A DNA stretch of 64,000 bases from a virus (Duplodnaviria > Caudoviricetes), in IMG/VR virus record IMGVR_UViG_3300032305_001907, positions 5,616 through 69,615 of that record. The stretch is one strand, 5' to 3'. Position numbers and translations under genes: made by a program. Positions 1 through 64,000 of the stretch are shown one piece after another. Below the pieces are notes generated by a model that did no database searches, was not told the origin of the DNA, and saw only the letters and a list, made by a program, of their open reading frames with translations. How positions within the stretch are numbered: the stretch's first letter is position 1; every line of letters starts with the position of its first letter.

Positions 1-1
1 G

Positions 2-160
2 CACGGCACGGATAGTGGCCTGGCTCTGGGCCTTGCTGATTTCCTCCTGCTCGATGGCTTCTGCAACCAGCCAGCCACCATGCTTCTTCAAGCGAAGATG
101 CTCAGTCAGTGCAAAATATTCTGCTTCCTTGGACTGAAGAAGAAAACTATACTTGCTCAT
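2..160 (-). CDS. Probable tail assembly chaperone, N-terminal part (runs off window)
   Basis: ATG at 160, open frame MSKYSFLLQSKEAEYFALTEHLRLKKHGGWLVAEAIEQEEISKAQSQ...; not in ORF track because truncated; function from position downstream of tail tube genes. Confidence 0.45.
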   Translation of the reverse strand, partial: MSKYSFLLQSKEAEYFALTEHLRLKKHGGWLVAEAIEQEEISKAQSQATIRAV

Positions 161-386
161 GGGACAGAATGGTAAGAGGAACGTTAAAGGCCTTCACTCG
201 TTCGCTGCTAGAGCGAAATTCAAGCGGCACTTCAATGATGAAACGATGATGTTCGTTTGTAATTCTAGTGGTGGTTTCAGTGCAGGTCACAACACAGAGG
301 ATGCCCACTTCTAACGTGCTGCCATTGGCTTGGCAGTTGATTGCATGCACTCTGCCGTCATCGCTTTTTAAGTAGTCAATTTGCAT
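147..386 (-). CDS. Hypothetical protein (tail operon)
   Basis: 79-aa ORF, overlaps both neighbours, co-oriented. Confidence 0.5.
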   Translation of the reverse strand: MQIDYLKSDDGRVHAINCQANGSTLEVGILCVVTCTETTTRITNEHHRFIIEVPLEFRSSSERVKAFNVPLTILSHEQV

Positions 387-850
387 TAGAGAGCAGCCAT
401 GGCCTTGCTGACCCGCAGTCTAAAGTTGATGCCTGGTGCTTTCAAGAAGAAGGACGATGCCACCGAAATGTCATCAGTGAATGGCCGTGCCGTGGTGTTA
501 CTGCCACGACCCTCGTGAACATAGATGGCATATTCTTTTCCAGACGTGTTTTTTGCATCCCAATGCCAGTTGGCCGTAACCATCGCGCCAGTGTTTTCAA
601 TCACAGAACTATCTATTCCGCTTTGATACAAAAGACCAAGATCGTAGATGTCCCTTGGGGTGTCAACAACTTCTCCGTTTTTTCGTACAGTTGGCTTGTC
701 GCCCAAGTCATAGTCCCATTTCGACATATTCTTGAATTGCTCGTCCCAATGCTTCTTGTTGATGTCCTCCTTCACCCAGGTCTCAAAGGCCTGGACTAAG
801 GCATATTCAATGGTTCTAGCATTGATAAGTTTTGCGCCAACAATTGCCAT
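386..850 (-). CDS. HK97 gp10-like tail completion/neck protein
   Basis: Motifs PRDIYDLGLLYQS and YAIYVHEG...ARPF resemble HK97 gp10 family; start taken at MAIVG (850). Confidence 0.6.
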   Translation of the reverse strand: MAIVGAKLINARTIEYALVQAFETWVKEDINKKHWDEQFKNMSKWDYDLGDKPTVRKNGEVVDTPRDIYDLGLLYQSGIDSSVIENTGAMVTANWHWDAKNTSGKEYAIYVHEGRGSNTTARPFTDDISVASSFFLKAPGINFRLRVSKAMAAL

Positions 851-852
851 GG

Positions 853-1263
853 TTAGCCTGCAGGATAAAGATTGCGAACCACCATGTCTGGAATGATAAA
901 ACGACAACGCTCATAGGCCACGTCATCTCCAGGCGTATAGCGCACCGTTGCATCAGGGAATCGCCTAACCATTCGGTCCATGGCATCAGCCAAATTAGTG
1001 CCAGAAGGCGTGTATTGCACCATTATTGACTCCCATTGCTGCAACACTCTCACTGTTCCCATCATTGCCGTAGGCAAGCGTTCTGGAAATTCACGCATGG
1101 TAACTTCCAAGCCAGTCACCTTCCAATCAGAAGGCACTGATTGTCGTCCCACAACGTAGATTGCTGGAGTGGTCGTATTATTTGGAAGCGTGTAAGTGCC
1201 CAGTAAACTCGGAGAGTCAGTCAAGAGCGTATTGATTGCGTCTCGTAGCTGGGTGATGTTCAT
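853..1263 (-). CDS. Putative tail terminator/neck protein
   Basis: 136 aa, between tail tube and gp10-like genes; synteny only. Confidence 0.45.
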   Translation of the reverse strand: MNITQLRDAINTLLTDSPSLLGTYTLPNNTTTPAIYVVGRQSVPSDWKVTGLEVTMREFPERLPTAMMGTVRVLQQWESIMVQYTPSGTNLADAMDRMVRRFPDATVRYTPGDDVAYERCRFIIPDMVVRNLYPAG

Positions 1264-1267
1264 GGTA

Positions 1268-1294
1268 TTAAAAAGCCCCTCCTTAAGGAGAGGC
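1268..1294 (-). terminator. Intrinsic terminator after major tail gene
   Basis: Minus strand GCCTCTCCTT-AAGGAGGGGC hairpin followed by TTTTT. Confidence 0.7.
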
Positions 1295-1319
1295 TAGCAA
1301 GAAACAATGGGAAAGGGGA

Positions 1320-1901
1320 TCAAACGTTAGAAGTGGTCGGGATGATGCTGCCAGTTTCCTGAGCATTCTGGTGAATGCCAATACGACCACGGCTCATCAC
1401 ATCAAACGTAACTTCCACGAGGTTGTCAGCGGGATAGCTTTCATTCAGATTCATCGCACGGCCCACAAAGGCCACACGGTCATAGAAGAAAGTGGTGCCG
1501 CTGGAACCCAGTTGCTTGTTCACTTCAAAATACACTTCTGCGTTCTTGTCATAACGAGAAGCAGCAATCACCTGGAAAGCTTCGTCAAAACTGTTGGGAA
1601 GGAACACCGTGCCATCCACATCCTTCTGGAAGTAGGTGGTGACGGAAGCAGTGGCCGCAGAGGTGACGATAACGCTGTCAGAGAAGCCGCCGCCACCAAG
1701 GACGTAGAATTCAGTGTTGTTATCGTTATATGCCATGGAGGCCGTAGTGGCGGCCTGCAGGGTGTAGAGCGTGGGAGCGCCGCTAACGGTGAAGGTGGCG
1801 CCGCTCTGCGTGATAATGGGGCGAGTCGTGCCAGTGATCGAGCCAACGCGAATGATAACGTCTTGGCTCTTAACCAGTTCTGTGGGGTGGTAAATAGTCA
1901 T
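1320..1901 (-). CDS. Major tail (tube) protein
   Basis: 193 aa, beta-strand-rich, ends ...DNLVEVTFDVMSRG; followed by a terminator; canonical position. Confidence 0.65.
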   Translation of the reverse strand: MTIYHPTELVKSQDVIIRVGSITGTTRPIITQSGATFTVSGAPTLYTLQAATTASMAYNDNNTEFYVLGGGGFSDSVIVTSAATASVTTYFQKDVDGTVFLPNSFDEAFQVIAASRYDKNAEVYFEVNKQLGSSGTTFFYDRVAFVGRAMNLNESYPADNLVEVTFDVMSRGRIGIHQNAQETGSIIPTTSNV

Positions 1902-1928
1902 GTGTCCTCGATGGGAGAATGGGAACGA

Positions 1929-2318
1929 TTAAGCGTTCAAGACGCTTCCTTTACCAACCAGTCTAAAGATTCCCCTGATTGGTGTGCCAAGAAATTGCCA
2001 ATAATGCTCAACAAGTTGCTCATTAGGCAATAATTCAAACCGTCCCTCTCTCCCATTGATAGTGGCAGAAGCGCTATTGCCAGGAGTGATGCCAGACAGG
2101 GCCAAAGGTCCAGTTAAGCGCCCCTCCATATACACAGCAGTATTATCAGCACCAAGCAGATAATCATACCGTGGATTGGTCTTTTGCTTCAAACTGGCAT
2201 AGTACACTACTCCGCTTGAAACGGGAATGTAATTACCAGTGGATGCGTCAACGGTGTAGCCAGAGGCAACACTCCACTCAAGAGTGGCATTAGCCAGTGG
2301 CGACATCCCGTTGATCAT
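1929..2318 (-). CDS. Putative head closure/stopper protein
   Basis: 129 aa, directly downstream of head-tail connector. Confidence 0.45.
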   Translation of the reverse strand: MINGMSPLANATLEWSVASGYTVDASTGNYIPVSSGVVYYASLKQKTNPRYDYLLGADNTAVYMEGRLTGPLALSGITPGNSASATINGREGRFELLPNEQLVEHYWQFLGTPIRGIFRLVGKGSVLNA

Positions 2319-2629
2319 ACGACAAAACCAATGGTGAAAGAACCGGCGACGGTTTCGAGCATTCGCTTGAACTCTTGGCCATATTGAGTGGCTTCAAGTC
2401 CTTTGCCATATACCTTGCCATCAGTGGCACCCACTTGGATGCCCATTTGTGCAAGTTGAATGGCAATGATGTGAGCCGCAAGGTGCTTCACGGCACGATC
2501 TGTCTGGTCTCCAAACACATCGACGGAAGCATCAGCAGTTGCTTCAGAGATGGCTCCATTCACAATGCCCGCAGGATGCGGAGTGAACTCAGGGAAACGA
2601 TCAAGAAAATTAGAGTAGGTGACGGCCAT
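2315..2629 (-). CDS. Head-tail connector (DUF4054-like)
   Basis: N-terminal FLDRFPEF and late TQYGQEF motifs typical of DUF4054 adaptors. Confidence 0.7.
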   Translation of the reverse strand: MAVTYSNFLDRFPEFTPHPAGIVNGAISEATADASVDVFGDQTDRAVKHLAAHIIAIQLAQMGIQVGATDGKVYGKGLEATQYGQEFKRMLETVAGSFTIGFVV

Positions 2630-2631
2630 GA

Positions 2632-3018
2632 TCAGGCCCTCCCGGCTTTAATCGTTTCCTGACGTTTGGAAATGGCATTCCGCACCTTAATGCGACCTTC
2701 AATCTTCTTCCATTCAGCCAATTGCTCGACATCATGGATGATTTCAATCACACGAAATGCTTCAAGCAGGGGCAGGTTGCTCAGTGTTTGCACGTCCTGT
2801 GGAATTTCTTCTACAGTCACTTGCTCCTGAACTTCCTCAATGGCGCCAATTGCCATAAGGCGCTTGACAGTAGCGTTTTGACGCGCCTGTAGCCATTGCT
2901 GTTCTGGCACCTCTTGATTGAGCCCTGGAGCCAGTTGAATGAGGCCAGTTTCAGTGACAACACCAAAACCACCTTCACGAGGCGGGTTTTCAAGGTCGGG
3001 GCGGTAAGCGATTAGCAT
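2632..3018 (-). CDS. Hypothetical head-module protein
   Basis: 128 aa from MLIAYRP (3018); follows MCP stop; the longer ORF-track extension overlaps MCP and is unlikely. Confidence 0.6.
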   Translation of the reverse strand: MLIAYRPDLENPPREGGFGVVTETGLIQLAPGLNQEVPEQQWLQARQNATVKRLMAIGAIEEVQEQVTVEEIPQDVQTLSNLPLLEAFRVIEIIHDVEQLAEWKKIEGRIKVRNAISKRQETIKAGRA

Positions 3019-3070
3019 TGTGAATGTTCTTAAGAACTGCTGATAGCTTAACGCCCTTTCCTCTCTAGGC

Positions 3071-3985
3071 TCAAGAAGAAGCTTGAACGTAGATGACGCT
3101 CTTGGGATAGTACAGAGCCACACCACCCACGCGAGCGTGAGCAGGAACAATGAACTCCAGACCACGCTGTTGAGCGGGGAATAGCTCAAGGGGCTGGGGA
3201 ATGTGCAGTTGCACCTTCTCGGGGTCACGCTTGTACACAACCATGCGGCTAGTGTTAAGACGACCACCGTTGTTACCCTGAGTCAGTTGGTTGATGGGCT
3301 CAACATTACGGATGTAGGGGTTGGTACGCAGGAAGTATTCGAGCACGGTCACGTCCGAAGAATCGGAGTTGCGGGTGGTCGAAATCTTGTTGTAGTCGGC
3401 GTAACCAAGCAGGATGGTGTCAGGCTGCTCCTTCATCTTGGAAGCGCTGATGATGGCAGTAACGCCATAGTTCAGCAGTTCAAGCATTTCCTGGGCAGTG
3501 ATGCCAACGGTGGAGAACCACTTATCAGCAGCAACAATGTCCACAGTGGAGTTGTTGAAGAAACCAGACAGGCCAACGGTGCTCTCGCCAAAGAGGGCAA
3601 CGCTTTCCACTTTCTCTTCATAAGCGCGACGCACTGCAGCAGCACGACGTTGCTCAAGGGCAATGTTTGCCATTTGAGCGGCACGCAGTTCCTGAACGGT
3701 ATAGCCGAAGGAACCACCGAAGGAGCGGATGTTGATGCTCTTCTCCACTTGGCTGATGTCAGCGCGGGGAAGATCATCAGCAGCGTCAGCCAGAAGGCGG
3801 AACTCACCAGTCGAATCCATGATCCGATAGGTGAAGGTTTGAGCGCCAGGACCAGCTTCGCTAGTCACAGGCAGAATGGTGGGATACTTGATGTCAGCGT
3901 ACTGAATTTCAAATACCTGGGGACGGATGAACTCAAGCTGACGCTCAAGAAACAGACCCGCCGTATCCATGCGAAAATCGGTCAT
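3071..3985 (-). CDS. Major capsid protein (DUF2184 family, HK97 fold)
   Basis: 304 aa; LERQLEFI..VFE.QYADIK, YTVQELRAAQ, HARVGGV..YYP motifs of DUF2184 capsids. Confidence 0.9.
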   Translation of the reverse strand: MTDFRMDTAGLFLERQLEFIRPQVFEIQYADIKYPTILPVTSEAGPGAQTFTYRIMDSTGEFRLLADAADDLPRADISQVEKSINIRSFGGSFGYTVQELRAAQMANIALEQRRAAAVRRAYEEKVESVALFGESTVGLSGFFNNSTVDIVAADKWFSTVGITAQEMLELLNYGVTAIISASKMKEQPDTILLGYADYNKISTTRNSDSSDVTVLEYFLRTNPYIRNVEPINQLTQGNNGGRLNTSRMVVYKRDPEKVQLHIPQPLELFPAQQRGLEFIVPAHARVGGVALYYPKSVIYVQASS

Positions 3986-3998
3986 GAGGGTGCTCCTA

Positions 3999-4559
3999 TC
4001 AAGAATCGGCGGAGAGAGTGAAGCTCGGGCCGTTCAGCTCAAGAACTGCCAAACCACTACCGGTGGTAGAAGTGAGGTAGCGAGCATTAGAAAGACGCAC
4101 GGTCTTGCCCGAAGCAAAAGCATGGCTGAATTGACCGGCTTTACCAGTGCCGCTAGCGCTGTAAAGCACGCGAACAATGGAAGCAGGGGTAACAGCACCA
4201 GTCACATAGACGGCAACAGCGCCTTCGTTGGCAACGTTCATCACTTGCTGAACTTTCACACCAGGACGGCCATCGCCATTCAGTGCAGTTTCGTCAACAT
4301 AGGTGAGAACATTCAAACCAACAACAGTGTCGCTAGCGCCAGAGATGGTAGTAGCAGAGTTGGCAACAGTGCCAGCCACGTTGTACACTTGCACACCACC
4401 GAAGGGCTGCACAACGGCAGTTTCGTTGATGTAGGTGCCAATCGTGTTGTCGCGGATGTCAGAGAGTTGACCTTCGTTGAAGCGGTCGTGCGTAAAAGCA
4501 TAAGCTTGTTGCACGCCACCAACAGAGGCAGTCCCCGAGGCAGAAAAAGTAACGGCCAT
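3999..4559 (-). CDS. Capsid decoration/cement protein
   Basis: 186 aa, small-residue rich beta protein between protease/scaffold and MCP. Confidence 0.65.
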   Translation of the reverse strand: MAVTFSASGTASVGGVQQAYAFTHDRFNEGQLSDIRDNTIGTYINETAVVQPFGGVQVYNVAGTVANSATTISGASDTVVGLNVLTYVDETALNGDGRPGVKVQQVMNVANEGAVAVYVTGAVTPASIVRVLYSASGTGKAGQFSHAFASGKTVRLSNARYLTSTTGSGLAVLELNGPSFTLSADS

Positions 4560-4562
4560 GGA

Positions 4563-5753
4563 TCAGCGCTCCTTAGAGACGGAGAGGGGGGTTTTCCATG
4601 CGTTTTGCAGCTTGTCCATATAGGACGAAGGTGCAGACATGGGGGAGGCAATGGAAGCAACGGCTTGACGCAGTTCGCTCGTGCTGGAGTCATCACGGGC
4701 GCCAGCTTCAGCCAAGGTGTCGAACATGGCAGTAACGTAATCATCGGAACGATCCGACAGATCAGCATCACTACGAACGGCCTTGATGGAAGCTTCCATG
4801 ATTTCACGGACAGACTTGCCAGCGAAATCAAAAGCGGAATCAAGAGAAGGACGAGCTTTGTCAATGAGAGCAATGCGCTCATCAACGAGGCTGTCCACAT
4901 TCACTTGCTTGGCAGCTTCAAGATCAGCCTTGAGGCTTTCCACTTCTTCGGCAAGAGCATCGGCACGCCCTTCGGCGGAGTCGCACTTACCTTTCATTTC
5001 CTTTTGCATGGCATCCATTTCTTCCTTCATTTCGGAAGCTTTGGACATCATGCCATCGTACATTTTCTTCATGTCCTCGTAGGACATTTTGGCGTCTTCT
5101 CGTTCTTTGGTGATGGCTAGAGCTACGCTCTCGGTCACCTCAAACTCGGCGCCATCGAAATTGACTTTTGCAGTCACGGATGGTTCCTCAATAGGAGTAA
5201 TTAGAGAAGGATCGGCAGCATCTAGGCGATCTAGATGTAGCTTCACCTGCGGGCCTGCGCGGCCACGACGAACGACGGCAATGTGATTTCCGAGGATGCC
5301 TGTTTGAACACCATCGTAATTTTCACCGCTTTCTGTCACGCCAGGCGTAGAGTCGTAATTAACTCTGTAGCCAGCGCTAACCTCTTTCGCATCGCCACGC
5401 ATAATGCGTTCAATGGCATCTTGGTCGGTGATTGTCATGACGGCACGGACGAATCCATTGTCATAAACCACTTCAGTGCCACTGAAGCCAATTTGATAGT
5501 CCTTTGTATTGGCGCTATCAAGAAGGACTGGTGGATGTTCCAGAGTGATTGCTTTGCCCGCAAATGAGGCCAAGCTTTCGGGAGACGCCACTTCAGTTTC
5601 GGGACGATATTCACGCCGAACTGAACCGTCCGAATCAGTGTACATTTGTACACCAGTGCGGGCGATAGTAGACCAACACCGGAGATAGCCCTCTGGCGTC
5701 AGCTCGTACTTATCAATTGGCGCTACGTCGTAGCGAAAGCAAGTAGTGCTCAT
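4563..5753 (-). CDS. DUF2213 prohead protease-scaffold protein
   Basis: IARTGVQMY, ITLEHP, KEVSAGY, GNHIAVVRRGRAG motifs; C-terminal coiled-coil scaffold region. Confidence 0.85.
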   Translation of the reverse strand: MSTTCFRYDVAPIDKYELTPEGYLRCWSTIARTGVQMYTDSDGSVRREYRPETEVASPESLASFAGKAITLEHPPVLLDSANTKDYQIGFSGTEVVYDNGFVRAVMTITDQDAIERIMRGDAKEVSAGYRVNYDSTPGVTESGENYDGVQTGILGNHIAVVRRGRAGPQVKLHLDRLDAADPSLITPIEEPSVTAKVNFDGAEFEVTESVALAITKEREDAKMSYEDMKKMYDGMMSKASEMKEEMDAMQKEMKGKCDSAEGRADALAEEVESLKADLEAAKQVNVDSLVDERIALIDKARPSLDSAFDFAGKSVREIMEASIKAVRSDADLSDRSDDYVTAMFDTLAEAGARDDSSTSELRQAVASIASPMSAPSSYMDKLQNAWKTPLSVSKER

Positions 5754-5786
5754 ACATTAAGAATAACGCAAAAGAATGTGCATGTT

Positions 5787-6098
5787 ATGATTCTTGAACC
5801 ACGCATGAATCAGATGACTAGGGTTTTGGTTGATAGCGTCAATGCCTTGCGAATGCCCCATTATCAGCGCCGCTTATTGGTGGCTCAACGCATGAAAGAC
5901 GCTAGGGAAAATAGCGGCCTTTCTCAGAGAGATGTTGCTAGGTCTTTGCATATTGGACAAGCCACTTACTGCCGCATGGAAAAAGCCGAAACAGAACCCT
6001 CTGCCGTACAGCTCACCACTCTTAGCAGTCTTTATGGCTTGTCAGTGTTGTGGCTACTTGGTATGCCAAATTATGTGGTCACCACAGCGAGGCCTTAA
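5787..6098 (+). CDS. XRE/Cro-C1 family HTH regulator
   Basis: RMKDARENSGLSQRDVARSLHIGQATYCRMEKAETEP is a classic HTH_3; start uncertain. Confidence 0.8.
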   Translation: MILEPRMNQMTRVLVDSVNALRMPHYQRRLLVAQRMKDARENSGLSQRDVARSLHIGQATYCRMEKAETEPSAVQLTTLSSLYGLSVLWLLGMPNYVVTTARP

Positions 6099-6409
6099 TC
6101 CTCGTCGTCGTCTTCCTCGCGGATCTCTCGCAACTGATTTTCAACTTCTTCCATTATGTATGCCTTGGCAATTGCTTGCACTTCAAACACCAGCATCTTC
6201 ACTGGCTCAAAATTTACATCGGGCTGCCTATAGACCGACTCGCAATAAATGTGAGTTTCGTCAAGGCGGCCATTCTTGAAGCATTGCTTCTCGACCAAAT
6301 GCCACTCGCTTGTACTCCTATGTTCATTGGATGAAAGCACGGCAAGCGCCTTCAGCACTCCAATGCCATCTTCGTCCTCTTTTTCTATGACGTGAACGTA
6401 TTCACTCAT
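6095..6409 (-). CDS. Hypothetical protein
   Basis: 104 aa from MSEYV, overlapping upstream stop. Confidence 0.6.
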   Translation of the reverse strand: MSEYVHVIEKEDEDGIGVLKALAVLSSNEHRSTSEWHLVEKQCFKNGRLDETHIYCESVYRQPDVNFEPVKMLVFEVQAIAKAYIMEEVENQLREIREEDDDED

Positions 6410-6656
6410 TGGACTGCCGCTTTTCAACCATCTTAATCACACGATTTGCCCATGCCCTACCGGCAGCGCCACCCCATAATTCTCCTGCGATAAATCCCGC
6501 ATCATCCTCTCCACCTGCTAAATTCTTTGCATGGCGAGAGAAGAATGCTGCCATTCGCTTAATTGTCTCATAGCTTACACTTTCGCCATTGGCCAATGAA
6601 GCAGCGCGAGCCACTCCACTCCCAATGCCCTGTTTCCCGGCCTCCTGCGTGGTCAT
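6402..6656 (-). CDS. Head-module conserved domain; probably translated as the -1 frameshift extension of the DUF6496 ORF (frame open to 6761)
   Basis: ARAASLANG..SYETIKRMAAFFSRH...LWGGAAGRAWA; the domain-like sequence continues upstream of the ATG (FSPPSSVRAAARRGLELRKKYGKGG) with no start codon. Confidence 0.7.
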   Translation of the reverse strand: MTTQEAGKQGIGSGVARAASLANGESVSYETIKRMAAFFSRHAKNLAGGEDDAGFIAGELWGGAAGRAWANRVIKMVEKRQSNE

Positions 6657-6723
6657 GCCGCCTTTGCCATACTTCTTGCGTAGTTCCAGGCCGCGACGCG
6701 CTGCAGCCCGTACAGACGATGGA

Positions 6724-6761
6724 GGGGAGAACGATTCAGCGTCTCCCCTTAGGCCTTTGGG
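6724..6761 (-). other. Programmed -1 ribosomal frameshift signal (C CCA AAG + 6 nt + stem-loop)
   Basis: Heptamer at 6755-6761, spacer GCCTAA, hairpin GGGGAGACG-CTGAAT-CGTTCTCCCC at 6724-6748, GAGGAGG 7 nt upstream. Confidence 0.75.
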
Positions 6762-7042
6762 GAGTCTTCCTCCTCTTCTTCCATGCCCTCTTCCTCTTCC
6801 TCCTCTTCTTCGCCCATGATCGTCAGGACGTAGCTATCCCAATAGGCATCGCTCTTGCCCTGCATGCTCATGCCAGCTTCCGACAAGGCAATGGCAATGG
6901 CACGGCGACGATCAGTGATTTTTTCGCCACTGCTGCTCTTGAGCGTGCCAGCTTTGAATTCCTTGAGCACCCTGCGAATCTTGGCTTGCTTTGCCTTTTT
7001 GCCTTTAGGCATTGCAGCATCTTCGCGGCTATCGTCAGTCAC
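6749..7042 (-). CDS. DUF6496-like basic protein with acidic tail
   Basis: KIRRVLKEFKAGTLKSSSGEKITDRRRAIAIALSEAG matches the DUF6496 pattern; poly-Glu C-terminus. Confidence 0.7.
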   Translation of the reverse strand: MTDDSREDAAMPKGKKAKQAKIRRVLKEFKAGTLKSSSGEKITDRRRAIAIALSEAGMSMQGKSDAYWDSYVLTIMGEEEEEEEEGMEEEEEDSPKA

Positions 7043-7641
7043 AGTTTTCGTACCACAAACACTAAATCATCGTAGCGTCCTTTGGCACTGCGAAGATCCG
7101 CTCGTTCAAAAGCAAATTCACTGCCTAGTTTTTCTACTTCCGCTTCTAGGCTTGCGAACCACTGCACATCTTGCACGTCTTCAATGAGGGCAATGCCGCC
7201 TTCATTCAGCAGTGGGAGGTAAAGGCGCAGGAAATCAACCTGGCTTTGTAGCGTATGAGGACCATCGTCAATGATGAAGTCAATGCCACCAGAAGCTCCA
7301 GATTCCGCAAGATAGCCCACGTCGTCTGCGCCAATGTCGTTATAGGCATCTTGAAACAAGATGGAAGTACGATCTCGATCCACATGCTCAAGAATCCTGG
7401 GGGAAATGGAATTTACGTTGTCCACAAAGATAAACTGAGCTTTGGGCAAGTAATCCTGCCATAGCAGCATTGACCCACCGTATTGAATGCCGATTTCAAC
7501 CAGCGTAATTGCCTTGTCAACAAAGGGAGCCAAAAGTCGCTCGTAAAGCTCAATGTAGGAGTGAAAGGTGTCTTTATCAGTGCCGCCATCCTTTTCGTGG
7601 CCATTGATGTCGTAGTGAGCAATGATTTCGCGGAGAGTCAT
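7039..7641 (-). CDS. Class I SAM-dependent (O-)methyltransferase
   Basis: TDKDTFHSY, LVEIGIQYGGS, DFIIDDGPH, GIALIEDV motifs. Confidence 0.85.
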   Translation of the reverse strand: MTLREIIAHYDINGHEKDGGTDKDTFHSYIELYERLLAPFVDKAITLVEIGIQYGGSMLLWQDYLPKAQFIFVDNVNSISPRILEHVDRDRTSILFQDAYNDIGADDVGYLAESGASGGIDFIIDDGPHTLQSQVDFLRLYLPLLNEGGIALIEDVQDVQWFASLEAEVEKLGSEFAFERADLRSAKGRYDDLVFVVRKL

Positions 7642-8252
7642 GGTTGGAAATAAGAAGAACAGTAACTATGAGAAGGACAAGCCTGGTTGTAGTGGTCCAA
7701 GCCGGTTTCGTGCATGTTATGCACTTTGGCGGGAATAGAACCAATCCAAAACTCCTGACTCATGCGGTCGTGGTCATTCAGAAAAGCAGGATCCAGCTTA
7801 GCAAGGTGAGAAGCATTGGCCCACCAATAGTTGCCCGAAGAATGCTCCACGGGGAATGATCGCCAGTTCACTCCAACCACGTCATGATCATCCAACAGCA
7901 AGCATGCTTGCCGCCAGTTCATGATGATGAAATGTTGCATCATCATGCGCCAATCATCCTGGTTTTTGGTGGGATGAGAAATGCCCTTGCTATGGAAGTA
8001 AAGGATTTGAGAATCAGGGGAGGATTCGGCATAGTGCCGTGCCAGCAGAAGAGATGGCTTTTCAGAGAAACCATCTTCTCGATACACTTGCTTGTATGGT
8101 CCCTTCGGCAACGGAGACGAACCATTCACTGAAACAATGACTTCCGCATTGTCAAAAAGCCCACTGAGCATTAGCAGGCCCATTTGCTCGCTAAAGATTT
8201 GCTCCCAGTGGTGCGCTTGATACAAATGGTAGACGACAAAACGCTGCTTCAT
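7638..8252 (-). CDS. Putative glycosyltransferase-like protein
   Basis: LYFHSKG, DVVGVN, HSSGNYWWA motifs resembling viral GT-A-like proteins; lies within glyco cluster. Confidence 0.5.
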   Translation of the reverse strand: MKQRFVVYHLYQAHHWEQIFSEQMGLLMLSGLFDNAEVIVSVNGSSPLPKGPYKQVYREDGFSEKPSLLLARHYAESSPDSQILYFHSKGISHPTKNQDDWRMMMQHFIIMNWRQACLLLDDHDVVGVNWRSFPVEHSSGNYWWANASHLAKLDPAFLNDHDRMSQEFWIGSIPAKVHNMHETGLDHYNQACPSHSYCSSYFQP

Positions 8253-9394
8253 GGCATCTGTCTTGCGTAATGCTGCACCGGCAGGAAGGAAATGATCTTA
8301 CCATTCCACTCCCTGGCCAACGATTTCATGATATGCTCCTTGAAGTTATGAGCAAGGATGACGACGGTATCGTACTCCGGCAGCACGCTCCTATCCACCA
8401 CTTGAAAACCGGTGCCAGGAATGTAAAGACCTTGCTTCTCCGGCGTGTCGTCAATGACTACCATTTCACCAACAGTGTCAATATTGAGGCCAAGGGCATT
8501 AAGGAACACGCAGCCCTTTGCTGCTGCGCCAAAGAAGCAAACTTTCCCTAAATTGTCATGGGCCAAGTCATAAATGAATTGGTCACCAATGCTCACAATG
8601 GCCGCCTCAAAGAATGCTCCGTCCACTGCATCTTGCTCATACTTGGTGTAACGAGAAAGATCAATGGCAGGAGCGCTAGGTTCCTTATTTGTCATCCATA
8701 GTCGCATGGTCCCACCATGAATATCCTGCGGCAGTGCATGAATGATCTTCAGCCCATATTGCTTAAACAATTTTTCCAATGGGGAAAGTAGCCAGTAGTA
8801 ATAATGCTCGTGGTAAAATTGATCAAATTGACCAGTGCAAATGGTTTCCAGCGCATAGGGAAACTCAAGAATCCACACTCCGTCTAGATGCTTTTGAATG
8901 CCGCGAAGAAAGGCATGGATGTCTTTCGTATGCTGAAATACATTGGTGGAAGTGATGATGTCAGCCTTCGGCACGTCCACCTCATCGCTCCAATAAGCAT
9001 TGATGAATTCAATGCCAGCCTCTTCGTTTTCTTTCCTGATGCTTTCACTGGCGTCTACATTGACAAGGCGGAGCTTCTCGCCTGATTCCTTCTGGAAAGT
9101 TTTCAGGAGCGTACCATCATTTCCGCCGATGTCAATGATCGTATCGTGCTTGAGGTGTTGGAGGCTCTGGAAGAGGGCAGCACAATGATCAATATATGGC
9201 TGACTCGTGCCGCTACGGTAAAGGTAGTGTTGGTAGAGCTTGGCTGGTTCCACTGCGTAGTCCAAGTGGATGGTTAGGTCATCCTCGACGATTGCTCGCA
9301 GAGGGAAGCGCTCGGCTGCCATGGCCTCTTCCGCAGTGCGACAAAGATTGTTGACTAATGGCTGCGTGCCAAGGTCTAGAAGCGTTTTTGCCAT
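8249..9394 (-). CDS. NDP-sugar C-methyltransferase family protein
   Basis: LDLGTQPLVN, YLYRSGTS, IDIGGNDGTLL, FDQFYHEH, IHGGTMR, FGAAAKG, DDTPEKQG, LAHNF: full C-methyltransferase architecture. Confidence 0.85.
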   Translation of the reverse strand: MAKTLLDLGTQPLVNNLCRTAEEAMAAERFPLRAIVEDDLTIHLDYAVEPAKLYQHYLYRSGTSQPYIDHCAALFQSLQHLKHDTIIDIGGNDGTLLKTFQKESGEKLRLVNVDASESIRKENEEAGIEFINAYWSDEVDVPKADIITSTNVFQHTKDIHAFLRGIQKHLDGVWILEFPYALETICTGQFDQFYHEHYYYWLLSPLEKLFKQYGLKIIHALPQDIHGGTMRLWMTNKEPSAPAIDLSRYTKYEQDAVDGAFFEAAIVSIGDQFIYDLAHDNLGKVCFFGAAAKGCVFLNALGLNIDTVGEMVVIDDTPEKQGLYIPGTGFQVVDRSVLPEYDTVVILAHNFKEHIMKSLAREWNGKIISFLPVQHYARQMP

Positions 9395-10107
9395 TAGCCA
9401 ATAAAGCCCATCGGGGCACGACTCATGGGCATACTACCAAAGAATTTCTCCTTGTACAGCATTAGCCCAGACAGCAAGCGCTCACTGAGAAAAGCCATGG
9501 CTCGTTGGTCATAGCCTTGTAGTGTCATGATGGGCTCCTTGAACTCCTCCCAAATGGGCCACAAGCAGTCGAAGAGCCGGTTCATTACGCGCTCGTAAGA
9601 CTGCCTAGGACCAAACAGCATCGGCCCACCTTGAAACACGTTTTGATTCCACACGGCAGCCATTTCTTCCGCAGAGAAAGGAAGCCTGCCAGCTTCTGCT
9701 AGTGCCATCGTCATTTCAATGCCAGGAAAGGAATGACCTCCCCTGAATTGAGTGGCAAGAGAGCAATTAAAAGCGCAGGGCTCGGAAGTGTAAAGCACTC
9801 GCTCGTCAGCATTGGCAATCGCTTCTTCGTTCCAAAACCTTCGATACTGACAGTTGCCAATCAACTTGGCATTGCTATGGATCATCAGCCAATACACTGC
9901 CGTGAGTTCCCCCCACCATGGATTAAGCATTGAAATGCTATGGCCTTCGTCATCAAGAAGATGACCTTGAACTTCATGGAAGGTGCGCTGCTCTAACGTA
10001 AGCTTGCAAGCATTGGCAATGACCACTTGCATGTTGGTCTGTGAAGCGAATTTCAGCGGCATGTCGTGCATGCACACTGCATACATTTGCAGGTCAGAGG
10101 GTTTCAT
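9394..10107 (-). CDS. DUF4422-like glycosyltransferase-related protein
   Basis: NPWWGELTAVYW, IGNCQYRRF, RAMAFLSERL motifs. Confidence 0.7.
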   Translation of the reverse strand: MKPSDLQMYAVCMHDMPLKFASQTNMQVVIANACKLTLEQRTFHEVQGHLLDDEGHSISMLNPWWGELTAVYWLMIHSNAKLIGNCQYRRFWNEEAIANADERVLYTSEPCAFNCSLATQFRGGHSFPGIEMTMALAEAGRLPFSAEEMAAVWNQNVFQGGPMLFGPRQSYERVMNRLFDCLWPIWEEFKEPIMTLQGYDQRAMAFLSERLLSGLMLYKEKFFGSMPMSRAPMGFIG

Positions 10108-10810
10108 ACACCTTCCGTGCATGCCATAGTTCGTTGTAATTGTTCACGCCTTTGGCTCCCACTCCAGTGAGGTCACCACCGCCGGATGGTTTGCTCCATG
10201 CCATGATCGTGCCATCAGGAAGAATAAAGGCTCGGTTCTTCTGCTCATGCGTGGGAGTGAGTTCCAAATAGTCACCGAAAACGTGGTTAGCATTGCCGCC
10301 ATTTGCTGCTAGTGCTGCACCAAGAAGTGTAGGGCCAGTGGGACACAATGGGGTGATGCCGTAATATTGTTCGTCACAATTGTTCACGATCATTTGAATG
10401 GCAGTAACCAGCGCAGGGTTGTTTGGCTTGGAATAGAGGACAGTGGTGGCGCATGCCCAGGAAGTGTAGCTGAAGCGTTGAATGTCCCGGAAGGCCAAGA
10501 ATTCAATGCGGTCGCTCAACGCCACTGGATTGACAGCCCTGATGGCAATGTCGAAATACCAGCCACCAAGCTTGTTTAGCAGGCAGAACCGTCCAAGGTC
10601 AGCCTTATAGGAATAGGGGCGCAAAGAATCATAAGCCCACAGCACATCGAGATCATAGTTATCAGCTATGAACTGCCGCAGTGTTTCCTTGTTGTAGATG
10701 GTGTGTTCTTCATTGGGAAAAGCTGCTTGTACTGTGCCAGTAGCATGCCGCAAGAAAGGAGAAAGCGTTTGATCTTCAGCATCAGAAAGAAAGATTTGCG
10801 AAATTGGCAT
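10094..10810 (-). CDS. Glycosyltransferase, GT32/Gly_transf_sug-like
   Basis: YKADLGRFCLL..LGGWYFD, PTGPTLL motifs. Confidence 0.75.
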   Translation of the reverse strand: MPISQIFLSDAEDQTLSPFLRHATGTVQAAFPNEEHTIYNKETLRQFIADNYDLDVLWAYDSLRPYSYKADLGRFCLLNKLGGWYFDIAIRAVNPVALSDRIEFLAFRDIQRFSYTSWACATTVLYSKPNNPALVTAIQMIVNNCDEQYYGITPLCPTGPTLLGAALAANGGNANHVFGDYLELTPTHEQKNRAFILPDGTIMAWSKPSGGGDLTGVGAKGVNNYNELWHARKVYETL

Positions 10811-12030
10811 CAGTCAATCCTCACGGTAGGAAGAATGTCCTCGGCTTCGTCATCTTTCTTGATTGCAAGGGTGCGCTCAACAATGTCAAGCATTTGTTTG
10901 CCAATGTAAGGCCAAGTCATGTGTTCCTCATGCACTCGTTCCCAGCATCGCGCTCCCATGTCAGCAAGTAATTCTCGGTGGCAATAGTAACCATCAAGAA
11001 TATTTGCCAAGTCCAATGGGGATGGCTGCCCTCGATCCAAACCATAATTGCAATCCACTTCCCAGCTTTCAATTTCTATACGAGGCACGTCACGGAAGAT
11101 TTCTTTCAAACTTGTATGGTCAGGCACCACTTGCGCCACGCCAGTTGCAGCATGTTCAGTATTAACCAGGCCCCATCCTTCGCCAATGCAAGTGTTCACG
11201 CCAACATCCACTGCGTTGTACACTTTGTTCAACTGCTCAACGGGAAGGCAATTTTCAATGGAGAAAGATGGACTGGTGAGAATGAGCTTGCCAGTGGCAT
11301 CATATCCAGCATCACGCGCCACTCGCTTAAACAGCGGCACCAAGTCCCATCCCATGTCTTTCTTGCCCATGTGAAGCCATAGACGAGCATCAGGCTTATC
11401 TTTGGCAAATTCAATGAAGCCCTTAATGGTTAAGTCAATACGTTTGCGCGGTTGATTGCGATTGCCATTGAACACTACAAACGCATCTTCTGGCACTCCT
11501 AATTCCTTCCGGCATTCCTGCTTATCCATGGGGAAGAACTTTGTAAAGTCTGTGCCATGTCCAATCACGTCAATGTGATTGGTGTAGCCAGCAATCTTTA
11601 GCTCTTTGGCCCCAAACTCTGTATAAGTGGCAAGACCATCCCACTCCATTGCTGCAGGAATGATTTGTGGGTAGATGCCGTAGGAGTCAATTGGTGTGTA
11701 GCAGAAAAACTTGAAGCCAATATTTTCCTTGAATGGCTTGATTTGCTCCCAGAGATTGATGGCAATCCAGAAGTCATTTGTCACCCACACCAAATCTGGC
11801 TTGATCACTTGGACCAATTCTGCAATGCGGTGAGAGCCAAACGGATCCGAGCCATGGGCCATGGCGGGATACATGCGGCATTGCTGCTGCATGGGACTAG
11901 GGTCGCCGTGCCAGTTCACGGCAAGTGCATGCACTTCATGCTGTTCAGCCAAGGCTGGAATGAGGTATTCAGCCACTCGGCCAAAGCCGGTTTGACAGCC
12001 CACGTCGCCGCAGTAAAGAATTTTTGCCAC
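10810..12030 (-). CDS. GT4 (GT-B) glycosyltransferase
   Basis: TGFGRVA, NRNQPRKRID, NAVDVGVNTCIGEGWGLVNTEHAATG motifs. Confidence 0.9.
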   Translation of the reverse strand: MAKILYCGDVGCQTGFGRVAEYLIPALAEQHEVHALAVNWHGDPSPMQQQCRMYPAMAHGSDPFGSHRIAELVQVIKPDLVWVTNDFWIAINLWEQIKPFKENIGFKFFCYTPIDSYGIYPQIIPAAMEWDGLATYTEFGAKELKIAGYTNHIDVIGHGTDFTKFFPMDKQECRKELGVPEDAFVVFNGNRNQPRKRIDLTIKGFIEFAKDKPDARLWLHMGKKDMGWDLVPLFKRVARDAGYDATGKLILTSPSFSIENCLPVEQLNKVYNAVDVGVNTCIGEGWGLVNTEHAATGVAQVVPDHTSLKEIFRDVPRIEIESWEVDCNYGLDRGQPSPLDLANILDGYYCHRELLADMGARCWERVHEEHMTWPYIGKQMLDIVERTLAIKKDDEAEDILPTVRID

Positions 12031-12066
12031 AAGAAGTTCGGAATCTTTCCGATGATAGTGGCAAAA

Positions 12067-12756
12067 TCAAACTGGAACCACGGGAGCCTGCTGCCTGAGG
12101 TAGCGCACGGAACAACGACACCTTGCGCGACAGGCACAACGCTGGCCTGGCAGGGGAAGGCTGCCAATGGGGACGATGCCACGAGCCGAGTAGCCCAAGC
12201 AATCTTGGCAGTGCGCTGCTTGGCTGTCCAGGATGCGTTGCATCAAAGAGTAGCCTTGTCGTCCTTGCCTAATGGCAGTGCCCTCCCAAAAGGAATTTCT
12301 TACGCTCTCCGCATAAAGTCCAATACGAGCGAGGGCCATGGGAGCAGAAATACTATTAGCCAGCAAGCCAGCAGCAAACTTTTGTAAATAGGCATATTCA
12401 CCCCGCAGTTTCTGTCCAATGCGGCCATATTCTGCCTGAGAAATGGCACCCTTACCGCCAGCCCCCACCATTGCCGCTTGAATGTGCGCAGGCTTGAGGG
12501 CTTCACGAACACTACCTTGCCATTGATCTATGGTGATGGAACCATCAATGAGACGCTTGGTAAAGTCCTTGAGCTGTGCGCTCAGTTTGTTTATCCTTCC
12601 GTCTATCAATGCTTCAATGGCTTTTTGGCTCAGGAAGCGACCATTCTCCCCGCGATAACGTCCACTGATTGGATCGTAGGACCACTCGGCATCAAAGCGC
12701 GTTTCACTGGCAAGGATGGTTTCAGCAAATGATGAAACATCAAGAAGGCTGGACAT
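12067..12756 (-). CDS. Minor head (Mu gpF-like) morphogenesis protein
   Basis: Follows portal; C-terminal HCQDC...CACRARCRC resembles gpF HPNCRC-type end. Confidence 0.6.
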   Translation of the reverse strand: MSSLLDVSSFAETILASETRFDAEWSYDPISGRYRGENGRFLSQKAIEALIDGRINKLSAQLKDFTKRLIDGSITIDQWQGSVREALKPAHIQAAMVGAGGKGAISQAEYGRIGQKLRGEYAYLQKFAAGLLANSISAPMALARIGLYAESVRNSFWEGTAIRQGRQGYSLMQRILDSQAAHCQDCLGYSARGIVPIGSLPLPGQRCACRARCRCSVRYLRQQAPVVPV

Positions 12757-14824
12757 CTTCGGCCTCCAGCAAATCCTTGAACCTTTCTGGAGCCAGCTCT
12801 TTCCATTGATTCAATGCAGCATCAATATCTTCGGGCGAAACAAAGGCAGCCTCCTCATCATCGCTCAATAGAAAGCCGGAAGTTTTCAATGGGTCAATGG
12901 CATCCACTTTGCTGCTAACCATTTTCGCTGGTCCCTTGCGCTCAGGATTGGGATCTGACTTGCGCTTGCGGGCAACAATTGTTTGACGCTCTTCCTTGCT
13001 CATTGCTTCTGCTTTTGCCTTTGGCAGACATTTGGGCTTGCCTTCTTTTTCTTCACGCCCTCCGCATTCACCAAGGATTTCTCCATTGGCGCCAATCCTC
13101 ACCCATTCTTCCTTGAACCATTGCTCAAGATCATCAGCGTGAATCTCCTCACCGTCTTTATTGCTAAATGCTCCACCAGAAGAACCATGCTTACGCTTGT
13201 ACAGTTCTTTGTATAGCTTGACCATATAGGCACTGGCATAGGCGCTAGGCCACACCTTGAACTTGCTTTTTGCTGACGCAATAGCCTGCTGATGTAAGTC
13301 CTTGTCTTTGAATGCAATGTCGCCACGCACTTCTTCTAGATCACGAGGCATGAATAGCCCAGCACTATCTTGCACTTCCCTGCTTCCATCCATTGGAAGA
13401 GTGCCATTCTCTTCATTCAAGGGATCACGACCACCGGGAGGCACGGCCATTTCATTCTGCTTTTTGCTCTGCCCTCCACTCTGCCCCTGCATGGGAAGCT
13501 CACGAGGAAGCGATGGGTCGAGAGTGAGTTCCATTGACCACTCAGAGCCTCCGTAACGGGCATCTGCCACCTCTTGTGGGTGTAGAACGCCGAGTTGGAT
13601 GTAGCGGCCATCCACGGCAGCCACACGCGCTCTCACGTCGGCCTTCTCGCGTTCGTTCAGTTCGTACAAGTCGTTGAAATGAACGCGCCATGATTCTGGA
13701 AGCTTGCCACTTGTCGGGCCAGTTTTGCTAAGCAGGATGTATTCAATGAGCTGTTTTAGTGGGCGTTTGAAAGTGGCAGTTTGGTAGTCTGCAAGGGTTT
13801 TAGCAAAGTCACGCTCTTCACTGCGACCAGTGGAGCCAAGCCCGCCAGGGCTTTCACCAAATAGTAACGTATGAGGGATTTTGGAGGCACCAATAATATC
13901 CACGCGAAGCTTCTCTAGGATTTCCCCAATGCCATTAAAGTTACGACTAATGAATTCAAGCTCTTCTTTCTCTGCGTCAATTGCATAGCCACGATAAATG
14001 CTCTTGCTCATATCATTAACGACAAGCCTATCCTTCACTTGACCTTCCTTGCCTGCGCCAAGCATTGCAGCAAGCCCGCGAATCTTATGCACAAAGATGT
14101 CAAATTCCGTGAGTAACGTGGCGGCAGAATTCAAGCCGGTCCAATAATGACGGAAGCTATCATAAATCACTTGCAAATTGCTCATTCCCCATCCATAGTT
14201 ACGCTGTCTAATGCGATAGGGCAGCCAGTCGCCGTCGAAGCGCAATATTCTATCTTTGTGGATGTAGGTGAGGTTGGGCTGGGCAATCAAATCGCCAGCA
14301 ATGATTTGGTAGTGAGTGGCCTTGGAGTAGTCGTAGATGTTTTCCTCAGTGATGACTGGTGCAATTTGATACCTGTCTAATACTTCCAAGCCTTCAACTT
14401 TGTAGATGTTCCTCTTGTCCACTGGCTGATCTGCTTTCCGTCCATCGTCGATGTACATCAAAATGACAGCGCCACCATACAGCCTGGAATTCTTGGAGGC
14501 CAGCATCAGGCTTTCAAGGATGTACAAATCTTCAATGACTTGCTCAACGCCCACCACTTCCTCAGCCTTTGGCCCTTCTCCGCCAAACAACACCTTGAAG
14601 CCCTTGCGAGTGGACTGCTCGGCATAGATGTCGATGATGCGACGAGGCAGCCATTCCCCATAGAGCGATTCCAACTCCTCCTGCGCCAGGAAAGTGATGG
14701 CCTTGGTATAGGTGTACTGGCTTTTGTCCCGACCGCTGCCCATGCCAGTCAAGACGTTCATTAGTCCGTCTGAGCGCAGGCCGCCTTCGTCTGCATGGCC
14801 TAAATCCAAGATTTCTTCTGACAT
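12740..14824 (-). CDS. Portal protein (DUF1073/Anti-CBASS-Acb1-like-annotated portal family) with C-terminal extension
   Basis: GWGMSNLQ, GASKIPHTLLFGESPGGL, F.DLYELNEREKA motifs; extra ~200 aa C-terminal region. Confidence 0.85.
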   Translation of the reverse strand: MSEEILDLGHADEGGLRSDGLMNVLTGMGSGRDKSQYTYTKAITFLAQEELESLYGEWLPRRIIDIYAEQSTRKGFKVLFGGEGPKAEEVVGVEQVIEDLYILESLMLASKNSRLYGGAVILMYIDDGRKADQPVDKRNIYKVEGLEVLDRYQIAPVITEENIYDYSKATHYQIIAGDLIAQPNLTYIHKDRILRFDGDWLPYRIRQRNYGWGMSNLQVIYDSFRHYWTGLNSAATLLTEFDIFVHKIRGLAAMLGAGKEGQVKDRLVVNDMSKSIYRGYAIDAEKEELEFISRNFNGIGEILEKLRVDIIGASKIPHTLLFGESPGGLGSTGRSEERDFAKTLADYQTATFKRPLKQLIEYILLSKTGPTSGKLPESWRVHFNDLYELNEREKADVRARVAAVDGRYIQLGVLHPQEVADARYGGSEWSMELTLDPSLPRELPMQGQSGGQSKKQNEMAVPPGGRDPLNEENGTLPMDGSREVQDSAGLFMPRDLEEVRGDIAFKDKDLHQQAIASAKSKFKVWPSAYASAYMVKLYKELYKRKHGSSGGAFSNKDGEEIHADDLEQWFKEEWVRIGANGEILGECGGREEKEGKPKCLPKAKAEAMSKEERQTIVARKRKSDPNPERKGPAKMVSSKVDAIDPLKTSGFLLSDDEEAAFVSPEDIDAALNQWKELAPERFKDLLEAEDVQPS

Positions 14825-14888
14825 TGCTCTTTTGTGTGGCTACTGATATGCTAACAGTGGCTATAGTGGCCCTGACACTACTTTCCCC

Positions 14889-15377
14889 ATGCCATCTCCC
14901 ATTTCCTTTGTTTTTACTGCAGAAGAAAGGCAAGCAGCAATGGAAGAAGGCATGCGTCGGCAATCCGTGAACGAGGCAAGGGGCCTTCGTGGACGGAATG
15001 GTGGCGCCTCCTTTGGCAGCAAGGCCCTGGAAATCCATCTCTTAGGCGCAGCAGGGGAGATGGCTGTGGCTTCCCACTTGGGAATGAAAAGCTTTTTGTA
15101 TCAAGCCACTGAAGCCGAGCGCGGATCATGCGACTTGCCAGGCATTGATGTGAAAACACGCAGCAAACATCAATACGATTTGATTGTGCAAAAAAATGAA
15201 CCAGCGGAAAAGAAGTATGTTTTGGTTACAATACAAAATAAGACCACTCTGGTCCATGGCTGGATCCACGGCGGAGAGGCCATGCAAGAAAAGTTCTGGG
15301 CTGATCCAGCAAAAGGTCGTCCTGCATATTTCGTGCCCAAGGAATATCTCCACCCCATTGATACATTAGTCGTATGA
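14889..15377 (+). CDS. Putative PD-(D/E)XK nuclease-like protein
   Basis: GAAGEMAVA...DLPGIDVKT pattern; translationally coupled to terL. Confidence 0.45.
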   Translation: MPSPISFVFTAEERQAAMEEGMRRQSVNEARGLRGRNGGASFGSKALEIHLLGAAGEMAVASHLGMKSFLYQATEAERGSCDLPGIDVKTRSKHQYDLIVQKNEPAEKKYVLVTIQNKTTLVHGWIHGGEAMQEKFWADPAKGRPAYFVPKEYLHPIDTLVV

Positions 15378-16750
15378 AGCTTTCTTGCTCAGACTTTGCA
15401 CAGCACGCCCTCAGTATTAATTTGTGGCCTAAGCAACGAGAAATCTTAGACGACCTTTTTGAAAACAACATCAGCCATTCCATCTGGGCAATGGGAAGGC
15501 GAAGTTCCAAGACGTTTATGGCTGCGCTTTGTGCTGTCTATATGTGTTTTGTTAAGGAGCCGGTGTACAGAAGGAGAGTGCGAAAAGGAGAAAAGTGGTA
15601 CATCGTCACTGTTGCGAACGATTTGCAACAAGCAAAAATTGCACTGAACAACATCCGGCAATTAATCACTGCCAGCCCTCTCGCCAAGGAGATCGTGCGA
15701 GAAACTGCAATGGAAATCGAGATGAGTAATAATTGCATATTTCAAGCTATTCCGGCATCAGCCCGTGCATCACGAGGCAAAGCAGTTGCAGGTATCATCC
15801 TTGACGAGCTTGCCTTCAGTCTTGAGGGCGATGCAAACCGTGGCGCCAAAGCAATCTTTGATGCTCTCTCTCCATCCATTGCTCAGTTTGGTCGTGATGG
15901 CAAAATTATTGAACTGTCCTCCCCTTGGCTCACGGATGGTCTTTTTTACGACCACTTCATTCAAGCCAAAGAAGGTGACATGCAAGGCATGCAAGCTTTG
16001 CAAGTGCCAACATGGGAGATCAATCCTAATTTGCCATGGGGATGTGACTTCCTAGAGAATGCTCGCAAGAAAGATGAAGAAGCATTCTGGGTGGAATTTG
16101 GTGCTCAATTCAGGGGCAATCAATCTTGCCTGCTTGCCAGTGAAGTGGTGGAAGCTGCAATCAATAAAGAAAGAACCGTGCTCCTCCCCAAGCGTGAACT
16201 AATCGGCACTTATGTATTGTCTCTTGACCCTGCTCGTGGTGGTGTGGGTCGAGATGATTACACTGCTTGCATTGTGCATTACGAAGGAGAAGTATTGGTG
16301 GTAGATAAGTTCCATACGTTTCCCGTGGACTTTGAGATCAATGGGAAAAAGGAAGTAAGCATCAGGGCAGTAGAAGAATGGATACGAGAGCATCACAAGA
16401 TATACACCTTTGAGAGTATTGTTCTTGACCAGTACAATAGTTCTGCCACCATTCAATCCCTATCTGCCGACTACCCCATTGAAGAGCTAACGTGGTCCGT
16501 TAGTACCAAGATGAAGGCGTTCAGCAAGATGAAGGAGCTTTTCAACTCTGGCCTCATTGAACTGTATCGCCATGAAAAAGCAGTGAAGCAACTGAAGAAC
16601 TTGGGCGTGGTGTATAAAGCATCAGGCCAATGGTCAATTACTGGCGGTAAGGAAAGCGGCGTAGATGACCATGCCTTTGCTCTTGCCGCTGCAATATTGC
16701 AAGCATCAAAAGAAGATGACATCAATTGGATCGCAAGCCTGGTTCGTTAA
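15374..16750 (+). CDS. terL: Terminase large subunit
   Basis: Walker A-like GRRSSKT, Walker B ILDELAF, LSSP coupling motif, nuclease SLDPA, DQYN, DDHAFALA. Confidence 0.9.
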   Translation: MKLSCSDFAQHALSINLWPKQREILDDLFENNISHSIWAMGRRSSKTFMAALCAVYMCFVKEPVYRRRVRKGEKWYIVTVANDLQQAKIALNNIRQLITASPLAKEIVRETAMEIEMSNNCIFQAIPASARASRGKAVAGIILDELAFSLEGDANRGAKAIFDALSPSIAQFGRDGKIIELSSPWLTDGLFYDHFIQAKEGDMQGMQALQVPTWEINPNLPWGCDFLENARKKDEEAFWVEFGAQFRGNQSCLLASEVVEAAINKERTVLLPKRELIGTYVLSLDPARGGVGRDDYTACIVHYEGEVLVVDKFHTFPVDFEINGKKEVSIRAVEEWIREHHKIYTFESIVLDQYNSSATIQSLSADYPIEELTWSVSTKMKAFSKMKELFNSGLIELYRHEKAVKQLKNLGVVYKASGQWSITGGKESGVDDHAFALAAAILQASKEDDINWIASLVR

Positions 16751-16803
16751 TCGCGCTACAATTTTCAGGAATTCAAGATTTCAATGGATCGTGAAAAATG
16801 ACC

Positions 16804-16977
16804 ATGCCGTTTGACTTGTCCGATAAAGAAGCAGCATTTCTCTTAGCCCTCCTTGAAAGCAATAAGCAAACCGCCTTGCAATTATTGGCTGCAGAGCATT
16901 TCTACCAACCATCGCTGCTGCCTCGTTTGCGGAAATTCACACAAGAGCAAAGGCGCCAATCGGCCAATCAAGACTAG
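16804..16977 (+). CDS. Small hypothetical protein (57 aa)
   Basis: MPFDLSDKEAAFLLALLE...; read directly, below ORF-track cut-off. Confidence 0.5.
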   Translation: MPFDLSDKEAAFLLALLESNKQTALQLLAAEHFYQPSLLPRLRKFTQEQRRQSANQD

Positions 16978-17002
16978 ACTATCCCAAGTGTTTTCGGCAA
17001 CC

Positions 17003-17242
17003 ATGATCGTCTCTGAAAAAGCTGGCGTGGCTTTTCTTGATGCCATTGATACTGCCTATGCCATCACTTCAATGATGGCTCTTGGTAGTAATGAGGAGGA
17101 GCTTGCAGTGCTTCAAGAGAAGTATGAGCTTGAAGAAAGGCAGTATGCCGCAATCATGAACGAAGGCGCTAGGGCTGACTGGTGGGAGAAGCGCTGTGAG
17201 AAAGAGCCTGGCTGCGCCGAATGCAAGTGTTTTGATCTTTAG
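17003..17242 (+). CDS. Hypothetical protein, C-terminal Cys cluster
   Basis: 79 aa from MIVSEK ending RCEKEPGCAECKCFDL. Confidence 0.55.
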   Translation: MIVSEKAGVAFLDAIDTAYAITSMMALGSNEEELAVLQEKYELEERQYAAIMNEGARADWWEKRCEKEPGCAECKCFDL

Positions 17243-17399
17243 GGGCATCGTCCCAGTGGCGCACTACGCCAGCAACGATGAAAAGGTTGGTGGCCAAGTA
17301 TGAAAAAAGAATGACAGTTCGCACAAGAGCGACAATGTCTGCTTCTTTTTCATGCTTGCCCTCCTTACTCCCCAATGCTTTCGCCCATAGCCTCCACAT
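17169..17399 (-). CDS. Small membrane protein of a type recalled from cyanophages
   Basis: MWRLWAKALG...EADIVALVRTVILFSYLATNLFIVAGVVRHW; one TM helix. Confidence 0.55.
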   Translation of the reverse strand: MWRLWAKALGSKEGKHEKEADIVALVRTVILFSYLATNLFIVAGVVRHWDDAPKDQNTCIRRSQALSHSASPTSQP

Positions 17400-17601
17400 T
17401 AGCTTCTTCCTTGTGTATCCAAGACTTTAGCTCATCCACATAGCATCGAAGCATGGCTGCCTTCTCTAGGTGCCATTCATTCGCTGTTTGGAAATAAAGA
17501 ACGTTGTGGTGATCAATGGCCTTTAACAGATTGTGAATGGGGGCATTCCATGGCGTGCGTATGGAAGTGGTCCAAGTGCGGCGCTCATCATTCGTTATCA
17601 T
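17365..17601 (-). CDS. Hypothetical protein
   Basis: 78 aa from MITNDE, chained with neighbours. Confidence 0.5.
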   Translation of the reverse strand: MITNDERRTWTTSIRTPWNAPIHNLLKAIDHHNVLYFQTANEWHLEKAAMLRCYVDELKSWIHKEEANVEAMGESIGE

Positions 17602-17764
17602 TATCCTGCTCGCGCTGAAGAGAAAGCTTGGCCTCCCTGCGTGATGCCTTGTGATACTGCCTGCGCTCCCATCGCTTGGTTTCAGCATCAATGCTTACAT
17701 AGTCAGTGCCGTCACTTGGCATGGACCATGGATCAAGACCACCAATAGTTTTTGTGAAGGTCAT
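17588..17764 (-). CDS. Hypothetical protein
   Basis: 58 aa from MTFTKT. Confidence 0.45.
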   Translation of the reverse strand: MTFTKTIGGLDPWSMPSDGTDYVSIDAETKRWERRQYHKASRREAKLSLQREQDNDNE

Positions 17765-17807
17765 TGCAGGAAAGAAGCTTTCACTTCCTCCCATGGTACT
17801 GGAAAAA

Positions 17808-18059
17808 CTACTTTAAGAAGTGCCGCCACATGGGCTCGGCGGGCACAAAGGGCGATGCCATCATATCAGCAGGCTTGACAAACGCAACCCTCCATGCAGG
17901 CAAGGTTTCAGTGCGGTAGTCCGTGTGTTCCATGCGATAGAAGCCCTGATAGGGCTCTTCAACGGCCCTGAAGCCTGCTTTCCAACATCCTGGCTCGCCT
18001 AGACCATTCTTAAACCACACCCATGCTGTGCGGCTCATGGTCGATTTTTTGGGCGCCAT
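17808..18059 (-). CDS. Hypothetical protein
   Basis: 83 aa from MAPKKS. Confidence 0.5.
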   Translation of the reverse strand: MAPKKSTMSRTAWVWFKNGLGEPGCWKAGFRAVEEPYQGFYRMEHTDYRTETLPAWRVAFVKPADMMASPFVPAEPMWRHFLK

Positions 18060-18075
18060 AGAAACAATGGGGAAA

Positions 18076-18141
18076 GAGCTGGGATGGATTTGAACCACCA
18101 CTCTGGCCTTATCGGTCTGCCTCTTCTTGGGCTACCAGCTC
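18076..18141 (-). ncRNA. tRNA-like RNA B with shortened anticodon arm (66 nt)
   Basis: GAGCTGG/CCAGCTC acceptor, TA-GCCCAA D-arm start, GGTGG-TTCAAAT-CCATC T arm; anticodon arm only GACC-GATAA-GGCC; no encoded CCA. Confidence 0.65.
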
Positions 18142-18145
18142 AATG

Positions 18146-18215
18146 GGGCGGAAAGGCTGGTGATCATCGCCTTCTGGGCTATCTGCCCAACGCGCATGAC
18201 CTCCTCTCTCCGCCC
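18146..18215 (-). ncRNA. tRNA-like cloverleaf RNA A (70 nt), non-canonical loops
   Basis: GGGCGGA/TCCGCCC closing stem, TGGGC-AGATA-GCCCA arm, AAGGC/GCCTT arm stacked on closing stem; TATATT -10 at 18223-18228. Confidence 0.45.
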
Positions 18216-18231
18216 GGCAGTCAATATAGCA

Positions 18232-18969
18232 CTACGCAGCGCCGTAAGATGGCAAATTTAGTGCATTGCTCTCAAAGAAACTAGGCATGACACTCCGGCG
18301 AGTGGAAGATAGCTCAGGAGCTTTACCTTCGTAGAATAGTTTGTCAGACTGCCGAAGCCAAAAGTCCTTATCAAGCCACTTGTCGTCAGAAGGACCAAGC
18401 TTGTCATAAATCCATAGTGCCGTCATCTTCCGAAGCTCATTCAAGCTCTTACCATAGGTCTCATTCATCTCATCGCAAATCTTCGTATGCACAAAGGCAT
18501 GACAGATTTCATCACGACTAATGTCACTAGCAACAGTACGAATGCCCTTGTCGCCATTGAAACGGAAGAACGGAAGAATGGTGAAGAACAAGCTTCGCTC
18601 CAATACTGCTACTTTTGCAAGAGGATGGGCAGGATGCGCCAGCCAAGCATCACGAATGCGAAGGGCCTCCTTCTCCGCCGCTTCATCTACGCCATGGGCA
18701 GCAGCAACGTAGTTCAGTGCTTCATCATGACGCTCTTCATCTAAAATGTTGCTTTCAATGGCTTCAATCAAGCCTGGTGTGGAAGGAAGATCACGCTCCA
18801 ATCCTTCATGAAGCATGGTCTTCACTGGCAGCTCAAGGTGACGAATGGCCAGCGCACGAAGAATTGTTTCTTCTGAACCATCGCGCAACGCTCCCTTACT
18901 TACGGCAACTGCTTGCCAAGGGCGTTTTTTCGCAATTGCAGCAGTGTACTCAGACCGTTCGATGCTCAT
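18232..18969 (-). CDS. nrdB: Ribonucleotide reductase class I beta subunit (short cyanophage type)
   Basis: Ferritin-like DEERH and ISRDEICH di-metal motifs; KRPWQAV N-terminus; adjacent to alpha. Confidence 0.8.
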   Translation of the reverse strand: MSIERSEYTAAIAKKRPWQAVAVSKGALRDGSEETILRALAIRHLELPVKTMLHEGLERDLPSTPGLIEAIESNILDEERHDEALNYVAAAHGVDEAAEKEALRIRDAWLAHPAHPLAKVAVLERSLFFTILPFFRFNGDKGIRTVASDISRDEICHAFVHTKICDEMNETYGKSLNELRKMTALWIYDKLGPSDDKWLDKDFWLRQSDKLFYEGKAPELSSTRRSVMPSFFESNALNLPSYGAA

Positions 18970-19036
18970 TTGTTTATAGCAATGGGAAAAATAGACAAGA
19001 AAGGGCAGTAAAATACTGCCCACAAATACGCTTAAA

Positions 19037-20452
19037 TTATTCCGCGCAACGGCTGCAATAGTCAGGCGCAGCAAGTGGCTCTTCGACGGTTTCTTCCATA
19101 TTGAAGAAACTTGTGAAGTCTCCTCCTAATTCTACACCAACATCATCCTTGGCCTGGGTGTTTTCTTGCACCTGCAAGGCATAATAAAGCGACGTTTGTG
19201 GTGAATCCAGCCATTCCTTAAGGAAGGCTTCATCATAAACAACCATGTCGCTCCATGAATTCATCGAATAGCCATGGAACATGCCGGTGCGTTGCATCAT
19301 CATCACCAGACCATCTGCCACTTTCTTGAAGGATGACCAGCCCACTTCAGAAGCAGTCTCGACATCGCCGTAGTCAAAACTTTCCACACCCATCGTTTCA
19401 CTGTCCCTATCCACTTCACGGGCAATGGGAGGGGCAATTTCGGGCGTGGTCGTAAAACCACGAGCATCGAGATAGCGGTAGGAGCAGGAAGCCGTAGGGG
19501 CAATGGTAAGGGCACGTTCCATGCCATGTGCCTTGGCCACACTCGCGGCCTGAATGAAGGCCAGCTCGAAGCTCTTAGCGGCTTGCCATGCCTCGGTTTG
19601 CTCCACTGGCAGATTGCCAAGCACTGCCTCCAATGCGTCACCAAATTCCTTATAGGAAATGTCATGGATGGCAAGGAAGTTAGCAAGACCAAGCATGCCC
19701 AGTCCCACTTGCTTGTCAATTTCGGGAGGAAGATACTGGCCAGTATCACCAACGCCAGTGGTTGGATGAAGCTGGCACAGTTCAGTCATGCCACTAATAA
19801 ACACATGGGGCAGTTCTTCAATGGAACAAGCGCCAAGGTTTACATGCTGAAGCAAGCAAGTGCCACGATGGGGAAGAAAAATTTCAAGACATACATTGGC
19901 ATAGATGCGCTCGCCCTCTTCGTTGAAGACAATCTTCGTAAGCCATAAGTCACCACTTGCAATGGCCTTTAGACAGGCAGCAATTAGCTCCTTGGAGGCA
20001 TTTTTCAGGAAGTCTTGGTCAACATTCAAGCAACGCTTTGCCCATGGCAATTCAGCACGGCTTGCCTTGACAAATTCAATGGCATCAGGATGGTCATAGT
20101 CCAAATGCAACGTAATTGCACCATTGCGGAACTTACCACCACGACGCAAGATTTCATTGAGCTTACTATAGATGGTGGCAAAACTAACAGGACCGCTTGC
20201 AATGAGGCCTTTGCCATTGTCAGTGCCACGAGCACGAAGGTTGGACAAATGTACTGCCACGCCAGCAGCATTACGCAGACCATGGCTAACAAAACGCCAT
20301 GATGCTTCAATGCCGTCTTCATTTTCCATATCGTCTTCTACGACGAAGACAGTGCAGCTTACGGGCAGACGGCTTTCGGGCGAATCAAGCCAATCTTGTA
20401 CTCGACCAGTGCGGGCAATCTTTTCGCAACGTGCGTTTTCTTTCAGACTCAT
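19037..20452 (-). CDS. nrdA: Ribonucleotide reductase alpha subunit (short, no ATP cone, cyanophage type)
   Basis: RLPVSCTVF, ANVCLEI (thiyl Cys), TCLLQHVNLG, IAPTASCS, SLYYAL, C-terminal CxxC (YCSRCAE). Confidence 0.9.
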   Translation of the reverse strand: MSLKENARCEKIARTGRVQDWLDSPESRLPVSCTVFVVEDDMENEDGIEASWRFVSHGLRNAAGVAVHLSNLRARGTDNGKGLIASGPVSFATIYSKLNEILRRGGKFRNGAITLHLDYDHPDAIEFVKASRAELPWAKRCLNVDQDFLKNASKELIAACLKAIASGDLWLTKIVFNEEGERIYANVCLEIFLPHRGTCLLQHVNLGACSIEELPHVFISGMTELCQLHPTTGVGDTGQYLPPEIDKQVGLGMLGLANFLAIHDISYKEFGDALEAVLGNLPVEQTEAWQAAKSFELAFIQAASVAKAHGMERALTIAPTASCSYRYLDARGFTTTPEIAPPIAREVDRDSETMGVESFDYGDVETASEVGWSSFKKVADGLVMMMQRTGMFHGYSMNSWSDMVVYDEAFLKEWLDSPQTSLYYALQVQENTQAKDDVGVELGGDFTSFFNMEETVEEPLAAPDYCSRCAE

Positions 20453-20458
20453 GAGACA

Positions 20459-20478
20459 AGAAAAGGGCCTCGCGGCCC
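20459..20478 (-). terminator. Intrinsic terminator
   Basis: Minus GGGCC-GCGA-GGCCC followed by TTTTCTT. Confidence 0.6.
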
Positions 20479-20508
20479 TCGGGAATCAACAGGCACAGGC
20501 TAGCACGG

Positions 20509-20703
20509 CTAAGCTTCGCTGCCGATGGCCATCGTAATAAAACGCAATGCTTCAGTCTTTGTACGGAAATAATACGGCTTTTCTCCGTGGGCAATGAACC
20601 AGGAGAAACCAGGCCTTGAATGCACGGGCCAAACTTTAATGCCGCTGGTGGTGAAAGGAGAAGCAATATCGTCCAAGTTGAAGTCAGTCATAAAAAAGCC
20701 CAA
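20509..20703 (-). CDS. Hypothetical protein
   Basis: ~60-aa ORF, co-oriented. Confidence 0.5.
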   Translation of the reverse strand: MGFFMTDFNLDDIASPFTTSGIKVWPVHSRPGFSWFIAHGEKPYYFRTKTEALRFITMAIGSEA

Positions 20704-20753
20704 CGCTATTTACGTTAGGCACAATGGGGAAGAGAAGGAGTAGTGGGGAGTTA

Positions 20754-21155
20754 CTATTCTGACTTTTTGATAATGAATGGCGAGAATAACTCTTTAATGT
20801 CACTCCTTGAGTTGAAACCGTATTGATACCCCATTCCCGCCAAGCCTTCATCCAGCCATTCGTAGATCAAAGTGAAGATTTCATCAATGGCCGTATGAGC
20901 ACTGATATTGCCGAATGGATGACGATACTTCTCGATGACTGCAATTGCTTCATCATAAACATCAGGCTCTTCTTCCTCTTCTTCTTTTTCCGTCTCTAGC
21001 TCGTCCTTGGCAATCATATAGGCAAGAGCTGCTGCGATTGACTTATCAGCGCACCAATAAAAATCCTCTTGAAAGCGTTCCTTTAGCGCGTCAAATTCTG
21101 AGCGATCGCCCATTACATGCTTGTTGATAGCTTGGATGAAATCTTTTGAAGCCAT
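20754..21155 (-). CDS. Hypothetical acidic protein
   Basis: 133-aa ORF. Confidence 0.6.
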   Translation of the reverse strand: MASKDFIQAINKHVMGDRSEFDALKERFQEDFYWCADKSIAAALAYMIAKDELETEKEEEEEEPDVYDEAIAVIEKYRHPFGNISAHTAIDEIFTLIYEWLDEGLAGMGYQYGFNSRSDIKELFSPFIIKKSE

Positions 21156-21158
21156 GGT

Positions 21159-21407
21159 TTACCAGTCGGGATAGAGGGACGATGGGAGGGAGTCAACGGT
21201 AATGGCAGTGTCCAGGCACTCGGCCTGGTAGCCATTAAACGAGCCCCCACGAGGAGGATTGTACAGCAGCGTCTTCTTGGGCGCAACGGCTGCCAACACC
21301 TCCTTCCTTGCCTGGCCTGCATAGCGCCGTGCCATCACGCGCAAGCGCCAGACGCTTGTCACTGTGACGAACTCCTCCAGAGGATCGTTGTAGTTGCTTT
21401 TGGCCAT
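21159..21407 (-). CDS. Hypothetical protein
   Basis: 82-aa ORF. Confidence 0.55.
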   Translation of the reverse strand: MAKSNYNDPLEEFVTVTSVWRLRVMARRYAGQARKEVLAAVAPKKTLLYNPPRGGSFNGYQAECLDTAITVDSLPSSLYPDW

Positions 21408-22154
21408 GACTGGTGCTGGTTTTACTGGCAGTTTAATGCTGGTTTCACCGAACCAGGCCTTTCCATTGAATTGTTAAGAAATTCTGTAATTTTTTCCAAA
21501 GGATTGCTTCGCAATTAAGCTATGACTACTGTCTCATCACAAGACTCAAGCAAGACAGTGCGAAAAAGTTCTACAATAGTAGTGAGGGCACGTTGCATCT
21601 CGTCACAGTCACGAGCAGTTACTCTCCCTTCGCTGAGCCCTTCGCGAAGGAAGCCCCAAGCGATGGTTCCTAAGGGCTCCTCTCCTCCCTTCCTTTAACA
21701 ACTGCTTTCTGCCGTTCGTTCGTAAGGAAGCCACGCGCAGGAGCCCCCAAGGCGATCGTTTCCTAGGCTTCCTTTTACAATTCTTCTTCTCTTAACGAAA
21801 CGTTACGACGGAAGAGAATAACGCCCATGGTGTGGCCGTACAAGCCAGGCATTGATTTTTCAGGAAAAAGCAATATCTAGAAGGACTCAAAAAACGATCG
21901 CTGAATGACGCTCTTGGGGAGCTACCTTCGCGAGCGATCGCAAACGTCGTAGTGACCTCACTTCTACTTCGTAAACTGCTAGATCGTTCGGTCAGTTAAT
22001 ACTAATGCGCCCATCGTAAAATGTAACTGAGGGGGAACAAACTAAATGAAAAATAGCGCCGCTGCTAAAAGGGGATACCCCGCGCCCGACCGCCTTATTT
22101 TCCAGGTTACCGCTCCAGCCATCCTCGCACACTATCGGCCAGGATCGCGGAAAA

Positions 22155-22172
22155 GTTACAAAAGTTTACAAT
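22155..22172 (+). promoter_or_regulatory. Perfect HLR1 (RpaB-type) direct repeat
   Basis: GTTACAAA-AG-TTTACAAT matches (G/T)TTACA(T/A)(T/A)-N2-(G/T)TTACA(T/A)(T/A). Confidence 0.6.
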
Positions 22173-22396
22173 CGGACTGGTAAGCTATTGAAACCCTTGT
22201 TGAGAATGGTTCGCAATTGTGAGAATTGTCCCCTTCCCCCTTGTGATCGGCCGTCACTAGGACTGTCTGCCGCTTCCATGCTCGCCAGCCTGTCCCAGGA
22301 TCGCCTACAGCATGCCCGCCCATTGCCGCCCATAAAGAAACCCCCTGACCGTGGCCAAGGGGCTTCTAAGGGCTTCTAGGCTAGGCTCACTAAATA

Positions 22397-22597
22397 TTAG
22401 AAACCCCCTTCCATTTCACAATGCCAAACTAAACTTTCTAGTTCATAAATAGAGTCTTCCAACTCTAAATTAGTGTGGCCCGTCCATTTGTAGTCCTCCA
22501 AGTTGGATTTAAGTTCGGCCAGAGTAGACTTGGCGTCATCTAGAGAGGGGAAATGATAATCAGCCCAAGATAGATTGGAGAGGTCGGAAAGATTCAT
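22397..22597 (-). CDS. Hypothetical acidic protein
   Basis: 66-aa ORF. Confidence 0.5.
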   Translation of the reverse strand: MNLSDLSNLSWADYHFPSLDDAKSTLAELKSNLEDYKWTGHTNLELEDSIYELESLVWHCEMEGGF

Positions 22598-22661
22598 GAG
22601 AGGAAAAGATCAGGGGAAAAGTGAAAAGAAAGGCCGACAATTGTCGGCCCATTGTTTTAAC

Positions 22662-23933
22662 TTAGGAGATGCAGAATGCACGCTTAAATGCTTCTTTTTC
22701 TACGGGCCCCATAGGAGAGCCAACTGGTAGTTTATAGCGTAGGCCGACTATAACACCAGCGGGATCGGCTGGCCTGTAATCTGTTAAGTCACCATCAATG
22801 ATGGGGAGGTTAAAGTCCGCCAATCCGCCAGACTCTAGGACTGAGGGTAGAGCATAGCCGCGCTTAATGTTAAATGCTGCGGCAATATTAACGCCATTTG
22901 CTATAGCTTCGCGGCAAAGCTTAAGATTGCCAGCATTGTCCCAACCATCGAATGAGAATGTAAGATGATAGCCCAGATAGGCACAGAGTCCCCAATCACG
23001 GCGGATTTTGCTGTAATCGTAGAACTTACAATCTACGTCTAAGGAGTTGACAAGCTCAAAGATATTCTGACGACCAACCAACAATTGGCGCCCATACTTG
23101 ACGCGGCAGAATGTAGCAAACTCGGCCGAAACATTAAAGTCTACATTCTCCCAGGCTACGTCAGACGTACCGTTTAAGCGAATGGCGATCGGTTCGCCGT
23201 TTGCTTTTTTGATCTTGTCTAAAATCGAGCAAACTAGCACCCTCATAAACGCTTCGGGATTCTGAATATAGGCCAGGGTTCGGCGGATTCTGGCCGCTTG
23301 TTTCGCTTCCATGTATACTGGGTTACCGGCAGAGTGAAGACAGATCTTTTTACAGTTGCCAGCACCGGGGCAAACGTTAACGCCTGACAGATTGTGCGGG
23401 GCAAGATGTAAGATGTAGGTTTGCGGGTCGCCATTCTTGAGCGACTTTTCCGTTTTAGGGTTGATGCTTAAAAGATTGGCCGGAGTGATCTTGTATAGAT
23501 TCTCCGTGCTCTTAAGCTCGGGGAACGTGGCGCGACTGTTTAGGAACGGAGCGCTTGCCCCTTGTTGTGGTTGTTGTTGTGATTGCGCTTGCCAGATTGG
23601 CAGGCTAGGAGCGGGTGACAATGGGGCAAGCGGGACAGGTGCGGCGATCTCACCGGGGAGAATCGGAGAAGGGGCAGCAGGGGCAGCAGGGGCAGCCAGA
23701 GCCTCGCCAGCGTCGGTCAGGCTCACCCAGTAGCACGCGCTAGGGGCGCCGTTGTCGTCGCGGTTTGAATCGACTAGGCCTTTACGGACAAGACTCCCCA
23801 GGACGGCGGAGAGGCTCCGGGAAGATTCGGCCAGTTCATGGAGCCAACCGCAACCAGGTTCGTCCATACCTTCTACGATGGCGGCGAAAAGGGCAGACTC
23901 CTTAGCAGTGAGGGAAGCGTAGGAAGCAGTCAT
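22662..23933 (-). CDS. GP88-like protein with N-terminal winged-helix-like domain and Pro/Ala linker
   Basis: CPGAGNCKKICLHSAG, IRLNGTSD, FYDYSK, YHLTFS, IDGDLTDYRPADP motifs; N-terminal ~80 aa SLSAVLGSLVRKGLV...WVSLTDAG. Confidence 0.6.
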   Translation of the reverse strand: MTASYASLTAKESALFAAIVEGMDEPGCGWLHELAESSRSLSAVLGSLVRKGLVDSNRDDNGAPSACYWVSLTDAGEALAAPAAPAAPSPILPGEIAAPVPLAPLSPAPSLPIWQAQSQQQPQQGASAPFLNSRATFPELKSTENLYKITPANLLSINPKTEKSLKNGDPQTYILHLAPHNLSGVNVCPGAGNCKKICLHSAGNPVYMEAKQAARIRRTLAYIQNPEAFMRVLVCSILDKIKKANGEPIAIRLNGTSDVAWENVDFNVSAEFATFCRVKYGRQLLVGRQNIFELVNSLDVDCKFYDYSKIRRDWGLCAYLGYHLTFSFDGWDNAGNLKLCREAIANGVNIAAAFNIKRGYALPSVLESGGLADFNLPIIDGDLTDYRPADPAGVIVGLRYKLPVGSPMGPVEKEAFKRAFCIS

Positions 23934-24300
23934 GATTGAAAGGCGGGGGGAACGTGCCGGGATCGATTCCGGCTCCCAAAGCATAAGGGGCAGTATCGCG
24001 CAACGTATCGCCTAGGTGTGCCACTGCTAAAACCGTCCACCTGGCGCAGTCGTTGCAAGGGCCTGTGATACGGGGGAGGCTATGGGAGCACTGGAGCCTG
24101 CCCGATGAATTGCCTGCCCGATAGCCTGCCATCCCGTCAAGCCAGCGCAACATTCCGTCACAATCCGCCGCCTACCATACGTTGCGCTAGTCTCGCGAGT
24201 CTCGCAACAATTCGCAACAATACGCTAGCGTTATGGTTAACATTTAAGGCAGCGGCAGTAAGCATCACCCAGCGCGGCAATCCTGGCGCCTGGCAACATT

Positions 24301-24468
24301 ATGCAAATTCCGCAAAGTAAAAAGTTGCGAATTCTGCAAAGTGAGAAGTTGCAAATTTTGCAAAGTAAAAAGTTGCGAATCCCGCAAAGTGAGAAGTTGC
24401 GAATCCCGCAAAGCAAGATTGTGCGAATTCCGCAAAGTAAAAAGTTGCAAATTCTGCAAAGTAACATT
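24301..24468. repeat. Tandem array of seven 24-bp units, each with TTGC-N7-GCAA dyad
   Basis: Consensus TTGCRAATYYYGCAAAGTRARAAG; unit starts 24301, 24325, 24349, 24373, 24397, 24421, 24445. Confidence 0.95.
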
Positions 24469-24605
24469 GTGAAGAAATGTTAAGTGAAAAGATTAAGAAA
24501 TGTTAAAAATGTTAATTTGCAAATTTTACAAAGCGAAAAGATTAAGAAATGTTAAAATAACATTATTGAGAAATGTTAAAAATAACAACATGACGAAAAT
24601 GTTGA
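24469..24605. repeat. AT-rich degenerate repeats (TTAAGAAATGTTAAAA)
   Basis: Several copies of AAATGTTAA immediately after the 24-bp array. Confidence 0.65.
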
Positions 24606-24616
24606 TATAACCAACC

Positions 24617-24721
24617 ATACAACCTTAGCCGGATCCTATACAACCCTGGCCGGATCTTGATACGTCACCAGCCTTGCCCAATACAAAACCAGCCAGTTCC
24701 TAGCCGGATCCTGGCCGGATC
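24617..24721. repeat. Four GCCGGATC direct repeats
   Basis: ATACAACCYTRGCCGGATC twice (24617, 24638) plus CCTAGCCGGATC and CTGGCCGGATC. Confidence 0.8.
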
Positions 24722-24878
24722 TGCCTTCACCACCCCTTTCCCTCTTGAGCCGCCTCACAAGCGGCTTCTTCGCTATCGTAAGGCCCGCCAATTCCTTCCC
24801 CATCGTCTTCATGCCAGTACCAGCCTTCCACGAGTTCTGTGCCCCTGCAGCATTCAGCATTAAACCAGTCAACTAGCT

Positions 24879-25109
24879 TCATGATTGCTCGTGCTCCATT
24901 TGTGTTGGCGATGGTGAAGGAAACTCGGGGGGGAAATTAAACAGTTTTTCTATGCGATACAATTCGGCATCAAAGCATTCTGCGGTTTGAAAATCAGTAA
25001 GTTCCTCATCCTCGCATCTATCAACAAGCATCATCAAATCAAAACGGGTGATAGTGCGTAGTTTTTCAAGGATGAATGCTCGAACAAACTCTTTATGAAC
25101 TAGCTTCAT
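24879..25109 (-). CDS. Hypothetical early protein
   Basis: 76 aa, ATGA overlap. Confidence 0.55.
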   Translation of the reverse strand: MKLVHKEFVRAFILEKLRTITRFDLMMLVDRCEDEELTDFQTAECFDAELYRIEKLFNFPPEFPSPSPTQMEHEQS

Positions 25110-25375
25110 GATTCTCCCTTCTTGAGACCAACATTTGCCCTGAAGCTATCTTCGCTATAGTCACCAGAATAAAGCAAGTCAATATGGCGCATCATTGTAG
25201 CTATCTTCTCCATTTGCTTAAGTTGTTTCTTCAAGAATGCAATGGTCGTCGGGGAATAGTTGTGGCAATAGCCCCATTCATCTTTTGTCCCATTGAAATC
25301 AATTGCATTACGAAGATCAGCAGTGAAGTCATTGATCCTGTGGTAGGAATAGTCGCCCAGTGCTCCGCCTGACAT
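25106..25375 (-). CDS. Hypothetical early protein
   Basis: MSGGALGDYSY...IDLLYSGDYSEDSF, a phage-type small protein. Confidence 0.65.
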   Translation of the reverse strand: MSGGALGDYSYHRINDFTADLRNAIDFNGTKDEWGYCHNYSPTTIAFLKKQLKQMEKIATMMRHIDLLYSGDYSEDSFRANVGLKKGES

Positions 25376-25384
25376 AAGAAAGCC

Positions 25385-25678
25385 TCAGAATTGACCTAAG
25401 AGAAGGGCGTGGTTCTTTTCAGAAGCACGATAGAAAGCATACCATGATTCGCTGCGTTCCATGCCGCCTTCACCGTCGGGCTCAGCATCCCATTCTTTAC
25501 GCCAAATACCCTTGCATTCTTCACCGTGAAAAACGCCAATGCAATCTTCGCCATCTTCCATGGCAAGCCTAGTGTGAAAGATGACATCCCTTAGCGTGCT
25601 GCATTGATACTTGCCTTTTGTGGGGTCGAAGTAGGGACCGTGATCAGTGCGAGTGCGAACGTAAGCGAGAGCAGTCAT
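25385..25678 (-). CDS. Hypothetical early protein
   Basis: 97 aa from MTALAY. Confidence 0.55.
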   Translation of the reverse strand: MTALAYVRTRTDHGPYFDPTKGKYQCSTLRDVIFHTRLAMEDGEDCIGVFHGEECKGIWRKEWDAEPDGEGGMERSESWYAFYRASEKNHALLLGQF

Positions 25679-25707
25679 TTTAGGAGAGCAATGGGAAAGG
25701 GAAATAG

Positions 25708-25893
25708 TCAATCGTTTTCAATAATGCGGAAGTCAGGATCATCCTGCTTTTTTATCCATCGACACTGATTGGTACCAGGAATGACGATGAACATTTTGTC
25801 GTGATGATCTTGCTCGACAATTGCGAGCGTCAGCTTTTTGCCAATGCGGCTCTTGCCTTTGTCGCTGATAGCAAGGATGTTAATGGCAGTCAT
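25708..25893 (-). CDS. Hypothetical early protein
   Basis: 61 aa, ends RWIKKQDDPDFRII. Confidence 0.55.
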   Translation of the reverse strand: MTAINILAISDKGKSRIGKKLTLAIVEQDHHDKMFIVIPGTNQCRWIKKQDDPDFRIIEND

Positions 25894-25936
25894 GGTTTTA
25901 GAGGATGGTAAATGGCGTAATTAGTCACTTTGGCCG

Positions 25937-26203
25937 CTAAAAAGGTCCATGCATTGAACTTTGCCAACGTCGTTCTTTAGGTAAATAATACAACCATTTG
26001 GAATATTGGCCGTTATCAATTTCTGCATAAAGGTCTTCATAGCGCATCATATAGTGACATTTGATTAGAGTCTTTTCCTCAGCATCTGGGAATGGAATTC
26101 CATGGCGATCTAGCCAATCGCGCCATGTCTCGTCTAGGCGCTTTGATAGGTGAATCAGCGGCTTTGAATTTTTAAATGAATCAACCGTGTTAATGTTCTT
26201 CAT
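25937..26203 (-). CDS. Hypothetical early protein (AT-rich)
   Basis: 88-aa ORF. Confidence 0.55.
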   Translation of the reverse strand: MKNINTVDSFKNSKPLIHLSKRLDETWRDWLDRHGIPFPDAEEKTLIKCHYMMRYEDLYAEIDNGQYSKWLYYLPKERRWQSSMHGPF

Positions 26204-26319
26204 GGCTTGAGGGAACGTAGAAGGGCTTTACGACGGGCCTTGGCGGCCCTTAGGGCTTGTGGCTTGAGCCTCCGCTTGGGAGGCTTGCCGCTGTTGTGCT
26301 GGTGGTTGGGAACATTCAT
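26200..26319 (-). CDS. 39-aa basic peptide of a type recalled from cyanophages
   Basis: MNVPNHQHNSGKPPKRRLKPQALRAAKARRKALLRSLKP; ATGA overlaps at both ends. Confidence 0.65.
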   Translation of the reverse strand: MNVPNHQHNSGKPPKRRLKPQALRAAKARRKALLRSLKP

Positions 26320-26606
26320 GCTCCTTTGCTCCATCGAACAATTGTGGCAACGATGTCATCGCTGGTTTCGTTGAAAAGCAGGCTTCCAATGGAATTGTCA
26401 TAGCCCATGATCATGATGCCGATGGTGTTTTCGCGGCCCATGAGAATACGGCCATCATCGCGCTTACGCAGCCAGGCCAACGAAGGAAGCAATAGCGTTG
26501 CACCGGGCTTGCCTTCGACGATGAAGCGAGCGACAAGGCTCAGGAGTTGATCTTCAGTGTGGCGGATGATAAGGCCACCAGCGTTGACTTTGAAAGAAGC
26601 AGTCAT
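26316..26606 (-). CDS. Hypothetical early protein
   Basis: 96 aa, first gene after a cassette promoter. Confidence 0.6.
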   Translation of the reverse strand: MTASFKVNAGGLIIRHTEDQLLSLVARFIVEGKPGATLLLPSLAWLRKRDDGRILMGRENTIGIMIMGYDNSIGSLLFNETSDDIVATIVRWSKGA

Positions 26607-26645
26607 GGTTTTGAAGAAGGGGGAAGCTCTCGCCTCGTTGAAACT

Positions 26646-26697
26646 ACTATACAGACTGGCGGCCCCGTTTCCGGGGCCCGTAACAAAACTTTACAAA
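26646..26697 (-). promoter_or_regulatory. Cassette promoter 1: HLR1-like repeat + hairpin + -10
   Basis: GTAACAAA-AC-TTTACAAA 26680-26697; GGCCCCG-GAAA-CGGGGCC; -10 TATAGT 26646-26651. Confidence 0.7.
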
Positions 26698-26996
26698 GAG
26701 TCTTTGGCGCCCACAGCTTTCAACCATTCTCCCACCCATGTGCCAGTAGTGGTGAAGCGAATGGTTTTTCCTTGGACAAGTCTACCGCCCATGTGATTGT
26801 AATTTGTAATAGTCACATCAAAGCAATCATTGCCTATCTTGATAGCATTAAGCACTTTCTTGCCATTGAAATTACGAGCAAAGCAATCAACAACTGAACC
26901 AAAATCGTGAATAGCGGAAGACACTTCAAAACAATTGCGAGGAGCAGAAACAATGCAGCGATCACCTGCGGGAAGAGTGGAAAGACAGAAAGCCAT
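26691..26996 (-). CDS. Hypothetical early protein
   Basis: 101 aa from MAFCLS. Confidence 0.55.
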   Translation of the reverse strand: MAFCLSTLPAGDRCIVSAPRNCFEVSSAIHDFGSVVDCFARNFNGKKVLNAIKIGNDCFDVTITNYNHMGGRLVQGKTIRFTTTGTWVGEWLKAVGAKDSL

Positions 26997-27038
26997 GATT
27001 TTCAAGGAAAGGAGGAAGCTCTCGCCCCCGTTGAAACC

Positions 27039-27091
27039 AATGTACATGCTGAAGGCCCCTGGAAATGGGGCCTGTAACAAAGCTTTACAAA
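27039..27091 (-). promoter_or_regulatory. Cassette promoter 2
   Basis: GTAACAAA-GC-TTTACAAA 27074-27091; AGGCCCC/GGGGCCT hairpin; -10 TACATT 27039-27044. Confidence 0.7.
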
Positions 27092-27093
27092 GC

Positions 27094-27426
27094 CTAGAAG
27101 CCGTAGTCGTACACCTTGCGATGGCCAGCGCGGAGCACGTTGCCCCTTTCGCGCATGCCACTACCTTGCAGCTTCCAGAGGCCAGAGGCTCTAAGCGTGA
27201 AGGTAAGAACTTGCTCTTCCAGGTCGTCAAGAATGCGCCATTCGGTAGGCTCAAGCACCACTGCAGCGAAACCACCAGGCTCCATTTTGGGCGCCTTGGC
27301 CACTTCAGTTTTGTTCACCCTCACCTTGCAGCTCTTAGGGGTGCGGGCAATGACTGTGCAGGGCTCCACGTCAGTCCAGAGCGCCCAATTGCACTGATCA
27401 CCAATTTGAGGATTGAAGGAGGTCAT
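27094..27426 (-). CDS. Hypothetical early protein
   Basis: 110 aa from MTSFNP ending GHRKVYDYGF. Confidence 0.65.
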   Translation of the reverse strand: MTSFNPQIGDQCNWALWTDVEPCTVIARTPKSCKVRVNKTEVAKAPKMEPGGFAAVVLEPTEWRILDDLEEQVLTFTLRASGLWKLQGSGMRERGNVLRAGHRKVYDYGF

Positions 27427-27469
27427 GGCTTGAGAAAAGAAGGAGGAAGCTCTCGCTCCCGTTGAACCC

Positions 27470-27521
27470 AATATATGCGCCAGTGGCCCTGTTCTTGGCG
27501 TTTGTCACAAAGCTTCACAAA
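27470..27521 (-). promoter_or_regulatory. Cassette promoter 3
   Basis: GTCACAAA-GC-TTCACAAA 27504-27521; CGCCA/TGGCG hairpin; -10 TATATT 27470-27475. Confidence 0.65.
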
Positions 27522-27545
27522 GCAACTGAACGGCAAATCAATGAG

Positions 27546-28406
27546 TCAGTAAATAATACCGCGCAAAATATGTGCTATGGCATCGACAGTCCATCCGTTG
27601 CCAATTGTTGTATATCGCTGTGTATCACTAATACCGCAATTAGTGTAAAGATTGGGAAGAGTTTGCAATTTTTCACATTCTTCTGGGGTAAGTTTTCGTA
27701 TTCTTCCATGTTGCAATACTCTTATTCCGTTATGGTTTGGCAAGGAAAGCGTCGGACTTTTTCTGTCTTGTTTAATTTTCCTGTTGTACACATCTATACA
27801 TGCTATATCTGGAGCATTTTCAAGGCTAATCTTCTTTAGCAATAAATTTACATTTACATCTTTAAGCCAATATTTGTCACTCGGGCTGACTTCCAATACG
27901 TCTTCAATATATATTTTTTTGTCAACAATAGGGGTTATTGGTATATTAGTCCAGTACAATCTTTCCCTATTTTGCGCACTAAAAAGATTGGAATTAATTT
28001 TAACAGGTTTGACGCCTAACTCCATGGAAATAATATCTTGCCATTCTTTTTTCATTCTCACGTTTTCAAATAAAAAATATTCGGGATTACATTCTTTCAG
28101 TAATTTGACATATTTATAGAATAATCCGCTCTTTCCATTGAATCCCGTATTGTTGCCAGCACTAGAAAATGATTGGCAAGGGCTCCCGCCCAGCAATAAA
28201 TTTATTTTTGGCAAACTTGCACTATCAATCAATCTGACATCGCCAAGCTGAATTGTATTTGGATGGTTGCATTGTGTCACTTGTATTGCATATTTATCAA
28301 TTTCGGAAGCATAATAAGACATATACTGAATTCCAGCTCGATTAAGTGCAACTTGACCGCAACTGATGCCATCAAACAAGGACAATACGGCATTAACTTT
28401 TACCAT
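27546..28406 (-). CDS. DNA (cytosine-5) methyltransferase
   Basis: LSLFDGISCG, GGSPCQSFS, FLFENV, AQNRERLYW, RKLTPEECEKLQ, IGNGWTV; visibly AT-rich. Confidence 0.92.
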   Translation of the reverse strand: MVKVNAVLSLFDGISCGQVALNRAGIQYMSYYASEIDKYAIQVTQCNHPNTIQLGDVRLIDSASLPKINLLLGGSPCQSFSSAGNNTGFNGKSGLFYKYVKLLKECNPEYFLFENVRMKKEWQDIISMELGVKPVKINSNLFSAQNRERLYWTNIPITPIVDKKIYIEDVLEVSPSDKYWLKDVNVNLLLKKISLENAPDIACIDVYNRKIKQDRKSPTLSLPNHNGIRVLQHGRIRKLTPEECEKLQTLPNLYTNCGISDTQRYTTIGNGWTVDAIAHILRGIIY

Positions 28407-28682
28407 TGGTAGCCCTCAAACAACGACCATTGGAATAACAATTGATTCAGCTCCTCGATAGATTGATTTTCGTAAGATTCATTGCCAATCATAAGCAAGA
28501 AAAGATTCGATGATAATTTTTCAATCACCAGGAAACCATTGGCGTAAGCCTCTTCCAACGTCTTAGGCAGCATCATTTTTGATTGAATTGCGTCCACATA
28601 GACATAAAAAATACTGCCAGACTGTGCATCTTGAATCTTAACAGAAGAATTGCAAAAATTCTGAAGTAAATTCCGGCTCATG
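28400..28682 (-). CDS. Hypothetical early protein
   Basis: ORF from MSRNLL, AT-rich like the MTase. Confidence 0.5.
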
Positions 28683-28720
28683 GTTTTGGAAAACGGTGGA
28701 CCTTTCGGCCCATTGAAAGA

Positions 28721-28772
28721 ACAATAGAACAAAAACAGACCGAGAACGGGGCCTGTAACAAAACTTCACAAA
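28721..28772 (-). promoter_or_regulatory. Cassette promoter 4
   Basis: GTAACAAA-AC-TTCACAAA 28755-28772; weak hairpin + T tract; -10 TATTGT 28721-28726. Confidence 0.65.
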
Positions 28773-28985
28773 GCGCTTGGCTGCTGAAACCCCGAGTAGT
28801 TGGTGGGCACCACACGCCAGTGTGTGGGCGATGCTGAGCAGTGCCTCACTTCTAAGCTACCAGCAGGCCAGTAGCTGCCTGTCACCTGCTTCATGGCCTC
28901 CAGGGCGTAGTCTTTAGCCCAATAGCGCACGTTCCATGGTGCCTTGTAGTCAATGGACAAATGAGGGAATGGTGAGCAGGTCATG
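28766..28985 (-). CDS. Hypothetical early protein
   Basis: ORF from about MTCSPF; stop lies inside the repeat motif; start approximate. Confidence 0.45.
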
Positions 28986-29165
28986 ATGAAGAAGCAATGG
29001 GAAAAGGGAATAACAATCAACCAACAATAGAAGACCATTCATCTTCATCAGGAAAGGCTTCATCATCCTCTCCAAACATTAAATAGCGATTGAGCGCTGT
29101 TTGTTCTTCTAGTGAAAGCGGAGTGCCAATCTTTTGCTTAAGAATGGCAGCAAGGATGTCTCCTT

Positions 29166-29420
29166 TCATTGTTCTGCAATGCCAGTGATCATCTCTTCAA
29201 TGTAGCTCTTCACTTGATGCAGCTTGCTGAGTGCATCTTGACGTTCTGCGCGAGCTTGATAGAAAGCATCGCTACCTTGTGGATAGTAATCTCTTCCGTT
29301 GAGCGTTGCATCGAGAAGTGTATTGATGCTTTCCTTTATTGCCTTGTAAGCAGCATAATACTCTGCCGTCAGAGTATCTTTGCTGGTGCCATTGAGGTGG
29401 ATGGTAGGAATGGTCGTCAT
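29166..29420 (-). CDS. Hypothetical early protein
   Basis: MTTIPTIHLNGTSKDTL...NGRDYYPQG pattern of small phage proteins. Confidence 0.65.
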   Translation of the reverse strand: MTTIPTIHLNGTSKDTLTAEYYAAYKAIKESINTLLDATLNGRDYYPQGSDAFYQARAERQDALSKLHQVKSYIEEMITGIAEQ

Positions 29421-29442
29421 GGCTTTTGGAAGGAACAAGGGA

Positions 29443-29494
29443 ACAATAGAACGGAGCGGGCCGTTTCCGGCCCTTTGTAACAATGCTTAACAGA
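29443..29494 (-). promoter_or_regulatory. Cassette promoter 5
   Basis: GTAACAAT-GC-TTAACAGA 29477-29494; GGGCCG-GAAA-CGGCCC; -10 TATTGT 29443-29448. Confidence 0.65.
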
Positions 29495-29867
29495 ACGCAG
29501 TCCGGCCATTGGAATAGGCGAACCATTCTTTCTTGCCTTTGCTGGCCTCCTTGCTGTTGGCCTCCCACTTCTCAGGAAGCTCTTCAGTTTCAATGCGCGT
29601 ACCAGCAGGCACTTGGATGGGGCCATTAAGGGTGGAAATGGTCCACTGATCGGCCACTGGCCCATTGATGTACCAAGCTTTGCAGACGTGCAGCAAACCA
29701 TTCATTTCAAGCTTGCGGGGGTTAGCAGCGCCCTCACGCACCTGACTGAAAAAGGGCTCGTGCCAATCAGGCAGGGTAACAGTGAGGTTGATGGTCTGGA
29801 GCCCGTTGAAGGCTGTGTAGGTGTCGGCGGTGGTGAGCTGCTCGACGGTGTGATTGATGCGGGCCAT
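29487..29867 (-). CDS. Hypothetical early protein
   Basis: 126 aa from MARINH. Confidence 0.6.
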   Translation of the reverse strand: MARINHTVEQLTTADTYTAFNGLQTINLTVTLPDWHEPFFSQVREGAANPRKLEMNGLLHVCKAWYINGPVADQWTISTLNGPIQVPAGTRIETEELPEKWEANSKEASKGKKEWFAYSNGRTAFC

Positions 29868-30143
29868 GGTTTGAAGCAGGAGAGCCTCTCGGCTCGAACT
29901 CCCCAACAATACAGCAAAAGGCCAGGAGCGCTAGCCCCTGGCTGATCACTGTTGCTTATCTTTACGAACGAGGAGGCTGAGTGCCAGCCACCACAATGAA
30001 CTGCTTGTTCGTGAACAGGGCCTGCAAGCTCCTGGCCTGTCGTTCAAGGGCTGAGCGATCTAAGCTGGTATCGAGCAGGCTCCAGGCGGAGCCAGTGCCG
30101 GACCATAACGACCATGCAAAAGGGCTACCAAGAAGAGTGGGCA

Positions 30144-30350
30144 TCACAGGTCAATGGGAGGAGGACTTAGTTTAAGCTGCTTCCTAATTTCGCGCTCTGT
30201 ATTACGCAAGGCCCTGTAGTCCTTGGTGCTTTTGCTTGTGACAAGTACGGAGCCAGTTGGATGCTTGAAGATCAAATGTTTGGTTTGTCTTACAAGAGCG
30301 TAGCCGTACCTTTTTGCTAGTTTAAGGATTTCCTTGTTGGCATCTTTCAT
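30144..30350 (-). CDS. HicA-like (dsRBD-fold) toxin-like protein
   Basis: EILKLAKRYGYALVRQTKHLIFKHPTG pattern with the conserved His; no HicB-like neighbour. Confidence 0.55.
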   Translation of the reverse strand: MKDANKEILKLAKRYGYALVRQTKHLIFKHPTGSVLVTSKSTKDYRALRNTEREIRKQLKLSPPPIDL

Positions 30351-30526
30351 GATTGGTGGCCGTAGGTAAGGTGACAATACTTGGCCGGATGCAAGTTGAG
30401 GCAATGGAGAAGAGCTTGGTCGTTTTTCTTCTGAGGAGAAGCGAAGGCAATGGCTGCTGCAATTAGCAGGAGATAACCAATGCCTAAGCCAGTGGCAATT
30501 ATGCGTTGCATGACAGAACAATGAAA

Positions 30527-30802
30527 TTAGAAGAAAACGTGCTGACCATTGGCCTGAATGCTGATCACACGCTCAGTATCAAACGAGCGCCATGCAGCAT
30601 TGCCTGCTTTTGCTTGGCGGAAATCACGGCAGCGGATGATGGAAGCCTTCGTAGTAGGCGAGCCAGTTCCTTTGATTTCCTGGCGGTCGCGAGGGTTAAA
30701 CTGGACGGAGCGAAGGCTGCCGTCAAGCTTGACAAAATTCACAGAGACGATGCTGCTGCCAGCGTTGTCGATGAACTTGCGGATGAAGGAGGTCTTGTCC
30801 AT
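30527..30802 (-). CDS. WYL_2/DUF2693-like SH3 beta-barrel protein
   Basis: VNFVKLDGSLR and AWRSFDTERV motifs. Confidence 0.6.
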   Translation of the reverse strand: MDKTSFIRKFIDNAGSSIVSVNFVKLDGSLRSVQFNPRDRQEIKGTGSPTTKASIIRCRDFRQAKAGNAAWRSFDTERVISIQANGQHVFF

Positions 30803-30840
30803 GGGAAAAAGTAGAGGAGGGCGTCGCTGCCCATGAGAGA

Positions 30841-30892
30841 AGAATACCAGAAAAGGGGGCCTTGCGGCCCCACTGTCACATTTCGTAACAAA
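30841..30892 (-). promoter_or_regulatory. Cassette promoter 6 (with intrinsic terminator)
   Basis: GTCACATT-TC-GTAACAAA 30875-30892; GGGGCC-GCAA-GGCCCC-CTTTTCT; -10 TATTCT 30841-30846. Confidence 0.65.
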
Positions 30893-31487
30893 GCTCCGAG
30901 AGTTCTTCCAGAAGCTGCAAGCACCAGGCTTGGCCCTTCTTGGCTAATAGCTTTTGAGCGGTGGGAGCCGGGTCTTTGAGCTGAAGCGATGGGAAGGGCG
31001 TGATGATACCTGCTTCAATAGCAGCAGCACGGGCGCTTTTAATTTCGCCAGACTTCACACGCTCCAGAGTCTCTGGTGCATCGCGGGCTAGGCGCTGCAA
31101 CAGGTAGGCCTGGGAGTTGCCGCAAGAGGAGGACCTTACATTGTCATGTCCTCCTCCCACGTGCTGGTTTTGGCCGTGTTCCGCTAATGGTTGAGTAAGT
31201 GCCACCGTTAGTTCAGTGGCATTTCTTGCCATTGAGTGCGAAGAATTGGCAACAGCACTCAAACACTTTTTAAAAAGAACTAAGTCTTTAATGCCAAGCC
31301 CACTTTTGTGCTGCATAAAATGCAACAATCCATTAAACCTCACTTCTTCGCCATTAACGGCATCTACATAATGTTCATACAATTTGCCATCAATAATTTC
31401 TCGCATGTAAAAATAAAAAGCTTCTTCACCTACGGCACTTTCGAGATCGTGAGCGAGGCTTCTGGCGGAAAATACTGTAAAACTCAT
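30876..31487 (-). CDS. Hypothetical protein, possible C-terminal DNA-binding helical domain
   Basis: 203 aa; GNSQAYLLQRLARDAPE...SARAAAIEAG; ATGA-coupled to helicase. Confidence 0.6.
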   Translation of the reverse strand: MSFTVFSARSLAHDLESAVGEEAFYFYMREIIDGKLYEHYVDAVNGEEVRFNGLLHFMQHKSGLGIKDLVLFKKCLSAVANSSHSMARNATELTVALTQPLAEHGQNQHVGGGHDNVRSSSCGNSQAYLLQRLARDAPETLERVKSGEIKSARAAAIEAGIITPFPSLQLKDPAPTAQKLLAKKGQAWCLQLLEELSELCYEM

Positions 31488-33406
31488 GCCATTTCCCTCG
31501 CCATTTCCTCAGCCATTTTTACCCACTGGCGACGCTGCTCAATTGAAGCCTTTGAGAAAGTCACTCCAGCCGCCTTAAGGCCAGCTAAACGGTTAATCTC
31601 TCCACGCACCTTCCTGAAAGCAACATCGTTATCTTCAATTTGGCGATATTTACCGCGAAAGCGAATAATATTCGTCCAGTAAATAGCCTTTTCGCTCAAG
31701 CGTTTCTGCTCTTCCTCGTAAGACAATGGCGGGTTAATTTCATCTTCAAGTGTTACGCTTAATTCTTCAACAGATACCCCTAAGCAGCGGCATTTTGAAT
31801 TGATGTCAGCAATAGCATATTCTTCTGCTTTGGCATCTCCACGAAGAAACAAGCCAAGGATGTGTTCTGCCCAATGGGAATCAATGTAGCAATCCGCAGC
31901 ATTTTCGTGGGCTTTCATTGCCTCAACAATTTCATGCCATTTTGAAAAATCTTCACTTCCGCGAAACACTCCAATACTGTTTTCACCCGATGTCACAGTG
32001 CCAGTGGCTTGCTTCTTTTTGTTGGAGTCCGTTGGTGAAACTTTGACTTCAAAACTTCTCAATAAATCCCCACAACCATCTTCCACTTGCTTTTCAATGT
32101 TGCGAGCAATGTAACGAAGCTTGGGATGGGCCGGGGCAACTACATAAGCAACAGTATCAGAGGGACTGGTGTCGGCATATTCTCCTTTCCCAATGGGAAT
32201 TCGTCGAATTGCACGTCCAACTACTTGAATAAAATACAACACGGTCAAGATCGCGCTTAAATAAGCAACAACCTTGATCTGTGGAATATCCACCCCCTCG
32301 GAAATCATTCCCACCGAAACAATTACATCGGGCTTATCGGATGCGTTCTCCCTACATTGCCTTGCAATTTTTTCAAGCTTTTTCGCCCCATTGTTATCGT
32401 CGCTAATAACCAAGGAAACCTTGTAACTAGGGCGAATCTCTTGAATATAGTTTGTAATTTTACGAGCGTCACTCATCCCCTTTGCCACGCAAAGCATTAC
32501 GCTTGCATTTTTTTGATTGCAGGACAACTCAATGTCTCCACGGGTTTTGGATAGCAAACTCAAAGCCTCATCCAGAACTCTCCGAATGGTTTGGTTGTCG
32601 CCAGGCGATTCAGTGTCTAAGTCAAAATGCAAATGTTTCCCTAACGGCTTGTCACACTTCTTTGCCCATTCTTCCCAATCTTCCACTGTTTCCCATTGCT
32701 CGCTGGGAAAATCGGGGAGATCTTTGTGAATTTCGCAAACTTTTCCATCGGGGCTACGCCAAAAAGAATCCCAAAATTTAAACTTAACGGGAACAGTTCC
32801 ACGCGTCTTGGGTTCGCGAAGATCTTGTGCATAGTCATAAGAGAAATCAGCTTTAATGCGACCTTCTTCTTGGTAATAATTTTCCCCGTGAATATTTTTT
32901 TCTCCGCAAAGAACAGCAATCTTTCCTTCGCGTTTCCATGGTGTTCCGCTAAGAAAAATAGCGTGCTCAGATAATGAAACCAGCTTGTCAACTGCATTGC
33001 CCCATTCAGCCGTATCCGCTGGATGATGAAATTCATCAATGATGGCAATTACGCCCGATAACGGGCGATTACACAAGGCTTCTTCTACTCTGGAGTAGCC
33101 AGCGTAAGTAGAAACCCAGACATTGGCATCTAACGGGAAATTAGCGTCATCTGTGACATTAACGCGATTGCCGTTAAGACGAAGGCCGTCAAATGCTTTC
33201 TTCCATCCCAGGCGAGTACCGCAGTTTGGTGTAAGAACGACAATTAGATCAGCTTTGCCATTTTCAATTTGTTGAAGTGCTGCCGTGGCGCTGCAAAGAG
33301 TTTTTCCTGATCCAGTGCAACCTTCAATCACAAAAAGCTTTCGACCTTTAGCAAACTGAGGAAGACAGGCGTTGATAGCCTCTTGTTGCCATTTACGTAA
33401 TTTCAT
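31484..33406 (-). CDS. SF2 DEAD/DEAH-box helicase (ResIII-like)
   Basis: Q motif LRKWQQEA, Walker A GCTGSGKT, IIDEFHH, LSGTP, VSVGMISEGVDIP, QVVGRAIR. Confidence 0.9.
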   Translation of the reverse strand: MKLRKWQQEAINACLPQFAKGRKLFVIEGCTGSGKTLCSATAALQQIENGKADLIVVLTPNCGTRLGWKKAFDGLRLNGNRVNVTDDANFPLDANVWVSTYAGYSRVEEALCNRPLSGVIAIIDEFHHPADTAEWGNAVDKLVSLSEHAIFLSGTPWKREGKIAVLCGEKNIHGENYYQEEGRIKADFSYDYAQDLREPKTRGTVPVKFKFWDSFWRSPDGKVCEIHKDLPDFPSEQWETVEDWEEWAKKCDKPLGKHLHFDLDTESPGDNQTIRRVLDEALSLLSKTRGDIELSCNQKNASVMLCVAKGMSDARKITNYIQEIRPSYKVSLVISDDNNGAKKLEKIARQCRENASDKPDVIVSVGMISEGVDIPQIKVVAYLSAILTVLYFIQVVGRAIRRIPIGKGEYADTSPSDTVAYVVAPAHPKLRYIARNIEKQVEDGCGDLLRSFEVKVSPTDSNKKKQATGTVTSGENSIGVFRGSEDFSKWHEIVEAMKAHENAADCYIDSHWAEHILGLFLRGDAKAEEYAIADINSKCRCLGVSVEELSVTLEDEINPPLSYEEEQKRLSEKAIYWTNIIRFRGKYRQIEDNDVAFRKVRGEINRLAGLKAAGVTFSKASIEQRRQWVKMAEEMAREMA

Positions 33407-33614
33407 GATCAAACGATGCAGATTTGAGGAGATTGCACCGTCTACAGGAAGCCACTCCATTGTCCACAGTGGTACGACCACCATGGCTAAATGGAACGAC
33501 ATGATCAATATGAGTGAGAGGTCCTGGCTGCAGCTTTTCGCCGCAATAGCAGCAAGTCCAGTGATCTCTCACAAGAATTTGCAAGCGTTGCCTTTTAGAG
33601 AACTGACGACTCAT
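33393..33614 (-). CDS. HNH endonuclease (73 aa)
   Basis: CCYCG...IDHVVPFSHGGRTTVDNGVASCRRCNLLK. Confidence 0.85.
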   Translation of the reverse strand: MSRQFSKRQRLQILVRDHWTCCYCGEKLQPGPLTHIDHVVPFSHGGRTTVDNGVASCRRCNLLKSASFDHEIT

Positions 33615-33685
33615 AGTCAAACGACATGCACAAAAGTGCATTTCCCGGACGGGATCGGCAAAACCGACTTGTAAAGCATAGCAAT

Positions 33686-33707
33686 AAAAAAGGGGGCTGT
33701 TGCCCCC
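33686..33707 (-). terminator. Intrinsic terminator after rlpA
   Basis: GGGGGC-AACA-GCCCCC followed by TTTTTT. Confidence 0.75.
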
Positions 33708-33730
33708 ATTTGCCATTTTCAAGCAAATTG

Positions 33731-34093
33731 TCAGATGCGAGCAATGCAAACCCTTGTCACGCCACTTCCCAGACTAGCAATTCGCCGGAAAGCGCCTTCT
33801 GAAAGGTCGATGATGCGGCCTGAAACGTGAGGCCCGTCATCATTCACCCGGATTGTTACCGATCGACCATTGGCCTGATTGACCACCCGCACCTTGGCGC
33901 CGAACGGAAGACTTCGATGGGCAGCAGTGAGGCCGTGGGCACTGAAGCGCTCACCACTGGCCGTGCGTTGGCCTTCAAACTCAGCTCCGTACCAACTGCT
34001 GGTGCCACAAGCAGAATAGGCATGGGCTTCTTGGGAAGCAAGGGGAATGAACAATGAAGCAGCAAGGCAAAGGCGAAAAAAAGAATGAAGCAT
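33731..34093 (-). CDS. rlpA: RlpA-family (DPBB) lytic transglycosylase with signal peptide
   Basis: GTSSWYG, TASGERF, LTAAHRSLPFG, VRVNDDGP, GRIIDLS; hydrophobic N-terminus ending AHA. Confidence 0.88.
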   Translation of the reverse strand: MLHSFFRLCLAASLFIPLASQEAHAYSACGTSSWYGAEFEGQRTASGERFSAHGLTAAHRSLPFGAKVRVVNQANGRSVTIRVNDDGPHVSGRIIDLSEGAFRRIASLGSGVTRVCIARI

Positions 34094-34365
34094 CAGGAAA
34101 GAAGAAGAATGTTAGTAGGGACTGACAGTCTCCTGCCAGCAAGGGCAATGGTAGCACGGCTCGCCCATCGCCTGTCTTGTGGTAGGATTCCTTGGTGCAA
34201 CGTTGGTCCTGAAGGTTTAACCACCTTCCCTGGCAGCAGGCCCGTAAGGGCGGACGGGGTTGATTAGCGTGAAAGTGTCCGCAAGGCCTTTCTCCCGTGC
34301 ATGGTTCGGGGTAGGGGCGCTAGTCTCATGACAATGAAAACGCCTCATCGGAAGCGTTGCATAGA

Positions 34366-34391
34366 GAAAGGGCCGAAAGGCCCTTTCCTTT
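34366..34391. terminator. Strong hairpin/terminator
   Basis: GAAAGGGCC-GAAA-GGCCCTTTC perfect 9-bp stem. Confidence 0.7.
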
Positions 34392-34409
34392 TAGCTTGTT
34401 GTGGGAAGT

Positions 34410-34601
34410 TTAGTTAATAGTGGAAGACAAAAACACTTTTATTGTTTGCCCATCGTCCTGCAAACTAACCTGCACGTTAGAGCATTCATAACGAACCAGT
34501 TCTCGGCCATTGTTAGTAATAACCTCCACGCGAGTCACTTGAGGGTAACTATAGAGAAAATCACCGTTTGGCATCAGTAAGTTTCCGCTCATTTTCCCCA
34601 C
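34410..34601 (-). CDS. Hypothetical protein
   Basis: ~60 aa, VTRVEVI...LQDDGQTIKVF. Confidence 0.55.
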   Translation of the reverse strand: MGKMSGNLLMPNGDFLYSYPQVTRVEVITNNGRELVRYECSNVQVSLQDDGQTIKVFLSSTIN

Positions 34602-34837
34602 CTCTCAAGAACGGCGCGGGCAATTACCACCACTTCACCACTGGTGGGACCGTCATTGGTGGCGTACAGATCTAGCCAGAGCTTGCGCAGCTCCTCATCC
34701 GTCGGCGGCTCCGGCGATGGGGTGGCTAGGGCGGCCTCAGCGCAATCAAGTGCCTCCCACCAGACACTCATATTTGTTCCGTTGCAAGCATCAACAAGTT
34801 CCGCGCACAATGCACGAAAGTCGGGGGTGGTGGTCAT
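34589..34837 (-). CDS. Hypothetical protein
   Basis: TPDFRALCAELV...ARAVLERWG; higher GC than flanks. Confidence 0.6.
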   Translation of the reverse strand: MTTTPDFRALCAELVDACNGTNMSVWWEALDCAEAALATPSPEPPTDEELRKLWLDLYATNDGPTSGEVVVIARAVLERWGK

Positions 34838-35082
34838 TTGCCCTCCAGTTCGGTGGCGATGGCGAGAAGATCAGAAACGTCTACACGTCCATCATCTTCA
34901 AATGGAAGTTTGTAACTAAGTTGATCTGCAGCAGCACGAAGGGCGGCGGCAATCTGATGGCTGCGGGTTGCGTAATAGTTGCCAGCGTCCACTGAGCAGT
35001 CCAGGAAGGCATCCATCACGGCCTGCGCGGCGGGTGTTAGCGGCTCCGGCGGTGGTGTGATCGGGGAAGATTTGCTAGTCAT
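34834..35082 (-). CDS. Hypothetical protein
   Basis: LTPAAQAVMDA...IAAALRAAADQ. Confidence 0.6.
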   Translation of the reverse strand: MTSKSSPITPPPEPLTPAAQAVMDAFLDCSVDAGNYYATRSHQIAAALRAAADQLSYKLPFEDDGRVDVSDLLAIATELEGK

Positions 35083-35456
35083 GATCCCGAAACGTAATGA
35101 GAATAAGAGGCTAAATAAGCTTGCAGATCATCAGCAGTGGGAGCAGCGCTAATCACTTCTTCATGCTGATCTTGATGCTTGATTAACATTGCCTGAAAAG
35201 TGAAGCGCATGTTTTCAAGATCATGCTGATGCGCCATGTTCTTTTCGTTGCCCATGGTTTCTTCTAAAGTGGTAATCCACCGTTGAAGATCACTAATGTT
35301 GAAATAGCTTTGCACCATGGGAATGGAACAAGCCATCACCACTTCGTCATTGTTTGACCGAGCGCTGATGGTGCCCGGTACGAGGGTGAGGATGCGAGCC
35401 ATGTAGGGAGTGGCTGGGAACTTGCTAATGATGGAGGACAATGGGGCAGAAGTCAA
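35079..35456 (-). CDS. Hypothetical protein
   Basis: 125 aa, ATGA-chained. Confidence 0.6.
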   Translation of the reverse strand: MTSAPLSSIISKFPATPYMARILTLVPGTISARSNNDEVVMACSIPMVQSYFNISDLQRWITTLEETMGNEKNMAHQHDLENMRFTFQAMLIKHQDQHEEVISAAPTADDLQAYLASYSHYVSGS

Positions 35457-35911
35457 TGGGAAAGGCTATAAGATTTTTTTATGGCCTTGGGGATGTCTTT
35501 GATGCTCCCATCGCCCCTTGCGAACGTGCCTCGACGCAGTGGCCTGTCCCTCCATGCCATGGCAAGGCAATGACAGGAACCAATGGGCACGATGTCGGCA
35601 TAGCGAATGGTGCGGTCCAAGATGCTCTGGTAGGCCTGTCGTTGCCGCTTAGACAATGGTGCAATGGGTTCGACAAGGGCAGCACGAGCCCAGTCGCTCA
35701 CTTCCGTGATGTCTTCTAGGTCTCTGGTGCGTATTACAAAGTGCTTACCACGTTGTTCAAGCTTGGCCCATGCTGGATGCACTGGGGGATCTTGAGAAGC
35801 AATGGCTTCAGCATCTTCCCTTAATGCAGGAGGAATGCAAATGTTTACTAAGGGGCGAACTTTAGTGGCCATGGGAATGCCGTAGTTAAAAGCCTCTTGA
35901 ATGGTAGTCAT
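35453..35911 (-). CDS. Hypothetical protein
   Basis: 152 aa, chained. Confidence 0.6.
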   Translation of the reverse strand: MTTIQEAFNYGIPMATKVRPLVNICIPPALREDAEAIASQDPPVHPAWAKLEQRGKHFVIRTRDLEDITEVSDWARAALVEPIAPLSKRQRQAYQSILDRTIRYADIVPIGSCHCLAMAWRDRPLRRGTFARGDGSIKDIPKAIKKSYSLSH

Positions 35912-36354
35912 TTGTTGAAGAAAGTGCCAATATCAATGTTGTCTTCTTCGCATTGCTCAAGAACAGACTGGACAGTGAGTTCTTTAAGCATTGCACGCCA
36001 TTCTTCATCACCACCAAAACTTCCCACTGATGCAAGGAGCCTGGCAGCGTTTGCAAGAGTGGTTAAATCACCGGCAGTTAATACAGCGGGGTGAGTGGAA
36101 TCAAGCTCAATGTGTTGTTCCAGCACTTCATCGTGAATGGCCATCCACTTACCAAGACAAAACAAAGTAATGTGCCTTAACGCTTCGTCACCATATTTTT
36201 CAACAGCCTCATCAATGGCAACAACCATGTCTTGAGGGACGCCCACTAGATCAGGATCGTCCAATTGCGTGCCAACTTCTTCTTCAATGATCTGACGATC
36301 ACCGCTTTTTGCTCCCATTGCTTTACGCAGGAAGTCGTCTACGGATTGGAACAC
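35908..36354 (-). CDS. Hypothetical protein
   Basis: 148 aa, chained. Confidence 0.6.
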   Translation of the reverse strand: MFQSVDDFLRKAMGAKSGDRQIIEEEVGTQLDDPDLVGVPQDMVVAIDEAVEKYGDEALRHITLFCLGKWMAIHDEVLEQHIELDSTHPAVLTAGDLTTLANAARLLASVGSFGGDEEWRAMLKELTVQSVLEQCEEDNIDIGTFFNK

Positions 36355-36406
36355 AACGGGAACGTAAGAGGGTGCGCCAATAGTCTGCCGAAACTAGGGG
36401 CAGTTG

Positions 36407-37120
36407 TCAAGCCTCTTCAACGGCAGCCGATTCCATGGAAGAAGCTTCAATGGCCCCAGCGTTGGCTTCCCGGTCTTTGATGTCGCCCACGGTCTTGGCA
36501 AGGTCATCCAGGAAGGTTTTGTAATCCTTCTTGTCTTCTGGCTGCGGATGGAGACCATGAAGCCCTAGAAGCTTGGCTTGTTCGACTAGACAGTTCTTGG
36601 CCACGTTCAGGAAAGAGGAGTCACCAGCAATGGTTTCCGTTCTAATGATGGACGATTCTTCGTCGGCATCTTTGGAAGCAGAAGTGGTGACAATACGCTT
36701 AATGCGACTTTCCTGGAAGCTATTCATTGCAATATTCTTCAGTTCCATTTGTTCCTTGAGGAGCCTGGCACGATGTACATCAGCGCTTTTAAGGATTTCT
36801 TCAGTGTAGAGCTTACGAATTTCGTTACGGTCAGTGCTTACTGTTTCCTTGCTCAAGTTGAGCACATTAGCGATTTGCCTATTGCTTAGACTTGCGGCAA
36901 GAAGCTCTGCTGTCATGTGACGACGATGGCCAACAGTTTCTTTGTTGTATGGAATCTTACCGGGACCAACACCCACTTCATTACGAATGCGATCAATTTG
37001 CTTGATGCTGAAGCCAGCTTCCAGCAAGGTTTTCACGCCATAGTTAAGTTCTTCCTCAGGCGATGGGAAAGAGATTTCGGGCTTAGCCATAACAACCACT
37101 GTTTGCCCCCATTGTATCAC
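36407..37120 (-). CDS. HTH protein, candidate terminase small subunit
   Basis: LSNRQIANVLNLSKETVSTD HTH followed by helices ending QAKLLGL, a TerS-like layout. Confidence 0.5.
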   Translation of the reverse strand: MIQWGQTVVVMAKPEISFPSPEEELNYGVKTLLEAGFSIKQIDRIRNEVGVGPGKIPYNKETVGHRRHMTAELLAASLSNRQIANVLNLSKETVSTDRNEIRKLYTEEILKSADVHRARLLKEQMELKNIAMNSFQESRIKRIVTTSASKDADEESSIIRTETIAGDSSFLNVAKNCLVEQAKLLGLHGLHPQPEDKKDYKTFLDDLAKTVGDIKDREANAGAIEASSMESAAVEEA

Positions 37121-37222
37121 ATTATCAGGATTGCGAATGAATGGCTGTTATTCGTTTTCCCAATAAAAAGGCCGCGACAGCGGCCCTTGAATCAACTTCT
37201 TGAAGATGCAATGGGAGGAAAA

Positions 37223-37420
37223 TTACTTTATGACAAAGAAAATACATTGGTCAATCATTGCCTTGCTCATGTAACACTTCCCAGAATCTGTTACCATATT
37301 AAAACCGAGAGTTTTATGAATTCCACTTAGCAGGTATAACATGTCTTGATATTTTTCCTCGTCGTAAGGTTGCTTTAGCCCCTTGAATATACCAAGAGGA
37401 GTGTGCGCGATGATTTGCAT
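37223..37420 (-). CDS. Hypothetical protein
   Basis: 65 aa from MQIIAH. Confidence 0.45.
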   Translation of the reverse strand: MQIIAHTPLGIFKGLKQPYDEEKYQDMLYLLSGIHKTLGFNMVTDSGKCYMSKAMIDQCIFFVIK

Positions 37421-37424
37421 GGTT

Positions 37425-37760
37425 TCAAAAAGAAGGAACAGCAGGTGTTTTAGGAGCAGCATATACGAGGCTTGTTTCTGTAGAAACCACTTCGTAATCA
37501 CCAAGATCATCTTGAAGCTTTTTCAGCTCTTTCAGCTCGGTTTCTTTGGCGCGAAATGTTGGTCCGTAGTCTTTCTTGTTGCGAGATTGAAGACGAACAG
37601 TGCAATGTTCACTTTCGTACTTTTCAATGTCTTCTTCCTCAAGCCAACTAGAAATCAAGTTTTTGATAAAGCACTCAGCATCAGCAAGGTTTTTCTGTTC
37701 TTCTTTGATTTCCTGGAGACGTTTCATCAAACTGTCAATGTTGGTAGTGTCCATGATCAA
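37425..37760 (-). CDS. Hypothetical coiled-coil protein
   Basis: 111 aa. Confidence 0.6.
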   Translation of the reverse strand: MIMDTTNIDSLMKRLQEIKEEQKNLADAECFIKNLISSWLEEEDIEKYESEHCTVRLQSRNKKDYGPTFRAKETELKELKKLQDDLGDYEVVSTETSLVYAAPKTPAVPSF

Positions 37761-37999
37761 AGGCCAGAAGGGGCGAGAGGTGGCACGGAAAAATTACGAT
37801 CAATCAACGAGACAATTTCACTTTTGCTTCCGCGCCAGTGACGTTCTCCTTTTTGATCACGCGCTGCATAAAGCATACGAGATGCAGGTGCAGGGCCTTT
37901 ATCGGGAATTGAATAGCCATAGTGGCTAATCACTTCAATTAGAGTGCCATTGTGTTCCTGCGAGGGAAAACGATCTGGCGTTTGAGGAGGCTTTGGCAT
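37757..37999 (-). CDS. Hypothetical protein
   Basis: 80 aa downstream of a sigma70-type promoter. Confidence 0.6.
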   Translation of the reverse strand: MPKPPQTPDRFPSQEHNGTLIEVISHYGYSIPDKGPAPASRMLYAARDQKGERHWRGSKSEIVSLIDRNFSVPPLAPSGL

Positions 38000-38047
38000 T
38001 GGCCAACAACGAAGAACTTTTCTCGGGGCGGCTGGTGCCGCCTGCTG

Positions 38048-38076
38048 ACTATAGAAGAAATAAAGCCAGTGGTCAA
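38048..38076 (-). promoter_or_regulatory. Sigma70-type promoter
   Basis: TTGACC-17 bp-TATAGT. Confidence 0.75.
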
Positions 38077-38200
38077 GAGGAAAGTTAAAAGCGCCAGCAG
38101 AACGACGGCCTTGGGGGCCTACCCTCTCGTGGCGCTTAGCGAAGGGAGCCTAGCCAGAAGCGCCGCAGGACACTGGCGAGCAGGGCTCCCAGGCGCGTAG

Positions 38201-38491
38201 ATGACTGAACGAGAAGAACGGGACGATTCTACTTCCCCCCTCCAAATAAAAAAGGACGATTTCTCAACTGGCACATGGCCTAATGGGCAAGCGCCATGGC
38301 ACCATGGCCCAAGCAATGGGCCAGGAGTGGAGCCAAAGATCACCAAGCTTCCGCCCAATGGCCCCGCAGCAGGCCAGTCGATGGAAGCATGGCTCTATGG
38401 CAAGAACAAAAACTGCCAGCGCCAGAGGGACGCTGCACAATGGCGCAGGAGATCAGCAGTAGAAGCCAAGTCAGAAAACAGTGGTGCCTAG
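38201..38491 (+). CDS. Hypothetical protein
   Basis: 96-aa ORF divergent from the 38048 promoter. Confidence 0.4.
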   Translation: MTEREERDDSTSPLQIKKDDFSTGTWPNGQAPWHHGPSNGPGVEPKITKLPPNGPAAGQSMEAWLYGKNKNCQRQRDAAQWRRRSAVEAKSENSGA

Positions 38492-38646
38492 ATAGGGACG
38501 CGCCATGTCCTGAAATTTCTCAGCATCTTCCCGAGACGGCCACACATTAGAAGCACATTGCAATTGGCCCTTTTCATTGGCCCATGCAAGGCACCATCCA
38601 TCAGTCGTCTCGGCAATCACCAAGGCAGGATCTTTTGGGACAATCA

Positions 38647-38808
38647 TTACTTGCCAAAGCCCTTGGAGCTTTTCTGTTCGTCCTTGATGGGCTCTTCAAT
38701 GTCCTCTAGGGCATCAACCACAAAAGAAGAGGAGAAGACAATATCCTCATCCTCTTCAGTGGTTTGCTCTTCAACGGGCCTAGTAAATCCCTTGTCCCAG
38801 ATGATCAC
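38647..38808 (-). CDS. Small acidic protein (53 aa, GTG start)
   Basis: MIIWDKGF...SSKGFGK; same frame as the primase, downstream of its TAG. Confidence 0.45.
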   Translation of the reverse strand: MIIWDKGFTRPVEEQTTEEDEDIVFSSSFVVDALEDIEEPIKDEQKSSKGFGK

Positions 38809-38832
38809 AAGCTCAATGCAACTATCTGGATT

Positions 38833-40860
38833 CTAGAAGAACCATTCCTCCTCTTCCGCTTTTTCTTCACAATCCACCCCCGGACTGAGTGGCGCCACTT
38901 CTTCCGTGAGTAGTTCTGTCATAGGAGCAGCAGGTACAAACTCCTCGCCATCGCCTGTTGCCTCTTGATAGTCCCAGGAATGGTACACTCTCGGGCGTTC
39001 TCCATTGGGGCCATGGAGGAATGAACTGGTGATAAGGCCTTGACGACGAGCCACTTCTAGCATCTTGCCAGTTGCTGCCACTTCGTAGCTGCCAGTGATG
39101 GAAGCAACTTCCTGCCTCGATAGACGCTGATGCTTCCGCATGTTGACAGCATTCACCACCTTATCGAGAGCATCTAAGGAACCACTGGCTGGACCCGCAT
39201 AACGCCAACCATAGGAAAGCGTATCGCGCTGCAGGTAGTGCTTACCAGTGAGGCCAGAGCGGCTCTTGAGCCATTCCATGGTGAATTGATTGGGGTCGGG
39301 ATTGTTCTCCGCTTTGGTAAGTTTCACCACTTCACTAACGTTATCAACAAAGCTAGTGCTATCTCGCAGACCTCCAGTTTTATTTAAGTGGTGAAGAATG
39401 ATGATGCTGCATTTATATTGATTGGCAATGTCGCGCAAGCCATAGATAACATCGCCCGCATTACTTTTCACGAGGTCTACGTCCATGCCAGCAAGGCAAG
39501 CGGTGAGGGAATCAATGGCAATAAAAACAGGGCGGTTCTTCCTGACATAATCTTCCAATTGTTTCATGTGACCAAAGCGCCAGTTCTCCCAGAATGCAAC
39601 AGTGCCAGGCTCAAGATTGGCATCTTGATAACCAATCACGCCTAATTTCTCGCTGGTATCAACAAGAGGCTCGTCACTTTGAATGATAAGGCTCTTGCCT
39701 TGCATGCACCTTCTATTACTCCATGATTCGCCCAGCGCAATGTTTAATGCCCAGTTGTAGACAATAGTTGATTTACCAGTGCCGCCTGATGCAGCCAAGA
39801 GCATCACACTACCAAGAGGCATGATTCCTGCAATGAGCCATTCCCTACATTGATCTGCATTGGCAATGGTGAGAGCATCAATGGTTTCGATTTCCTCCCG
39901 GCCATAAATGCGATGCTTGGCCTCTTCAATGATCTTATCAACATTGGCCTGGCTCATCTTCACGCCACGCTGCTCCAGCCAACTGCCTGTTTCGTAAGCA
40001 ATGCGAGCATCATTTGCATAGAGGCCAACGAAGTTCTCCACTGCTGAAATGATCTCCTCGTACGCAGGCTTACCATCCACTCCCGAGTGCTTGCTCTTGG
40101 AAACGATGGAAGCAATCAAGTCGTCCTTTGTTGCCCCTTCCTCAATGTAGTCACCAAGATCAAGCCCATTGCCACTTGGAAGATTCTGCCATTCCCACGA
40201 CCGTGGATCAGCATAAAGCCAGGAGGCGCCAGGGTTATCGGCCTCCACTTCTTTCATGAAAGCTACGCCCTGTTCGTCCCTGTCGGGAGCCAAGACGAGC
40301 TTCCTATTCTTAAACAATGAAGAGTAGTCACCATTGGTGCGATATTGCTTACTGCCACCAAGAAATGTGATAGAGGGAAGACCAATGGCCCAAACTGCCT
40401 GGCAAGTGAGTTCTCCCTCCACGACAATGATTGGCAGGCCAGTCTTATCGCTTTCAACAATTGCTTCCTCGTATTTATACGGAAGCACATTTGCCTTCAC
40501 TTCTTGAAGCTGGCTTTTGTGATTGGTGGAATTCTTCTCAATGGAGGGGAAGTCCTGCCAAATCTCTTTACTTCCAGAAGAGTCATCACGATGTACGATG
40601 ACAACTTCTTGGCCAGTAGTATTCTTGTAGGGAAAGGTGTAATAACCGGGCTCTCTCCTTGGCTTTTCCCATCGCACCATTGGAGCTAAGGTGTCACGAA
40701 TTTCTGCACGGTGAGCAGGAGAAGTGTCATGCCAGCATGAATAGGCACCAGTGGTTTTATTGACGCTGAAATCATTGCCATTGCATGCAGGGCAGATGAA
40801 TTTTCCCTTCTCCTTGCTGGGCTCCAGTTGGTCCAGGAAGTCCAGGATTGAGAATGTCAT
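38833..40860 (-). CDS. DNA primase-helicase (Zn finger + TOPRIM + AAA_25 helicase)
   Basis: CPAC...CWHD, VVEGELTC, LAPDRDEQG, AASGGTGKST, IAIDSL, IILHHLNK. Confidence 0.9.
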   Translation of the reverse strand: MTFSILDFLDQLEPSKEKGKFICPACNGNDFSVNKTTGAYSCWHDTSPAHRAEIRDTLAPMVRWEKPRREPGYYTFPYKNTTGQEVVIVHRDDSSGSKEIWQDFPSIEKNSTNHKSQLQEVKANVLPYKYEEAIVESDKTGLPIIVVEGELTCQAVWAIGLPSITFLGGSKQYRTNGDYSSLFKNRKLVLAPDRDEQGVAFMKEVEADNPGASWLYADPRSWEWQNLPSGNGLDLGDYIEEGATKDDLIASIVSKSKHSGVDGKPAYEEIISAVENFVGLYANDARIAYETGSWLEQRGVKMSQANVDKIIEEAKHRIYGREEIETIDALTIANADQCREWLIAGIMPLGSVMLLAASGGTGKSTIVYNWALNIALGESWSNRRCMQGKSLIIQSDEPLVDTSEKLGVIGYQDANLEPGTVAFWENWRFGHMKQLEDYVRKNRPVFIAIDSLTACLAGMDVDLVKSNAGDVIYGLRDIANQYKCSIIILHHLNKTGGLRDSTSFVDNVSEVVKLTKAENNPDPNQFTMEWLKSRSGLTGKHYLQRDTLSYGWRYAGPASGSLDALDKVVNAVNMRKHQRLSRQEVASITGSYEVAATGKMLEVARRQGLITSSFLHGPNGERPRVYHSWDYQEATGDGEEFVPAAPMTELLTEEVAPLSPGVDCEEKAEEEEWFF

Positions 40861-41018
40861 GAAGCAATGGACGGAACAACGCCTCCCACTATGGCAGGTC
40901 GCAGGCCATGTCGCAATGGTCTGTAACCATAAGGAATGCTGATGGCACAAGGCATTGCGCCAGTCGGGGCATCGACTATTGTGGCGGTGTCCATCAGTTC
41001 TCAGCCCATGAGCTGATC

Positions 41019-41258
41019 ATGAAGAAAAGTTACCACGACGAGCCCAAGACCAAGCGCCATGTCACACTGACGCAGACCGCTTCAGACCACTTGGACGCAA
41101 TCGCCAAGGAAGCAGGCCTTTCTCGCAGTGAAGCCATTGAACGTCTCATTCGTTCGATGTCTGTGTGGGAAGCTGGTTTTGTTCTGTCTGAAGATGGCTG
41201 GTCTTCTTGCGTTGACCACACTAACGATTCCCCTTTTCCAAACGATGAAACTAATTAA
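41019..41258 (+). CDS. Ribbon-helix-helix (CopG-like) regulator
   Basis: RHVTLTQTASDHLDAIAKEAGLSRSEAIERLIR. Confidence 0.75.
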   Translation: MKKSYHDEPKTKRHVTLTQTASDHLDAIAKEAGLSRSEAIERLIRSMSVWEAGFVLSEDGWSSCVDHTNDSPFPNDETN

Positions 41259-41511
41259 GCTTCACCAAGCAATCCTCATTGCAATGGGGAAAACTGATGC
41301 AGAAGATGCAGAAGTATTGTTGCACTACGAACGAAGTGCCATGGAAGATGGTTTTTCTCGGGCCAGTTCCGAAGGCATTAGCGACATTCGATTGGTTGAT
41401 GACTGGGCTCTTCCCGGCAACAGTCTTGTGACTGACGAAGGCCCAAAGCCCAAGAAGCTTGTCATCTTCTACGACAACCACTTCAATCTTGACAGCTCCA
41501 CTGAGCCATGA
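41245..41511 (+). CDS. Hypothetical protein
   Basis: 88 aa from MKLIKL. Confidence 0.55.
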   Translation: MKLIKLHQAILIAMGKTDAEDAEVLLHYERSAMEDGFSRASSEGISDIRLVDDWALPGNSLVTDEGPKPKKLVIFYDNHFNLDSSTEP

Positions 41512-42458
41512 CCCAAAGCTCTTTCCATGATACGATGATTGCCCTGCCTTCTCCTCTAATGGACACGCCTGCTTCCCTTGCTCTTGCCGATCGCATGAAT
41601 GGCCTATTTTCTCCCCTCACTATCACTGCTGAGCAATTCCTCAAGGCTTACGATCTCCCCATTGGAGAGCACGTCGAGAAGAATTACAAGGGCCTTTCCT
41701 ATCTGTCTTGGCCTTTTGCTTTCCGCTACCTCAAGCAGGAATTCCCCGGCCTATACGTTGCGTTTGAAGAAAGCACACTGGGCTGGCCGGTTTTTGGCCA
41801 AAACGGTTGCTGGCTTCTGCGCCCCTATCTTACGGATGGTTGCAGCCGTACTCCTGCGCTTGTATTTCCTCTTATGGACAACAAGCACAATGCTCTCAAA
41901 GAGCTTGATGCGCGGGCAGTAAGTGACAACATTCAACGGGCTAGTGTCAAGTGCATTGCTACTTTCACTGGTCTTGGTCTCAAACTGTACTCTGGCGAGG
42001 ACATCCCCAAGAGCGATGACAAAGAAGCAGCGCCCCGGATCGCGGTCCAACAGGAAGCTCCGAAGCAAGCAAGAGCACGCAAGACGGAACCGGCGCCTGC
42101 TACTGCAAGCGTACCAGTTGCTGGAGGAGAAGGGCCTGTTGCCTTCCATGGCCGCGAAGCCCTACTTGCATTCTCCAAGGCCAACCCCTTTGGCTATGCC
42201 GACGAACGCACCAGTATGACGCGAGCAAAAGCTGCTCTTGAGAATCTTGGCCTTTCCAAAGGCGACGATTTGAAAGATGGTGCCATGTTTGCAAATGTTG
42301 TTACGACAATGCTTGCTGCATGGACCACTGAAGTGCAGCTTTCGATGCCTAAGCCTGACATGGCAGCATTCATCGAGAAAGTGCGCTCTATTTGTGAACT
42401 TGGCACCGTAGATCAAGCAGTGGATGCTGTGAAGATCTTTGTGGCGTCAAAAAAGTAG
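41508..42458 (+). CDS. Sak3/DUF1071-like single-strand annealing protein
   Basis: HVEKNYKGLSYLSWPFA, VMDNKH-like PLMDNKHN, IQRASVKCIATFTGLGLKLYSGEDIP. Confidence 0.8.
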   Translation: MTQSSFHDTMIALPSPLMDTPASLALADRMNGLFSPLTITAEQFLKAYDLPIGEHVEKNYKGLSYLSWPFAFRYLKQEFPGLYVAFEESTLGWPVFGQNGCWLLRPYLTDGCSRTPALVFPLMDNKHNALKELDARAVSDNIQRASVKCIATFTGLGLKLYSGEDIPKSDDKEAAPRIAVQQEAPKQARARKTEPAPATASVPVAGGEGPVAFHGREALLAFSKANPFGYADERTSMTRAKAALENLGLSKGDDLKDGAMFANVVTTMLAAWTTEVQLSMPKPDMAAFIEKVRSICELGTVDQAVDAVKIFVASKK

Positions 42459-42557
42459 ACTTGGCAGCGGCCTCCTTTGCGAGAGCATTTGGGGGCCAAC
42501 TCGCTGTCGATGAATACAACGAACCAGTGTCCAGTCCTTTTGAATTCTTCCTTCCCG

Positions 42558-42836
42558 ATGGCCAAGAAAAAGCAAGCACCAATTGACTACACAAAAATGG
42601 AAGCCTGTCCAGTGTGTAAAGTGAGCTGGCAAGGGGAGCCAATTCCGCAGGAGTCAATTGACAATGGTTTTTATGATGGCCCTGGGTTCTTCTCAAAAGT
42701 GATTGGACTCTATTCCAGGGAAGAAGATAGAACATTCGCCTATCGTTGCCCTTCTTGTAATATCACTTGGGATCGTGATACTAATCAACGCATTCCATCT
42801 TTGCCTAATTATGAGGCAGTAAAAGCATCATGCTAA
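42558..42836 (+). CDS. Hypothetical Zn-ribbon protein
   Basis: CPVC...YRCPSC. Confidence 0.55.
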   Translation: MAKKKQAPIDYTKMEACPVCKVSWQGEPIPQESIDNGFYDGPGFFSKVIGLYSREEDRTFAYRCPSCNITWDRDTNQRIPSLPNYEAVKASC

Positions 42837-43597
42837 AACTTCCTAGGTACGAGCCCGACCGCATACAAATTGACAAGCGAAGGCATTACATTAGCCCTGA
42901 TGGCCTTTCTATGGTGCCAGCCGGACTCGTACTTCCTTCCGTTACGACCATAGCCAGTTCCTGCTCACCAGTGGGTAAGATCATGGCATTGATCAATTGG
43001 CGCAAGCGCGTTGGTGATCACGAAGCCAATCGTCGCACTCGTAATGCAGTGGAGCGTGGCAATTGGTTACATGGCGTTTTGGAGGATCTATGGAATGGCG
43101 AGGACATTGAACACCACCTAGAATCAAACGAAGCATTCTGTCCTTATTTCTATTCCATTGAATCTTTCTTGCAAACGATTGAAGCTCCTCTTCTCGTAGA
43201 GAGTGCAATTGTTTACTATTGTCCAATTAAGGGCATTGGTTACGCTGGCACGTTTGACATGCTGGCAGTAATGAAAGACAAAAAGATTGTTCTTCTCGAT
43301 TGGAAAACCAGTTACAAGGCAAAGCCTGATTATCAACTGGCTGACTACAGAATGCAACTTGGAGCCTATGTCCAAGCAATTGAACAAATGTATGGCATTG
43401 AAATTGATAGAGCCCATTGCGCTATTGCTATTCACGATCCTGACACTGGTGAGGGAGAAGAGGCTCAAATACTGTCTCTTACGAGCGCAGAACTTGCCTG
43501 TCAGGCCGCCATCATGAACGAAAAGACCAGCAGGTACTTTACGAATTATTACCCTGGTGGCAAGCCGTTTGTCATTTCCATTGACAAGGGCCAGTAA
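42830..43597 (+). CDS. PD-(D/E)XK exonuclease
   Basis: LPSVTTI, RGNWLH, YAGTFD, LLDWKTS, QLGAY. Confidence 0.85.
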   Translation: MLKLPRYEPDRIQIDKRRHYISPDGLSMVPAGLVLPSVTTIASSCSPVGKIMALINWRKRVGDHEANRRTRNAVERGNWLHGVLEDLWNGEDIEHHLESNEAFCPYFYSIESFLQTIEAPLLVESAIVYYCPIKGIGYAGTFDMLAVMKDKKIVLLDWKTSYKAKPDYQLADYRMQLGAYVQAIEQMYGIEIDRAHCAIAIHDPDTGEGEEAQILSLTSAELACQAAIMNEKTSRYFTNYYPGGKPFVISIDKGQ

Positions 43598-43609
43598 AGC
43601 GGCTACATT
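43581..43609 (+). promoter_or_regulatory. Sigma70-type promoter
   Basis: TTGACA-17 bp-TACATT upstream of the SSB-like gene. Confidence 0.75.
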
Positions 43610-43657
43610 AGGCAAGCCCTGAACAAGGGCTTCCAACATCCTCCAAGGAGCAACACC

Positions 43658-43912
43658 GTGGCAAATCGCCCTCCCATCACTGCAGCAATTGATCTCACGC
43701 CTGAGGTGCTGAATGCCCTCAAGCAAGCTGGTCCCAACGAACGGGGCAACTATTCTCTTGATATGGCTGTCTGGCCCAACGAGAAGCGCACCTCAGAGAA
43801 AAGCCCCAGCCACACCGGCAGCGTCAAGCTGAAAGGAAGCAAAGGCGATGGCCCCAAAGGCTATTCGAGCGTTTGGATGAACGAAACACCTGCTTCTGAC
43901 GACCTGTTCTAA
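43658..43912 (+). CDS. Putative small SSB-like protein (DUF736-like)
   Basis: NEKRTSEKSPSHTG motif, acidic tail DDLF, own promoter and terminator. Confidence 0.55.
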   Translation: MANRPPITAAIDLTPEVLNALKQAGPNERGNYSLDMAVWPNEKRTSEKSPSHTGSVKLKGSKGDGPKGYSSVWMNETPASDDLF

Positions 43913-43922
43913 ACGTAGCACT

Positions 43923-43946
43923 GGCCCCGAGAGGGGCCTTTCCTTT
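43923..43946 (+). terminator. Intrinsic terminator
   Basis: GGCCCC-GAGA-GGGGCC followed by TTTCCTTT. Confidence 0.7.
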
Positions 43947-43958
43947 CCCTCTACTACC

Positions 43959-44549
43959 ATGCACCTCGTCGATCATCAAATCAGCAAGCTTGCTGAAAAC
44001 GATTTGTTCATGCCATTTGTTGGCGAAAAGCGCCGCATGCTTGACAATGGCACCAAAGCAATTTCTTATGGTCTGTCACAAGCCGGATATGACTTGCGGC
44101 TATCGGAGAAAGAGTTTTTGATTGTTGACAAAGCATGGAACAAGGGTCGCACCAAAGTTGAACTTGATGCCAAGCTTTTTGACAACACTCTTCCTTACGA
44201 GGCCCCTCTCATTCACAAAGACGGTAGTAGCTTCTTCCGCCTACCTCCTTTCAGTTATGGACTAGGGCGCAGCTTAGAGCTAATCTCCATGCCCTCCAAC
44301 GTGATTGGTATTTGCGATGGGAAAAGCACCTACGCTCGTTGTGGCATCATCATCAATGTAACGCCCATTGAGCCTGGCTGGGTTGGTCGCTTGACGATTT
44401 CCATTTCCAATCCCACTCCTTTTCCGGCTCTCATCTATGCCAATGAAGGCATTGTGCAAGTGATGCTTCATTCCATTGAGGAAGTTGGGCAAGCTTATAC
44501 TGGCTCCTACCAAAACTCTGCTACGATAAGCCTACCTGCCGTTGGCTAG
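43959..44549 (+). CDS. dcd: dCTP deaminase
   Basis: ISYGLSQAGYDLRL, GKSTYARCGI, TPIEPGW.G.LTI, YANEGIVQ. Confidence 0.92.
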   Translation: MHLVDHQISKLAENDLFMPFVGEKRRMLDNGTKAISYGLSQAGYDLRLSEKEFLIVDKAWNKGRTKVELDAKLFDNTLPYEAPLIHKDGSSFFRLPPFSYGLGRSLELISMPSNVIGICDGKSTYARCGIIINVTPIEPGWVGRLTISISNPTPFPALIYANEGIVQVMLHSIEEVGQAYTGSYQNSATISLPAVG

Positions 44550-44938
44550 TGAGTGCTCTTGAAGATGATTTCCTAGGGCTGTGGCAAAAACGCAGCCCTT
44601 TTTTGCTGCTTGAACGAGAGTACAGTGGCATTGAAGCATGGGAATTTGACTATCAACAACGCTATGCCAAGTCAAAACGCAGCAAACGCTATCGCCTAGA
44701 CTTTGCGCATCCGGCTTCTCGCATTGGCATTGAAATACAAGGAGGAGTGTACATGCGAGGGCGGCATGTCACAGGCTCTGGTTATGAACGAGATTGCAGA
44801 AAGTATAATCTTGCCTACACCAGTGGTTGGACCATTTTCCTGCTTACTTCCACCATGACCAAAGACCCTTTTTGGTTTGATTTAATTGCCGCGTATATTG
44901 ATCAATCAATGTTGATGCTTCAGCCAGGAGAGCATTAG
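44549..44938 (+). CDS. Vsr/DUF559-like endonuclease (possible resolvase)
   Basis: YRLDFA, IGIEIQGG, GRH, DCRKYN, GWTIF. Confidence 0.75.
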   Translation: MSALEDDFLGLWQKRSPFLLLEREYSGIEAWEFDYQQRYAKSKRSKRYRLDFAHPASRIGIEIQGGVYMRGRHVTGSGYERDCRKYNLAYTSGWTIFLLTSTMTKDPFWFDLIAAYIDQSMLMLQPGEH

Positions 44939-45209
44939 CCGCTTCAAGGTCTACGTCACGCTTGTCTAGTGCTTGGCGAAGCTTAAGGTTTTCCAGCATC
45001 ATGCTTTGCGCTGCCGTTTGCATGGAAGACCAGCCAACAAGGAGATTACCGGCCACTTCTTTCAATTGTTTCATGTCGCTGCAATCAGCAATGGCTCGCT
45101 TGTTTACGGTGAGAGCAAATTCCCGTTGAGGCGAATTTTCAAATGGTCCCATGATAGTCACATGCCTTGTGCCATTGTAAACCATTTCCATAGGAATGCC
45201 GAATTTCAT
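44844..45209 (-). CDS. Hypothetical coiled-coil protein
   Basis: 121 aa; overlaps the convergent nuclease ORF by 95 nt. Confidence 0.5.
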   Translation of the reverse strand: MKFGIPMEMVYNGTRHVTIMGPFENSPQREFALTVNKRAIADCSDMKQLKEVAGNLLVGWSSMQTAAQSMMLENLKLRQALDKRDVDLEAANALLAEASTLIDQYTRQLNQTKKGLWSWWK

Positions 45210-45486
45210 GATGCCTGAAGTAAGTAAGACAACATTAGCTAAGGCCGAGGACAGTCAAATAATTGGTTGCTTCGGAAAGCCCGAAAGGATTGGTCGAAAA
45301 TGCCGCATGGTACACTAAGGCGCCCTTCGATGCTGTCATGACAGGACATGCCAAATGGCATTGGTGCCCCCGCAAAGGCCTGGTGTGGGACTGCAAGCCA
45401 AAGCCCCAGTCTCAAAATAATTGGCCCCAAGAGGCTGGCCAGTTGCTTGCGACGATGGTAAAGTGGCAGTTCGAGCAGCCCTGCCA

Positions 45487-46215
45487 ATGACCTATTCAAT
45501 TGCTGACCATCCACCAGCAGATCCCCTTGACGACGGGAAAAGCTATTTGCGTCTCATTGATTCAATGGGAAATAGCTTGTCTGTCATCAATGATGCACGA
45601 CAATCTTTCGACAAAGAAACGGAAGTTTGGGGCGAAAAAGAAGCTAAATTGCTTTACTATCTCATCCAGAATCACCACACCAGTCCATTGCGTGGTGTTG
45701 TTTTTAAGTGGAAAGTGAAGACGCCATTGTTCATTGCAAGGCAATGGTATAAGCACACGGTTGCTTCCACCTATGTTGATGATCAACTTGGCTGGAACGA
45801 GAAGAGTTTCCGCTATTGTTCAGTGGATGACAAGGCAGAATTCTACACTCCAAAGAATTTCCGCAGCCAAGCGCAAAACAACCGACAAGCCTCTGGAGAG
45901 CCCTTGTTGTCCAAAGACCAGTCGCTGGCCCTGTCTCTCTATTCAAAGGGCATAGAGGAGGGCAGGCAGGCCTATGACGCGCTTCTAGCAATGGGAGTGA
46001 GCAAGGAGCAAGCTCGTGGCGTAATGCCTCCATGCCTGTACACCCAATTCATTTGGACCTGCTCTTTGCAGACGCTGCTTCATTTCATAAGCCTTCGCAT
46101 TGGGGAATCGGCCCAAGGAGAGATTTCTGCTTATGCACATTCTCTCTATCACCTCGCCTTTCCCATTGCTCCTGAAGTTTTCACTGCTTCAAAAGACACT
46201 CGCTTTTCCCTTTGA
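45487..46215 (+). CDS. thyX: Flavin-dependent thymidylate synthase
   Basis: HTSPLR, PLFIARQWYKH, WNEKSFRY, EQARGVMP, LLHFISLR...AQGEI. Confidence 0.92.
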   Translation: MTYSIADHPPADPLDDGKSYLRLIDSMGNSLSVINDARQSFDKETEVWGEKEAKLLYYLIQNHHTSPLRGVVFKWKVKTPLFIARQWYKHTVASTYVDDQLGWNEKSFRYCSVDDKAEFYTPKNFRSQAQNNRQASGEPLLSKDQSLALSLYSKGIEEGRQAYDALLAMGVSKEQARGVMPPCLYTQFIWTCSLQTLLHFISLRIGESAQGEISAYAHSLYHLAFPIAPEVFTASKDTRFSL

Positions 46216-46217
46216 TC

Positions 46218-46604
46218 ATGACAAACCCTGCCGTTCCAAATCGAGATCATCAACACGGAGGCCTTGATGCCGTTGGCATCACGTCCCAGCAAATTAAAGA
46301 CTCCATGCGCGAAGGGATCAATTGGAAAACAAATTCCCTGCATCCAGCAGCAAAGGAATCCCTCGACATGATTGCCCATAAAATTGCCAGGGTTCTCTCT
46401 GGCAACGATCCGCATGACTTCCAACACTGGGAAGATATTGCTGGCTATGCCACGGCCTTCATGCGTACATGGTCAGAATTGCACGAAGAAGATGCTGGAG
46501 CCAAGCAAGAAATAAGGCAAGGACCACCAATTGCTCTTTACGAAGGCCAGCCACCAATCAATTTGTATAACGCAGTTGTGCGCAATGCTTGGTACGAGGG
46601 CTAA
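46218..46604 (+). CDS. DUF6378-like protein
   Basis: KESLDMIAHKIARVLSG...HWEDIAGYA. Confidence 0.75.
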   Translation: MTNPAVPNRDHQHGGLDAVGITSQQIKDSMREGINWKTNSLHPAAKESLDMIAHKIARVLSGNDPHDFQHWEDIAGYATAFMRTWSELHEEDAGAKQEIRQGPPIALYEGQPPINLYNAVVRNAWYEG

Positions 46605-47104
46605 GCAGCATACATAGTCAAAAGGGGCAGTCGAGCCCCTTTTTTAGTATCTTCATGAATTGGCAAGGTGCGTTGCGTTGCTTCACACCACGCCTCCCAA
46701 TTACACAAATCAGTATGTGCGCTCACAAAACTATTGGCATACACCCACGCCAGCAACACTTCTTCCCTCTCTTTTGACCAAATCTCCTTAGGCCTCCACC
46801 ATTCAAACACTGGCAAACTTCCCTTGCTTGCATTGCACACTAAGCATGAAGGAATTGAGTTCCATTTCGCAAAATGCGGCCCTCCCTTGCTCTTCGGCAC
46901 AATATGATCAATGGTTAGTTTTTCGCTCCATTGCCCGCAATAAGCGCAAGCACAATGACCGAACGGGCCTCTAGTGGCAAAGTCCTCAAAGATGCTTTTA
47001 CGGAAACGACGTTTAGCTTCGCCAGGACGTAATTCAGACAGAGAATGAAGAAGCTCGTTCGGCCCGTTCATCATTCCCATGGCAGCACCAAACTGTCTGC
47101 CCAT
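46601..47104 (-). CDS. HNH endonuclease
   Basis: CAYCG...TIDHIVPKSKGG...SCLVCNASKG. Confidence 0.85.
   Translation of the reverse strand: MGRQFGAAMGMMNGPNELLHSLSELRPGEAKRRFRKSIFEDFATRGPFGHCACAYCGQWSEKLTIDHIVPKSKGGPHFAKWNSIPSCLVCNASKGSLPVFEWWRPKEIWSKEREEVLLAWVYANSFVSAHTDLCNWEAWCEATQRTLPIHEDTKKGARLPLLTMYAA
46620..46645. terminator. Bidirectional terminator
   Basis: AAAAGGGGC-AGTCGA-GCCCCTTTTTT between convergent genes. Confidence 0.8.
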
Positions 47105-47168
47105 AGTTTAGCCACCAAAAGCTATCCCCCATGGCGTTGTAGAATAAAGAAAAGAATCGCTTGAGATC

Positions 47169-47378
47169 ATGAAGGCCTGGCAAGAGGGTTTTGCTAATTT
47201 TGCGGCCACCTTGACCGCCGGAATGTTACTCGCCAGTGGCGCCACGCTTGTTGCCGTGAGCAGTCAGCAAGTGAAAGTATCAGCACAGATTGAAAGCATC
47301 ACTGAAAAACTTGGTGATCTCACGGAAAGCATGAAAGGGCTTGAAGGACGGGTGAGAAGTTTGGAAATCAAGCGCTAA
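47169..47378 (+). CDS. TM + coiled-coil protein (holin/spanin-like candidate)
   Basis: One TM helix then coiled coil; lysis cassette position. Confidence 0.45.
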   Translation: MKAWQEGFANFAATLTAGMLLASGATLVAVSSQQVKVSAQIESITEKLGDLTESMKGLEGRVRSLEIKR

Positions 47379-47405
47379 GCTAGGGGCAAACGTTTTTTTT
47401 CAGTC

Positions 47406-47549
47406 ATGACTCCTGCTGAACTCATGCTCATCGGTGGCATCATCGTCGGCGCCATTGAAACCATCATTGCCGCTCTTCCCATTAAGCCCAATAGCACTGT
47501 TGAGCTGGTTCTCGCCATCGCCAAGGCCATCTTCAAGACCAGGAAATGA
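47406..47549 (+). CDS. Putative holin (47 aa)
   Basis: MTPAELMLIGGIIVGAIETIIAALPIKPNSTVELVLAIAKAIFKTRK; hydrophobic, basic C-terminus, overlaps endolysin start. Confidence 0.55.
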   Translation: MTPAELMLIGGIIVGAIETIIAALPIKPNSTVELVLAIAKAIFKTRK

Positions 47550-48253
47550 TCATGGCCGAGCCAGTTCGCCTGTCTGATCTGTTCAAATACTACAAGCATG
47601 GCCTGCCGCATCAAGATGCAGCAGTAAAGATGCTTGAGGAGAAGCTCATGGCGGCCTATCCTGACCTCATGTCAAGAGAGCAGGAATGGTTCAAGGTGTG
47701 GAGTCAGGCGGGCAAGCAGGCGGCCCCTAAGAACTTGGTTCTCAATGTACCTTATGAATGGCAGCGAGACAACAAAAGTGGCACGGGCTTCAGGGAATGC
47801 TTTAGTAGCAGTGCTGCTATGGTGGCAAAATTCTATGGGAAGATTAGTGGTGATGATGAATACAATTCCATTCGCTCTCGCTTTGGTGATAGCACTGATG
47901 CTTCCAGTCAACTACAAGCGCTTCAGTATGTTGGCCTTCGCGCTGAATTCAAACAAAATCTAGGCATTGCCGATCTTGAAAGAGAGATCAGCAATGGCCA
48001 TCCAGTGCTCACGGGATGGCTGCACCATGGATCCTACCAGGCACCGTCTGGAGGCGGCCACTGGAGCGTTGCAGTGGGCACTGACGCAACGTCCGTCATC
48101 CATAACGATCCCTATGGCATGGCTGATATTGTCAATGGAAGTTACAAAAGTGCTCAAGGTGGCAAGTACGTTCACTACAGCAAACAGTATTGGCTTCCTC
48201 GCTGGCAAGTGGAAGGAGCAAATTCTGGCTGGGGAGTGCTGATCAGCAAGTGA
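47546..48253 (+). CDS. Peptidase C39-like protein, candidate endolysin
   Basis: RECFSSSAAM (Cys), GGHWSV (His), HNDPYG (Asp). Confidence 0.75.
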   Translation: MIMAEPVRLSDLFKYYKHGLPHQDAAVKMLEEKLMAAYPDLMSREQEWFKVWSQAGKQAAPKNLVLNVPYEWQRDNKSGTGFRECFSSSAAMVAKFYGKISGDDEYNSIRSRFGDSTDASSQLQALQYVGLRAEFKQNLGIADLEREISNGHPVLTGWLHHGSYQAPSGGGHWSVAVGTDATSVIHNDPYGMADIVNGSYKSAQGGKYVHYSKQYWLPRWQVEGANSGWGVLISK

Positions 48254-48651
48254 CCACTACTGCATTGGCTAATGCTTTGCTTTATCAATTGGCCAAGTGG
48301 TTCATTGAACGAAAGCCAGCACTTGCCTTTCATCCATTGATGATACGCTTGCTCGCATGGTGCAGGCCAGATTGGGAGCAATGGAAAGTAAGCGAGACCA
48401 TGAAGAGGGTAGACAGCCAGGCTGCGGCATTGGTGGAGCAATGGGAAAAAGATGACGAGACAAATCAAACCATCGAGTTGGTTCAAAAAGCTCAGCAGCT
48501 ATTCCCAGATGCAATAGTTACCAGCGTGCCAAATGCGCCTATTCCTTCAGTGATGATTGAACATGAAGCCGCATCGGATGCAAGTGATGCAGTAAAAGCA
48601 TTGGGAGGGGAAATGCGTATCGCCTCCCTTTGGTCCATCGACAATAATTAG
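48250..48651 (+). CDS. Hypothetical protein (lysis cassette)
   Basis: GTG start overlapping upstream stop. Confidence 0.55.
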   Translation: MTTTALANALLYQLAKWFIERKPALAFHPLMIRLLAWCRPDWEQWKVSETMKRVDSQAAALVEQWEKDDETNQTIELVQKAQQLFPDAIVTSVPNAPIPSVMIEHEAASDASDAVKALGGEMRIASLWSIDNN

Positions 48652-49871
48652 ACCACTTCCACCCAGCCAATTTGACCGATTGCCTTGGCCGCAGCATCAC
48701 TATCGACAGTAAGCATTAAGACATCACTTTGGCCAGAAGCATCCACGCCAAGTGCAAGCCCAATAGCAGTATCAATGGAAAGATTGACGGACTGTCTTTG
48801 CGACACAACGCCAGTGTTGACAATCGTGCCGCCGCTGATTGCAGTGGCGCTGGTAGTGGTCTCAACATTCCCTCGCCCATTGGTTGCAGGAGCCCAAGTA
48901 ACGCCAGAAACTGTTGGATTTAGGCGCAGTCTCCACACCACCACATCATTCGTCGAACATGCCACGTCAATTTTGGTCGGAAGGATGACATTACCAGTGC
49001 GACCACTTGCCATGCGAATGCCTGCCGTAAGTCGCTCTCCAGAAGCATTTGCAACACTCAATGGTGCGCTAATAGAGTAGGTGGCACCATCAGGCTCATA
49101 GCCTCCCTCGCTCAAGACGCTGCAGCAAATCTGCTGGAACGTGCGGCTACTGGCTTGAGCCGTTGTATTTGCCATGCGATAGGACAATGGCAAAATAGCT
49201 GTTTGCATGTAGACAGAGCTAATATTGTTCGCATGGTTAAATTCATGGCAATATTTAATCTCACCGTCAATAACAAAACCACACCTCACTCGCCCCACAC
49301 CAAGCCATTCAAGATCAGTGGCAAGGATTTGCGCTTTTGAAAAGTCAAGCGATGGTAAAGTGTTGATATTCCACGCCGATTGGCTTACTACATTTTCAAC
49401 TACAGAACCAGTGGTGAAGCTTCTAATGACAAACTGAATGGTGGTGCCACTAGCCCTTACCATCACGCCATTTTGATCATCAAAAAAACCTACTTCCTGA
49501 GTAAGCCCTGATGTAGGTGTGGCGCCAACAAAACTTTGTAATATGAAAATTGCTTTCCCTGGCTGGTAAGGAAACCTTTGCTTAGTCCGACGCAACACGC
49601 TATCGCCAGAAGCAGTGGTGGTCTTCAGCTCTAAGGTGCTTGCATTGGTCAGAAAATTAGTAGTGGCGCCTCCAGCAGTGATTTCATACCATTGATCAGC
49701 CCGCTTGTCATAGCGCATTGTGCTGTCAAACAACGTGAAAGGATTGCTAACACGTTGCCTGCCAAACGCATCTACAGCGCCGCTGTCTGGGCCACTATCA
49801 ACAAGATTGCCATACTTATCGGCAATTACATGGGTTTCAAACTGCTCTCCATTCGCAACAATTTGTCCCAT
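48648..49871 (-). CDS. Probable virion structural protein (lectin/jelly-roll-like)
   Basis: 407 aa, DAFGRQRVSNPFTLFDS, YQPGK, WLGVGRVRCGF; Thr/Ser rich; last gene of tail operon. Confidence 0.55.
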   Translation of the reverse strand: MGQIVANGEQFETHVIADKYGNLVDSGPDSGAVDAFGRQRVSNPFTLFDSTMRYDKRADQWYEITAGGATTNFLTNASTLELKTTTASGDSVLRRTKQRFPYQPGKAIFILQSFVGATPTSGLTQEVGFFDDQNGVMVRASGTTIQFVIRSFTTGSVVENVVSQSAWNINTLPSLDFSKAQILATDLEWLGVGRVRCGFVIDGEIKYCHEFNHANNISSVYMQTAILPLSYRMANTTAQASSRTFQQICCSVLSEGGYEPDGATYSISAPLSVANASGERLTAGIRMASGRTGNVILPTKIDVACSTNDVVVWRLRLNPTVSGVTWAPATNGRGNVETTTSATAISGGTIVNTGVVSQRQSVNLSIDTAIGLALGVDASGQSDVLMLTVDSDAAAKAIGQIGWVEVV

Positions 49872-49880
49872 TGTGCCCTT

Positions 49881-50114
49881 TTATTTCTTGGGTGAATATG
49901 CTCTATCATACTCGGCTCCAATGGAAAGCATCGCTTCGCTTACATTCTGAGGGGCAAAGCCACAGGCCATCATGAATTGGTAGAACGCACGACAAAGTGC
50001 CTCAGGGCTTTCTCCGCTATAGGTGTGATCAATTTGTTGGTACGAGCAAGTGTCCCTTAGTCCCTCTTCGCAGCTAAAACGATGGGAAAAGGAAAAGGAA
50101 TTGACGGAAGCCAT
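49881..50114 (-). CDS. Hypothetical protein
   Basis: 77 aa. Confidence 0.55.
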   Translation of the reverse strand: MASVNSFSFSHRFSCEEGLRDTCSYQQIDHTYSGESPEALCRAFYQFMMACGFAPQNVSEAMLSIGAEYDRAYSPKK

Positions 50115-50332
50115 GGCAAAGAAAAAGGCCAGCCCGTAGGCTAGCCCTGCATGATGCGCTTGTCAATCAACCTCGGCCCTGGCCCCTGGTTTTCTTGCGT
50201 CCACGCCGTAGAGGCCTGGAATTAGCACCTTGACCAATAGAAGTGGTTTTCGGAGGGCCTGCTTGATGCTCGCGCTTGAGGGCGCCACTGCCGCCTTTGC
50301 TCTTGACTGCCATGGGAAAAAGAAGAACGCTA

Positions 50333-50650
50333 TCAGCTTACAGCAGCAGCCCAGGGAACGCCAGCAGCTTTCGTGGGGGCTGCCTGTTCATCCAACTGGC
50401 TCTGCAAAGCCTGTTCAATTTGCTCCACCTTCTCTTCAGTGAGAGCATCCTTCACCCATTGGATGGCCATTTCTTCAGTGATTTCCGAATAGGGCACAAG
50501 ATCCTCAGGACGCTCAAAGCCAATGCTGCCATAGGCTCCAGCGGAATAAGCAGCGTTTTTGGCGGAAATAGTGTAGTGGGCGGTGAAAACGAAACCATCG
50601 GCAGTTTCGCGCTCAAGATTGCCAATGGTCCAGGTGAAAGCAGTTGTCAT
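50333..50650 (-). CDS. Small tail-fibre-associated protein
   Basis: TWTIGNLERETADG...GVPW pattern usually following fibre genes. Confidence 0.6.
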   Translation of the reverse strand: MTTAFTWTIGNLERETADGFVFTAHYTISAKNAAYSAGAYGSIGFERPEDLVPYSEITEEMAIQWVKDALTEEKVEQIEQALQSQLDEQAAPTKAAGVPWAAAVS

Positions 50651-50720
50651 GATTGAGATGAAAGCATTGCTAGTTTAGCATTCGATGAGGCAGTTGCCCG
50701 CTCCGCCATCAAAAATTTAT

Positions 50721-51575
50721 TTACAGTTCGGGCATTTCGTACTCTTTGGTTATATTGCAATAGTGTTTGAAGATAATCTCGCTAGTATTGCCAGCCCAGC
50801 TTGCCACCTGCGGCACCGGAATTCCTGCTTCAATCCATCGACTAATAGCAGTATGCCTACAATCGTATGGTCGATAAAGATGTGAAATCAATCCAGCCTT
50901 ATGCAGTGGCTGCAATTTCTTCCGAAAAAAGCTTTGAAAAGCAATTCTATCCCATGGAAATAAGTATTCCTGGTCAGAAGAAAGTAGGGAAAGAATTTCC
51001 TGGCATTTATTGTTTAATGGCACCCACCGTTTTTTGTTTGTTTTTGTGCTATCCTTTAGCCCGTGCGTCAGCGTCCAGTTTTGATGCACCAATATTTTGT
51101 TATCTTTTATGTCACTCCAACGCAGCGCCCTTACTTCTCCTGTACGCATGGCAGTTTGAAGCATAAATTCCGTGTACCAGCCCCAATTCACATTTTTATG
51201 GGTGCGTTTTGCTGATAATGCAGCCAATACCAGCCCAACTTCATTCTGTGGGATGACAATAATATCTTGGTCTTTCTGAGGCGCCTTGGGCATCTTAAAA
51301 CTAGCCAATAGATTCTTTTCCAGATAACCAACGTCTTCTTGCGCCGCCCATCGAAACATTGTTTTGGTGTACATGGCAACACGCCTAGAGGACAGCACTG
51401 GTTTTTCGCCCAACACCCAGATCATAATCTTACGCGCCTCGCCTAAATCTTGAATGGGACAGCGCTCTAGCCACTTGGTCACTTGTGTGTAATCAGAAGT
51501 AAGGCTAGTTGGGCATAAGGAAATGGAGCGCTCTTCTAAGAAGGCGCTCCAAAGTCCTGAGAGGGTGGTTGGCAT
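50721..51575 (-). CDS. Tyrosine recombinase/integrase (no arm-binding domain)
   Basis: MRTGEVRAL (R), TKTNKKR (K), PYDCRHT, WAGNT, KHY (Y); 284 aa; AT-rich. Confidence 0.88.
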   Translation of the reverse strand: MPTTLSGLWSAFLEERSISLCPTSLTSDYTQVTKWLERCPIQDLGEARKIMIWVLGEKPVLSSRRVAMYTKTMFRWAAQEDVGYLEKNLLASFKMPKAPQKDQDIIVIPQNEVGLVLAALSAKRTHKNVNWGWYTEFMLQTAMRTGEVRALRWSDIKDNKILVHQNWTLTHGLKDSTKTNKKRWVPLNNKCQEILSLLSSDQEYLFPWDRIAFQSFFRKKLQPLHKAGLISHLYRPYDCRHTAISRWIEAGIPVPQVASWAGNTSEIIFKHYCNITKEYEMPEL

Positions 51576-51599
51576 GGATTCGTAGGTGAGGGCTTCAAT

Positions 51600-51633
51600 G
51601 AAACATGTTACTGTTTCTCAAGAAGCTTGTCAA
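51600..51633 (-). promoter_or_regulatory. Sigma70-type promoter of recombinase, with overlapping inverted repeat
   Basis: TTGACA-17 bp-TAACAT; GAAACA-TGTTAC-TGTTTC dyad at 51600-51617. Confidence 0.65.
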
Positions 51634-51659
51634 CCCGTTAGAGGCGTTGACTACTGGCT

Positions 51660-54600
51660 CTAGCAAGCCATCAGGACACAAGGCACGCAGTAGCTGCCGT
51701 CCTCATAGGTGCAGGTGATGTGGGTACTGGTGACCTTGGCAACGGTCTTGCTGCGAATGATGTCGTCGTCTTGGGGCTTGGCAGTGCCATCACCGGCAGA
51801 CATCAGCAAATCACCGCGCTCAACAGTGACGCCTTCAGCAATACGGATAATGAAATCACCCGTCATCGCGCAGTAGAAGTCATCAACGTAGGTGTCGTCG
51901 TCATTGTCCCAGGCTTGGAACACGCCAGACACGTTTTTGTCACCTTCAACGTCGCTCACCTTCATGCGATTGAGCTGTTCGTTTGCTTCTTCACCCCAGC
52001 CGCACATCTCATCAATGTTGCTCAGAACGGTGCCGCGTAGGATCTCTTCGCGAGTTGCGCCGCCAGGTAGTTGCGACCAGCGGGAAAGGTGGGCGCCGTT
52101 GTAGCTGACTGTTGTGCCGGAGACGGAAATTGTACCTTCTTGTGTCGCATCCTGGTAAAATAAAACCAGATCACCATCGTTAGTTTTACGGTTTACATAG
52201 AGAGCTGCATTGCCATCCCTGGAAGCTGCAACATAACCATTGCTGCCAATGGCAGTGCCTACTGTGTTATCTCCTGCGATTCCAGGCCCATCAGTCGTAG
52301 ATTGACCTATTCGTAAATTACCCGCCTGCGTAATCCTCATCCTCTCCGTAGGACTAGCCGCGCCATCTGCCGTAGTGGAGAACACTAAGCGGCCTGGAAG
52401 GTCAGTTGTATCTCCACCGCTAAATGGCGTGCCATCAACTTCACAAGCAATCCAAGCGGCATAATTGCTAAAATCGCTTCCATTAGATCCGCAGAATTGC
52501 AAATATCCCAGCGCATCTCCGTTTGCCACTGCCGTAACAGAACCAGAAGTTGTACCCCTGCTTCGTGACAAGCTAATTACAGCACCATCTCCAGCAGTTG
52601 TGCCACCATGTCGGGTAGCAGAAATGCTTGCACCCGTGGTTTCATTTTGAACTGCATGATTGGAGCCACCTATGGGAAGCGCACTAGACGTGCCAACTAA
52701 GAGCCTGCCGGAGCTGTCGATGCGGGCTTTTTCTACACTGGCAATGTTAAAAGCCAACGGACTGCCATCTAATACTAATTGCTTGGACGAACTGCCCGCA
52801 TCATTAAGAGCAGCAATGTTAACCATATTTGCTCCAGATGAATAAAAAATAGCTGCTGTGTCTGATGCCACGTTGACGTGTAGTTTTCCCGCAGGCGCAG
52901 TAGTGCCAATCCCTACGTTGCCTGCGGAGGTGATGCGGAGGCGTTCGGCAGCATTTGTGTAAAAGTTTAATGAGTGATTTGTGTCGGCCCCTAAGGAAAC
53001 ACTGGTTGATCCAGCTTGCAGGCTTCCGCTAACACCATTGTTGGTTTCCGAAATTTTAATTGCTGTACTAGACGCTGCGCTTACGTGTAGGTTTGAGCTA
53101 GGACTACTAGTCCCCAGACCTACAAGGCCAGCCGAGGTTATCCGCAGTCTTTCAGTAGGACTTGCTGCACCATCAGCCGTTGTACTGAAGACCAGGCGGC
53201 CTGGCATGTCGTTGGTGCCTGGGGTGCCATCTACTTGAGCAGAAATAGATGCCGCTGGAGCCATATTTGTTCCATCGGCACCTTCAAAATAAACACCCCC
53301 TAAAGCATCGCCATTTTGAACAACTGTTTTGCTGTTTGCGGTTGTGCCCCTAGATTTACCAAATGATACGTAAGCGCCCCCTGCGCTAGCAGCGTTGGTC
53401 TTCAATGCCAGTGTTGACAATGCGGCGTTTTGTTCTATGCCAAATTGATAGTTTGTAGCCGCAGTCCAAGTGTCGAACGCAGAAGAAGCCCCCACCAAAA
53501 GCCTGCCGGAGCTATCGATGCGCATGGCCTCAGCGCCACCTTCAACAAAGGCAAGCGTGTCGGCTGCGGGGCTGTAAATGCCAGTGTTCAGGTCGCCAGT
53601 GAAGGTAATCGACGGGGTGCCGACTGCTCCAAGGGGATGAACTACTGGCAGGGTTGAAGTAGTTGCTGCGGTATCAACTGCTAGTCGCTGCGTGCCATTG
53701 GTCGAGATGGCTACATTATTTGCCGAAGGCAGATAAACGCCGTTGGTTGGGGCGGTGCCGCCGGTGGGGATGAAGCTGCCAGCGGTGCTGGTGCCGGTGG
53801 TTGTAGTGTTCTGGCCGCCAAAACCGGGGCTGATCTTGGTGCCGTCAATGGCGGCCGAGGCATTGACGTCAGCGTTGACGATCACGCCGCTGCTGATAGC
53901 AGCAGTACCAGTGCTGCCGATGGTGATGTCGCCGCTGACTTTACCAAAGGCGTAGTCGGTAATACGGGTAGCGGCTGCTTTGCGGTTGGTGCCAGCGCCA
54001 CCGTCATCAACAATGAACAGATCAACATCAGCCAACGCAGCGCCGATGTCAGTACCGCCGTCGATATTCAGCGCCGACAGTGATACTTTATCTGCGGTGG
54101 AAATAGTGGCAAGTTTAGTATCAACAATAGCAGCGCTGGCATTGATGTCGGCATTAAGAATCGTGCCATCAAGAATCATCGTGCTGGTAACAGTACCACT
54201 ATCGCCGGTCGTTACTACCGTTCCCGTGGTATCGGGAAATGTAATGGTCCTATCCGCAGTTGGATCTACAACCGCTAATGTAGTTTCAAAAGCATCGGCA
54301 GTGGCACCTTCAAAAGTGAAACTACCAGTGGAACCAATTTCCAAGTTGCCAGTAATAATCCCACCAGACTTTGGCAATGCGGCATTGGCCAAGTCATAAG
54401 CAGTCTTAACGGCAGTAGATGAAGCAATGCCCGATGATGAAGTTGTGGATATGGAGTCTGAGACTTTACTTTGCAGACCTGCTGCTGTTACAGCACGAGC
54501 AGTATCGGCGCCTGCCTGCACTTCCGCATTAGTGGCAAGTTCAACCAATCCTTGAACAGTATCACTGGACAATGGAGTGGCATTCACCCATGCGCTACCA

Positions 54601-54872
54601 TTCCAAATCTTCCAGCCAGCAGGAGTGAGGCTACTATCCAACCATGCTTCACCAATGCTATTGCCAGTGGAGCCACCAGTTGCCGGGCTGCTGTTGGGTG
54701 CCGTAGCACCATAATGAGCAGGACCAGCCTTGATGATATTATTTGCGTTGTCCTTAAAGAAGATACCAGGAGTGCCGCTAGCAGTGTTGAGCGCAATCTG
54801 TCCGTCTGCGATGGCAGAAGTGGGACGCTTGGACGCAGTGCTGCTGCGAATGGACTGACGAATGGAGGGCAT
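51660..54872 (-). CDS. Long tail fibre with repeated modules and C-terminal chaperone/autocleavage-like domain
   Basis: 1070 aa G/A/T/S rich; repeated ERLRITSAG / RIDSSGRLLVG / PGRLVFSTTADGAASPTER units; C-terminal GDLLMSAGDG...CVLMAC. Confidence 0.85.
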   Translation of the reverse strand: MPSIRQSIRSSTASKRPTSAIADGQIALNTASGTPGIFFKDNANNIIKAGPAHYGATAPNSSPATGGSTGNSIGEAWLDSSLTPAGWKIWNGSAWVNATPLSSDTVQGLVELATNAEVQAGADTARAVTAAGLQSKVSDSISTTSSSGIASSTAVKTAYDLANAALPKSGGIITGNLEIGSTGSFTFEGATADAFETTLAVVDPTADRTITFPDTTGTVVTTGDSGTVTSTMILDGTILNADINASAAIVDTKLATISTADKVSLSALNIDGGTDIGAALADVDLFIVDDGGAGTNRKAAATRITDYAFGKVSGDITIGSTGTAAISSGVIVNADVNASAAIDGTKISPGFGGQNTTTTGTSTAGSFIPTGGTAPTNGVYLPSANNVAISTNGTQRLAVDTAATTSTLPVVHPLGAVGTPSITFTGDLNTGIYSPAADTLAFVEGGAEAMRIDSSGRLLVGASSAFDTWTAATNYQFGIEQNAALSTLALKTNAASAGGAYVSFGKSRGTTANSKTVVQNGDALGGVYFEGADGTNMAPAASISAQVDGTPGTNDMPGRLVFSTTADGAASPTERLRITSAGLVGLGTSSPSSNLHVSAASSTAIKISETNNGVSGSLQAGSTSVSLGADTNHSLNFYTNAAERLRITSAGNVGIGTTAPAGKLHVNVASDTAAIFYSSGANMVNIAALNDAGSSSKQLVLDGSPLAFNIASVEKARIDSSGRLLVGTSSALPIGGSNHAVQNETTGASISATRHGGTTAGDGAVISLSRSRGTTSGSVTAVANGDALGYLQFCGSNGSDFSNYAAWIACEVDGTPFSGGDTTDLPGRLVFSTTADGAASPTERMRITQAGNLRIGQSTTDGPGIAGDNTVGTAIGSNGYVAASRDGNAALYVNRKTNDGDLVLFYQDATQEGTISVSGTTVSYNGAHLSRWSQLPGGATREEILRGTVLSNIDEMCGWGEEANEQLNRMKVSDVEGDKNVSGVFQAWDNDDDTYVDDFYCAMTGDFIIRIAEGVTVERGDLLMSAGDGTAKPQDDDIIRSKTVAKVTSTHITCTYEDGSYCVPCVLMAC

Positions 54873-54917
54873 TCCCTTAACTCCACAAGGACGGGATTAT
54901 TAAACCATTATAGCCGC

Positions 54918-55085
54918 TCAGTATTCTCCTTCATCAAAAACAGTGTCTGCTGCATCTGCCATTTCTCCAATATCACGCCATGCCGTGTAGTAGTTAGCGG
55001 CGGCAATCTTCACCAACACTTGGAAAGGCAGTCCTCCAGGCGGCACTTCAGAGCCGCTGTAGTTAAAGCGGTCAGTGGAGGCCAT
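54918..55085 (-). CDS. Small tail protein (55 aa)
   Basis: MASTDRFNYSGSEVPPGGLPFQVLVK...DEGEY; below ORF-track cut-off. Confidence 0.6.
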   Translation of the reverse strand: MASTDRFNYSGSEVPPGGLPFQVLVKIAAANYYTAWRDIGEMADAADTVFDEGEY

Positions 55086-55088
55086 GAT

Positions 55089-57830
55089 TTAATAGGTGCC
55101 TTCGTCTACAGTGCCAATCGTCATAGCGCCAGTGCTGTTGTCCACCAACACTTCGCTACTTTCAAGAACCACTCCCACTTGCACGGTGCTGGCAATTTGC
55201 GCTCTTCCCCATAGTAATGTTAAAGCTCCCCTCACGTCAGCCACGCCTGTCATGTCAGGAGTGAAATAAGTGCCATCGCTCAACACTTGATAGTCACTAA
55301 CGCTCACTGCACCACTAACCACACCAACTTTTGTCCAATTGGAACCGGTGCCTTGTGATAACACCCAGTCACCAACGGCAAGCGCAAACACAGGCGCTGG
55401 TGTTACGCCTGTACCGGAAGTGGTGCAAATGAGATAGACGGCAGCATTTAATTGCGATGGGGCGGAAAGTGCTTGGCCAACAGTCAAGCCAGCTTCCACT
55501 CCATATTGGTTCAAAGAAACAACCAAATTGGTGGTTGCATTATATGTGCCGCCAAAACGTAGGTTATATTGCGTGGCAGCACCAAAACCTAAGTTAAGCC
55601 AATAGCCATTGACATTGGGCGAAACAGTACCCACCCATATGTAAGCGGCCCTATCACTAGGGTTGATCCACCATTGCCCTGCAAATTCTGGCACTGGTTG
55701 TGTTTCACTGACTTGTGCAATGCCATTGTCAGCCAATTGACTTGCGGAAACACTATTGGCTGCCAAGAATGAACCATTGAACGTACCAGTGGTGATCTTA
55801 CTTGCATCTAGATTTGGAATGTCAGCGGCAGACAGAACCGCGCCATTGCTAACGTGGCCCTGTGAATCAACGACCACTTTTGTATAGGTGCCCGCAGTAA
55901 CTGAATTGGAGTGATTTAACACGCCAAGACCAGTGACGCTTAGGCCAGTGCCAGGGCTAACAGCGCCATTTGCAATTGACGTGGCGATGGGAAGATCAGT
56001 GGCAGTAAGTGATCGAAAAGTAGGCGTAGTTGCACCGCCAGAAATGGGACCAACCAACACTGCATTAGCGCTTTGAGCTTCCATTACGCTGGTGATAACA
56101 GCACTGAAATTATCAGGGTACGCAACAGTAAAATTTAATGGTGTTGTATCACTAAAAGTGATAGTTTGCAGACCAGCAGTACGCTGCCACGCACTACCAT
56201 CCCAGATATAAGTGAAGCCAGTATTACTATTTAACCATTGCTGACCAGTGAAAGCACCCACTCCAGAAGGTGCATTTCCACTAACAACAGTTGCAGAGCT
56301 ATCAGCAAGTTTGGCACCAGTAACCGCATCGTCGGCAATCGTTGCAGCAAACGTGCCAGCGCCAGTGCCAGTTACATCACCAGTGAGGGCAATGGTTTGA
56401 TCACCAGTATTGGTGCCGCTGCTAGTACCACTGAATGTGCCACTTTGAGTGGCAAGGGTGCCAAGTCCGAGATTAGTGCGAGCATTTGCAACCGTAGAAG
56501 CGCCTGTACCACCATCAGCAATGGCAAGGTCTGTGATGCCGGTTACGCTACCCCCAGTGATTGATACATTGCTTGCTTCTTGAGTGGCGATGGAGCCCAG
56601 TCCAAGCGTGGTTCGTTGCGTGGCGGCATCAGCATCATCAAGTAAAGCACGGCCAGCGGCAGTAATTGTGCCAGGCGTATAAACATCTGCAGCAGTGGTG
56701 TAAAGATATTGATCTGGAACAGTGGTGAGGCTGGAAATGCTTTGCAGGCCAGCGTCATAGGCCTGCACGTCAGTGCCAATGGCAAGGCCGAGATTGGTGC
56801 GGGCATCGGCAGCAGTGGATGCTCCAGTACCACCATCAGCCACTGCTAAATCAGTGATACCGGTGATGGAACCACCAGTGATAGTAGCAGTGCCAAGAGA
56901 TGAAACAGAAGAAGTGAGGCCAGAAAGTGTTGCGGAACCATTGGCAATACTTACAGTGCCAAGAGAGGAAATAGTGGAGGTGAGGCCAGAAACAACAACA
57001 GAGCCTCCAGTGATCGCCACGGCATTAGCCGCTTGTGTGGCAATAGTGCCAAGGCCAAGAGTGGTGCGCTGTGCGGCAGCGTCTGCATCATCAAGCAGAT
57101 CACGCCCAGCAGAAGTAAGGGTGGTGGTTGCGTAGGTGTCAGAAGCAGTGGTATAAATGAATTGCCCAGAAGCCGTGGTTAGTCCTGCAATACTTTGCAA
57201 GCCTGCATCGTAAGCTTGAACATTGGTGCCAATGGCCAATCCAAGAGTGGTGCGTTGATCACTTGCACTAGCATCATCAATCAATGCGCGGCCAGCAGCC
57301 GTACAAACAATTTCTTCGACAATGCCAGAACCAACGCTGCTGCGTCCAAGTAGTCGATCAGTGGCGCTTACGTCTTGAAGCTTGGCATAGGTGACAGCAT
57401 TGCCAGAAATTGCGGCAGTACCAATGGACAGTGCCGCGTAATTATCACCGTCAACTTTGATGTCAGCAAATGCACCAGCATCATAAACTTGGACAGTTTT
57501 ATCAGTGGTATTAATCCATAAGCGTCCTTCAAAATTATCGCCCGATGGCACTACGGAAGCGGTGGAAACGCTGCTGTCATCAGCTAATTTTGCTGCTGTA
57601 ATGACATCATCCGCCAAACTAGTGGTGCCAAGTTTAGTGGCACTGGCTTGATTGATTTTTGCGATGTCAATTGTGCTAGCATTGATCAGAGCAACACCAG
57701 CGGCCACCAAGTCTTTCGCCGTGACTTTCTTGGTCTCGCTTGCGCTAATGTCTACAATGGGCAGCACATCAATATCTGCCACGCCACTCGCAGGAAGCGC
57801 TGTTAGCTGCGTAATACGCTGGTCAGCCAT
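55089..57830 (-). CDS. Tail fibre/tail spike structural protein with internal repeats
   Basis: 913 aa; repeats VQAYDAGLQSI..LTT....YTTA.D.Y....T.AGR.LLDDADAA.QRTTLGLG. Confidence 0.8.
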   Translation of the reverse strand: MADQRITQLTALPASGVADIDVLPIVDISASETKKVTAKDLVAAGVALINASTIDIAKINQASATKLGTTSLADDVITAAKLADDSSVSTASVVPSGDNFEGRLWINTTDKTVQVYDAGAFADIKVDGDNYAALSIGTAAISGNAVTYAKLQDVSATDRLLGRSSVGSGIVEEIVCTAAGRALIDDASASDQRTTLGLAIGTNVQAYDAGLQSIAGLTTASGQFIYTTASDTYATTTLTSAGRDLLDDADAAAQRTTLGLGTIATQAANAVAITGGSVVVSGLTSTISSLGTVSIANGSATLSGLTSSVSSLGTATITGGSITGITDLAVADGGTGASTAADARTNLGLAIGTDVQAYDAGLQSISSLTTVPDQYLYTTAADVYTPGTITAAGRALLDDADAATQRTTLGLGSIATQEASNVSITGGSVTGITDLAIADGGTGASTVANARTNLGLGTLATQSGTFSGTSSGTNTGDQTIALTGDVTGTGAGTFAATIADDAVTGAKLADSSATVVSGNAPSGVGAFTGQQWLNSNTGFTYIWDGSAWQRTAGLQTITFSDTTPLNFTVAYPDNFSAVITSVMEAQSANAVLVGPISGGATTPTFRSLTATDLPIATSIANGAVSPGTGLSVTGLGVLNHSNSVTAGTYTKVVVDSQGHVSNGAVLSAADIPNLDASKITTGTFNGSFLAANSVSASQLADNGIAQVSETQPVPEFAGQWWINPSDRAAYIWVGTVSPNVNGYWLNLGFGAATQYNLRFGGTYNATTNLVVSLNQYGVEAGLTVGQALSAPSQLNAAVYLICTTSGTGVTPAPVFALAVGDWVLSQGTGSNWTKVGVVSGAVSVSDYQVLSDGTYFTPDMTGVADVRGALTLLWGRAQIASTVQVGVVLESSEVLVDNSTGAMTIGTVDEGTY

Positions 57831-57855
57831 TTACTAATCTCCAGATGGATTCATT

Positions 57856-58731
57856 CTAGTCGGTCACCTCAGTTAGCAAGCCTTCCAGGTCTTCCTTCAA
57901 CACCTTGTCAGTGTCTTCCTTGAGGATGTAACCAGATGGCTGACCAATGAGAAGCTTGATTTCTCCAGTGGTAACAAAATCAATGGCGCAAGAAATAAGA
58001 GCATCAGCGCTTACTTCCACGCCAGACTTAGTAATGACGGCATCAAATTCATAATAGATATTTTTTGCCGTTGAGTAAAGAGTGGTGCTATTGTCAACTA
58101 ATTGCAAGAAGCATGAAAATTCACTGCCAAGTTCCACGCGATTGATCAATTGCAGCATAAGGAGACTGTTCTCAACTTGGCCGCCAGTAGCGGTGCCAAA
58201 TAAACAGTCAATACTGCCACCGCCGCTAATGAGGCCAGCAGAGTGCATGCGCTTGAACTTATCACTTAAGGAAGTTGTTTCGATGCTTTCTCGGTCTGTA
58301 TTGAAAGTGAAACCATTCACATCACCTAACACTCGCTCAATACTGCCCAATATCCTCACGCTAATTTCAATGGGAGCGCCAGTGAAGGCTTCCAGGGGGT
58401 ATTCATTTGCCCTTACATTATTGATGGCATCTGAAAACGTGCCAAAAAGACGAATGCCGCCCATTGCATTGATATTGGAATAGAGCACAATCTCATTCAG
58501 CGTGGCTCCTCCTCCATTGGGCCACGTCGAGGATGGCATGAAATCCAGTCCACGGGGATCATTAGTAGTGATGACCAATTGATCGCCAGTGAGCAAGTTC
58601 TCCAGCGAACCATCAAAACCAAAACGATTCAATATAGTATTGACATCGTTAGGGCTAACTGCGCTTGCAAACGCTGTTTGGTTTTTCCGCTTTAGCTTTA
58701 CCTTGCCATAATGGCCAATGAAATACGTCAT
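57856..58731 (-). CDS. Tail protein with tail-tube-like C-terminal domain
   Basis: FTFNTDRESIETTSL...GLISGGGSIDCLF pattern of tube-fold proteins. Confidence 0.55.
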   Translation of the reverse strand: MTYFIGHYGKVKLKRKNQTAFASAVSPNDVNTILNRFGFDGSLENLLTGDQLVITTNDPRGLDFMPSSTWPNGGGATLNEIVLYSNINAMGGIRLFGTFSDAINNVRANEYPLEAFTGAPIEISVRILGSIERVLGDVNGFTFNTDRESIETTSLSDKFKRMHSAGLISGGGSIDCLFGTATGGQVENSLLMLQLINRVELGSEFSCFLQLVDNSTTLYSTAKNIYYEFDAVITKSGVEVSADALISCAIDFVTTGEIKLLIGQPSGYILKEDTDKVLKEDLEGLLTEVTD

Positions 58732-59174
58732 GCAGTAATCACTTCAACAAAGTCCCCATCCATGGTAAATTGAATTTGAACAGTGGACAGTTCTCCAGTG
58801 CTTACTCCCACGGAGGCGTTGGTAATATAAGCATAAAGTTGAATGTCATCGGCGGCCCCGCCCCCAACATTAAGATCAAGGAAAACCCTATCAGTGGTTT
58901 CAATGGTGCCAGTTTTCATCACCTTGCTAAGCATGGCCGTAAACTGTTGGTAGGAACCAGAATCACCACTTTCTAGACGGTAATACAAAAGCGTGGCGCT
59001 ACCAGTGGCTCCCTTTACACCTGGGGTGAAGGTATTGACAGCGCTGCTAATGTCATTAGTAGCAAGTAGTTCTACCGTCGTGTCCAGGGACCAATCCTTG
59101 ATCTTCGCAATGGGAAGCCCACCAGCAATTGATAAGGATCCAGTGCGGCCAGTATAAAATCCCATGTTAGCCAA
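58728..59174 (-). CDS. Tail-tube-like protein
   Basis: IKDWSLDTTVELLATNDI...PGVKGATGSATL...VQIQFTMDG. Confidence 0.55.
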   Translation of the reverse strand: MANMGFYTGRTGSLSIAGGLPIAKIKDWSLDTTVELLATNDISSAVNTFTPGVKGATGSATLLYYRLESGDSGSYQQFTAMLSKVMKTGTIETTDRVFLDLNVGGGAADDIQLYAYITNASVGVSTGELSTVQIQFTMDGDFVEVITA

Positions 59175-59192
59175 AGCATCAATGATTTCATC

Positions 59193-62100
59193 TTAGCGAA
59201 TCGAGAAGAGATTGGCATCAAAATCTGCAATTTGCGAAAGTCCATCGCTTGTGCATGGATATTCAGTGGCGCGTACTGTCACCTCACCCTCTTCATCCAT
59301 ATTCACTTCTGCCACTCGAAACACTCGCTTGGTTTTCACAATAGTGCCGAGCACAAAAAGCTTGCCCTCTTGCGAAGCCAGTGTTGCGGCAATACCATCT
59401 TGCACATAGGCAGATTGCGCCAGCACGCCAGATCCACTTTGATAGAGGAGAAAGTTGTAGGTGCCAGTTGGCAGTGAGTTGTCGAGGGGCATGTTGAGGG
59501 CACCGCCAGCGCTGATCATGCCCGTGCGAATGCCATCCCATTGGTTTTGTCCGATGTCCACATAGATGTAGGCGCCAGGGGACAATGGATCCTGCGTGGG
59601 GAAGGTACGGAATTCAATGCCCCTTCTCACCCAATGACGAGTGTTGCACAATAGCTTCCCATAAAGAATTGCTTGATTCTGATTGGTTACAAATTGTGAC
59701 AGGTCAAAAGATTGACGGATGGAATCACTTTCAATAGAATCGTTTCTCCTCACTTCCACTGTTCTATTTCGTGCAAACACTCCATTGATGTCCGTATCCC
59801 TGTAGGTGATTGACGCAATTAAATCCTGCACGTTTGAGCCATAGTCCAAATATTCTTCGCGGTAACTATCTTCAATAATGTTTCCCTGGTTGAACAGGGC
59901 TGAAATGTTGATAGTTCTATCAATGGCGCCAGTGTTTTCGTTATATGGCACTGCTGGCACAAGGGTTTCTTGGCCGCCAATGCGAGCAAATTCAAGCAAG
60001 CTGTATGGTGCCACTCCCACCCAGAATTCCCGCCAACTCGTCGGATCGGCAATAATGCCATCCATGTACAATTGATTGGTCTGACAGAATAATTTTGTCT
60101 TGGCAAGTTGCGTGATGTTAATGGCATTACCATTTGAATACTTGCCAATGCCATCTTCTGCGTCCATGGCGGAATCATAGAAAATGTCTGGCGCAAAGCA
60201 TGTTGGACCATCCTCCGTGGCAGGCAAGTAGTTGTATCCTGGAGTGCCCCATTGAGTGTTGTTTTCATCGCGCCCGCTAGTCCTTAGTCTCTTCACCCAT
60301 CGCCCTTGCGTGACATAGGCAGTGAAACTACGAAGATCTTGTAAATTGCGCCCCGAGAAAATATTAAAGCCAATCAAACTGAGTTGATTGTAAAGTTTTG
60401 GAAAATCAGAAAAGGGCTGGATGGTCTGTTCTGTCACGCAAGTCAAAGATAGCTCCGGGCCATTATCAAAAGTGGAGGTGATTTGCGTGTCAGCATCTAA
60501 ATTAAACAAGTCCCATTCGTTGATGCCACTTGGGTTTTCGTTCAATGGGGGAAAGCCTGATGCACTGCTAATAGTCCTTCCCGTAAATTGAAACTTGTCC
60601 CACGTTTGCGGTTCGCCTGAATTTTCAATGTAAAGATAGGTGGCCTGACCATTTGCACCGCGTAGTTCTGGGTGCTTGGCAAGTTCAGCCAATGGATCAG
60701 CCACTGGCTCAAGCTTAAACTGCCAGAATTTTGCATCGGCAACAGCAGTTAGGCCACTGTTAAATTTAAGATAGATGAAGTTATCATTATCAGTAGCGCG
60801 ACTAATTGCGAAAATTCCAGGAACATAGGCAAACTCCTGGCCCACTTCCTTGTATTTGATCAAGAATAAGCTTGTCCGATTTTTGATGCCATTGTCGCTC
60901 ACTGGATAGCCAGCGCGACGCTCTGAGCCATATTCCGATTGCCTACCGCTAAGGCGTTTATTCACTCGGCCTTTGACTGCTAAATCAACAATATGGCATT
61001 GCTGAAGCGTTTGGTAAGATGCTTCTTCAAACTTGGCAAGTGCTTTAGTGTAGAAATAGTTATCTTCGTCATAATTTGCAATGGAGGCGTCTGCATCCGT
61101 TACAAAGTTGTAAGCCCCAAGTTCCGTGGGCGTGAGCCCTCTTACTTGCTCATTACCAGCGTAAACAGTTACGTCCCGATACTCATAAGTATCACCACTT
61201 GGGTATTGCTGTGAAATTGTTGAATAAACAGCTCTTTGTATGGAGCCACTTGCGAAAATCTCATTAATTGTTGCAGCCCGATAAGTCATGCCATAAGTAG
61301 TCTGCCCATTAGCATCAAATCCAGTTTCTACAATCCCAGCTTCAATTATTCTGGAGTCTTCATTTTGCACTGCCGTTAATGTTGTCTTTGCACCTACATA
61401 ATTTGCTGAATTAAGTACAGACTGCCTATAACTTTCCTGAGCGCCCTCAAGCGTTTGGTTGCTATAGGCAACTGGTGGCGCATATCCAGCCTCCGTGCAA
61501 GACAGCGTAACGATCATGTCGCCATCATCCGTGGAACCCTTCGATACCGTCTGCACCTTGAAGCGAGCAGAGCCAAGTTTGAAGATGCCGCTTTCATCAA
61601 ACGTACTAGCTAGCGCTCGCCTTGCCTCCTGAGCTTGCGTATTCACATCATCGGCATCAGCTCGCGTGTCCTTTAATGTAATTACAATCCTCTTGCCTAA
61701 TTCAATGTATTGCAAGGGAGACCAATTATATACAGTAGTTGAGGTTGGACTATCAAAAATAGAAACATAAATACCAAGTTCTGCTGCCTGCTTGTCACCC
61801 GCAGCATTACGCTGATAAACCAGCACATTAAGAGGCACCACACCGTAAACGCCAATTACGTTTTGTGATGCCGGGGAATAAGCCTGGCTGAAGCCATCCA
61901 CCCTTACATTGGATGATGCTGTTTGCAGGCGATATGGATTGTCGTTGACCGAACCGTAAAGAGTAGGATCCGTGGAATATTGAGAATTGATTTCATTTCC
62001 CCATTGCAGGAAACCAGTGGAATTCTGCCTGAAGTACATCCAACGATTTTGTTGTGTAATGTCGTTTAATGCTGTTTGACCAAACGCGCATTTGTTGATG

Positions 62101-62579
62101 TCAATGGCACCAATGCCTCTACCGCCAAGCGCCATCAATAGTTGGACGAATTGATTTGAGCCATAGCTTCTCACGGCAGACCAAACCAATGATCCAGCCA
62201 CTCTCACTCCACCACGAGCATTGACAGAAATGTCTGCATAAGTGAGATTGATTGGATCGCCATATTTTGCTAAATCTTGTTGGCTGTTGAAGCCAAATCG
62301 TGGAGAGAATTTTTGCTCTCGTCGTTGCGTTTGGCCGCCGCCGCCAGGGGTGTCAAAGCCTGGCAACTTTGGTGTCATTAATAAAGCTGCCACCACTTGA
62401 AAAATGACGCCAATTATAGTCAAAACGATGGCAACCGTTTCCCAGTTCCTAATGTCTAAAATAGTGCCTTCCTTGGGATCGGTATAAATTTCTTGCAAGG
62501 CAATGAATTCTAAATACTCCTCCTTGCTTACGCCAAGAGTGTCAATCAAATCATATTCATACGGAAGAAGTTTTCTCAT
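59193..62579 (-). CDS. Tail tip / central fibre protein (lambda gpJ-like, with gpI-like N-terminus)
   Basis: ~1128 aa; N-terminal hydrophobic segment, KYGDPINL, late GIEFRT..LSPGAYI and FRVAEV motifs. Confidence 0.7.
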   Translation of the reverse strand: MRKLLPYEYDLIDTLGVSKEEYLEFIALQEIYTDPKEGTILDIRNWETVAIVLTIIGVIFQVVAALLMTPKLPGFDTPGGGGQTQRREQKFSPRFGFNSQQDLAKYGDPINLTYADISVNARGGVRVAGSLVWSAVRSYGSNQFVQLLMALGGRGIGAIDINKCAFGQTALNDITQQNRWMYFRQNSTGFLQWGNEINSQYSTDPTLYGSVNDNPYRLQTASSNVRVDGFSQAYSPASQNVIGVYGVVPLNVLVYQRNAAGDKQAAELGIYVSIFDSPTSTTVYNWSPLQYIELGKRIVITLKDTRADADDVNTQAQEARRALASTFDESGIFKLGSARFKVQTVSKGSTDDGDMIVTLSCTEAGYAPPVAYSNQTLEGAQESYRQSVLNSANYVGAKTTLTAVQNEDSRIIEAGIVETGFDANGQTTYGMTYRAATINEIFASGSIQRAVYSTISQQYPSGDTYEYRDVTVYAGNEQVRGLTPTELGAYNFVTDADASIANYDEDNYFYTKALAKFEEASYQTLQQCHIVDLAVKGRVNKRLSGRQSEYGSERRAGYPVSDNGIKNRTSLFLIKYKEVGQEFAYVPGIFAISRATDNDNFIYLKFNSGLTAVADAKFWQFKLEPVADPLAELAKHPELRGANGQATYLYIENSGEPQTWDKFQFTGRTISSASGFPPLNENPSGINEWDLFNLDADTQITSTFDNGPELSLTCVTEQTIQPFSDFPKLYNQLSLIGFNIFSGRNLQDLRSFTAYVTQGRWVKRLRTSGRDENNTQWGTPGYNYLPATEDGPTCFAPDIFYDSAMDAEDGIGKYSNGNAINITQLAKTKLFCQTNQLYMDGIIADPTSWREFWVGVAPYSLLEFARIGGQETLVPAVPYNENTGAIDRTINISALFNQGNIIEDSYREEYLDYGSNVQDLIASITYRDTDINGVFARNRTVEVRRNDSIESDSIRQSFDLSQFVTNQNQAILYGKLLCNTRHWVRRGIEFRTFPTQDPLSPGAYIYVDIGQNQWDGIRTGMISAGGALNMPLDNSLPTGTYNFLLYQSGSGVLAQSAYVQDGIAATLASQEGKLFVLGTIVKTKRVFRVAEVNMDEEGEVTVRATEYPCTSDGLSQIADFDANLFSIR

Positions 62580-62962
62580 TGATTCATCCAAAAATAATGG
62601 CCAACGTTGCCTGGCAGTTTTGATCTAACCACCAGTCTACTGGGAGCGATAAAAAGCACATCCCCATCATCCATTACTGTTCCAAGTGCAGCGCCCATGC
62701 TTCCGTCCAATAACACAACGGCATGCGGCTTTGGCTCGGCAAGACGAGTGCCATTTTCGTTCAACCATTTGATAATCCATCGAAATGGAAAAGTGTGTTC
62801 TGTGTACTGCTCAAACACCCAACCAAAGTCTTCTCGATAGTCATGGTATCCAAGACGCTTATGCACTTCACAAGCCAGCAAAAAGCAGTCGGCTTTGCCG
62901 CTGCCATCACCAGGGTTTCCGCCCCAGCCATGTTCAAGGCCAATCAAATCGTTGAAGTTCAT
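62576..62962 (-). CDS. NlpC/P60-type tail assembly protein (gpK-like)
   Basis: GKADCFLL Cys motif; position between gpL- and gpJ-like genes. Confidence 0.65.
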   Translation of the reverse strand: MNFNDLIGLEHGWGGNPGDGSGKADCFLLACEVHKRLGYHDYREDFGWVFEQYTEHTFPFRWIIKWLNENGTRLAEPKPHAVVLLDGSMGAALGTVMDDGDVLFIAPSRLVVRSKLPGNVGHYFWMNQ

Positions 62963-63429
62963 TGCAGGTAGAGTTGGGAGTCCAATGGAAGGGGGCCAAC
63001 AAGCTCTCGCGTTAAAGTGCGGGCTGGAAAATTGGAAGACACAGAGTCAACGGCAGAACGAAAACGAAGCTCAATAGTGGTTTCACTCAATGATGCACCA
63101 ACCCCCACATAATACTCAATTTGTACGTTAGGAGTGTAAGCATCAGCATTGGTGAGCCATTGAGTGGTGAGCACTAGGGTGCTGAGCCTATTGCCATTAC
63201 CAGCATCTAGCAAGCGAACAATAAGTTCAATGTTGGGGAACAATACTTGCAGCAAACCATTGTCGCCATTCAATGAAGAAATACTACCTTCTGCGCGGAA
63301 AGGGGCAAACTCATATTTCTTACCGCCATAGGTGATTTGTTGATTGGAGAAGTAATTTTGATACTGATGGATGGCGCCAGTGCTTGTTGTCAACACTAGA
63401 AACTGGCAAATACGAATATCAATGGTCAT
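62959..63429 (-). CDS. Minor tail protein (gpL-like)
   Basis: ITYGGKKYEFAPF; synteny. Confidence 0.55.
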   Translation of the reverse strand: MTIDIRICQFLVLTTSTGAIHQYQNYFSNQQITYGGKKYEFAPFRAEGSISSLNGDNGLLQVLFPNIELIVRLLDAGNGNRLSTLVLTTQWLTNADAYTPNVQIEYYVGVGASLSETTIELRFRSAVDSVSSNFPARTLTRELVGPLPLDSQLYLQ

Positions 63430-63830
63430 ACGTCGTCAGAATTGGGATCGCGTATTTCACCAATCAAAGTCAATGATACAACGCTGATGCCAGGAAAGAT
63501 GGATTCAATGGCGGGAGGACTTTCGTATTCCCATCGCAAAGTCGATACTGCTTTTACGCTAGTGGCAAGAGAAGCATTCATCCCGGCAACAACAGTGTCT
63601 GGCAATTGGAAGCGTTGGTTGCGTTGCGTCTGGTATTGATAGTGTGCAATAATTGCCTGCACTTTATCATCAGTGATGTTGGTAAATTGAAGTTCTAATT
63701 TTGCGCCATAGGCAACATTGCCAAATGTGCGCTTTGCTATTGTTCCACCAAGAGTGCGGAATGTCTTCTGCGGGAAAATGCCCGGCGTAAAATTACGCTT
63801 CGTAGGAATGTAACTAGGGAAGACTGCCAT
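63426..63830 (-). CDS. Distal tail protein (gpM/Dit-like)
   Basis: 134 aa directly after tape measure. Confidence 0.55.
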   Translation of the reverse strand: MAVFPSYIPTKRNFTPGIFPQKTFRTLGGTIAKRTFGNVAYGAKLELQFTNITDDKVQAIIAHYQYQTQRNQRFQLPDTVVAGMNASLATSVKAVSTLRWEYESPPAIESIFPGISVVSLTLIGEIRDPNSDDV

Positions 63831-63832
63831 GA

Positions 63833-64000
63833 TTACATTCCAATGCGACGACGGGTTTGAGGAGACTGCTGAATTTTATCTAGCGTCATCGCCATGCCTT
63901 TGTTTGCGCCATCCCTGGAAGCCTGACGACGAGTTTGTGCCATTGCCGCCTCAAGTTGATCTCGGCTAACGTATTCTACACCATTGATAGTGCTAGTCTC
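63833..64000 (-). CDS. Tape measure protein, C-terminal fragment
   Basis: Open frame ETSTINGVEYVSRDQLEAAMAQTRRQASRDGANKGMAMTLDKIQQSPQTRRRIGM*, directly upstream of the distal tail gene. Confidence 0.65.
   Translation of the reverse strand, partial: ETSTINGVEYVSRDQLEAAMAQTRRQASRDGANKGMAMTLDKIQQSPQTRRRIGM

What the first reader, a model, noticed from the sequence alone, without database searches (positions are those of the whole stretch)
6402..7042. Programmed -1 frameshift fusing DUF6496 to a downstream head-module domain
Seen: the DUF6496 ORF ends TCC CCA AAG GCC TAA, containing a perfect X XXY YYZ heptamer (C CCA AAG, 6755-6761). A 6-nt spacer leads to a GC-rich stem-loop (6724-6748), and GAGGAGG lies 7 nt upstream. 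The -1 frame is in register with ORF 6402-6656 (105 nt) and supplies ...KGLRGDAESFSPPSSVRAAARRGLELRKKYGKGG, which looks like the true N-terminus of that domain. There is no ATG/GTG/TTG in this frame back to the previous stop. Established: slippery A AAG-type sites with an upstream SD and downstream hairpin drive bacterial -1 shifts (dnaX, IS3). Known phage shifts are mostly in tail chaperone, capsid or tail genes; one in a DUF6496 head-accessory gene is not one I recognise. The LRGD motif right after the shift suggests protease release of the second domain.
Basis: partly seen in the sequence, partly recalled or inferred. Interest (0 to 1): 0.85.

Follow-up and report, generated by a model that had tools for sequence, protein, structure and literature searches.

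The report
Conserved -1 frameshift in cyanophage head gene
A small head-module gene of an S-CBS4-like cyanobacterial virus almost certainly uses a programmed backward ribosome slip to add a second, widely conserved domain to part of its protein, and the signal is kept in about 90 distinct relatives but is not annotated in the one sequenced isolate checked.

Summary
On the minus strand the DUF6496 ORF (7042-6749) ends TCC CCA AAG GCC TAA. The in-frame heptamer C CCA AAG lies at 6761-6755. A 7-8 bp hairpin starts 6 nt downstream and GAGGAGG lies 7 nt upstream.

- **Frame:** the -1 frame is open and has no ATG/GTG/TTG until ATG 6656.
- **Relatives:** 95 distinct junction sequences were collected, including the isolate Synechococcus phage S-CBS4. 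Of these, 87 are split, always with the second domain in the -1 frame. All 87 carry an in-frame X XXA AAG heptamer (A AAA AAG 49, G GGA AAG 30, C CCA AAG 8) at one fixed position. In 83 of 87 the 0-frame stop follows one codon later. The other 8 are in-frame fusions without heptamer.
- **No start:** 64 of 87 split forms have no canonical start in the -1 frame.
- **Selection:** the 31 codons between shift site and ATG 6656 give dN/dS 0.08 in the -1 frame.
- **Hairpin:** it is stronger in split than in fused forms and one pair covaries.

This is a new member of a known kind (dnaX / lambda G-GT type). The downstream domain is a widespread head-protein and polyvalent-protein module with no Pfam family. 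The proposed cleavage at LRGD is untested.

The parts
6749..7042 (-). ORF-A, 0-frame product. It holds a DUF6496 domain, a short helix and an acidic poly-Glu tail ending ...DSPKA. It is 97 aa from GTG 7042, or 87 aa from ATG 7012.
   Evidence: PF20106, E 1.2e-6; fused homologues aligned
6769..6775 (-). SD-like GAGGAGG 7 nt upstream of the heptamer. It is a possible 5' stimulator and also codes part of the Glu tract.
   Evidence: GGAGG or GAGG lies 7-10 nt upstream in most G GGA AAG and C CCA AAG relatives; no SD-like 4-5-mer was found in 14 of 21 A AAA AAG relatives.
6755..6761 (-). Slippery heptamer C CCA AAG (X XXY YYZ in the 0 frame).
   Evidence: An in-frame XXXAAAG sits at the same position in 87 of 87 distinct split junctions. 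All three forms are named as highly shift-prone in E. coli in PMC5009743.
6749..6751 (-). 0-frame stop TAA, one sense codon after the heptamer.
   Evidence: The stop is one codon after the heptamer in 83 of 87 junctions. TAA 28 and TGA 17 of 47.
6723..6749 (-). Downstream hairpin. The core is GGGGAGA / TCTCCCC (6748-6742 with 6730-6724), closed by an A-U pair (6749 with 6723), with an 11-nt loop and a 6-nt spacer from the heptamer.
   Evidence: 90.8% of cells are paired. Pair 5 is A-U 27, C-G 10, U-G 4. Mean dG is -15.4 in split forms against -7.4 in fused forms (p 6e-5).
6657..6755 (-). The -1 frame coding stretch (GLRGDAESFSPP...KGG, 33 codons) with no start codon of its own. It holds the conserved start of domain 2.
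   Evidence: dN/dS is 0.077 in this frame against 1.5 and 3.9 in the other two. Distant relatives match from about residue 6 of this stretch.
6402..6656 (-). The rest of domain 2, the ORF as a gene caller would call it (84 aa from ATG 6656). The whole -1 part is 6755-6402, 117 aa. The predicted trans-frame product is 213 aa from GTG 7042, with base 6755 read twice.
   Evidence: ATG 6656 is CTG (Leu) in other populations and Leu in relatives.

Best explanation
**What it is.** This is a genuine programmed -1 ribosomal frameshift cassette of the bacterial dnaX / lambda G-GT type, in the head module of an S-CBS4-like cyanosiphovirus.

**How it works (inferred).** Ribosomes translating ORF-A reach CCA (P site) and AAG (A site), slowed by the hairpin 6 nt downstream and perhaps by an SD-like run upstream.
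- Most ribosomes read one more codon and stop, giving the short DUF6496 protein.
- A fraction slip back one base (CCA to CCC, AAG to AAA) and read on in the -1 frame. They make a fusion of about 213 aa: DUF6496, an acidic linker and domain 2.

**What is shown.**
- All signals are present in the sequence.
- The heptamer and hairpin are conserved and substituted in ways that keep them functional.
- In-frame fused orthologues exist.
- The start-less -1 stretch is under protein-level selection.

**What is inferred.**
- That slipping really occurs, and at what efficiency.
- That the purpose is a fixed ratio of short to long product.
- That domain 2 places the long form in or on the procapsid. Elsewhere this domain is fused to portals, prohead proteases, capsid proteins and polyvalent-type enzymes.
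For: 1. **Signals** are present as described.
2. **Split relatives are always -1.** Two samplings of viral contigs, one anchored on each domain, gave 63 and 72 split loci with domain 2 in the -1 frame, one locus in +1, and 17 and 2 in-frame fusions.
3. **The heptamer is universal.** All 87 distinct split junctions carry in-frame A AAA AAG, G GGA AAG or C CCA AAG, 26 nt before the Phe codon. In 83 of 87 the stop follows one codon later. These are the three heptamers named as highly shift-prone in E. coli (PMC5009743).
4. **No other route to translation.** 64 of 87 have no ATG/GTG/TTG in the -1 frame upstream. In L009, L010, L050, L051 and L054 that frame is open for only 4 codons before the shift point.
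5. **Coding constraint.** dN/dS is 0.077 in the -1 frame for the 31 codons upstream of ATG 6656.
6. **Domain boundary.** The domain in about 3100 distant clusters begins at sF.PP, upstream of ATG 6656.
7. **Hairpin.** It is more stable in split than in fused forms (p 6e-5). One pair shows A-U / C-G / U-G exchange through a synonymous Gly third base paired with a Ser/Ala first base. The isolate S-CBS4 has A AAA AAG GGC TAA followed by GGGGCGA/TCGCCCC.
8. **Heptamer turnover.** The heptamer type switches repeatedly on the domain-2 tree yet always stays among the three forms.
Against: - There is no experimental evidence: no junction peptide, reporter or ribosome profiling.
- The hairpin arms encode the conserved residues R-G-D and F-S/A-P, so part of their conservation is protein-level. 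Only one pair covaries, and 5 distinct sequences carry a C-U mismatch there.
- The local folding energy is not exceptional.
- The SD-like element is not conserved in the A AAA AAG class.
- A AAG shiftiness depends on the host having a single tRNA-Lys(UUU), which I did not check (PMC5009743).
- A few relatives have lost domain 2 altogether (L115, L120, L129, L130) and one is off by one base (L114). The long product is therefore not indispensable in every lineage.
Confidence: 0.88

Rival explanations
1. There are two ordinary genes. Domain 2 is made on its own from ATG 6656 (MTTQ...), and the heptamer and hairpin are coincidental.
For: ATG 6656 exists in the window with a weak AAGG a few bases upstream. 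Gene callers produce such ORFs, and the ESM Atlas holds the sequence from that Met.
Against: - That codon is Leu in the nearest relative L003 and in nearly all others. It is CTG in other lake populations.
- The 31 codons upstream are under strong purifying selection in the -1 frame.
- Those codons form the first conserved helix of the domain in distant relatives.
- 64 of 87 relatives have no start in that frame.
Confidence: 0.04
2. Domain 2 is made by termination-reinitiation, or by non-canonical initiation at the Leu codon that overlaps the ORF-A stop (NTRA), without slipping.
For: The 0-frame stop always overlaps the -1 Leu codon. In 17 of 47 distinct junctions the stop is TGA, so that codon is CTG, TTG or GTG.
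Against: - 28 of 47 have TAA, which makes the codon CTA or TTA, not a known start.
- This does not explain why an in-frame X XXA AAG heptamer is kept in 87 of 87 junctions through three different sequences.
- It does not explain why fused orthologues exist.
- It does not explain why L040 and L135 keep the heptamer with the stop moved away.
Confidence: 0.05
3. [quoted passage not shown]
For: The site lies next to a low-complexity GAA/GAG tract where contigs break. A AAA AAG relatives carry a run of six A.
Against: - The same arrangement occurs in 87 distinct junctions from many independent metagenomes and in a cultured isolate.
- It is almost always -1 (135 loci against one at +1), and domain 2 is under purifying selection.
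- No indel was seen at 6749-6765 in contigs of three other studies.
[quoted passage not shown] From my own knowledge, that is too short for polymerase slippage.
Confidence: 0.03

Closest known systems
E. coli dnaX -1 frameshift cassette (A AAA AAG, upstream SD, downstream stem-loop)
   Same: - 49 of 87 relatives have the identical heptamer, and the window has the sister heptamer C CCA AAG.
- A stem-loop lies 6 nt downstream.
- The window has an SD-like run upstream.
- The mechanism relies on weak pairing of tRNA-Lys with AAG (PMC5009743).
   Different: - In dnaX the shift leads to an early stop and a shorter product. Here it opens a 117-codon extension.
- The proteins are unrelated.
- There is no match to any Rfam family, including frameshift elements.
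- The SD-like run is not conserved across the family.
Phage lambda G/GT tail assembly chaperone frameshift (G GGA AAG) and its analogues in tailed phages
   Same: - G GGA AAG is the heptamer of 30 of 87 relatives.
- The shift occurs near the end of a small upstream ORF and gives a C-terminally extended fusion beside a more abundant short form.
- Some lineages have in-frame fusions instead.
   Different: - The site is in the head module, between portal and protease/scaffold, not between the major tail and tape-measure genes.
- The protein families differ.
- A conserved hairpin is present here.
-1 frameshifts in phage head genes (T7 10A/10B; Lactobacillus phage A2 major head protein, cited in PMC10885494 and PMC5009743)
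   Same: A head-module gene gains a C-terminal extension by -1 slipping, which gives two related virion or assembly proteins.
   Different: Those cases affect the major capsid protein itself. Here the gene is a small DUF6496 accessory protein, and the extension is an independent, widely shuffled domain.
Polyvalent / virion-packaged multidomain phage proteins (Iyer et al. 2017, PMC5512222)
   Same: In other phages domain 2 is fused to InPase, 2H phosphoesterase, Topo I-like, Hva1_TUDOR and methyltransferase domains, and to portal, prohead protease and capsid proteins.
   Different: Here the domain is joined to its partner by recoding rather than by a continuous ORF. The protein has only two small domains. 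I did not find domain 2 named in that paper.

Membership tests
Canonical bacterial -1 programmed ribosomal frameshift cassette | In-frame X XXY YYZ heptamer on which both tRNAs can re-pair in the -1 frame | tested here: met
   C CCA AAG at 6761-6755 in the ORF-A frame. 87 of 87 distinct split relatives carry A AAA AAG, G GGA AAG or C CCA AAG.
Canonical bacterial -1 programmed ribosomal frameshift cassette | The -1 ORF downstream of the site encodes a conserved protein and cannot be reached by ordinary initiation | tested here: met
   dN/dS is 0.077 in the -1 frame. There is no canonical start in the window or in 64 of 87 relatives.
Canonical bacterial -1 programmed ribosomal frameshift cassette | Stimulatory RNA structure 5-9 nt downstream, supported by covariation | tested here: met
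   A 7-9 bp hairpin lies 6 nt downstream, with 90.8% of cells paired. One pair shows A-U / C-G / U-G exchange. The hairpin is stronger in split than in fused forms. Support is moderate, because the arms are also coding.
Canonical bacterial -1 programmed ribosomal frameshift cassette | Upstream SD-like stimulator at a fixed distance | tested here: inconclusive
   GAGGAGG lies 7 nt upstream in the window. An SD-like run is common in two heptamer classes, but none was found in 14 of 21 A AAA AAG relatives.
Canonical bacterial -1 programmed ribosomal frameshift cassette | Orthologues in which the two ORFs are fused in frame | tested here: met
   181-204 aa proteins holding DUF6496 plus domain 2. 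8 distinct fused junctions lack the heptamer.
Canonical bacterial -1 programmed ribosomal frameshift cassette | Trans-frame protein product demonstrated | not testable with these tools
   This needs mass spectrometry, a western blot, a reporter or ribosome profiling.
Canonical bacterial -1 programmed ribosomal frameshift cassette | Host decodes AAA and AAG with a single tRNA-Lys(UUU) | not tested
   The host genome was not identified here. The window encodes no tRNA.
Pfam DUF6496 (PF20106) | Score above the gathering cut-off | tested here: met
   29.3 bits against a cut-off of 24, E 1.2e-6, residues 16-56 of ORF-A.
Rfam frameshift elements (dnaX, IS1222 and others) | Match to a curated covariance model | tested here: not met
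   No relevant hit at E up to 10 in 6600-6900. The only hit was a chance snoRNA match at E 3.
Tail assembly chaperone G/GT | Position between the major tail protein and tape-measure genes | tested here: not met
   The locus lies between the portal plus transferase cluster and the DUF2213 protease and major capsid protein.

The most novel reading that the evidence does not exclude
Domain 2 is a general procapsid-docking, or packaging-and-ejection, module. Phages attach it to whatever they want inside the head: portals, proteases, polyvalent enzymes. In S-CBS4-like phages the frameshift acts as a dosing device, tagging a fixed small fraction of an abundant DUF6496 protein for incorporation. The variants with a mini-ORF, a fusion or a deletion of domain 2 would then be natural steps in tuning that dose.
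Probability: 0.25. Interest if true: 0.7.

Novelty: new member of a known kind. Interest (0 to 1): 0.6.

Why it matters
- **Annotation.** It corrects two 'hypothetical proteins' in the isolate S-CBS4 (gp018/gp019) and many related lake and marine cyanophage contigs. These appear to be one recoded gene.
- **A natural test series.** The relatives offer three heptamers, hairpin variants, stops moved away, in-frame fusions and mini-ORF forms. This would allow study of -1 frameshifting on cyanobacterial ribosomes, for which I know of no characterised cassette (own knowledge).
- **An unnamed domain.** It draws attention to a very widespread, strongly conserved phage domain with no Pfam model (about 3100 clusters at 50% identity). 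Its partners point to a role inside the capsid.

Tried and rejected
- **Naming domain 2 failed.**
  - Pfam gave nothing for it.
  - A PDB profile search gave nothing.
  - Foldseek against PDB gave nothing at E <= 0.001.
  - The VIA-align wide search gave only generic helical bundles, best Z 5.0.
  - The ESM Atlas gave unnamed viral clusters and a weak DUF6321 lead at 0.88, which the Pfam scan did not back.
- **Rfam:** no frameshift family matched.
- **Folding energy alone:** z -0.33, so it is not used as evidence.
- **Sequencing runs:** only contigs were available.
  - They show no indel at the site and the ATG/CTG polymorphism at 6656.
  - One contig from an RNA library spans 6695-6839. It cannot prove transcription and says nothing about translation.
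- **Literature:** searches for DUF6496, S-CBS4 and cyanophage frameshifts found no description.
- **Not run:** complex prediction of domain 2 with portal or protease was left out as peripheral to the finding. The host tRNA-Lys content was not checked because the host is unknown.
- **Tree limits:** the domain-2 tree is short and probably recombinant. The counts of switches (17 heptamer changes, 4 fused/split changes) are upper-end estimates, and well-supported branches force fewer.

Full report
**Observation.**
All genes here run on the minus strand. ORF-A (7042-6749, 97 aa from GTG, or 87 aa from ATG 7012) matches Pfam DUF6496 at E 1.2e-6, above the cut-off. It ends ...GAC TCC CCA AAG GCC TAA.
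- The heptamer C CCA AAG lies at 6761-6755, in the X XXY YYZ register.
- The stop follows one codon later.
- Six bases after the heptamer a hairpin begins, with arms GGGGAGA and TCTCCCC, an 11-nt loop and a closing A-U pair (6749-6723). It appears in the minimum-energy fold.
- GAGGAGG lies 7 nt upstream of the heptamer.
- The -1 frame is open from 6827 and runs into ORF 6656-6402. It has no ATG, GTG or TTG before ATG 6656.
- The composite motif occurs once in the window, against 0.02 expected.

The folding energy of the region by itself is unremarkable (z -0.33).

**Context.**
The window is a phage syntenic with Synechococcus phage S-CBS4. The order on the minus strand is:
- portal (14824-12740), with large terminase on the plus strand upstream (15374-16750);
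- a phrog_24776 protein;
- a block of transferase and methyltransferase genes (12030-7039);
- ORF-A and domain 2;
- a 110-aa ORF, followed by an oppositely oriented HTH regulator;
- DUF2213 head protease/scaffold (5753-4563);
- a virion structural protein;
- the major capsid protein (3985-3071).

**Homologues of the -1 product.**
The 117-aa -1 translation finds 444 protein clusters. They fall into two groups.
- Proteins of 181-204 aa carry DUF6496, an acidic linker and domain 2 in one frame.
- Calls of 103-139 aa start at assorted, non-homologous points.

The conserved protein starts at R-G-D-A-E-S-F-S-P-P, about 30 residues upstream of the window's Met. At that Met position relatives have Leu.

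**Systematic test.**
I fetched 80 viral-contig loci anchored on domain 2 and 80 anchored on DUF6496, plus the contigs of two proteins and S-CBS4. I then classified each junction by script.

| Sampling | Split, -1 frame | Split, +1 frame | In-frame fusion | Other |
|---|---|---|---|---|
| Anchored on domain 2 | 63 | 0 | 17 | 4 loci cut short |
| Anchored on DUF6496 | 72 | 1 (L114, one base short) | 2 | 4 with domain 2 deleted, 1 cut |

Pooled and de-duplicated, there are 95 distinct 120-nt junctions.
- 87 are split. All 87 carry an in-frame heptamer: A AAA AAG (49), G GGA AAG (30) or C CCA AAG (8).
- The AAG codon always begins 26 nt before the Phe codon.
- In 83 of 87 the 0-frame stop follows exactly one codon later.
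- 8 are fused and have no heptamer.
- 64 of the 87 split junctions have no canonical start codon in the -1 frame upstream of the shift point.
- In L009, L010, L050, L051 and L054 that frame is open for only four codons before the shift point.
- In L040 and L135 the usual stop is replaced by a sense codon, yet the heptamer is kept.

S-CBS4 itself reads AGA AAA AAG GGC TAA followed by GGGGCGA...TCGCCCC. Its record annotates two separate hypothetical proteins, gp018 and gp019. The second starts at an internal GTG.

The three heptamers seen are exactly those the Atkins et al. review names as highly shift-prone in E. coli (PMC5009743).

On a tree of the domain-2 coding DNA the heptamer type changes many times but never leaves this set. 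Fused forms appear in up to four places. The tree is short, and well-supported branches force fewer changes.

**Is the start-less stretch translated?**
I compared 50 distinct split loci over the 31 codons from the Arg codon to the codon before ATG 6656.

| Frame | dN | dS | dN/dS |
|---|---|---|---|
| -1 (domain 2) | 0.075 | 0.97 | 0.077 |
| 0 frame of ORF-A | 0.258 | 0.167 | 1.5 |
| third frame | 0.320 | 0.082 | 3.9 |

Serine at one position even switches between TCN and AGY codons. An exhaustive search gives about 3100 clusters at 50% identity, with matches beginning at query residues 4-9. Their consensus begins sF.PP..Vr.AArRGLELR. ATG 6656 would therefore cut off the first helix, which is helix 92-108 of the AlphaFold model. 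In contigs from other lakes base 6656 is mostly G on the plus strand, which makes the codon CTG, Leu.

**Hairpin.**
- In a gap-free alignment of 47 distinct split junctions, the 9-pair helix is paired in 90.8% of cells, against 55-75% when the partner is slid.
- Four pairs never vary.
- Pair 39-55 shows A-U 27, C-G 10, U-G 4, G-U 1 and five mismatches.
- That exchange couples a synonymous third base of Gly with a Ser/Ala first base. This has no obvious protein-level reason.
- Over the pooled set the same 33 nt fold to a mean of -15.4 kcal/mol in 70 distinct split sequences and -7.4 in 8 fused ones (Mann-Whitney p 6e-5, not corrected for relatedness).
- The Arg codon is AGG in 69 of 70 split forms but varied in fused forms. 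Part of that is forced by the overlapping stop.

I take the hairpin as real but moderately supported. The SD-like run is common upstream of G GGA AAG and C CCA AAG, yet no SD-like 4-5-mer was found in 14 of 21 A AAA AAG junctions. Its role is open.

**What the proteins are.**
AlphaFold on 53 fused homologues gives two helical domains joined by a disordered acidic linker (mean pLDDT 82, residues 70-83 below 50).
- Neither Foldseek on PDB nor VIA-align gives a meaningful match.
- Against predicted viral structures, domain 2 recurs inside prohead proteases, XkdF-like proteins, portals (GTA, Mu gp29-like, an archaeal tailed virus), and Dps-, ParB- and HAD-containing proteins.
- Sequence relatives place it at the N-terminus (70), middle (46) or C-terminus (35) of proteins of 115-1547 aa.
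- Its partners include InPase, 2H/LigT phosphoesterase, Topo I-like, Hva1_TUDOR, methyltransferase and Phage_capsid domains.
- That is the repertoire of virion-packaged polyvalent proteins (PMC5512222).
- In Vibrio phage 1.089.O it heads a 331-aa protein next to the scaffold-like gene and the major capsid protein gene.

Domain 2 has no Pfam model. Its function is unknown. A role in placing proteins in the head is an inference from these fusions.

**Mechanism proposed.**
Tandem slippage of tRNA-Pro and tRNA-Lys on C CCA AAG, promoted by the hairpin, yields a short product of 97 aa and a long trans-frame product of about 213 aa in a fixed ratio.
- Fused lineages make only the long form.
- Mini-ORF lineages (L001, L004, L009-L011) have lost the DUF6496 core but keep the last 25 or so codons, the heptamer and the hairpin. 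There the cassette is the only visible route to domain 2.
- Four loci have lost domain 2 altogether.

**Rivals.**
Independent initiation at ATG 6656, reinitiation at the overlapping Leu codon, sequencing error or pseudogene, and polymerase slippage each fail to explain the universal, position-fixed, sequence-variable heptamer and the selection on the start-less stretch.

**Comparison and novelty.**
The cassette works like dnaX and lambda G-GT and uses their heptamers. It is not a member of any Rfam family and is not a tail chaperone by position. I found no paper describing it. PRFect's survey text lists capsid, tail-chaperone, polymerase and other cases but nothing like this. It is a new member of a known kind: well supported by comparison, and unproven at the bench.

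**The LRGD idea.**
R-G/D-D is kept in fused and split forms of this clade but lies outside the domain as defined by distant relatives. Cleavage there is possible and untested.

Noticed in passing
L083:3699-4351 (S-CBS4, HQ698895.1 12873-13525): The isolate's gp018 and gp019 are annotated as two hypothetical proteins. gp019 starts at an internal GTG, 12 codons inside the conserved domain. The junction carries A AAA AAG GGC TAA plus a compensated hairpin, so the two look like one recoded gene.
   Followed up: yes
L001:1199-1623; also L004, L009, L010, L011: These are mini-ORF variants. The DUF6496 core is deleted and a 25-35 codon ORF starts right after the methyltransferase gene. It keeps the SDAYWD helix, G GGA AAG, the stop and the hairpin. 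In L009 and L010 the -1 frame is open for only 4 codons before the shift point.
   Followed up: partly
L012, L013 (0-frame ORF of 312 codons ending ...MPPKG): An extra segment of about 110 aa sits between DUF6496 and the shift site. C CCA AAG and the hairpin are kept, the hairpin through G-U pairs.
   Followed up: no
L115, L120, L129, L130: Domain 2 is deleted. ORF-A ends in a Lys-rich tail plus TAG. L120 keeps only a remnant of the C-terminal helix of domain 2 in the -1 frame.
   Followed up: partly
L114:1213-1290: This is the single exception to the -1 rule. The run before the A-tract is one base shorter than in its relatives, which puts domain 2 at +1. It may be a sequencing error or a real mutant.
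   Followed up: no
L002:1-687; L057, L062, L063 (0-frame ORFs of 228-235 codons or more): In some relatives the DUF6496 reading frame runs on, without a stop, from an upstream Cys-rich protein. The frameshift product there would have three parts.
   Followed up: no
window 6656: The ATG that makes ORF 6656-6402 callable is a variant of this genome. Other lake populations and relatives have CTG or another Leu codon there.
   Followed up: yes
window 6402-6755 (-) and P0122-P0270: Domain 2 belongs to a very large, strongly conserved phage domain family of about 3100 clusters at 50% identity, with 50-70% identity among the 150 closest cluster representatives across unrelated architectures. It has no Pfam model and no solved fold match. 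Conserved motifs include GIGSGV.RA, FF.RH.KN and LLWGGD.G..WA.
   Followed up: partly
window 6402-6409: The next gene (MSEYVHV..., S-CBS4 gp020-like) starts at ATG 6409 inside ATGAGTGA. It overlaps the domain-2 stop by 8 nt, which suggests translational coupling to the frameshifted reading.
   Followed up: no
alignment A1, columns 1-21: Heptamer class correlates with upstream context. G GGA AAG and C CCA AAG mostly follow an acidic tail with GGAGG or GAGG 7-10 nt upstream. A AAA AAG mostly follows a basic or Cys-containing tail without an SD-like run.
   Followed up: partly

Follow-up and report, generated by a model that had tools for sequence, protein, structure and literature searches.

The window (the whole stretch of 64,000 nucleotides analysed here) belongs to an S-CBS4-like cyanosiphovirus, which bears out the assignment to cyanosiphoviruses in the initial annotation. 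Its minus strand carries, within 4.3 kb, seven cassettes of a common order: an 18-nt box with an 8-2-8 direct repeat, a spacer with a GC hairpin (in 6 of the 7), a TAnnnT -10 hexamer, a leader and an ATG. Six boxes had been described before and each is recovered where it had been placed, on this strand; the seventh cassette and a conserved stem-loop in the 5'UTR had both been overlooked.

Cassette 1 (26604..26697) consists of the box at 26680-26697, a hairpin in the spacer at 26652-26679, the -10 hexamer TATAGT at 26646-26651, a leader stem-loop and the ATG at 26606; its predicted targets are a 96-aa gene and small genes downstream. Cassette 2 (26994..27091; box 27074-27091, hairpin in a 29-nt spacer, -10 TACATT 27039-27044, leader stem-loop, ATG 26996) and cassette 3 (27424..27521; box 27504-27521, hairpin not significant, -10 TATATT 27470-27475, leader stem-loop, ATG 27426) are predicted to serve a 101-aa and a 110-aa gene, respectively. 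For cassette 4 (28679..28772; box 28755-28772, weak hairpin with a U-tract, -10 TATTGT 28721-28726, leader stem with a GAAA loop, ATG 28681), the predicted targets are a 93-aa gene and a C5 cytosine methyltransferase gene (27546-28406). Cassette 5 (29418..29494; box 29477-29494, hairpin in the spacer 29449-29476, -10 TATTGT 29443-29448, ATG 29420) has a short leader of 22 nt without a stem-loop and is predicted to drive the genes at 29420-29166, 29169-29017 and 28984-28766. The previously overlooked cassette 7 (29865..29968) combines a degenerate box (29951-29968) with a 39-nt spacer that contains the strongest hairpin and a U-tract, -10 TATTGT at 29906-29911, a leader stem-loop and the ATG at 29867 of its predicted target, a 126-aa gene. 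Cassette 6 (30800..30892; box 30875-30892, hairpin and U-tract in the spacer 30847-30874, -10 TATTCT 30841-30846, leader stem-loop, ATG 30802) precedes its predicted targets, namely, a 91-aa gene (30527-30802) with the small ORFs downstream of it. Searches of Pfam, PHROGs and a protein atlas yield no function for any cassette gene besides the C5 DNA methyltransferase; all others are ORFans, so that the labels "early" and "host-takeover" given to these genes are unsupported. As had been noted, four of the boxes contain the stop codon of the upstream gene (TAA 26691-26693, TGA 28766-28768, TAA 29487-29489 and TGA 30876-30878).

The hairpins are strong in cassettes 1, 2, 5 and 6 (-14 to -17.5 kcal/mol), moderate in cassette 4 (-9.3 kcal/mol), not significant in cassette 3 (-6.0 kcal/mol, z -0.3) and strongest in cassette 7 (-23.1 kcal/mol); for cassettes 1-6 these energies match the earlier description of four strong and two weak hairpins. 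A stem-loop directly followed by a U-tract, the hallmark of intrinsic (Rho-independent) terminators, is present only in cassettes 4, 6 and 7; the strong stems of cassettes 1, 2 and 5 lack the U-tract. In a consensus scan, none of the cassettes shows a sigma-70 -35/-10 pair, and the GC hairpin occupies the position of the -35 element, just as had been proposed; the spacer hairpin can be transcribed only as the 3' end of the RNA of the upstream gene. The phage also possesses canonical and extended -10 promoters. The leader of the new transcript contains, in 6 of the 7 cassettes (all except cassette 5), a conserved, covarying 5-bp stem with a GNRA-type tetraloop. The leaders lack a Shine-Dalgarno sequence, and an Rfam scan of 20-42 kb identifies no known RNA family at the cassettes.

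The published HLR1 element is composed of two imperfect 8-nt direct repeats (G/T)TTACA(T/A)(T/A) with 2 nt between them. The phage box is the reverse complement of KTTACAWW-N2-KTTACAWW with 1 to 3 mismatches (1, 1, 2, 2, 3 and 2 in the six boxes, the 3 belonging to cassette 5) and so fits the HLR1 definition, as the initial annotation had suggested. The phage pattern occurs 6 times in the window compared to 0.71 expected, a number that none of 100 shuffles reaches; the HLR1 consensus with at most 2 mismatches yields 9 matches compared to 1.2 expected (equalled by 0 of 100 shuffles), and a further enrichment figure for the window is 13 compared to 1.4 expected. A matrix derived from 23 distinct boxes, which were preselected for HLR1 likeness, reads G-T-n-A-C-A-A-W twice with a 10-bp period, i.e., a direct repeat rather than a palindrome, and its best-conserved columns include G1, C5, C10 and C15, spaced at the same period. 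Unlike in host HLR1, both half-sites are strong, position 3 (T in HLR1) is free in each of them (A, C and T about equally frequent), and a C in the spacer is conserved. Several related phages carry a perfect canonical HLR1 at the same spot. The window also contains a perfect HLR1 site at 22155 and a half-site array near 24500; the ORF downstream of the perfect site (22188-22379) is no hli gene and is probably not a real gene.

Several other identities of the box were considered. The Pho box, the site of PhoB, has 8-nt repeats with an 11-bp period and a CTTAACCT-like half-site; the phage box, with its 10-bp period and half-site KTnACAAW, is not of this type. Inspection by eye rejects NtcA sites (GTA-N8-TAC) and CRP-type palindromes, given the wrong spacing and the direct-repeat structure of the box. 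Nor is the box the U-tract of a terminator: on the coding strand it precedes the hairpin on the 5' side, its other strand is rich in A and, in relatives, it also accompanies -35/-10 promoters that lack a hairpin.

The distance between the end of the box and the TAnnnT hexamer is 28 nt in five cassettes, 29 nt in one and 39 nt in the seventh (the spacing of 29-30 bp given earlier is the same distance, counted differently). When the window and six related loci are searched for HLR1 upstream of TAnnnT and then ATG, reverse-oriented matches peak at 28-29 nt (18 of 31 matches) and at 39-42 nt (6), two classes that differ by about one helical turn, and forward-oriented matches show no spacing peak. 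When the box is left out of the query and a hairpin, a -10 and an ORF are searched for, the box turns up at the same position. With the hexamer assigned to -12..-7, the centre of the box would fall at -49.5 in the 28-nt class and at about -61 in the 39-42 nt class; published activating HLR1 sites are centred near -51, with a range of -66 to -45. Thus, position and helical phasing fit the RpaB activation class invoked previously, the start sites being predicted from the hexamer. In relatives, the box also occurs 5 nt upstream of TTGACA-17-(-10) promoters, which links it to promoters rather than to hairpins.

An exact-box scan of IMG/VR returns 114 matches, the majority of them within a conserved coding region of a phage group that is not related; about 17 represent genuine cassettes in related siphoviruses. 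For cassette 5, orthologous promoters are found in about 17 further contigs. Such cassettes number just one or two in S-CBS4 itself and are all but absent from the unrelated cyanosiphoviruses S-CBS1 and S-CBS3, with at most one weak candidate. In the first 50 kb of Aphanizomenon phage CL131, AT-richness is too high for cassettes to be judged.

Given the relationship to S-CBS4 and the origin of the relatives from lake metagenomes, the hosts are likely to be freshwater picocyanobacteria (Cyanobium/Synechococcus). In five freshwater genomes of these genera, canonical HLR1 overlaps the -10 of hli genes, indicating that the RpaB-HLR1 system is present and used in the likely hosts. The host psaA, psaD and psaI-L promoters contain conserved boxes at a fixed distance of 30 or 40 nt from the -10, with variable spacers and without a -35; these photosystem I boxes show partial likeness to HLR1, and those of psaE and psaF have the opposite orientation. 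The phage-type layout (two strong halves, 27-30 nt and TAnnnT) has 0 matches in 101 Cyanobiaceae genomes, and the phage consensus is not enriched in five host genomes (35 matches compared to 57 for the control).

From these sequence features, we lean towards the interpretation that the cassette boxes are HLR1 sites used by the host RpaB, tying the phage genes to host redox and light. The cassettes share with the activating class of HLR1 at photosystem I promoters the 8-2-8 direct repeat of the KTTACAWW type, a predicted centre in the -66..-45 zone and the poor -35, and with the HLR1 regulon (Hik33/NblS-RpaB) a likely host that uses HLR1; they differ from host HLR1 in being located on phage DNA, ahead of ORFan genes unrelated to photosynthesis, and in having a putative terminator hairpin between the box and the -10. 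Under this interpretation, a tandem dimer of RpaB, the light/redox master regulator of the host and a response regulator of the OmpR family, would bind the HLR1-like box; phosphorylated RpaB near -50 or -61 would recruit the host RNA polymerase, as at photosystem I promoters, and this recruitment would make up for the missing -35. The cassette genes would be transcribed at low or moderate host excitation pressure, and high light or reducing conditions would dephosphorylate and release RpaB, so that cassette transcription would drop. The hairpin may end or stabilise the upstream transcript, and the 5' stem-loop may stabilise the new one. In the published model, activation by RpaB~P takes place in low light and its binding is lost in high light; the cassettes, previously called "light-gated", would be better described as gated by excitation pressure/redox. 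Some of the phage programme probably depends on the photosynthetic state of the host.

A rather unlikely alternative is that the box is the site of a phage-encoded activator, with the cassettes acting as middle-type promoters, as with MotA of T4, and the HLR1 likeness being a coincidence or mimicry without the use of RpaB. A LuxR/GerE-type HTH protein, whose gene lies upstream within the same strand block (36407..37120, minus strand), is a candidate, and an unrecognised ORFan could play the same role; the motif is multi-copy and specific to the S-CBS4-like lineage, host genomes show no enrichment of its consensus, conservation is lacking at HLR1 position 3, and the earliest genes could be served by the canonical and extended -10 promoters. 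However, dimers of LuxR-type HTH proteins as a rule recognise inverted repeats, and a better-fitting and more natural target for this protein is the set of seven TTGC-N7-GCAA dyads at 24290-24470. The strict 10-bp direct repeat is the signature of tandem binding by OmpR-family proteins and no OmpR-type winged-helix domain is detected in the phage genome at E≤1, which counts against a phage-encoded activator; moreover, the box agrees with the sites of the host regulator in half-site, geometry and position. It is quite improbable that the box is a generic upstream enhancer (A/T-rich and UP-like, contacted by the alpha subunit) or the site of another OmpR-family protein, e.g., RpaA, that confers constitutive strength. 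The box is about 70% A+T, falls at -58 to -41, in the zone of UP elements, and in relatives also precedes complete -35/-10 promoters. The E. coli UP element consensus consists of A/T tracts at -59..-38 with no specific G/C requirement; the phage box does not conform to it, given that its best-conserved columns include G/C at a 10-bp period rather than A-tracts, that its orientation is strict and that a perfect HLR1 takes the same place in relatives.

The repeats could also matter as DNA, either as recombination modules that shuffle ORFans or as RpaB decoys, with promoter activation secondary or absent, which we regard as very improbable. Two segments are missing from the close relative L077; they end precisely at box 1 and hairpin 1, and the junction in L077 shows a 9-nt microhomology and retains the box and the hairpin without the -10. 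Comparison of L077 with the window places recombination breakpoints at the box and inside the hairpin of cassette 1. In addition, cassettes 1-3 have about 100 nt of near-identical sequence in common. Nevertheless, transcription as the selected function is favoured by the constant distance to a conserved -10 and by the conservation of the leader, and recombination at the cassettes is compatible with repeated promoters, of which it is probably a by-product. An extension of RpaB control, which we consider unlikely, is that the phage lineage, which has no psbA or hli of its own, captured RpaB doubly: the HLR1 cassettes would make accessory-gene transcription follow excitation pressure and the many strong HLR1 copies would drain RpaB~P. 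On the replicating genome, the copies in the seven cassettes, at the perfect site (22155) and in the half-site array near 24500 would titrate RpaB~P and shift the host to a state resembling high light, in which hli and psbA rise and photosystem I falls, all without a photosynthesis gene on the phage.

The cassettes come closest to two known kinds of elements, namely, those that capture a host response regulator and PeSL-type cassettes. Host PhoBR control of cyanophage genes was reportedly found in earlier work on phage P-SSM2. In cyanophage S-PM2d, genes are controlled by host PhoBR through pho boxes (ISME J 2024, PMC10976474), by which transcription of the phage tracks an environmental sensor of the host. 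Here too, a putative site of a host OmpR-family regulator is present on several phage promoters, with binding predicted from sequence, but the signal would be light/redox instead of phosphate, the carrier is a siphovirus and not a T4-like myovirus, and the sites reside in repeated portable cassettes. The PeSL (promoter-early stem-loop) cassettes of T4-like myoviruses (PMC2839356, PMC4122927) are likewise short elements that combine a terminator with a promoter and recur between ORFan genes of a plastic region, and the indels that distinguish L077 from the window are similarly bounded by cassettes. However, a PeSL comprises a stem-loop and a sigma-70-type early promoter, whereas the cassettes described here have no -35/-10 pair, place the stem-loop inside the promoter instead of the -35, add an activator-type box upstream and are carried by a siphovirus of cyanobacteria. 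The proposal of self-contained terminator-promoter modules is supported in silico, and the compact cassettes mark indel boundaries; a U-tract is present in only 3 of the 7 hairpins. Earlier HLR1 cases in cyanophages reportedly involve phage copies of high-light genes (hli, psbA) and the repressed class, unlike the sites here, which occupy the predicted activating position in front of seven unrelated genes. Riediger et al. 2019 (PMC6525291) already mention HLR1 motifs on cyanophage genomes. Our literature search found no paper on the arrangement seen here, in line with the initial annotation, which did not recognise it as described for cyanosiphoviruses.

Light control of cyanophage infection is a long-standing question that has been studied mostly in T4-like phages with photosynthesis genes. 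If RpaB does not bind the boxes, the finding shrinks to a lineage-specific promoter motif of ordinary interest. The PeSL-like modular shuffling extends beyond the T4 superfamily, and the cassette, with an activator site, a terminator, a -10 and a stabilising leader, could serve as a tunable promoter in picocyanobacteria. If the boxes do bind RpaB, a siphovirus would read the host photosynthetic redox sensor directly at seven promoters, and the single well-documented case of a host two-component regulator used by a cyanophage, PhoB, would be extended to the light/redox axis.

The IMG/VR virus record is 69.6 kb long and about 95% complete, and the window covers 64 kb of it. The portal protein and the primase-helicase encoded in the window are 63% and 55% identical, respectively, to their counterparts in Synechococcus siphovirus S-CBS4, with which the gene order is also shared. 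Related contigs originate from lake metagenomes, with the same sample numbers as Cyanobium MAGs. Given these relationships, a picocyanobacterium of fresh or estuarine waters is the most likely host. The cassette genes are all on the minus strand and form part of a block extending from the primase-helicase (40950) as far as ribonucleotide reductase (about 18200). They are ORFans with the addition of one DNA methyltransferase, so the terms "early" and "host-takeover" used in the initial annotation are unsupported.

The six cassettes noted initially (boxes at 26680-26697, 27074-27091, 27504-27521, 28755-28772, 29477-29494 and 30875-30892) contain the same parts in the same order on the minus strand: an 18-nt box of the form TTTGTnAAGnTTTGTnAC, a GC-rich spacer, a TAnnnT hexamer (TATAGT, TACATT, TATATT, TATTCT and, twice, TATTGT), a leader of 22-43 nt, and ATG. 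The box pattern has 6 matches in the window, against 0.71 expected by chance. The box positions, the near-constant spacing (28 nt from box end to hexamer, 29 nt in one cassette), the hairpin strengths (four strong, two weak), the location of four upstream-gene stop codons inside boxes, and the missing -35 element (none of the cassettes has a recognisable -35/-10 pair) were all borne out. A seventh cassette can be added on the same strand, with a degenerate box at 29951-29968, a 39-nt spacer that contains the strongest hairpin of all, a -10 at 29906-29911 and ATG at 29867. With a U-tract, three of the seven spacer hairpins count as intrinsic terminators; the remaining four, which lack it, may contribute to 3'-end stabilisation only. 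Each spacer hairpin is upstream of the inferred start site and could therefore be transcribed only within the RNA of the preceding gene, at its 3' end.

In six of the seven cassettes, the leader (26607-26645, 26997-27038, 27427-27469, 28682-28720, 29868-29905 and 30803-30840, all minus strand) opens about 12 nt past the -10 with a 5-bp stem capped by a GNRA-like tetraloop of the GAGA, GAAA or GCGA type. Among 16 cassettes from the window and its relatives, compensatory changes occur at all five stem pairs; at one of them, 8 sequences have CG and 6 have GC. The cassette ATGs lack a preceding Shine-Dalgarno sequence, AAAACC often precedes the ATG in the stem-loop leaders, and Rfam gives no match to the stem-loop.

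Read in reverse complement, the phage boxes match HLR1, the published site of the host light/redox response regulator RpaB (KTTACAWW-N2-KTTACAWW), with 1-3 mismatches; a perfect HLR1 occupies the 28-29 nt position in several relatives, and the window is enriched at least 7-fold in matches to the canonical consensus. RpaB sites centred at -66 to -45 (peak near -51) activate, and those overlapping the core promoter repress; with the hexamer assumed to be -12 to -7, the phage boxes are centred at -49.5 or about -61. A matrix built from 23 distinct boxes, selected beforehand for their likeness to HLR1, shows a direct repeat with a strict 10-bp period (G-T-n-A-C-A-A-W twice), position 3 being free and the spacer having a conserved C. 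Direct repeats with a 10-bp period are the signature of tandem binding by OmpR-family regulators.

In five freshwater Cyanobium/Synechococcus genomes, the canonical HLR1 lies over the hli -10, i.e., in the repressed class. The photosystem I promoters of these hosts (psaA, L190, L141, L155 and L181; psaD, L254-L258; psaI-psaL, L266-L270) contain conserved, invariant 18-mers at fixed distances from the -10 (30, 40 and 40 nt), and the intervening spacers are variable, GC-rich and devoid of a -35. The architecture is that of the phage cassettes and the orientation is mostly alike. The host boxes match HLR1 only partially, and the orientation differs in psaE and psaF. A distal element common to the psaA and psaI promoters, GGATTGAAC, does not correspond to a canonical HLR1 half-site. 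Several results count against RpaB: 101 Cyanobiaceae genomes contain no match to the phage-type layout of two strong halves, the phage consensus is not enriched in five host genomes (35 matches vs 57 in the control), and multi-copy use of the box is lineage-specific.

Related phages bear the same cassettes, which occur in 11 IMG/VR loci with helicases 64-80% identical. A box-blind search (hairpin, TAnnnT, ORF) returned the box at the same position in most cases. Among 31 reverse-oriented HLR1 matches preceding TAnnnT and ATG, 18 have an offset of 28-29 nt and a further 6 one of 39-42 nt; forward-oriented HLR1 gives nothing in the same offset histogram. At TTGACA-17-(-10) promoters of relatives, the box lies 5 nt upstream, its position relative to the -10 unchanged. 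The box thus goes with promoters, not hairpins, and is helically phased. About 17 more contigs retain the box upstream of one orthologous gene, with its sequence drifting within the consensus. In S-CBS4, one clear cassette precedes gp104, at a spacing of 41 nt.

A perfect canonical HLR1 is also found on the plus strand at 22155-22172, where a small, conserved ORF of that strand (about 22047-22184) has its 3' end; TACAAT, reading on the plus strand, lies within the second half of the site, which is the layout of the RpaB-repressed host hli promoters. Assignment of the downstream ORF as hli was rejected, and that ORF is itself doubtful. In relatives, a gap of 5 nt separates the orthologous box from a downstream TTGACA-17-TAGTAC promoter, which reads on the opposite strand. 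Separately, an unrelated group of viral contigs from sample 3300045988 (L346, L349, L361, L366 and others) has dense TTGTAAC/GTTACAA repeat arrays in one intergenic region, possibly those of a further phage that relies on arrays of HLR1-like half-sites.

The close relative L077 (80-93% nucleotide identity) runs straight from the homologue of 29011 into box 1, without the 2.3 kb that carries cassettes 2-4 and the methyltransferase. Inside hairpin 1, it then switches to a different hairpin, the one preceding the gene at 26203, with a microhomology of 9 nt at the switch point. The box and hairpin without a -10 left by this deletion (L077:1560-1700) are a "dead" cassette, still in use as a terminator-like element. 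Cassettes 1-3 share about 100 nt of near-identical sequence, which, together with these indels, parallels the promoter-early stem-loop cassettes of T4-like phages (PMC2839356, PMC4122927).

The main alternative to RpaB, that a phage-encoded activator binds the box, appears rather improbable. The phage does carry a potential activator, a LuxR/GerE-type HTH protein of 237 aa (36407-37120, minus strand; weak matches to NarP, PedR and sigma region 4), but the TTGC-N7-GCAA dyads at 24290-24470 fit it better as a target than the box does; an OmpR-type domain was not found among the phage-encoded proteins. The S-CBS4 homologue of the HTH protein, gp086, and PHROG 645 both bear the label "RNase E", apparently a misannotation. 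The dyads, seven in tandem and of about 24-26 bp, precede five TTAACATTT repeats similar to HLR1 half-sites; they belong to a minus-strand region (24290-24600) that looks like an origin or operator array, and the apparent 76-aa ORF across this region is unlikely to be a real gene. At 33676-33707 (minus strand), the HNH-helicase operon is preceded by a terminator hairpin, then an extended -10 (TGcTATGCT) and a leader that is conserved; because relatives keep the TGn extended -10 and lack the box at this place, the phage has a second type of promoter. A near-consensus sigma-70 promoter inside the replication-gene block (38047-38075, minus strand; TTGACC, 17 nt, TATAGT) is a candidate activator-independent early promoter.

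As judged from sequence, the cassettes would, by a slight balance of probability, be a set of RpaB-activated terminator-promoter-leader units. We found no description of such an arrangement for cyanosiphoviruses in the literature, in line with the initial annotation; a passage in Riediger et al. 2019 (PMC6525291) mentions HLR1 in cyanophage genomes, and control of cyanophage genes by host PhoB provides a precedent (PMC10976474). Rather than "light-gated", the description should read that the units would be on at low excitation pressure and off under high-light or reducing stress.
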